Origin: Macrostomum lignano
Taxonomy: Eukaryota
Reading direction: 5' to 3'
NCBI GenBank assembly: GCA_002269645.1
Contig: NIVC01002426.1
Location: forward strand, 161,492-225,491
Length of the DNA: 64,000 nucleotides
Shown: positions 1 through 64,000 of the stretch, one piece after another
How positions within the stretch are numbered: the first letter of the stretch is position 1
How the letters are laid out: each line of letters opens with the position of its first letter
Made by a program: the position numbers and the translations under genes
The notes under the pieces: generated by a model
Told to the model about the DNA's origin: nothing
The model's database searches: none
Seen by the model: the letters and a program-made list of their open reading frames with translations, nothing else

Positions 1-408
1 ATTAAAAAAGATATTAGAAAAAACAAAGACTAAGTAGATCTTTTTATGTGAAATGGAAATTTTATTTCTATATGATTTTTATTTTATAGTGTAATAATAC
101 AGCACTGTTAGGAAAAAAATTTCAAGATTTCATCTAAAATAAAAAATCCTCAGAAGAAATTTCATCCAAGCCTTGAAGTTTATTTCAATTTCCTCATAGA
201 GGGTTCCTTCAGTCTGGCAACATATCCACAAACTTGTGTGGCAATGTCGCTTTAGGAGAAAACAGGAAACAACGTCGACAACTAAAAGAAAACAGAAAAA
301 AACTTGCGTTAAGTAATTGATAAGCAGCATTAAATAGTTGAATCCAAAGCGAGAAAAGATTGAAATTGCATGCAGAGCAGAGTAAACCCTGAGTGACTGT
401 GTGCCTCC

Positions 409-3400
409 ATGTGCCATACCCGATTCCAGGCCAAGCCAAAGTCAGCTGACCAATCAAACAAAGCCGGCAAATCTTTAAAGGCCAAAGCCAAATTGGCCAA
501 AGGTTCGTCTGGCAATGGCGTTTCTAAGAAACGCCGGCACTGGAAACAGCCGCCATCAGACAGAGGCGTTGACGAAGCTCTGGCTTTGTCTGTTGACGCC
601 AAGTCAGTTGCTAAGCAACTGCGATCGACTGATAGGCCGCCATCCAGGGCCACCCTGCGACTGGCCACCGCCTGTCTGATGCAGTGCGTCAGGCATGTGA
701 ATAAAGAGCCGCGTGCCTTTAATAGCATTGTGCGTGCCTGTCTGCGGCACTGGGTTCGCGCCGCTGACTCTGTGCTTGGACGTACTGCTAATGATAATGA
801 TGCTGGCGATGAGCAAGAGCGAGATGATGAAGACGAAGACGCTGGATTGCGGGTATTTAATTTTCTGTTTATCACTTTTAAGCTTAAAGATAAAAAACAC
901 AAATATTTATTTCGATGAGATACTACTCGCCACTATACTTTCACAAGAATCATTATTTTACCTAAAAATCTGCTTCATCAGAATCACTGATTGCCCTGAG
1001 AATCTGCTCCATCAGAATCACTGATTGCCCTGAGAATTTGCTCCATCAGAATCACTGATTGTCCTGAGAATCTGCTCCATCAGAATCACTGATTGTCCTG
1101 AGAATCTGCTCCATCAGAATCACTGATTGCCCTGAGAATTTGCTCCATCAGAATCACTGATTGTCCTGAGAATCTGCTCCATCAGAATCACTGATTGTCC
1201 TGAGAATCTGCTCCATCAGAATCACTGATTGCCCTGAGAATTTGCTCCATCAGAATCACTGATTGTCCTGAGAATCTGCTCCATCAGAATCACTGATTGT
1301 CCTGAGAATCTGCTCCATCAGAATCACTGATTGCCCTGAGAATCTGCTCCATCAGAATCACTGATTGCCCTGAGAATCTGCTCCATCAGAATCACTGATT
1401 GCCCTGAGAATCTGCTCCATCAGAATCACTGATTGCCCTGAGAATCTGCTCCATCAGAATCACTGATTGTCCTGAGAATCTGCTCCATCAGAATCACTGA
1501 TTGCTCTGAGAATCTGCTCCATTAGAATCACTGATTGCCCTGAGAATCTGCTCCATCAGAATCACTGATTGCCCTGAGAATCTGCTCCATTAGAATCACT
1601 GATTGCCCTGAGAATCTGCTCCATCAGAATCACTGATCGCACTGAGAATCTGCTCCATCAGAATCACTGATTGCCCTGAGAATCTGCTCCATCAGAATCA
1701 CTGATTGCCCTGAGAATCTGCTCCATCAGAATCACTGATTGTCCTGAGAATTTGCTCCATCAGAATCACTGATTGTCCTGAGAATCTGCTCCATCAGAAT
1801 CACTGATTGTCCTGAGAATCTGCTCCATCAGAATCACTGATTGTCCTGAGAATCTGCTCCATCAGAATCACTGATTGTCCTGAGAATCTGCTCCATCAGA
1901 ATCACTGATTGTCCTGAGAATCTGCTCCATCAGAATCACTGATTGCCCTGAGAATCTGCTCCATTAGAATCACTGATCACACTGAGAATCTGCTCCATTA
2001 GAATCACTGATTGCCCTGAGAATCTGCTCCATCAGAATCACTGATTGCCCTGAGAATCTGCTCCATTAGAATCACTGATTGCCCTGAGAATCTGCTCCAT
2101 CAGAATCACTGATTGCTCTGAGAATCTGCTCCATTAGAATCACTGATTGTCCTGAGAATCTGCTCCATCAGAATCACTGATTGCCCTGAGAATTTGCTCC
2201 ATCAGAATCACTGATCACACTGAGAATCTGCTCCATTAGAATCACTGATCACACTGAGAATCTGCTCCATTAGAATCACTGATCACACTGAGAATCTGCT
2301 CCATTAGAATCACTGATCAAACTGAGAATCTGCTCCATCAGAATCACTGATTGCCCTGAGAATCTGCTCCATCAGAATCACTGATTGCCCTGAGAATCTG
2401 CTCCATCAGAATCACTGATTGCCCTGAGAATCTGCTCCATCAGAATCACTGATTGCCCTGAGAATCTGCTCCATTAGAATCACACAAACGATTCCTATCC
2501 CCTACAGACTCCTTCATCCTATCCGAGATGGGAGAAGATTCGCGTCACCTGCAAGCAGTACCTGAACTGCGTATTGCTACTGCTAGACAAGCTCAGAGAT
2601 CAGGAAGCTGTACGCGCCATCGCGCAGCACTGCCTACCATTGCTGCCCTACTTTCTGTGTCTGCCTCGCACTCTGAAGCCGCTATTAAAATCTTTGATTA
2701 GCCGCTGGAGTCAAGGCCCGGCTCCCATCACTGTGCTAGCCTTTCTAGCCTGTCATCGAGTTGTTAAATCGAGAAAGTCTCTGTGCGAACAGGCCTGCAA
2801 ATGGATGCTAGCCGGCTATTTGCAGTCGGCCAGGCTAGGCGACTCGGCATTAGCCGTGCTGCAACAGCGAACCCTTTGCGAGATGCTGTTATTGCAGCCT
2901 AATTTAGCTTATAAACTGGCATTTGTGCACCTGCGCCAGTGCGCGGCCGCTCTGGGACGAGAGTCGCAACAGGGCGGCACCGGGGAGAAGAGCGGCAGAA
3001 AAACAAAGACTACTAAAAGTAGCAGCGGGTCTTTGTTGCACAAAGCGCCACTGTATGCCGGCCTGTGGCTATGGACCCGGCTGGTGGCTGCTAGCGATGA
3101 GCTGACCAGTTTGGTAAGAGTCACTTTAGTATCCACCCTAAATCACTGCAAGAATCGCCCTAAATTGCTCCAAGAATCGCCCCTAAATCACTGCAAAAAT
3201 CGCCCTTAAATCACTGCAAGAATCGCCCCTAAATCACTGTAAGAATCGCCCTAAATTGCTCCAAGAATCGCCCTTAAATCACTGCAAGAATCGCCCTTAC
3301 TCGTAAATCACTGCAATAATCGCCCTTAAATCACTGCAATAATCGCCCTTAAATCACTGCAATAATCGCCCCTAAATCACTGTAAGAATCGCCCTAAATT

Positions 3401-5258
3401 GCTCCAAGAATCGCCTCTAAATCACTGCAAGAATCGCCCTTAAATCACTGCAAGAATCGCCCCTAAATCACTGTAAGAATCGCCCCTAAATCACTGTAAG
3501 AATCGCCCTAAATTGCTCCAAGAATCGCCTCTAAATCACTGCAAGAATCGCCCTTAAATCACTGCAAGAATCGCCCCTAAATCACTGTAAGAATCGCCCC
3601 TAAATCACTGTAAGAATCGCCCTAAATTGCTCCAAGAATCGCCTCTAAATCACTGCAAGAATCGCCCTTAAATCACTGCAAGAATCGCCCCTAAATCACT
3701 GTAAGAATCGCCCCTAAATCACTGTAAGAATCGCCCTAAATTGCTCCAAGAATCGCCCTTAAATCACTGCAATAATCGCCCCTAAATCACTGTAAGAATC
3801 GCCCTAAATTGCTCCAAGAATCGCCCCTAAATCACTGCAAGAATCGCCCTTAAATCACTGCAAGAATCGCCCCTAAATCACTGTAAGAATCGCCCTTAAA
3901 TCACTGCAAGAATCGCCCCTAAATCACTGCAAGAATCGCCCTTAAATCACTGCAAGAATCGCCCCTAAATCACTGTAAGAATCGCCCCTAAATCACTGTA
4001 AGAATCGCCCTAAATTGCTCCAAGAATCGCCCCTAAATCACTGCAAGAATCGCCCTTAAATCACTGCAAGAATCGCCCCTAAATCACTGTAAGAATCGCC
4101 CCTAAATCACTGTAAGAATCGCCCTAAATTGCTCCAAGAATCGCCCTAAATTGCTCCAAGAATCGCCCCTAAATCACTGCAAGAATCGCACCCAAATCAC
4201 TGCAAAAATCGCCCTTAAATATCTATAAACATCGCCCCTAAACGAAGCAACAATCGGACGAACTCGCAGGTGTACCCGCTGACCCAAATACTGGAGGCTC
4301 TCTGTCGCACGCTGGCCGCTGCTCGCCACCTGCCGTTGCGGGTGCACTGCCTTCGAATGCTGCTGCACTTGACCAGGCAGACCGGCGCCGCCACGGCGCT
4401 ACTGCCTGGCGCTCTGGCGCTGCTCGATTTGGCAGATTTCAACAAAGGCGTCGCCAGTCGGGCCCTGAGCTTAGAAGGCATTACCAAGCTGAGCCAGTCG
4501 CAGCTGAAAAGCCCGTCTTTTCGAGCCGCCGTTTCGGACGTTGCCTACGAACTGCTGGCCGGCTGGGTTCGATCAGCCTGTCAGCTGACCGCCTTTCCCG
4601 AGCTCTGTCTGCCTTTAACTAGGCGATTGAAACGATTAGCAAAGGTTTGTACTGGCTTTGGGGATGCTCTGATTTGCTGTTTGCATCTGATTGATTTGTT
4701 ATTCTCTGATTGGCTGTAAGAATATGCGTAAATATAAGCTATTCTCTCATTGGCTGAAAGACAAATAGCTATTCTCTTATTGGCTCGAAGGTCAATAACT
4801 GCTATTCTCTCATTGATTGGCTGAGAGACAATGCCAAATATCCCACCCCCATATTCTTCTCTTAGGACTGCCGTTGCCGGGCAGTTGCTAAGCCGGCTGC
4901 CCAGCTCCTCCGTCTAACCATGGAAGCGGCCAGTTGGACCCGACAGCAGCGGGCCACAGTGCGCCCTATTGGCGGCGGCAACGACGTAGGCGGCATCCAA
5001 GAGGCCGACCGTCTGAACGGACGCAGCCCGTTCCAGGCCTACTACCTGCGCTATCGCTCCATGCGCCGCGAAGAATTAGCCAGAGCTAGGCCTGGCGACG
5101 ACCAGGAGGTGAACGGCGAAGACGAGGATAAAGAAGAGAACGGCGAGAAGGAGCCCATGGAGGTCGCCGAGCTGCAGGATGAGGAAGAGGAACCGGAGCT
5201 GTCGGATCTGCCCTCAACTGATGAGGAAGATGAGACCGGCGATTATGAAGAGGACTAA
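409..5258 (+). CDS. NOC2L: Nucleolar complex protein 2 homolog; exons 409-852, 2508-3113, 4270-4644, 4866-5258 (about 605 aa)
   Basis: All three introns are GT-AG and phase 0. The translation follows NOC2L: PSSYPRWEKIRVTCKQYL (cf. PSSSPLWGKLRVDIKAYL), AYKLAFVHLRQ, LVYPLTQ, HLPLRVHCLRML, FPELCLP, and an acidic C-terminal tail. The start is uncertain: ATG at 409, or the in-frame acceptor TTCCAG|430. Confidence 0.92.
966..2482. repeat. 34-bp minisatellite (CTGAGAATCTGCTCCATCAGAATCACTGATTGCC), about 44 copies, NOC2L intron 1
   Basis: Period read directly (996 to 1030). Confidence 0.95.
3137..4240. repeat. 22-23-bp minisatellite (AAATCACTGCAAGAATCGCCCCT and variants), NOC2L intron 2
   Basis: Tandem units visible. 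Confidence 0.95.
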
Positions 5259-5477
5259 TAGGATAATTAAGACTTAAGCTTCTTGTATTTGATTTGTCAA
5301 CTGTGTTGCGTATATATGAGAATAAAACAAGCATTTGAACTGTTTGTTGTTGCATTGCTGCTGCTGCAGCCGGCATTTGAAAATTTGAAAGAACTCAAAT
5401 TTGAGTTCTTTGGTTAAAGTCGAAATTCTACGATTCTTTTTCAAGTCGCCTAGGTCCACCGCCCCACTCCCAGACCC

Positions 5478-6372
5478 TCGTTGCTGGGCCAGCCTCCCAG
5501 GTCCCCAGTTGCTGGGCCAGCCTCCCGGATCCTCAGTTGCTGGGCCAGCCTCCCGGATCCTCAGTTGCTTGCTAGGCCAGCCTCCCATATCCTCAGTTGC
5601 TGGGCCAGCCTCTCAGATCCTCACTCGGTTGCTGGGCCAGCCTCCCAGAGTGTCAGTTGCCGGGCCAGCTTTCTAGATCCTCAGTTGCTGGGCCAGCCTC
5701 CCATATCCTCAGTTGCTGGGCCAGCCTCTCAGATCCTCACTCGGTTGCTGGGCCAGCCTCCCAGAGTGTCAGTTGCCGGGCCAGCTTTCTAGATCCTCAG
5801 TTGCTGGGCCAGCCTCCCATATCCTCAGTTGCTGGGCCAGCCTCTCAGATCCTCACTCGGTTGCTGGGCCAGCCTCCCAGAGTGTCAGTTGCCGGGCCAG
5901 CTTTCTAGATCCTCAGTTGCTGGGCCAGCCTCCCATATCCTCAGTTGCTGGGCCAGCCTCCCATATCCTCAGTTGCTGGGCCAGCCTCTCAGATCCTCAC
6001 TCGGTTGCTGGGCCAGCCTCCCAGAGTGTCAGTTGCCGGGCCAGCTTTCTAGATCCTCAGTTGCTGGGCCAGCCTCCCATATCCTCAGTTGCTGGGCCAG
6101 CCTCCCATATCCTCAGTTGCTGGGCCAGCCAGCCTTCCAGATCCTCAGTTGCTGGGCCAGCCTCCCAGATCCCCAGTTGCTGGACCAGCCTCCCAGGTCC
6201 TCAGTTGCTGGACCAGCCTCCCAGGTCCTCAGTTGCTAGGCCAGCCTCCCAGATCCCCAGTTGCTGGACCAGCCTCCCAGGTCCTCAGTTGCTGGGCCAG
6301 CCTCCCAGGTCCTCAGTTGCTAGGCCAGCCTCCCAGATCCCCAGTTGCTGGGCCAGCCTCCCAGATCCTCAG
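5478..6372. repeat. About 28-bp minisatellite (CCTCAGTTGCTGGGCCAGCCTCCCATAT) with a 116-bp higher-order period
   Basis: Near-identical ORF starts recur at 5481, 5597, 5713 and 5829. Confidence 0.92.
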
Positions 6373-6728
6373 TATGGCCACTCAGCATGGCCACTGCCAC
6401 AATCAATGGAATTTAACAAAGGCCAATTACAAGTCCTTATCAGATACAGATTAGAAGCAAGCAATAAACGACGCTTCAATGTACAAGAGTTAATCTTATA
6501 TTAATTCTAGCAAAACACTTAATGATGCACTTATGAATTAACTACATAAAGACATCAATTATAGATAGAAAGCTGCTTAAAATTTTAACGTATCCGCCAC
6601 AGAAGAAACAATTAACGGAGAGATCAAGGAGTCAGTTGGGGCATCTGAAAACACACACTGATAAGAGATGAATTGCACATCGAATTACAGGCCGTTACAG
6701 AAAACAAGCACGCTATCAGGTCAGTGAG

Positions 6729-16451
<9,723 letters not shown>

Positions 16452-17105
16452 CGTCTGTTTGACCAAGACAATAAAATTAAGAAACTCCTGAGTCCTGAAA
16501 CTATTAATGTACAAGTACAACAAAGTAGTAGTCACAACCACTAGTTAGATTTATTTTATATTAAGTCTTGACAAAGTCGCAAAAGTACAACATAACTAGG
16601 AGGTACAATGCTGAAACTCAGACAAAGTAATAGAGTTTTTGCTAGCTATTATTTATTTATTGATTATTGTTTTTTATTTTAGGCACTAAGATATCGAAAT
16701 TGATTGTTCTTAGAAACATCGAACTTAAATTGCTGCTTCCGACAATTTATAAAAATTAGTGCATATCTAAACAAAAAATAAATTAATAACACACATGGTA
16801 TACATAAAACATATTAAAAGCAAAAGTTTTTTTAACGGCGTAAAAGTTTATCTCTCTTGACCGAAAAAATGCTATACGCTTTTATGCGAGTGTATGTCTG
16901 ACATTTAAGAGCCCGATCCCCGATGTGCCTGAGAACTGTATGGAAAATTTATATTGCGCCAGTCTGGAATCAAGTATTTTAGTAGTTTTTAACAAATAAA
17001 TAATGCAGTGGCAAACAGAATTAGCTACACAGAAATGACGTTAAGAGTTATTGATGTTCAAATCTGTCTGAAAGTATGACAGGTAAAAGTCAATTACCGT
17101 AACAA

Positions 17106-17153
17106 GGAAAAATCAAGGACTTCTAGACTAGTCTAGAAGTCCTTGGGAAAAAT
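17106..17153. mobile_element. 32-bp perfect palindrome (17114-17145) flanked by an 8-bp direct repeat GGAAAAAT; micro-MITE or transposon remnant
   Basis: GGAAAAAT-CAAGGACTTCTAGACT|AGTCTAGAAGTCCTTG-GGAAAAAT, read directly. Confidence 0.75.
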
Positions 17154-17942
17154 GAAATCAATAATCAAACACGCTATAATTTGTTAGTCGTACCAATTCG
17201 AGAATGTATACTTGGTCACATAACTCTAATGCATGCTGGACTTAGTGTATTTTTGAGTCGCACAAACAATTAAGTTAAATTTAAAAAAGCTAAATAAGGA
17301 TCACGAGCTAGTTACGATAAACCTTGCAGAAGTTAGCTGCTAAGAAAACAAAAGAGGGGTACCTATAAATACTTACTCAGGTAAACGGGAAAACAATTAT
17401 TAATCAATAATTGCAGAGAAGCTAACAAAAAACAGGCAAGATTGTGCAAATTAGTAATATCTAAGGGCAAAGTGCACAGAAGCATGCAGTTAGAAAGCAA
17501 AGAAAGCAGATAAAGTGGATGATAAGTGAGGAAATAAATAAGCAAGCAGTTATTTAGCATTATATTTGAACAATATTACAAATTACAACAGCAAAGTAAG
17601 TGGGGAAATAAAACAACAAATTGCTATTTGCAGAAACAGAAATGAGATATAGATAAAAACATGAACTATTTGTTCAAAAAAGTATTGGGCCAACAATTAA
17701 AGCGGTGTATTTTAATGTTGATTGGCTTAAATAAAATATTACCATTAAAAACCAAATATTGAAAGAATCAAGTAGAAAACGCTAACTCTGCAATAGGCAG
17801 ACTATGGAAAAAGTTCCACTGACAAAATTTATTCTCAGACTTGGAATTTGAAGAAAAACTGTGTTGATAAATTAAACAAAGTTTATTACATTATTCGCCT
17901 ACTAACAGTAGGCTAATCGTGACATCTTACAAATCAGATTAG

Positions 17943-18697
17943 AGTGAGACAGAGATAGACCAGACTGAGACAGAGATAGACCAGACTGAGACAGAGATAG
18001 ACCAGACTGAGAGAGAGATAGACCAGACTGAGGCAGAGATAGACCAGACTGAGAGAGAGATAGACCAGACTGAGACAGAGATAGACCAGACTGAGAGAGA
18101 GATAGACCAGACTGAGACGGAGATAGACCAGACTGAGGCAGAGATAGACCAGACTGAGACGGAGATAGACCAGACTGAGGCAGAGATAGACCAGACTGAG
18201 ACGGAGATAGACCAGACTGAGACGGAGATAGACCAGACTGAGACGGAGATAGACCAGACTGAGGCAGAGATAGACCAGACTGAGGCAGAGATAGACCAGA
18301 CTGAGAGAGAGATAGACCAGACTGAGACAGAGATAGACCAGACTGAGAGAGAGATAGACCAGACTGAGACGGAGATAGACCAGACTGAGGCAGAGATAGA
18401 CCAGACTGAGAGAGAGATAGACCAGACTGAGACAGAGATAGACCAGACTGAGAGAGAGATAGACCAGACTGAGACGGAGATAGACCAGACTGAGGCAGAG
18501 ATAGACCAGACTGAGACGGAGATAGACCAGACTGAGGCAGAGATAGACCAGACTGAGACGGAGATAGACCAGACTGAGACGGAGATAGACCAGACTGAGA
18601 CGGAGATAGACCAGACTGAGGCAGAGATAGACCAGACTGAGACGGAGATAGACCAGACTGAGACGGAGATAGACCAGACTGAGACGGAGATAGACAG
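17943..18697. repeat. 21-bp minisatellite (AGACTGAGACGGAGATAGACC)
   Basis: 7-aa periodicity in the spurious ORFs. Confidence 0.95.
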
Positions 18698-18713
18698 GCC
18701 ACAAAAATCTAAC

Positions 18714-19130
18714 CTAAGCCGCTGGGGCAGGACTAAACGGATCTAAAACGGGCGGCGGCGGCGGCGGCGGCGGTGGCGGAGGCGGCGGTCGCCTCGGTCG
18801 CTCGGCCCGAATCAGACTGACAATATGAGCAGTCCTGGGAGTGACAACTCCGTGACAGACAATCCGACGACCTGAGACCTCAATTTGGACAACGTGCGGC
18901 AGAGACTCCAGATATTGGCGCAGATTGGCGTATTGACCGCCGAAGCTCCAGTCTAGCGGTCGATGGCACAGTCGTAAATATTGCCGTTCAAGCGACGGCA
19001 GAGGGACACCCCGTCGAGCTGATAACAGAACAGCCCTAAGTTGGCTCTCCTGTTCAAGGATACGAGCGTGCTGCTGCTGCCGTTCCGCGTCTGGAACTGG
19101 CGCCGCTTCCACTGCCGCCGCTTGAGCCAT
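18714..19130 (-). CDS. Short protein (138 aa) made of one extended LOTUS/OST-HTH domain plus a polyproline tail; either a separate gene or the terminal exon of the upstream LOTUS-Tudor gene
   Basis: GC-rich ORF. LRAVLLSARRGVPLPSLERQYLRL...LRQYLESLPHVVQIE...VCHGVVTPRTAHIVSLIRAER matches the TDRD7/TDRD5 N-terminal LOTUS (LRAVLQSHKNGVALPRLQGEYRSL...LEAYLRSVPAVVRIE...TARIAQLVARQR). Confidence 0.75.
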   Translation of the reverse strand: MAQAAAVEAAPVPDAERQQQHARILEQESQLRAVLLSARRGVPLPSLERQYLRLCHRPLDWSFGGQYANLRQYLESLPHVVQIEVSGRRIVCHGVVTPRTAHIVSLIRAERPRRPPPPPPPPPPPPPVLDPFSPAPAA

Positions 19131-19249
19131 GCAAAATATAGGCAATTTCACTTGCTATTAGGCATTTCACAGATTGGAAACTACTATAAGTAGAAAGAAT
19201 GCGATGCGAAACTAACTATGATTACAACATTCAATGTTTGTGTGATGAG

Positions 19250-19645
19250 ACTGACTGACTGACTGACTAACTGACTGACTGACTGACTGACTGACTGACT
19301 GACTGACTGACTGACTGACTGACTGACTGACTGACTGACTGACTGACTGACTGACTGACTGACTGACTGACTGACTGACTGACTGACTGACTGACTGACT
19401 GACTGACTGACTGACTGACTGACTGACTGACTGACTGACTGACTGACTGACTGACTGACTGACTGACTGACTGACTGACTGAGCGATTGAGTGAGAGGGT
19501 GAGCGATTGAGAGAGTGAGAGAATGAGTTAGTGAGCGAGAGTCGGTGAGTGAGTGAGCGAGAGTCGGTGAGTGAGTGAGCGAGAGTCGGTGAGTGAGTGA
19601 GTGAGAGTCGGTGAGTGAGTGAGCGACAGTCAGTGAGTGAGTGAT
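19250..19645. repeat. (GACT)n followed by (GAGT)-like repeats
   Basis: Direct. Confidence 0.95.
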
Positions 19646-19929
19646 CAAATAAATGAGTGATAAGTAATTAAATAAACATTTTGAAATTTCTCAAACAGAA
19701 AAATAAACGCAAATGAAACACCACAGGAAATTTTATTTTTAGGAACTTTTTTCTAAAAATAAACTTATAAATCGACCTTTGCAACAGAAACTGGCAAAGA
19801 TAATTATAGTTAGTAAATGCTTTATGCACACAAATTTGCACTACGCATGTACAATATTATGAAGGCGTCTTGGAGCAAATCAAATGAAATCGCATAATAT
19901 TATTTTATCGAGAGTTGAATAAACCACTC

Positions 19930-20492
19930 GCTAGCCAATCAAAAAATTGCATATCTTATCAAACTCTTTATCAGCCAATCAGAGAATCACAAATCTTATC
20001 TAACTTTCTTTATCAGCCAATTAGAGAATCGCATGTCTTATCTAACTTTCTACATCAGCCAATGAGAGAATCGCATGTCTTATCTAACTTTCTACATCAG
20101 CCAATCAGAGAATCGCATGTCTTATCTAACTTTCTACATCAGCCAATGAGAGAATCGCAAGTCTTATCTAACTTTCTACATCAGCCAATCAGAGAATCGC
20201 ATGTCTTATCTAACTTTCTACATCAGCCAATGAGAGAATCGCAAGTCTTATCTAACTTTCTACATCAGCCAATCAGAGAATCGCATGTCTTATCTAACTT
20301 TCTACATCAGCCAATCAGAGAATCGCATGTCTTATCTAACTTTCTTCATCAGCCAATCAGAAAATCGCATATCTTATCTAACTTTCTTCATCAGCCAATC
20401 AGAAAATCGCATATCTTATCTAACTTTCTTTATCAGCCAATCAGAGAATCGCATATCTCATCTAACTTTCTTCATCAGCCAATCAGAGAATC
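19930..20492. repeat. 42-bp minisatellite, 13 copies, each with a CAGCCAAT(C/G/T)AG CCAAT-box motif
   Basis: CAGCCAAT occurs at 19972+42n up to 20476. Confidence 0.95.
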
Positions 20493-20556
20493 TCGTTATT
20501 TTTCCTTCATCAGATGACTTTCAGGTCAAGTTGGTTTACTATGCTCAACTGTCTTC

Positions 20557-21376
20557 TCAATTGACCAGCTCAACCAATGGCAGCAAGCCGGCAGTCTCAC
20601 TGCCTTTAGTCAGCAGCCGAAAATTCCTGGCCGGCAGCCAGCCGTCATCACTGGAACAGCCGCCAGTCAGCACCCTACTGACGCTGCGCCGCTGACACCT
20701 GACAAAACCGCAGGCTGGCGGCAAATTAGCCAATCGCAATCGAATGAAGCCAAGTTCGCGAGCCATTTGTTTTATTAAATCTTCGTTCGCCTGCCGCCTA
20801 GATAAGTGCAATATAAGGCGACACACAGGCGGCAGGCGAATCAGCTGATCTAGCTGGATTCGCTGACAGCTGCTGCTGCTGCTGTTGAATGGCCAGTCCA
20901 TCAGCACAATGTCGCCTAATTCAGCCGAATAGTCCACGTCTAGCAGTCGGCATCGAGCCAGACAGCCGTCCGCTTCAACTAGATAGATTTCGTCCGATAG
21001 AATGACATCGGCTTGGCAGCGAACTCGACAGTGAAGAGCCGGCTCGGCAGTCAGGCGATTCAGTAACTGCCCGGCTTCGTCCAGTGTCGACTCAATTGAG
21101 CGGCGAAGCTCGACGATCGGGATGGTTTCTATAGCAACAAGATCTTCGGCGGCGGCCTCGTCAGAGTTCAAGAGGCGATAGCGGGCGGTAAACTGTTGGC
21201 CAGAGCGAAGCACTGATAGGTTGATGAAGCTCGTCTCGATGAAGCCGGGAGTCTGCGGCGGCGGAGACGGCGGCATGAGCAGGTTTGGTTGCTGCTGCTG
21301 CGATGGATTTCTTCTGTAGATGTACGGCCTGCAAAGGGCAGTGTGAAAATACAGGCGCAAAAATAGACAGACACTA

Positions 21377-21417
<41 letters not shown>

Positions 21418-21420
21418 CTA

Positions 21421-21491
<71 letters not shown>

Positions 21492-21522
21492 CTAAAACAG
21501 ACAGACAGACAGACAGACAGAC

Positions 21523-21581
<59 letters not shown>

Positions 21582-21594
21582 CAGACAGACACTA

Positions 21595-21627
<33 letters not shown>

Positions 21628-21703
21628 CACAGACAGACAGACAGACAGACAAGACAGACAGACAGACACACACAGACAGACAAGAAAGACAGACAGACAG
21701 GCG

Positions 21704-21753
<50 letters not shown>

Positions 21754-21800
21754 AAGACAGACAGAAAGACAGACAGAAAGACAGACAGACAGACAGACAC

Positions 21801-21849
<49 letters not shown>

Positions 21850-22532
21850 GGCAACTCACGGCAGAGTTTGCAGCGACTCTCTGGCTGCTGCTGGTCGGGG
21901 CGGAGGCGGTGGATTTTGCGACAGCTTCGTCTTTTGAGACGGCGGCATGAGCGGCTTTGGTTGCTTCTGCTGTTGCTGGGATGGAATTCTGTAGATGTAT
22001 GGGTTGCAAAGACCGGTTTGCAAATACACACTCTTGGAACGATACTTTGGCTTGAGGACAAATAAACAGATGGACAAACACACAAACAGACGCAGACAAC
22101 TCACGGTAGAGACTGTCTGGCTGCTGGTTGGGGCGGAGGCGGCGCATTTTGCGACACCTTTGCCTTCTGAGGCGGCGGCCGCCTAGAGACGGGAGCCGAG
22201 CCCGCGCCCCTGTTTCGCTTTCGCTTTTTATTAGACTTCTGCTTGTTGATCAGTTCCACAATAGCGCGAGAGGACTCCGTGACCACGCCGAAGCACCTGT
22301 AGCCGCCGCTGGACATTGGGTCCTGGCTGAGTCGGACCACATGCGGCAGGCCGGAAAGGTACTCCAGCAGAGTGCCCCGGCCTTGAAGGTCGAGCTGTTT
22401 TGAAGCCAGTACGCGATAATCTCTGAGCACTTCGCCAAGAGGCACGCCCTCCTTTGACGAGAGCAGCAGACAGCGGAGATTTACTTCTTGTTCTTCCTGG
22501 AATGCCAGCAGCGGTGACGATTTCCAGGGCAT
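20557..22532 (-). CDS. LOTUS plus degenerate extended-Tudor protein (TDRD5/Tejas-like); exons 22532-22105, 21988-21860, 21313-20557 (about 437 aa)
   Basis: Two phase-2 introns, each GTGAGTTG...CATCTACAG. The N-terminal eLOTUS is clear ([24 protein letters not shown]...[14 protein letters not shown]...[12 protein letters not shown]). The C-terminal segment resembles an extended Tudor fold ([18 protein letters not shown]...IVLMDW...LDQLIRLPP...LRLANLPP); the Tudor call is weaker than the LOTUS call. Confidence 0.72.
21364..21849. repeat. (GACA)n microsatellite in LOTUS-Tudor intron 2
   Basis: Direct. Confidence 0.97.
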
Positions 22533-22544
22533 CGACGAGCCACT

Positions 22545-22817
22545 GATGACCTAAGGGGAACTGATGACCTACTAAGGATCTCAGGGTACTGATTACATAC
22601 CTATGACCTAATTGATGACCTACTGATGAACTTAAGAGAAGCGATGACCCACTAATGACCTTAGGGGAATCGATGACCTATACTGATGACCTTAGGGGAT
22701 TCGATGACCTATACTGATGACCTTAGGGGATTCGATGACCTATACTGATGACCTTAGGGGATTCGATGACCTATACTGATGACCATAGGGGATTCGATGA
22801 CCTATACTGATGACCTT
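22545..22817. repeat. About 31-bp repeat (GATGACCTATACTGATGACCTTAGGGGATTC)
   Basis: Tandem units visible. Confidence 0.88.
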
Positions 22818-24495
22818 TTTAATTAGCTAATTCAATTAACGAAGGTCCAGATATAAAGCCAGAACCAACAAACTCGATATTTTGATTAAATTGCAAGACT
22901 TAAAAAAGATTGAATAACAAATCAAACAGTACTTTTTCAAGTGTCAATATGTACTGTCGAGGTGAAAGAATTATACTTATAAATAAATATAAATATAGCC
23001 TATTTTGATATAACTGGTTTTAGAAAACGTTCATACTTACACTTAATAAGCATATGTATTGATTAAGGTGATAACTGTGTCCAAATAATATAAGTAAGTA
23101 CAAAAGGAGCACATGTACTTTAAATATCTATTTTAGACTTTAGTACTACTACTACAGATATTATATAGAGCAATATATTAATATATAACACCATTTGATA
23201 TATTTCCCACTTTGAGTAGATCCATAAATATAGAAGTGTGCTATAAAAAGGTGCCATATAAAAGTGGATTAGAGCCAATTTGTTTACTTGTGGAAATAAA
23301 TAAGTATACATAAGTAATATAGCATCAATCGGTTGGTGCAACGATTGGCACTGCACAGACATAAAAACAATAACCAATAGAAATAATTAATTAACAAATC
23401 TTTTACAAGTCTAAATTTTGATGGAATGTTATAAGAAATTAATAAATAACTATTATGTGCTATCTTCAATATTAGAAAACACATCTAATCTGACTACTAA
23501 CAATCGGTTATCAACGAGTAGTATGGAAAGAAAACTTACACGTCAAACAGTTATAAATTTATTATATTAGTAATATCATATTAGTATTAGAATTACCGAA
23601 TAATAGTTTTTATTCACTAGAGTGTGCGAAGAACACAAAAAGTAAACACACAGACTACTATTAGTAGATTTCTAAAGGCGCAAATTTAAACTTAAGAATA
23701 ATTAAATAAAGCAATAGCAAGTGGCAAATAAAACAAAAAGCGGCTACTAAGAAACAGAACTGATGAGAAATAAAATGAGAATAAAACAAACCATAAAGCC
23801 GGCTTCATCTTGGAATGCTTTTAGAAGCAATGTCAATCTTCTTCTTCAACACTACATTCGTGCGCATATTAATAAAACTTGTTTCCGAATATTAAAATTA
23901 AAAAATTAACAAAGCATTTGTGCTGGATATCTTAACTGGCTACTGTGGAGAGTAGCCAGTGGCAAATATAACGTGAGTAAGTAGTGCTAAATATAAAAAA
24001 GATATTTGCTTTAGAAAAAAGCTTGGAATAAAGCGTGCAATGTGCGAAAAAAATAAAGAAATTACTACTGACAACAATTATAGTTGGTAGGTTGAAAAGA
24101 AAAAAATGTAATAAATGGTTATTATTTTAAGACATTTAAGCCAAAAAGGCCTATTAAAAACAGAAATATTGTGTAAATAAAATTTAAGACCAATGTCCTT
24201 ATCACACGCAAAGAACAAAAGTGGGGAAAAGTGGAAAATCAATATCCAATTATTTAGTTTGTGTTTTGTGCCTATTGGTCCTAAACATTATCCAGCTAAT
24301 AGAATGCTTTTAGAAACTCGTAGATTTTCTTTCCTTACATTTTTGAGAAACTCGCGTAGAAATATCCAAAACACTCCACTAATACTACTTTAGGGAACAA
24401 GTAGCTAAATTTGCTTATATATTTTTCTAAACCATAAAAAACTCAGAACAAGTTCATATATCCTACTGCCAGAAACGGTGCAATAAGTAGTATTT

Positions 24496-40191
<15,696 letters not shown>

Positions 40192-41833
40192 GGCTGACTT
40201 GCTGAGTCCAAGATAATGGTTTTTGAGCAAATCACAGCGACTTAAGAAGCCTCTTAGGGCTGGAAATTGAATAAAAGATAAATAAAGTTTTTAATATTAT
40301 ACCAAATTACCAATAATATACTCATTAATACTTGACATAAGATCTTGGTCCTTTTCCTGTTAGTAAAATAGAACTTTATTAAAAGTGCTAAATTTTAATA
40401 TAAAGCTTATGGGTAAAAAAAAATTCATGGCATAAAAATGACCAAATTAGCTAATGAAATGACTCTATAAATATTTGAAGACTAAACAAAAGGTAACAAA
40501 AAATAACAAATTCAAAACCATTTGATAAAATAGTTGATATTAAATAAGATCTATTTAGTCACTTCAACTAGCAAAGCATTTTATTAATTTAAATAAACAA
40601 TATTGCTAAGCACTAGCCCTACTTTTATATATGCCTAAATTAAATTTAAATTAAAATAAAAAAGCTTGATAAAAACATTGCAACTTATGAGTCAATATGA
40701 CATATATATAGGCCCTACAAATAAAATATACTTTTTGTCATGACTGGAGCTATTTCCTTTTCTTTATTTTTAGGGCTTAGGTAGCTATAATATATTACTA
40801 TCATAGATTCATTTCTAATCTTTATTTTTTGGAATCTATATACAAACTAAATTTATATTTATTTATTTTAGTTTATAGTTAAACAGTTGCTAGTTTTTAG
40901 TTATTGTTAAAAGTCAAATTAATATAAAACAAATTGTGCTTTATATTCTATTAATTAATTTAATCTTATATTATTACCATTTTGTATAGTAGCCTAAGGC
41001 TTGCTGCCCTATCTTAGTAGCTAGTCTTTGGGTTGGAATAAAATGGTTTCACACTAAGTTAAATGATGTTTTCCTTGCTATCTATAGCTACATATGCTGC
41101 AGCTTAATTAGTAATGTTGGTCAAAGTTCCCATACTCTTTTATCTTTAAAATGACATTTAGATAAATGTTGTAAATTAAATATTAAGAGATATGACCAAA
41201 AATACAAAAAAGCAAAAAATTCATTTATGGCAATCAAAAGGCACTAACCTGTAGTGTATTTTTCCTATCTGAAAAATACCATTTTTAAAACACAAAAAAT
41301 GTTATAACTTTTTATTCCTTGATCAAATTAGACAATTGAGACCATTATATAATGCTATTACTACTTTTCTATCAAATGTATATATCAAATATACAAAAAA
41401 ATTTAAAAACCTATTGGAGTCTTTACCAAAAGTTACTTATTTTAAAGTGGCACTCTGATTGTTTTTTAGAATGCTAGAATTATTTTTAAAAGCTTTTTTT
41501 ATTAATCTAATATTGTCAATGTTTAAAAATGAAAATTTAAGTGCCAAACTGGCAATTTAACATTAAACTTAGAGGTTTAGTGTATTTAGATATACCTCAA
41601 AAATGCAATTTTTAGATAATTTTATAATGATAAAAAAGATAATAATCAATAGATCATGTTGTTTTTTTAAGTTAGATTTTTTAAGTTGGAATAAAATCAT
41701 ACTTTTATGGTATCTATTAGGCCTATCTTGATCATGAATGAATGAATTATTGGTAATTTTGGCATCCATTTAAACAAGTTAATAGAATTACAGCTCTGGT
41801 GAAATACAAAATATTAATTAGGCAATATCATAT

Positions 41834-42017
41834 CAATGGCACAACTAGGGGGGAGGGTGAGGAGGCAATCACTCCCCTCCCCCTTAGTTAGAGACCAAAA
41901 AATCATAGGGAGGACCAAGCAATTTTTGCCAAAAACAGAGCCACCCCTCAACCCCTTCTCCTAGGTCTTTACCCTCAAGAAACCACCCCCTTCAAAAAAT
42001 TTCTAGTTGCACTACTA
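41834..42017. mobile_element. Degenerate MITE-like element of about 185 bp
   Basis: Imperfect terminal inverted repeats CAATGGCACAACTAG / CTAGTTGCACTACTA (10/15 match), G/C-run-rich interior, and GCAATATC near both flanks. Confidence 0.35.
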
Positions 42018-42738
42018 AGCAATATCTTAGGCTTTGATCCACTGTAAATTAAACTTTGTGGCCTCAAAAATGGTATGCAAATAAATTTTCTATGAGGATT
42101 GACAAATATTCTCCATTTGTTCTTTTTTGTTTTTTTGCTAATAAATTATTTTGTTCAACCCAACTAATACAGAAAAAGAACACGTTTAAAACAATCAACA
42201 TCCTTGCTTAAAAAGCTTAAAGTCTTATCTTATAAATAATGTATATTGTTACCTATTAAATATTTAATTATTGTTATTTAATTCCTGAAATTAGGATAGT
42301 TTAGATTAAATAAGTTTGATTACAAAAGTTTTGAGAATAACCCATGGCATTTGCCATTAGTCAAGATGAGACGACAAAAAGAAAACATTAAAAATCAATA
42401 CAATTTACAATATTTTAGTGTGGATATAGTTATTTTTATTATGAGTTTTGATACATTCGATTTTAATTTGCTGAAGATAGTTCAGAAAAAGCTCTTCTTT
42501 CTTTTTTGTTTAGAGGACCTACTTACCTACTTCGAAGAAATGGTCTGATTCCCACGAAGTTTCCATTAGTTAAATTTTTTACGTAACTCAATTTAACAAA
42601 CTTTGTACTAAATAGATAGTTTTGTTTTTAAGCCTGACCTTTTATTGTAAAATATGTAAGCAATAAATGCAAAACTTTTTGCAATGCAGTAACTGTTTTA
42701 ATGTTTTGATGTTCGATGTTTTGATGTTTGATGTTTTG

Positions 42739-42795
42739 AGTTGGACCAAGGACCACTAGAAGTAAGAAGAAGAAGAAGTGGTCCTTGAGTTGGAC
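42739..42795. mobile_element. 41-bp element (42747-42787) with 11-bp TIRs and an 8-bp TSD AGTTGGAC; micro-MITE
   Basis: AGTTGGAC-CAAGGACCACT-19 nt-AGTGGTCCTTG-AGTTGGAC, read directly. Confidence 0.78.
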
Positions 42796-43629
42796 ATGGC
42801 TCTGGCCTCTGGGATTTTTATTTCTAGCTACATCAACTTGCACTGTTGAGGAATTTGACGGTCGTTGTTCGCACATTTTATGCAGAACAAATAATTACTA
42901 CAAACAACGCATTGTTGTAGGATCCTCAACAGACAAAAACTGCAAAGAATCAGCGGTCACGCGCACTGGGACCGCTAATTATTTATCCATTGTGTGTTTG
43001 ATCGAATTTCTGCCTCGAGGCGATATTTTTCAGATCTTTTTAAGCCTATATGGCCATACAGTCCTTTAAATGATTTCACTACTGCGCTTTCATGTACAAT
43101 CATATTACCTAAAACTTCTTACGCAGTGCAATATGCACAGCGTAGAATGGTCGCTACCCTTAAGGTAAAAAAGTTCGAAAAAAGTTTCACAAATTTTTTA
43201 CGTACGATTTCGTTTATTTGTCAAGCGGGCGAGCGGGCATGATACGACGAGAGAGAGGATAAAAAATCATTACATGTATGTAATATACCACGGTAATTAA
43301 AATAGCTATTCATGCTTGTACGCCAAATGTAATTCCAAAAGTATGTGCATGTTGTTAGTGCAACATTAAATTTGAAATATAATGAAAATCGACCTCGTGT
43401 ATATTTTTAATATACAATACATTAATAACCTACAATATAGATCGCTGCTGAATCGCTCCTCTTGTAACAGGTACCCGTGCAGGATGAAGAACTATAGTGT
43501 CTCTACATTGTCCAGGTTAAAAGTAACTATAGATACGGAGTTAAGCGATCTAAAATCGTTTATTAGCGTTCAGCAGCTTTCGCTTCGCTGCCAGAGAGTA
43601 GCGAATATGCTAAAAAGAATGTACATTAG

Positions 43630-43953
43630 CTACTCGTAGTCAATTTTCAGGTCAAGGCGCAGATCTTTGCAGCGCCTGAAATAGGCCGAGTAGCTGGACA
43701 GGCCCTGAAACCAGGTCTTCACGTCGTCGTTGCATCCCGGATCGCAGATGCTGGCCTCGGCTCGATTGCATTTGCACTCCTTGCCGCAGATGTTTGTATA
43801 GGTGAAGCTGGAGCCTTTGATTTTGCACAGCAGAACCGGATGGAAACAAGCCGGAACATTGTCGTCCTCGAGGGAAAGCTGGAAGGATGGCTCCGGCAGG
43901 ACTGAAAGCAGCAGACCAAAGCACAGAAGCAGTGAGACTGTAGCAGTTTTCAT
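43630..43953 (-). CDS. Small secreted cysteine-rich protein (107 aa; signal peptide plus 8 Cys; Kazal-like motif)
   Basis: Single GC-rich ORF in AT-rich flanks with ATG after AAAA context. Hydrophobic N-terminus MKTATVSLLLCFGLLLSVLP. The mature part has 8 Cys. A splice acceptor lies upstream at 44042/44041. Confidence 0.7.
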   Translation of the reverse strand: MKTATVSLLLCFGLLLSVLPEPSFQLSLEDDNVPACFHPVLLCKIKGSSFTYTNICGKECKCNRAEASICDPGCNDDVKTWFQGLSSYSAYFRRCKDLRLDLKIDYE

Positions 43954-44717
43954 TTTGACAGTGCAGTTTTTTGCAGTTTTGCTGTTTTTAGTTAACACCG
44001 GCTGCAAACAATTAACTAGATAGTTTCTGCTAGCTGAAGCCTGCACTGATATGTAGGCCTCTAACCAACCCTGCCTGCTGCAGTCACGCAGAGCTTTGAG
44101 GATTGGCTAAACATGCAATCAAGGGGTTTTTGGGGTTCGGTCGCCATCAGCTTAGTTCTGGTTTACCAAGCAAATTGTATAGTCAGCATCTTTCTTCACT
44201 GCATCAGTCAAGATTTACCATCTAGCTAGCTAGCTAAGTCAAGGTCAAGTTTTTAGCTGCATGCAAAGTAATTATAGACGCGCAGAAGATGGAGAGGAAA
44301 GGAGAAACCTGGAACTGCAATTTGTTCTTGTATTCTAGCTATCAACACTTGTAGCAAGCCCAACAGCTTACACTTCTTCACTTCCTGTGTTGGGCGAAGA
44401 ATCTCGAAATTCTTGCATTTTTACCGGACTTGCGCTACATGTACAAGATGATGCATGTAGAAACTGATGGTGGAAACCAGCAACGGAAGAAGTGAAAAAA
44501 ATGAATGATTTTACAGTATATACATAAAACGCTTTGTTGAGTTATTATTTTGAAAAATATCAAATCTTTCAGTAGAGCAACGTTACGAAACTGCGAACTG
44601 CTGACGTATTTCATTTGTCTATTTACAAAAAGCTGTTAAATATGCATGTAGAAAGATAAAAATTGAATAAAATTTCCAATATCAGCACAACATTACGAGC
44701 GTATCGATGTACACGAT

Positions 44718-45848
44718 CTGGCAGATTAGGGCGATTCCCTGTGGCAGATTAGGGCGATTCCCTGTGGCAGATTAGGGCGATTCCCCGTGGCAGATTAGGG
44801 CAATTCCCCGTGGCAGATTAGGGCGATTCCCCGTGGCAGATTAGGGCGATTCCCCGTGGCAGATTAGGGCGATTCCCCGTGGCAGATTAGGGCAATTCCC
44901 TGCGGCAGATTAGGGCGATTCCCTGTGGCAGATTAGGGCGATTCCCTGTGGAAGATTAGGGCGATTCCCTGTGGCAGATTAGGGCGATTCCCTGTGGCAG
45001 ATTAGGGCGATTCCCTGCGGCAGATTAGGGCGATTCCCTGTGGCAGATTAGGGTGATTTCTGTGGCAGATTAGGGCGAATCCCTGTGGCAGATTAGGGCA
45101 TCCCTGTGGCAGGTTAGGGCGATTTCTATGGCAGATTAGGGCGATTCCCTGCGGCAGATTAGGGCAATTCCCTGTGGCAGATTAGGGCAATTCCCTGTGG
45201 CAGATTAGGGCAATTCCCTGTGGCAGATTAGGGCGATTCCCTGTGGCAGATTAGGGCAATTCCCTGTGGCAGATTAGGGCAATTCCCTGTGGCAGATTAG
45301 GGCGATTCCCTGTGGCAGGTTAGGGCGATTTCTATGGCAGATTAGGGCGATTCCCTGCGGCAGATTAGGGCAATTCCCTGTGGCAGATTAGGGCGAATCC
45401 CTGTGGCAGATTAGGGCGATTCCCTGTGGCAGGTTAGGGCGATTTCTATGGCAGATTAGGGCGATTCCCTGCGGCAGATTAGGGCAATTCCCTGTGGCAG
45501 ATTAGGGCAATTCCCTGTGGCAGATTAGGGCGATTCCCTGCGGCAGATTAGGGCGATTCCCTGCGGCAGATTAGGGCGATTCCCTGTGGCAGATTAGGGC
45601 GATTCCCTGCGGCAGATTAGGGCAATTCCCAGTGGAAGATTAGGGCGATTCCCTGCGGCAGATTAGGGCAATTCCCTGTGGCAGATTAGGGCGATTCCCT
45701 GCGGCAGATTAGGGCAATTCCCAGTGGAAGATTAGGGCGATTCCCTGTGGCAGATTAGGGCAATTCCCTGTGGCAGATTAGGGCGATTCCCTGCGGCAGA
45801 TTAGGGCAATTCCCAGTGGAAGATTAGGGCGATTCCCTGTGGCAGATT
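44718..45848. repeat. 23-bp minisatellite (GGCAGATTAGGGCGATTCCCTGT)
   Basis: Period read directly. Confidence 0.95.
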
Positions 45849-46649
45849 ACGCCTGCAACTTACCGTATTTTACAAACTCGAGTTTAGAAAAATAAAAGTC
45901 CGACACGGGATGGATTGTGGGAAGAAAAAAAGAAAATGCTCGATTAGGGATAGAATTATCAGATTAAAATATAAGTATATGATCAAGGCACAAAGTGCAT
46001 CGAATGAAAACTCAAGATACAAAATAAGCATAAAAGTGATGCATCAGCTATAACTTTTTCTTATAAAAAAATCAGCCGAAATAATTTTGTTCGAAAGAAA
46101 ACGCCAACCAAATTACTTACAGTAGCGTAGAATGCCTACTGAATAAGATATTGAATGAAGTGACTCGCTAATAATAAAGTAATTATAAGGGGAAATGCTG
46201 ACACAGGAACTGTATAAAACTTACAATAAAATTTAGAAGAGACTCATGTACATAATAAATCAAACAATTTACAGGACTAGATTAAATAGGTAAACCGGAT
46301 ACGAAAAAAGATCATATGTTATGCTATGATATTGACAGTTTTTAAATAAAATATTCCAAGGAAATGAAACCGCGTTCAGCTGTGTAAATAATTGGATACT
46401 TTAATCGACACAGGTAACTGAAAACTGTGCAAATTTGAGATTCTTTTATAAATACGAGCTAATTTCAGCTAAAACTTACAATTAATTATGAAGCTTATAG
46501 CGAATTGAATAAAAGAATTATGAAAACACTCTCGAATGATCTAAAGCAATCATGAAGACTTTCTGGAGTAATTAAAGAAGGCATGGCTATTCACTTGTCC
46601 ATGTACTAAAAATATAATCTAAATGATGTTGGAGTGATGACCAGTTACT

Positions 46650-48073
46650 GAAGAATCTGAGGGAGCCAAGATGACTTAATAATGAGGGAGCCATGACAAC
46701 TGAAGAATCTGAGAGGGAGCCATGACAACTGAAGAATCTGAGTGAGAGCCATGACAACTGAAGAATCTGAGAGGGAGCCATGACAACTGAAGAATCTGAG
46801 TGAGAGCCATGACAACTGAAGAATCTGAGAGAGAGCCATGACAACTGAAGAATCTGAGTGAGAGCCATGACAACTGAAGAATCTGAGTGACAGCCATGAC
46901 AACTGAAGAATCTGAGAGAGAGCCATGACAACTGAAGAATCTGAGTGAGAGCCATGACAACTGAAGAATCTGAGTGACAGCCATGACAACTGAAGAATCT
47001 GAGAGAGAGAGCCATGACAACTGAAGAATCTGAGTGAGAGCCATGAGAACTGAAGAATCTGAGGGAGAGCCATGACAACTGAAGAATCTGAGTGAGAGCC
47101 ATGAGAACTGAAGAATCTGAGAGAGAGCCATGACAACTGAAGAATCTGAGTGAGAGCCATGAGAACTGAAGAATCTGAGAGAGAGCCATGACAACTGAAG
47201 AATCTGAGTGAGAGCCATGAGAACTGAAGAATCTGAGAGAGAGCCATGACAACTGAAGAATCTGGGCGAGAGCCATGACAACTGAAGAATCTGAGGGAGA
47301 GCCATGACAACTGAAGAATCTGAGGGAGAGCCATGACAACTGAAGAATCTGAGTGACAGCCATGACAACTGAAGAATCTGGGCGAGAGCCATGACAACTG
47401 AAGAATCTGAGTGAGAGCCATGACAACTGAAGAATCTGGGCGAGAGCCATGACAACTGAAGAATCTGAGGGAGAGCCATGACAACTGAAGAATCTGAGAG
47501 AGAGCCTTGATAACTGAAGAATCTGAGGGAGCCATGACAACTGAAGAATCTGAGAGAGAGCCTTGATAACTGAAGAATCTGAGGGAGCCATGACAACTGA
47601 AGAATCTGGGCGAGAGCCATGAGAACTGAAGAATCTGAGTGAGAGCCATGAGAACTGAAGAATCTGAGAGAGAGAGAGAGCCATGACAACTGAAGAATCT
47701 GAGGGAGAGCCATGACAACTGAAGAATCTGGGCGAGAGCCATGACAACTGAAGAATCTGAGGGAGAGCCATGACAACTGAAGAATCTGAGAGAGAGCCTT
47801 GATAACTGAAGAATCTGAGGGAGCCATGACAACTGAAGAATCTGAGAGAGAGCCTTGATAACTGAAGAATCTGAGGGAGCCATGACAACTGAAGAATCTG
47901 AGAGAGAGCCTTGATAACTGAAGAATCTGAGGGAGCCATGACAACTGAAGAATCTGAGAGAGAGCCTTGATAACTGAAGAATCTGAGGGAGCCATGACAA
48001 CTGAAGAATCTGGGCGAGAGCCATGACAACTGAAGAATCTGAGTGAGAGCCTTGATAACTGAAGAATCTGAGA
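46650..48073. repeat. About 29-31-bp minisatellite (GAGCCATGACAACTGAAGAATCTGAGTGA)
   Basis: Tandem units visible; source of the spurious 459-628 aa ORFs. Confidence 0.95.
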
Positions 48074-48090
48074 GTAAAACAGCTGACTAA

Positions 48091-51000
48091 TCAACTCGGC
48101 AACAGGCCAGCCTCGAGAAGGCCCGCAGGCGGTGGGACCGCCATATTTGGCATTGCGGCCACCCTGGCGCTGAGCAGATCTGAGCAGCCAAGCATTTGCT
48201 GGTTCCTTCTGGCCAGCTCTGTGGCATAAGCCAGATCCGACTGATCTCGCTGTCCAGCATCCTCGCCATGCTGCATCGGGGACCAGATTTTCACATCGCG
48301 CTCCATGCCGCTGGTTGCTAGGCACAATAATTGAGGATGCGCGGCAACCCTGTTCACCAGGCATTGGTCCGCTTGTCGAGCAGCAATCAAGCTTGAGTCG
48401 GAGATTCGCCAGACCATCAGATGGCCGCAGTCGCTGCCAGATAAAATGTGCTCGGAGCCCCAGAACGTGGCTTGTTGAATGCAGGTTCGAGAGTTTCTGT
48501 GACCGCGATACTCTCTGAGCAGGGCATAGCCAGCTGGACTTGACGAGCTGAAAATGATGCACATTTTTACTGCTAGATAGAATCAGAGTTTTGCGTACGA
48601 GTCACTGAATGATCAGAAAAATGAGTCACTGAATGATCAGAGGATATGAGTCACTGAATGATCAGAGGATATGAGTCACTGAATGATCAGAGGGATATGA
48701 GACACTGAATGATCAGAGGATATGAGTCACTGAATGATCAGAGGATATGAGTCACTGAATGATCAGAGGGATATGAGACACTGAATGATCAGAGGGATAT
48801 GAGTCACTGAATGATCAGAGGGATATGAGACACTGAATGATCAGAGGGATATGAGTCACTGAATGATCAGAGGGATATGAGTCACTGAATGATCAGAGGG
48901 ATATGAGTCACTGAATGATCAGAGGGATATGAGACACTGAATGATCAGAGGGATATGAGACACTGAATGATCAGAGGGATATGAGTCACTGAATGATCAG
49001 AGGATATGAGTCACTGAATGATCAGAGGATATGAGTCACTGAATGATCAGAGGATATGAGTCACTGAATGATCAGAGGATATGAGTCACTGAATGATCAG
49101 AGGGATATGAGTCACTGAATGATCAGAGGATATGAGTCACTGAATGATCAGAGGATATGAGTCACTGAATGATCAGAGGGATATGAGTCACTGAATGATC
49201 AGAGGATATGAGTCACTGAATGATCAGAGGATATGAGTCACTGAATGATCAGAGGGATATGAGTCACTGAATGATCAGAGGGATATGAGTCACTGAATGA
49301 TCAGAGGGATATGAGACACTGAATGATCAGAGGGATATGAGTCACTGAATGATCAGAGGGATATGAGTCACTGAATGATCAGAGGATATGAGTCACGGAA
49401 TGATCAAAGGGATATGAGACACTGAATGATCAGAGGGATATGAGTCACTGAATGATCAGAGAGATATGAGACACTGAATGATCAGAGGGATATGAGTCAC
49501 TGAATGATCAGAGGGATATGAGCCACTGAATGATCAGAGGGATATGAGTCACTGAATGATCAGAGGGATATGAGTCACTGAATGATCAGAGGGATATGAG
49601 ACACTGAATGATCAGAGGGATATGAGACACTGAATGATCAGAGGGATATGAGACACTGAATGATCAGAGGGATATGAGTCACTGAATGATCAGAGGGATA
49701 TGAGTCACTGAATGATCAGAGGGATATGAGTCACTGAATGATCAGAGGATATGAGTCACTGAATGATCAGAGGGATATGAGACACTGAATGATCAGAGGG
49801 ATATGAGACACTGAATGATCAGAGGGATATGAGTCACTGAATGATCAGAGGGATATGAGTCACTGAATGATCAGAGGGATATGAGTCACTGAATGATCAG
49901 AGGGATATGAGACACTGAATGATCAGAGGGATATGAGTCACTGAATGATCAGAGGGATATGAGTCACTGAATGATCAGAGGGATATGAGACACTGAATGA
50001 TCAGAGGGATATGAGACACTGAATGATCAGAGGGATATGAGTCACTGAATCATAAAGTCAGTAAAAATTATCACATTAATAAGCCATGGAATAAGTCGCT
50101 AAACCATCGGTAGAAGCTCAGACTAAAAGCTAAAAGAACAGAACCAACCTGCAGGCTATCTCAGCGTCTTTGCTTGACCCGGCCGCCACGTCGAACAGGC
50201 AAATGGAGCCGCCAGCATAAGAGGCCAACAGTCTATGGCCAGAATGGTCAAATTCTAAGCTGCTAATTCGGCAATTACTGCCAGCTGATTTCTGAGCAGT
50301 CCTGCTCAGCCAGACCGGCTCAGCTGAGGGCAGGCGGCGACGATCGAATTCCAAAATTTCTCCGTCCCGTGTGGCAACAAAGAGGCGACGTCCGGCGCTG
50401 ATTGGATGAAGAGCGGCGGCTGTGTAGCCAGAGGGGCTGTATTGCGAAGTGAGTTTGGGCAATTGGTTTTTAGGCTCTTTAGTTGAAACTTTTTTTCGAT
50501 CAATTTTTTGGTTAATGAATGACCCGAAGGTTTATCAGGGCACCCCTGATATAAATTGAATAAGATTCAAATAAATTGCTATGTGCGCACACATACACCA
50601 AGGACCACTATAATATAACAGGAAGTAAAACTCTAAGATCGTACAATCTTTGAGGCCGATTTCTTGGAAAAAATACACTGCGGAGATAGGGAAAAATAGA
50701 CGAAGATCGTTATTCTAATTTAGCATGCACAGCATGTTAATCTGCTGTATCTTATATAGCTGTGTAGTGAAAGTTTCATTATTATATTAATATTCTTTTT
50801 ATTGATAGATTTATGTCTCTGCCCCCCCCCTGACGTGAATCCTGGCTATGCGCCTGATTGCACTTGCACTTGCGAGTATTTAAAATTTTGGGCCAATAAA
50901 ATATAACAGAATAACATGTTGTGTATGCTTAATTAAAATAATAGTAATCTTCACAGCCCCAGATCAAATGCGATAATTTATTTTGGAATGAAAAATGACT

Positions 51001-52426
51001 AGCAATTAACGGCCCCGGTGGAGACGCGACGAGAATGAAATAAAAAATGTTGAATAAACTGCATGCGGCATCTGACCTCTGATCCTTGACGTCTCAGCCA
51101 TTCCCCCGTAAGTCTTGATATCTCAGCAATTCCCCCGTAAGTCTTGATATCTCAGCAATTCCCCCGTAAGTCTTGATATCTCAGCAATTTCCCCATAAAG
51201 CCTTGACATCTCATCAATTTCCCCGTAAAGCCTTGACATCTCAGCAATTCCCCAAGTCAGTCTTGAATTCTCAGCAATTCCCCTGTAAGCCGTAAACATA
51301 CGCACTCACACTGATGTGTGAAAAAACTTTGTGTTAAAAACTCTGAATAAAAATAATAAATTGCTTCGCTCCCAGACTCAACTAGCTCAGGAAATACTAT
51401 ACGAGTATTAAAGCAGAAAAATGCTCAAACCTGCAGTGCTGATTGCCAAGCAGCAGCGAACAGCCGCAGTGCGCCTCTCTGACATCAAACTGCCTGATGG
51501 TGCCGTCGCCGCTGACGCTAAAGAACACTCCGGCCTCCCACTGGCTGGTGACCAGATCGAACACGGCCGAGAGGTGGCTGGCAAACGAGCGAGCAACTTC
51601 GAGGCCATCGGCGACGCCTAAGTCTATTAGGCTGACTCGGCCATTGCCAGCCGCTGATGCCACCTTCTGATCGTCTGTGTGGGGCAGGAACTTTGCGCTA
51701 AATATGTTCGCCTGGTGGCCGGAGAAGATTGTCTCGCCTTTTGGCTGCAATGGGTTCATGTTTTAATTTGGTTGGTAAATTTAAATCAAGTTAAGTATTC
51801 ATTAAAATTAGTAAATATATATATTCCCACTCAGGCCATTAGAAAAATTACCTCTGAGTGAAATGGTGTTGAGATCACTAGATTTCGATCATCAGATCCA
51901 GTGAGCAATTGCTGGCCTGTGGAGCTCCAGCAAACAGAATTGACCTAAATTAAAATTGGTATAAGTTAGATTGAAATAGTTAGACACAGTTGGTTTTTAA
52001 AATATATAACAATAGATAAGAGAAATATTTATATATTGAGCTTATAGATTTAGATGTAACAGCTTTACTTACAGGTCCTCTGTGAACATTAAGCTTTTTT
52101 TCCAAAGATAGTTTTCCAACCGTCCATTCAAGATCTAAAAATTGCAAAAATTTAAATTTTTATAGCTACATCACATGTAAATATACATTGCAATTGAAAA
52201 TTGTAATGAATGAAATAGTTTTGAAAGCTTAACTTCTTAAATATGTTAAGAATAAAAACCTCTTTAAGACTAAAGAGAAAATTTTATCTAAAAAACAACT
52301 TTTTACAGCAGTAACAGCCTCTGCAGACACAATACCTTTATGCAAACGCCAGGAGAAGTCACTTCGAACAAGAGTTCGATTAAGTTGTGCGCCACGTCCA
52401 TTGAAATATACTGGACCAAAATTCAT
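48091..52426 (-). CDS. DCAF6: DCAF6-like WD40 protein; exons 52426-52336, 52134-52073, 51944-51852, 51744-51431, 50436-50149, 48547-48091 (about 434 aa)
   Basis: GT-AG introns with phases 1,0,0,2,2. Motifs match DCAF6: [108 protein letters not shown]. Confidence 0.85.
48600..50050. repeat. 25-26-bp minisatellite (GAGTCACTGAATGATCAGAGGGATAT), last DCAF6 intron
   Basis: Period read directly. Confidence 0.95.
51095..51290. repeat. About 29-bp repeat (TCTCAGCAATTCCCCCGTAAGTCTTGATA)
   Basis: About 7 units visible. Confidence 0.85.
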
Positions 52427-53657
52427 TTCCAAAAAGATGCTTTATACTTATTTAGATTCGCCTCGCTTACCAATATTTTTATATTAAAGTGGAACAAATT
52501 CAACTGTACATGCAAAGAAAATTGTAATGCAATAAATAAATGTAAACAGTTTATCGTTATTTCGTGGAAAAAAACTATCTTTAAAAATGTAAACTTATCG
52601 AAAACTAAGAAGATTTTACTATGAACCAAAAATCTAGCAGCAGTAGAATATTAAAACTCTAATTATAACAATTTTTAATTAAATCGAGCAAGCTACCCAA
52701 AAAATTTAATAAAACTTACCATTTTGTTAATTTTTTGAAGCAAGTAAATCAAAAGTTTGAGGTCTCAAAAACAATATTTTCCGCGAACAGATTATGAATG
52801 AATCCAACTGAATGGAAGCCTACGCTCTATTACTACACTACGGTCGTTTTCGTTCTTAACATTACCTGCGGGCTGCGCAGTTGGCGGAACTGAAGCAGCT
52901 GTTTATCATATTTACTATCGAATAATGAGTAGGGACAGGGTCTATTTGCTAAGTGATATGATTTCAATAAAGTTTGAAGACATACTATACTAACATACAT
53001 ACCAAGGCCTAGGGGACATTATGGCTTATGCATAATACATTAATATGTTCTAATTTATTTTTATTATTCATTCATTATAAAAAGCATAATGGTCTATAGC
53101 ATACGAGCCTAATTGTAATTATATTCATATTCATGTGAGAACATTTATAATCTTAAATAGTGTGTATTCACAATTCTTGTGAATATTGCAAATGAATGCC
53201 ATTTCTACTTTTGATTATAATGCCAATAGACATCAGACAATAGACAATAGATATATGCTTTGCTCATGCCTTGTTAATATCAAGCTTTAAAAATGAAATA
53301 GTTTTATAATCTAATCCAGCAACTTAAATTGAATATAGTTCTAATCTTTTTTCTTTATTCTTTGCCTTCAACTTTAAGCAGTTCAATTTGTTCTATTATC
53401 ACTTTTTATCAGTCATATTATAATAATAATATATTTAGGGAATCAGGCTATGAGGAATAAATAATATATCATTGAGTATTTATTTATTTTAAATTTAAAT
53501 AATTAATTATATAATTATTGTCAAGGTTTTTAATTATACAGAATTGTAGCTTTGTTTTTTTATTCAAATTTTTCTAATATATATAAAAACTCAATGTTAG
53601 GTAGGCTTGATACTTTTAATAGTTTAGTTAAAACTTCTTTTTGTTCTTTTATTGCAG

Positions 53658-58870
<5,213 letters not shown>

Positions 58871-58889
58871 GTGGGCGGCACATTTCATT

Positions 58890-59865
58890 AATGTGTGTAT
58901 TGGCTAGATTAGCAATCGATTACATTCCTTCAGCAGTGTGTATTGGCTAGATTAGCAATCGATTACATTCCTTCAGCAGTGTGTATTGGCTAGATTAGCA
59001 ATCGATTACATTCCTTCAGCAGTGTGTATTGGCTAGATTAGCAATCCATTCTATTCCTGCATCAGTGTGTATTGGCTAGATTAGCAATCCATTCTATTCC
59101 TGCATCAGTGTGTATTGGCTAGATTAGCAATTCATTCTATTCCTTCATCAGTGTGTATTGGCTAGATTAGCAATCCATTCTATTCCTTCATCAGTGTGTA
59201 TTGGCTAGATTAGCAATCCATTCTATCCCTGCATCAGTGTGTATTGGCTAGATTAGCAGTCCATTCTATCCCTGCATCAGTGTGTATTGGCTAGATTAGC
59301 AATCCATTCTATTCCTTCATCAGTGTATATTGACTAGATTAGCAATCCATTCTATTCCTGCATCAGTGTGTATTGGCTGGATTAGCAGTCCATTCTATCC
59401 CTGCATCAGTGTGTATTGGCTAGATTAGCAATCCATTCTATTCCTTCATCAGTGTATATTGACTAGATTAGCAATCCATTCTATTCCTGCATCAGTGTGT
59501 ATTGGCTGGATTAGCAGTCCATTCTATTCCTGCATCAGTGTGTATTGGCTAGATTAGCAATCCATTCTATTCCTTCATCAGTGTATATTGGCTAGATTAG
59601 CAACCCATTCTATTCCTTCATCAGTGTATATTGGCTAGGTTAGCAATCCATTCTATTCCTGCATCAGTGTATATTGGCTAGGTTAGCAATCCATTCTATC
59701 CCTGCATCAGTGTGTATTGGCTGGATTAGCAATCCATTCTATCCCTGCATCAGTGTGTATTGGCTAGATTAGCAATCCATTCTATTCCTTCATCAGTGTG
59801 TATTGGCTAGGTTAGCAATCCATTCTATCCCTGCATCAGTGTATATTGGCTAGATTAGCAATCCA
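58890..59865. repeat. 43-bp minisatellite (CAGTGTGTATTGGCTAGATTAGCAATCCATTCTATTCCTTCAT)
   Basis: Period 58901 to 58944. Confidence 0.95.
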
Positions 59866-60339
59866 GTCCACTTATTAAATCAGACTCGTTAAAAGTAAAA
59901 CAATTTTTTTCAGATAGATAAGGTCTCATTTTTGGTGCGAAAGATTTTTTTAAATACAGACAGTCCCGACCCTCCGACCCGATGGTTCGTAAACAGTGAC
60001 TCACGTGACTCACCCCATGATCGCGGGGTTGGGGTTAAAATTTGTTACCATTTTCTGACCAATTTCCTTTGTTCCGCAATGGAAGCTTGGGGAATGCAAG
60101 GCAAGTCATGATATTTCTCTGATCCCTTGACTGACTGAGTCATGCCACCCAGCATTGGTGGGTCTTTTTCCGGTTACAAAGTTTTACAACTAATAGAGAA
60201 TAGTATAAGAATATGCAAGTATTAATCATCGCTTGTTATTTTGGGCAGTTGTGGCAATACTGGTGTGATTCAGTGGGTGACTAGACCAAAAGGCAACAGA
60301 TATTTTAAGTGTTACAAATTTTACAAGTGGATTTGAAGT

Positions 60340-61130
60340 TTGGGATATGAATCTTGGGGATGTGAATCTTGGGGATGTGAATCTTGGGGATGTGAATCTT
60401 GGGGATGTGAATCTTGGGGATGTGAATCTTGGGATGTGAATCTTGGGGATGTGAATCTTGGGGATGTGAATCTTGGGGATGTGAATCTTGGGGATGTGAA
60501 TCTTGGGGATGTGAGTCTTGGGGATGTGAATCTTGGGGATGTGAATCTTGGGGATGTGAATCTTGGGGATGTGAATCTTGGGGATGTGAATCTTGGGGAT
60601 GTGAATCTTGGGGATGTGAGTCTTGGGGATGTGAATCTTGGGGATGTGAGTCTTGGGGATGTGAATCTTGGCCTTGGGGATGTGAATCTTGGGGATATAA
60701 ACCTTGGGGATGTGAATCTTGGGGATGTGAATCTTGGGGATGTGATCTTGAGGATATAAACCTTGGGGATGTGAATCTTGGGGATATAAACCTTGGGGAT
60801 GTGAATCTTGGGGATATTAATCTTGGGGATGTGAATCTTGGGGATATAAATCTTGGGGATATAAACCTTGGGGATATGAATCTTGGGGATATGAATCTTG
60901 GGGAAATAAATCTTGGGGATGTGAATCTTGGGGATATAAATCTTGGGGATTTGAATCTTTGGGGATATAAACCTTGGGGATATAAACCTTGGGGATATGA
61001 ATCTTGGGGAAATAAATCTTGGGGATGTGAATCTTGGGGATATAAACCTTGGGATATGAATCTTGGGGATGTGAATCTTGGGGATATGAAGCTTGGGGAT
61101 ATGAAGCTTGGGGATATGAATTGGAAGTAG
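60340..61130. repeat. 15-bp minisatellite (GGGGATGTGAATCTT)
   Basis: Period read directly. Confidence 0.95.
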
Positions 61131-61899
61131 TCAGCTTGGAGATCTAGAAGTTTTAGGATATAAATCGTGGGGATATGGGATATGGATATGAAGGCGAAGG
61201 CTGAAGCTTGGGAATATGATATTTAGGATATGAGCTTTTCGAATACGAAGTTCGGGGATATAAACTTTAGGAATACTATAAGTTTTTAGTGGGTGTCATT
61301 TGTGAAGTCAAGTTCTGACTACTTTAGAGTATTTATTTACTATAGCATGTATTATAATAAAATCAGCTAGAATTGATTTTAATGCATGGCGGCATATGAC
61401 TCACTCGGAGTCGCCTTAGTTTGTCATCGCTGATTCGCTTCAGGTCATTTCTTTAGGAATGAGGAAATAAGAGCAAGAATTTGGATCAGTCAGTCGGAGT
61501 TCTACTATTGGTTTTAGTCAGCACTCTTAGCTGGTTCATTCGCATCGTATTGGTTCCGTTTCCTCTCAATTGGGGTGGTAGTCGCTCCGCTGCTAAGCAA
61601 CGCGGGGATTCCCCGGCCCCTCTACCCCCTCTAGTCCTTTCTTTACTTTCTTATCCTTTCCCTCTCCCGCGTGTGCGGTCTGAGTCAGCGATTCTCCGGT
61701 CCGGCAGCCCCGCCAGCCCTCCCCCCGTCACTTAGAGTGTTTAAGAGTTCCGTTCCTTCTATTAGTGGTCCCCCTTATTTGTCATCATATTGAATTGAAT
61801 AGCAGGCCTGCCTATCTAGTTCAGCCCGTAAACTTCCAATAGTAATTAATTTCTAAATATTAACGAAGATTTGTCGGTTAGTCATACTATATTTAAAAT

Positions 61900-62203
61900 A
61901 TGCCTTCTTCGCCGCTATCCAAGTCTGCTGCCAATAATAGAAAATCGTTACCAGCCGATTCAGCATCGGATTTGTCAACGTCATCACGGTCATCCTCATT
62001 ATTGCCAGCTTCTGCTAAGCGAAATCGGCCAAGTCGACTGCAATTAGGCTTTGTTGGACTTGGAGGATTAGGAGTAGATTTAGGCTCAAATAATAATAGT
62101 ACTATTTGTGCTACTAACACTAGTAGTAGTATTAGTCCGCTCAGTCCGATATCGCCAAATTGTGCGCTTGTTATTGCTAGGCCTAGAAAGTTGCGATCAA
62201 TTG
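61900..62203 (+). CDS. Candidate first coding exon (101 codons +1 nt, Ser-rich), possibly an alternative first exon of the DUSP gene
   Basis: ATG with an in-frame TAA two codons upstream, an open frame, and a consensus donor G|GTGAGT at 62204 (phase 1). No recognisable domain. Confidence 0.4.
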
Positions 62204-64000
62204 GTGAGTTAATATTAGATTTCAAGTTTGTTTTTAATGTTACAGACGCGTAGGGCCTAGCCCTAAAATTCGTGTCTTGACACTTGACTTTTTCTGGTCT
62301 TAGTCATAGCTTAGCTAAGTAAGTGTAGATGACGAGGCCTTGTGTGTTTAATTAAAGAACTGTTTACTCTTGCCGTTTAGCTAGGTAGATAAACCCTCGT
62401 AGAAATCCTGGTAGCGTAAAGCTTCTGGATTATTATTATTAGCTTAGCTGTTCATAATTGCTTCAAGTGTAATTAACTTGTTTTTTGGTTATAAATAGCA
62501 CAAGCCATAAGATTGCAGTTTTGCCACTTGTGTTATCGATAAACTCGTTATCAGTTAAAATGGGGAAGGTCATTATAAAAGCTAAGCTGACTAATAATGT
62601 TAAAGTTGAAATTTACCTAGCTGGCTCTTCGTCTGTTGTATTTATTAGTCACGTGATCTTAGAAGTTAAAATTAAATAAAACAGGAACAGATAAATAATC
62701 AAATTGTAGTTCTAAAGAGTTAATTAAAAATGGCATAGGCATAATTGTTTAATTTTTATTAAACAATTACACTAGACTGTATTGTATTATTTGTCTCAAG
62801 TTGGTTTATAGTCAGTCGGAAAAAAACTAAAATAGTCCCACCCGATCCAAGTCATTCAAGTGCGCAGTGATACTAAGTTATCTAGAATTGTATGGGACGA
62901 GGGTACGTTATTCTGAGAAAAGAAAATAACAATGAGATAAGTTGAATGCGTCAAAAATGGCAGAGGGTCGTAGGAGGCAGGCCCTCTCGCCAACTGAAGA
63001 TACACTACACTGCAGATACTACCCCTGCCTTCTGCTTGCTATCATCATGGATTTTTTTGGAATCTCTCTCTCTCTCTCTCTGGCTCTCTGAGAGCCATCT
63101 TTATCTTTCTTTCTTTATTCTGGTTTTCTTTTGACTTTTCCTGTCAACTCCTAAGTCCTAAACTGGTTTGAAGATTTACGACAGAATAAAAAAATAACAT
63201 CAGCTCAGTTGATAACGTCTAATGAATTAAAACTGGATTAAAGCCAAAAGACTTTCTATCATTGCTAGCAAGATGTTAAACCTGAATTACAATAACAATT
63301 ACATTTCTTCTCTATTTCCTTGTTTCTCATCAGTCAATAAAAATTACGTTTCCTAAATCCCAATACCAACGCAAGCCGAAGCACGGAACTGAAACAATCC
63401 CAACTATTTTTGCTGACTCAACTCTGAGAGTGTCAGCCGCCCCCTTCTCCGTTTCGTTGTTATGTGATTCTGACCTATTCTAAGTTCTTTCGGGCAATTT
63501 TGTGTACAGTAAATAGTTAATACTGAGTGACCCGCTTTCACATAGACCGTCCTGTAATCCGTCCCTCTCTATGCCCTATCCATTGCACTTGAAATTTGGC
63601 GCGTGTTGGAAAACCCCCAGTTTTTTCTCGTCTTACTTTTTTGCGATACTGAAAAATTAGAGAGTTTTCGCGACTGCTGACTGACTAGGCCAGCTAAAAA
63701 AGGGGAGTTTATTTGACGTTGCCCCTACCTACGTGAAGCCTCTCTAACCAATCCTATTTTTAGCATATTGACTATGTCCTGTGACAAAACCAAAGCACAG
63801 TTAACGGCCTTGGTTTGTGGATTCTCCACCCCCAGTTAGAAGTGTGCAGTTGCGCCGATTCGTTCCATTCAAGTCGCGCTTTCTAAGCTTAGCTAGCTAT
63901 TTTACTGGAATAGTCTGGAAACCTGCTGTGACTCATTGGGCGTGTGGCAGAACTGGATAGGAAGGGCAGAGGGGAGAGGCCGACCGGCAGAACTGGATAG

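Follow-up and report, generated by a model that had tools for sequence, protein, structure and literature searches.

Introduction

The LOTUS proteins Oskar, TDRD5/Tejas, TDRD7/Tapas, MIP/EGGD and LOTR-1 are presented, in the literature considered here, as scaffolds by which Vasa is brought to germ granules or the germ plasm. The criteria that define the extended LOTUS (eLOTUS) subclass were given by Jeske et al. 2017 (PMC5458760), and further criteria were added later (bioRxiv 10.64898/2026.03.28.715021). They include a C-terminal extension past the wing which is able to form helix α5 (PMC5458760), and a positively charged disordered stretch after Tejas K93 / Oskar K236, which is needed for the stimulation of Vasa and not for its binding (bioRxiv 10.64898/2026.03.28.715021). 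An isolated eLOTUS domain of about 100 residues is enough to bind Vasa and to stimulate its ATPase in vitro, and the Oskar LOTUS domain dimerises in drosophilids (PMC5458760). According to recent work, Vasa is active only where an eLOTUS cofactor sits (bioRxiv 10.64898/2026.03.28.715021). The Vasa-type helicase of Macrostomum lignano, macvasa, is expressed in the testes, ovaries and developing eggs.

The present analysis concerns a stretch of 64,000 nucleotides of M. lignano DNA (the window; positions 161,492 to 225,491 of contig NIVC01002426.1), in which a short open reading frame (ORF), here called micro-LOTUS, encodes a single domain of this kind. Taken as a whole, the sequence data are best explained by an unannotated, probably functional M. 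lignano gene for a stand-alone eLOTUS protein that would modulate Vasa, a reading held tentatively, at a little less than an even chance.

The micro-LOTUS reading frame

Micro-LOTUS occupies positions 18714 to 19130 on the minus strand of the window (NIVC01002426.1:180205-180621, the record coordinate being the window coordinate plus 161491), between Mlig011680g1 and Tmp39 and on the same strand as both, and is without annotation in the GenBank assembly GCA_002269645.1. ORF calling gave an intact frame of 138 codons, or 138 aa, from the ATG at 19130 to the TAG stop at 18716-18714; its sole in-frame extension is from a GTG start at 19151, in-frame stops being located at 19160-19155.

The product consists, in order, of a LOTUS-like core, TAHIVSLIRAER and 13 prolines in a row. 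The core, a winged helix-turn-helix at residues about 26-96 (18843-19055, minus strand), was delimited by profile, PDB, AF2 and Foldseek comparisons, and the C-terminal eLOTUS extension, residues 97-111 (TPRTAHIVSLIRAER; 18798-18842, minus strand), by alignments, the published criteria and AF2. A basic stub, P112-R113-R114, and the 13 prolines (residues 115-127) follow at 18750-18797, the RPRR sequence directly preceding the proline run, and the last 11 residues, VLDPFSPAPAA, are encoded at 18717-18749, all on the minus strand. An imperfect CCG/GCC repeat at 18751-18788, of equal length in 3/3 genomic copies, codes for the polyproline run. A Pfam match to PRIMA1 (E = 8e-5, under its cut-off) was set aside as an effect of this low-complexity run. 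The 138-residue ORF with a LOTUS domain and a polyproline run at 18714-19130, as claimed in the initial annotation, is borne out by ORF calling together with the profile and structure matches given below.

The GC content steps from 0.30-0.37 to 0.70 exactly at the micro-LOTUS ATG. The AT-rich 5' flank (19131-19248, minus strand) showed 0 differences among the three genomic copies, and beyond it, in the spacer towards the neighbouring LOTUS gene, lie (GACT)n and related tandem arrays (19249-19650) and an array of 13 copies of a 42-nt unit (19933-20492). On the 3' side, 36 copies of a 21-nt unit (17941-18695) begin 19 nt past the stop codon and would fall within the 3' UTR. Each of the two LOTUS ORFs has its own downstream AATAAA as a candidate poly(A) signal, that of micro-LOTUS at 17882-17887 (about 827 nt past its stop and just beyond the 21-mer array) and that of the upstream gene at 19732-19737 (about 820 nt past its stop), the arrays and both signals being read on the minus strand. 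Rfam and tRNA scans of the window gave no Rfam match and no tRNA.

LOTUS identity and predicted fold

The HMMER comparison with the OST-HTH profile that had been proposed in the initial annotation gave a match (PF12872, E = 9.6e-5), its score of 22.6 bits falling 1.2 bits under the gathering score of 23.8. In a phmmer search of the PDB the TDRD7 LOTUS domain came first (2e-6), next the Oskar and TDRD5 LOTUS domains. An exhaustive HMMER search of 1.84 billion proteins gave 51 matches with a best E of 2.8e-10, the best match in the whole protein library being a spider 'TDRD7A'; the locus itself was found via one of these matches, P0038. A LOTUS domain was present in all of the matches scanned against Pfam, which comprised 18 TDRD5/7-like proteins and the M. 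lignano paralogs. The full ORF gave no match in a word-indexed homology search, neither of the two LOTUS ORFs had an exact match among proteins, and micro-LOTUS was absent from a collection of 15 billion proteins that includes both M. lignano annotations.

The AlphaFold2 model (pLDDT 91) contains helices at residues 14-37, 44-55 and 70-75 and strands at 81-86 and 89-94, which make up the three-helix bundle and β-hairpin wing of the winged helix-turn-helix fold, and a further helix, α5, at residues 101-110, also with high pLDDT. The top 18 Foldseek matches to this model were all LOTUS structures, the best being human TDRD7 LOTUS1 (PDB 3rco, TM 0.85, RMSD 1.2 Å), and the model also superposes on the Vasa-bound Oskar LOTUS domain. 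The near-invariant residues of the family, R32, G41, G65, P78 and H102, are all present in the alignment. Judged by these comparisons, the LOTUS assignment of the ORF is far beyond chance, the product is predicted to fold as a winged helix with a C-terminal α5 helix, and the domains that match it most closely, by sequence as well as by structure, are the eLOTUS domains with which TDRD7, Oskar, TDRD5 and Tejas bind Vasa.

Putative Vasa-binding residues and the basic tail

The micro-LOTUS segment T-A-H-I-V-S-L-I aligns with the family pattern T.HIA.LV and with Oskar α5. In the same alignment, which includes Oskar 5nt7/5a48 and whose numbering offset to Oskar was verified at both A162 and L228, A33 stands at the position of Oskar A162, for which a small side chain (Ala or Ser) is prescribed; I103 stands at the position of Oskar L228 (Leu or Ile), and R111 at that of Oskar K236 / Tejas K93 (Lys or Arg). 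As aligned, micro-LOTUS keeps the types of residue on which Vasa binding is published to depend. Helix 101-110, A33, I103 and R111 substantiate the earlier description of the domain as an extended LOTUS with a C-terminal extension.

An expressed stand-alone gene whose LOTUS domain binds G-rich or G-quadruplex RNA and is no Vasa cofactor is a very improbable alternative. LOTUS domains in general are reported to bind G-rich and G-quadruplex RNA (PMC7498356); micro-LOTUS, however, falls within the extended subclass and retains the Vasa-interface residues, and the eLOTUS domains that have been assayed bound neither ssRNA nor dsRNA substrates alone (PMC5458760; bioRxiv 10.64898/2026.03.28.715021). 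Moreover, G-quadruplex binding and Vasa binding are not mutually exclusive.

If micro-LOTUS is taken as a Vasa-binding domain, its basic tail deserves attention. The 7 residues that follow R111, PRRPPPP, contain 2 K/R (family median 3, range 1-5), and the 12 residues that follow it likewise contain 2 (family median 4, range 2-7), which is tied lowest in the family. Stimulation of Vasa by micro-LOTUS is doubtful because this tail is tied weakest, and since it is unusually short the protein may bind Vasa without activating it. A role as a binder or competitor would be at least as likely as one as an activator, given a basic tail at the family's low end. A binding-only micro-LOTUS would occupy Vasa without activation, or pass it to a proline-binding partner. 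It is tempting to speculate that this is a natural 'binding-only' eLOTUS, diffusible, co-transcribed in a spliced-leader (SL) operon with its scaffold paralog with its Vasa-docking surface kept and polyproline in place of the RNA-loading basic tail, which could serve as an endogenous antagonist or buffer of the granule-restricted activation of Vasa in the flatworm germline and stem cells; so specific a combination is improbable, and it is offered as a speculation.

The upstream gene and the M. lignano LOTUS family

Micro-LOTUS and the ORF at 22101-22532, located 3.4 kb upstream, are the only two LOTUS copies within the window. Their paralogy, which the initial annotation had deduced from a set of motifs, is corroborated by BLASTP (35% identity, E = 5e-13), and the motifs listed are indeed common to both. 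The upstream ORF belongs to BOX15_Mlig011680g1, a gene of three exons on the minus strand. Exon 1 (22105-22532) contains the ATG, the LOTUS domain and a basic/Pro-rich linker and ends at the phase-2 donor CC/GTGAGT; exon 2 (21860-21988) is Pro/Gln-rich and repeats, as an internal duplication, the tail of exon 1 and the head of exon 3; exon 3 (20557-21328) encodes a C-terminal domain of unconfirmed fold and runs to the stop codon.

The designation of this neighbour as a LOTUS-Tudor gene found no support in four tests. Neither the gene nor its paralog gave a Pfam Tudor match, even at E <= 10; the C-terminal domain had no PDB sequence match in phmmer, its AF2 model was unreliable (pLDDT 38), and a comparison by hhalign with a profile of 10 eTudor sequences returned a probability of 0.07%. 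The upstream gene may still have a Tudor domain, but these data lend it no support. The alignment further showed that the LOTUS domain of this gene has lost the near-invariant α5 His and that the A162 position is occupied by Cys.

The identity of micro-LOTUS to the M. lignano paralogs is 35-42%. In the tree the M. lignano LOTUS domains form one clade (71.5% bootstrap), in which micro-LOTUS split off earlier than the two longer M. lignano LOTUS genes separated from each other; it is not, therefore, a recent partial copy, and by its position in the tree it is an old member of an M. lignano-specific LOTUS clade. At the paralog locus L001 no second LOTUS was present within 10 kb downstream, and the locus has no neighbouring genes in common with the window. 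A full-text literature search gave no mention of the neighbouring gene IDs.

One gene or two

The two-gene model is favoured over a fusion of the LOTUS ORFs, as the initial annotation had also preferred, on the evidence of the neighbour's own stop, of the AATAAA behind each ORF and of the GC step at the ATG. The same annotation had offered, as an alternative, a splice from the phase-1 donor A/GTGAGA at 20600 (20595-20601, minus strand, 42 nt ahead of the upstream gene's stop) into the micro-LOTUS region. A phase-1-compatible acceptor does exist within the ORF, at codon 14 (GTTCCAG/AC, 19090-19092, minus strand; AG at 19092-19091, exon start 19090), but the sequence upstream of it is exon-like. 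Under such a splice, 20600 to 19091, the ORF would be an alternative 3'-terminal coding exon of Mlig011680g1, the last 14 residues of which would be replaced by N-AERQQQ...LOTUS-polyPro. This would yield a LOTUS-X-LOTUS protein, for which the ATG at 19130 would have no role.

We consider this fusion unlikely, if compatible with the sequence. Microsatellites aside, the minus strand from 22900 to 17800 has only four GT[GA]AG motifs, of which the donor is one and the real donors of the upstream gene are two more, and the acceptor conforms to the CAG / [TC]TNCAG pattern of this species (PMC8629364). The junction is phase-compatible with no intervening stop, the intron of about 1.5 kb is close to a reported species average of 1.1-1.4 kb, and the unusual conservation of the spacer among the copies (1/470) might fit a single transcription unit. 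Nevertheless, in 3/3 copies the annotated, transcript-derived model reads past 20600 and ends at its own stop (...LVELVN), the 40 nt before 19091 are purine-rich with 67% GC whereas the two real introns of the upstream gene end pyrimidine-rich, and the GC step lies at the ATG and not at 19091. Stronger, pyrimidine-preceded AGs are found upstream in the 5' flank, at 19184 (TTATAG) and 19155 (TAATAG, phase 0 with the ORF), both on the minus strand, and with donor 20600 these are out of phase or lead to an immediate stop. By our own estimate, a GTGAG in the last 50 nt of the exon together with one of three phase-1 CAGs would occur by chance with a probability of about 0.07-0.1. In addition, the paralog P0056 ends without a C-terminal second LOTUS, and LOTUS domains are N-terminal in the known TDRD5/7 proteins. 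A different extension, with micro-LOTUS as exon 1 of a longer gene reaching further downstream, was rejected, no canonical GT[GA]AG donor being present inside the ORF.

Two separate genes could share a precursor. In M. lignano 15% of the genes are found in operons, which were defined by a repeat-adjusted spacing under 1 kb (PMC8629364). From the stop at 20557 to the ATG at 19130 the spacer measures 1,426 nt, of which about 470 nt are outside tandem repeats, and the two LOTUS genes are adjacent on the same strand at a repeat-adjusted distance under 1 kb. No canonical [TC]TNCAG trans-splice acceptor was found upstream of the micro-LOTUS ATG, the start context of which has T at the -3 position.

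The 7 nt ending at the start codon, TTGCATG, coincide with the M. lignano spliced leader at its 3' end (PMC8629364); the resemblance, noted post hoc, amounts to 7 exact nt and 11/14 matches, and about 0.3% of the ATGs in the window score equally. As a side note, a retro-copied mRNA might, through its spliced leader, have contributed the start codon and the four preceding bases.

Genomic copies and coding constraint

The micro-LOTUS ORF is nucleotide-identical in 3/3 genomic copies (L002, L003 and L004), the two copies besides that of the window being on NIVC01001611.1 and NIVC01001575.1, and no gene is called over it in any of them. Among these copies the variable sites amount to 0/417 in the CDS, 2.2-3.9% in the flanking non-coding DNA, 1/470 in the unique spacer between the two genes and 8/1345 in the exons of the upstream gene, where 8/8 substitutions are nonsynonymous, with no sign of purifying selection. 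Since the CDS has zero differences, no dN/dS is computable among the copies; and since the low divergence is regional, it is no proof of selection on the ORF. Regional gene conversion could explain the low divergence.

These data bear on the possibility that the ORF is a non-expressed relic of an old LOTUS duplicate, first-exon-sized, which has lost its downstream exons and promoter, is intact through the recency of its decay, and is identical in all copies through regional gene conversion after a recent genome duplication. Such a relic would be uncalled in both M. lignano annotations and absent from all the protein collections searched, as is observed; the low divergence reaches the non-coding spacer too, and the upstream gene itself shows no purifying selection among the copies. 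The 138 codons nearly equal the 143 of exon 1 of the upstream gene, and the end of the ORF, TAG/GTTAGA, resembles a decayed donor site. On the other side, the frame is intact and without indels relative to the family at 35-42% identity to the paralogs, and by our own calculation a random frame of 138 codons at 61% GC would stay stop-free with a chance of about 0.014. The five near-invariant residues and those of the interface are kept better than in the expressed neighbour, the AF2 model is confident, exon-like GC begins exactly at an ATG, a poly(A) signal lies downstream, and no remnant of the C-terminal domain is found downstream of the ORF. The missing gene call is accounted for by the repeat filter of the annotation pipeline: the GenBank gene set left out transcripts overlapping repeat annotations, and the ORF carries a (GGC)n repeat and has tandem arrays on its flanks, so that its absence from the annotation is explicable. 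On balance a relic appears unlikely, while deserving to be kept in mind.

Proposed function

If, as is preferred here, micro-LOTUS is a functional stand-alone gene, a mature mRNA of its own would encode the protein. The 5' end of this mRNA would form at an AG acceptor 25-55 nt upstream of the ATG, either by spliced-leader trans-splicing of a precursor common with the upstream LOTUS gene or from a promoter of its own, and the transcript would end past the AATAAA at 17887. The protein would dock onto the C-terminal RecA domain of macvasa via α2 (A33) and α5 (H102, I103 and R111). With no scaffold or condensate domain, and with two arginines as the only remnant of the basic tail that eLOTUS domains require for faster loading of RNA on Vasa, it would most likely be a small soluble Vasa binder, modulating and perhaps competing with granule-anchored eLOTUS scaffolds, strong activation of the helicase being less likely. 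In the most speculative step, the rigid polyproline tail could recruit a profilin, SH3, WW, EVH1 or GYF module.

Should this be true, a free 138-residue eLOTUS would uncouple the binding of Vasa from localisation, and its truncated basic tail might also separate binding from activation. Micro-LOTUS would then be a ready natural tool for testing the localisation-gating model of Vasa, and such a test would be practical because transgenesis and in situ hybridisation are available in M. lignano. It would also mean that the GenBank gene set of this model organism can miss short genes amid tandem repeats.

Comparison with known LOTUS proteins

Mlig011680/029870, which is the upstream gene, and Mlig011525/016662 belong to the same M. 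lignano LOTUS clade as micro-LOTUS, at 35-41% identity to it, and Mlig011680g1 also has strand and locus in common with it. In all of them a Pro-rich segment follows the basic stub. Unlike micro-LOTUS, the two longer genes have strongly basic tails (5-6 K/R after α5), continued by low-complexity linkers and then by a common C-terminal domain of about 200 residues.

The C. elegans proteins MIP-1/EGGD-1, MIP-2/EGGD-2 and LOTR-1, compared by published description, are LOTUS proteins through which the Vasa homolog GLH-1 is recruited or activated in germ granules; unlike micro-LOTUS, they are described as large scaffolds, multi-domain or disordered, that have a pair of LOTUS domains or combine LOTUS with Tudor. 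Closer in size are a copepod 100-aa transcript ORF labelled 'complete' (P0026) and a mussel protein of 96 aa (P0041), each a single eLOTUS with α5 and little else. These have short basic or neutral ends and not polyproline, may be fragmentary models and carry no functional name in their sources; at about 30% identity to micro-LOTUS they are not orthologs.

The best match in both sequence and structure is the N-terminal eLOTUS of TDRD7/Tapas (PDB 3rco, 2lh9), with 37% identity. The RAVL..S motif, with Ala at the Oskar-A162 position, and the T.HI..L motif of α5 are present in both. TDRD7 has about 1,000 residues, with more LOTUS domains and several Tudor domains that anchor it in granules, whereas micro-LOTUS ends 27 residues after α5; no Tudor-like sequence was found between micro-LOTUS and Tmp39, and the LOTUS-plus-Tudor architecture of TDRD5 and TDRD7 is absent from micro-LOTUS. 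The Lys/Arg-rich tail of TDRD7 contrasts with the RPRR and 13 prolines of micro-LOTUS.

Oskar carries an OSK domain. At an identity of only 23-25%, its eLOTUS, known from a structure bound to Vasa's C-terminal RecA domain (PDB 5nt7; Jeske et al. 2017), has the same fold as the micro-LOTUS model, α5 included, over 82 Foldseek columns, and the interface residue types of the two correspond as A162/A33, L228/I103 and K236/R111.

Micro-LOTUS reading frame and its surroundings

The micro-LOTUS ORF is a minus-strand frame of 138 codons with its ATG at 19130 and a TAG at 18716-18714, exactly as the initial annotation had it; stops close the frame 8-10 codons before the ATG. The encoded protein consists of an Ala/Gln-rich lead of 25 residues, a LOTUS-like core, the segment TPRTAHIVSLIRAER, a PRR stub with a run of 13 prolines whose codons form an imperfect CCG/GCC repeat (18751-18788), and the C-terminal 11 residues VLDPFSPAPAA. 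Tandem repeats surround the ORF on both sides: a 21-mer array of 36 copies (17941-18695) begins 19 nt past the stop; upstream of the ORF, 19249-19650 is taken up by (GACT)n and related arrays and 19933-20492 by a 42-mer array. The window contains only one other LOTUS copy, the ORF at 22101-22532, and the proposed paralogy and common motifs of the two were borne out by 35% identity (E = 5e-13).

The sequence TTGCATG (19130-19136, minus strand), which ends in the micro-LOTUS start codon, also forms the 3' terminus of the spliced leader (35 nt) of M. lignano. The likeness extends to 11 of the last 14 nt, and only 6 of the 1,812 ATGs in the window match the leader equally well; it could be due to chance, to a preferred start context or to a retro-copied trans-spliced mRNA of which it is a trace. 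About 2.3 kb separate the micro-LOTUS stop from the start of the downstream Tmp39 (TMEM39-family) gene on the same strand (16451 and below), with an AT-rich stretch of 31-33% GC between them.

Domain identity

The Pfam OST-HTH profile matched micro-LOTUS with E = 9.6e-5, at a score 1.2 bits under the gathering score. The top phmmer matches among all PDB chains were LOTUS domains only (TDRD7 at 2e-6 and 5e-6, Oskar and TDRD5 at about 0.01). An exhaustive HMMER search against 1.84 billion representative proteins, with only the core as query, yielded 51 matches, all with at most 42% identity to it, the best being a spider 'TDRD7A' (E = 2.8e-10). Every match scanned against Pfam carried a LOTUS domain, and many also contained Tudor domains and are TDRD5/7-like. 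In a 29-sequence alignment five columns were at least 90% conserved (R32, G41, G65, P78 and H102), and micro-LOTUS retains all of them.

The AlphaFold2 model computed from this alignment was confident (pLDDT 91, pTM 0.70) and showed a three-helix bundle, a beta-hairpin wing (81-94) and an extra helix (101-110). Foldseek superposed it on human TDRD7 LOTUS1 (TM 0.85, RMSD 1.2 A), on TDRD5 and Tejas, and on Vasa-bound Oskar LOTUS over 82 aligned columns spanning alpha5. The extended LOTUS (eLOTUS) subclass is defined by a C-terminal extension that forms helix alpha5 on Vasa (Jeske et al. 2017, PMC5458760); Oskar A162, a small residue (Ala/Ser in the family), and L228 (Leu/Ile) are required for Vasa binding and stimulation (PMC5458760). 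In the phmmer alignment to Oskar these correspond to A33 and I103 of micro-LOTUS. Taken together, the PDB and fold matches and these two residues make the assignment to the extended LOTUS class solid, and the described architecture, a single LOTUS domain with a C-terminal extension and a polyproline tail, was confirmed by the PDB and HMMER matches, helix 101-110 and the 13 prolines.

Locus copies and the upstream LOTUS gene

One match of the exhaustive HMMER search, P0038 (BOX15_Mlig029870g2, Macrostomum lignano), is the spliced product of the upstream gene. Its cluster contains three GenBank entries, each from a different contig of GCA_002269645.1; the copy on NIVC01002426.1 is 100% identical to the window across 21,934 nt and the other two are diverged copies, which fits the known redundancy of the M. 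lignano assembly. The gene order in all three loci is myosin VI, LOTUS gene, a gap without a called gene, and Tmp39, and in each of them the micro-LOTUS ORF occupies the uncalled gap. The upstream gene has three minus-strand coding exons (22532-22105, 21988-21860 and 21328-20557), with GTGAGT donors and ...CAG acceptors, and its annotated models in the three copies all terminate at the gene's own stop, ...LVELVN*.

Exon 2 with its flanks (21860-21988, minus strand) resembles an internal duplication of the exon-1 tail and exon-3 head, with the acceptor context ...CATCTACAG (followed by AA) and the peptide PPxQKxKxSQNxPPPPxPAA both repeated. All three GenBank models are 5'-partial and start at Q15, with an in-frame ATG at 22532 (minus strand). 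Between the two, within 22490-22532, lies a TTCCAG acceptor (22497), which may serve for spliced-leader trans-splicing; the frame would be kept if the ...ATG of the leader were attached to GAA GAA CAA. The myosin VI gene (24496-34200, minus strand), annotated in all three copies, has very large intronic tandem arrays (about 28.2-30.5 kb, and (AGAC)n at 33.6-34.2 kb) whose lengths vary between copies. In the paralog locus on NIVC01000461.1 (10001-12830), the 386-aa P0003 (Mlig016662g2) appears truncated against its 652-aa cluster-mate P0056; the sequence immediately downstream encodes the C-terminal domain in different frames (ORFs 11011-11673 and 12465-12827), suggestive of a frameshift or a wrongly modelled intron in this copy.

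The upstream product shares its C-terminal 230 residues, at 33% identity, with a second M. lignano LOTUS gene, P0056 (Mlig011525g2). The label 'LOTUS-Tudor' given to the upstream gene found no support in four tests: Pfam Tudor was not found at E <= 10 in this product or in P0056, a PDB sequence search gave no match, the AlphaFold2 model was unreliable (pLDDT 38), and an hhalign comparison with an eTudor profile, built from ten bona fide domains of LOTUS-Tudor proteins recovered in this analysis, gave a probability of 0.07%. A very divergent eTudor would be compatible with the secondary structure predicted (two strands, a long helix, then several strands), yet this is no evidence for one. The upstream gene is better described as a LOTUS-domain gene whose C-terminal domain is uncharacterised.

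One gene or two

Several features count for two genes. The annotated upstream models end short of the micro-LOTUS ORF; an AATAAA occurs about 820 nt past the stop of each LOTUS ORF (19732-19737 and 17882-17887, minus strand); the GC content steps from 0.30-0.37 to 0.70 exactly at the micro-LOTUS ATG; no GT[GA]AG donor occurs within the micro-LOTUS ORF, and the paralog P0056 has no C-terminal LOTUS. The downstream layout of both ORFs is alike, with a stop, a long tandem array and an AATAAA just past the array.

The splicing of micro-LOTUS onto the upstream gene, raised in the initial annotation, is improbable. GTGAG at 20600 is a plausible phase-1 donor, and the TTCCAG acceptor at 19091, in codon 14 of micro-LOTUS, is phase-compatible and gives an in-frame ...TKG-N-AERQQQ...; however, the 40 nt preceding this acceptor are purine-rich with 67% GC, a composition seen at neither of the real intron ends of the upstream gene. 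Joined to this donor, the stronger AGs at 19184 and 19155 are out of phase or run at once into stops. With two genes, a bicistronic precursor is plausible from the spacing, and the pair would be a candidate operon, since only about 470 nt of the 1,426-nt spacer are unique and M. lignano spliced-leader operons are defined by a repeat-adjusted spacing of < 1 kb (PMC8629364).

Conservation and possible constraint

In a TRF-masked three-way alignment of the locus copies no variable sites were found in the micro-LOTUS CDS (0/417) or its 5' flank 19131-19248 (0/118), against 1/470 in the unique spacer between the LOTUS genes, 8/1345 in the upstream gene exons and 2.2-3.9% in flanking non-coding DNA (43/1666, 54/1383 and 64/2918). 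At the ordinary non-coding rate 9-16 differences would be expected in the micro-LOTUS CDS, which is thus far more conserved; it is not significantly more conserved than its surrounding 3.8-kb block. This block (18714-22532, upstream ATG to micro-LOTUS stop) has about 0.4% variable sites, unique spacer included, and a gene conversion tract or a shared or constrained transcription unit could explain its low divergence. All eight substitutions in the upstream exons are nonsynonymous, with no trace of purifying selection on that gene after the genome duplication; the changes among copies across 20557-22532 are W/R, Q/R, P/R, R/T, V/A, R/S (two adjacent bases) and G/S.

The three M. lignano LOTUS domains group together in a neighbour-joining tree, as a clade with 71.5% bootstrap. 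Micro-LOTUS is its first branch and therefore predates the separation of the two long LOTUS genes, whose mutual identity is 49%. The alternative that the ORF is an unexpressed relic has to be weighed against its state at 35-42% identity to these paralogs: the frame is intact, with no frame-breaking indels and every near-invariant residue kept, and the alpha5 His is present in micro-LOTUS and lost in the expressed neighbour. By our own calculation a random 138-codon frame of the same composition would be stop-free about 1.4% of the time. This long-term conservation is a stronger argument for constraint than the copy comparison. That the GenBank annotation lacks the ORF counts for little, because its gene set left out transcripts overlapping repeat annotations; the ORF is also missing from the older UniProt-derived M. 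lignano annotation, which is mildly negative for gene status.

Proposed Vasa binding and comparison with known systems

Isolated eLOTUS domains of about 100 residues bind and stimulate Vasa in vitro (PMC5458760), and the M. lignano vasa gene, macvasa, is expressed in testes, ovaries and developing eggs. According to a 2026 preprint from the Jeske group (bioRxiv 10.64898/2026.03.28.715021), a conserved Lys/Arg (Tejas K93, Oskar K236) adds to Vasa binding, and the positively charged disordered stretch just past it is dispensable for binding but required for stimulation, which works through faster RNA engagement. The anchor residue of micro-LOTUS is R111, followed by two arginines only and then polyproline; the 12 residues past the anchor contain 2 K/R, compared with 6 in the upstream neighbour and a family median of 4 (range 2-7). 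Judged from these residues, the features for binding are present and that for stimulation is marginal.

The best-supported reading is that micro-LOTUS would act as a small soluble Vasa-binding protein; the alternatives are a fusion exon, an unexpressed relic and a LOTUS domain that binds G-quadruplex RNA. Because a scaffold domain is absent and just a remnant is left of the stimulatory tail, such a protein may be a modulator or competitor of granule-anchored eLOTUS proteins, its neighbour for one, and not a strong activator. It is speculation that the polyproline tail recruits a proline-recognition module.

The eLOTUS domain itself is of a known kind. Short LOTUS-only predictions occur in other animals: one comes from a copepod (a transcript ORF labelled 'complete') and one from a mussel (a gene model); they carry no functional name from their sources and may be fragments. 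The characterised eLOTUS proteins in the literature consulted differ from micro-LOTUS, in which the eLOTUS domain stands alone, polyproline replaces the basic tail, and a longer paralog lies beside the ORF.
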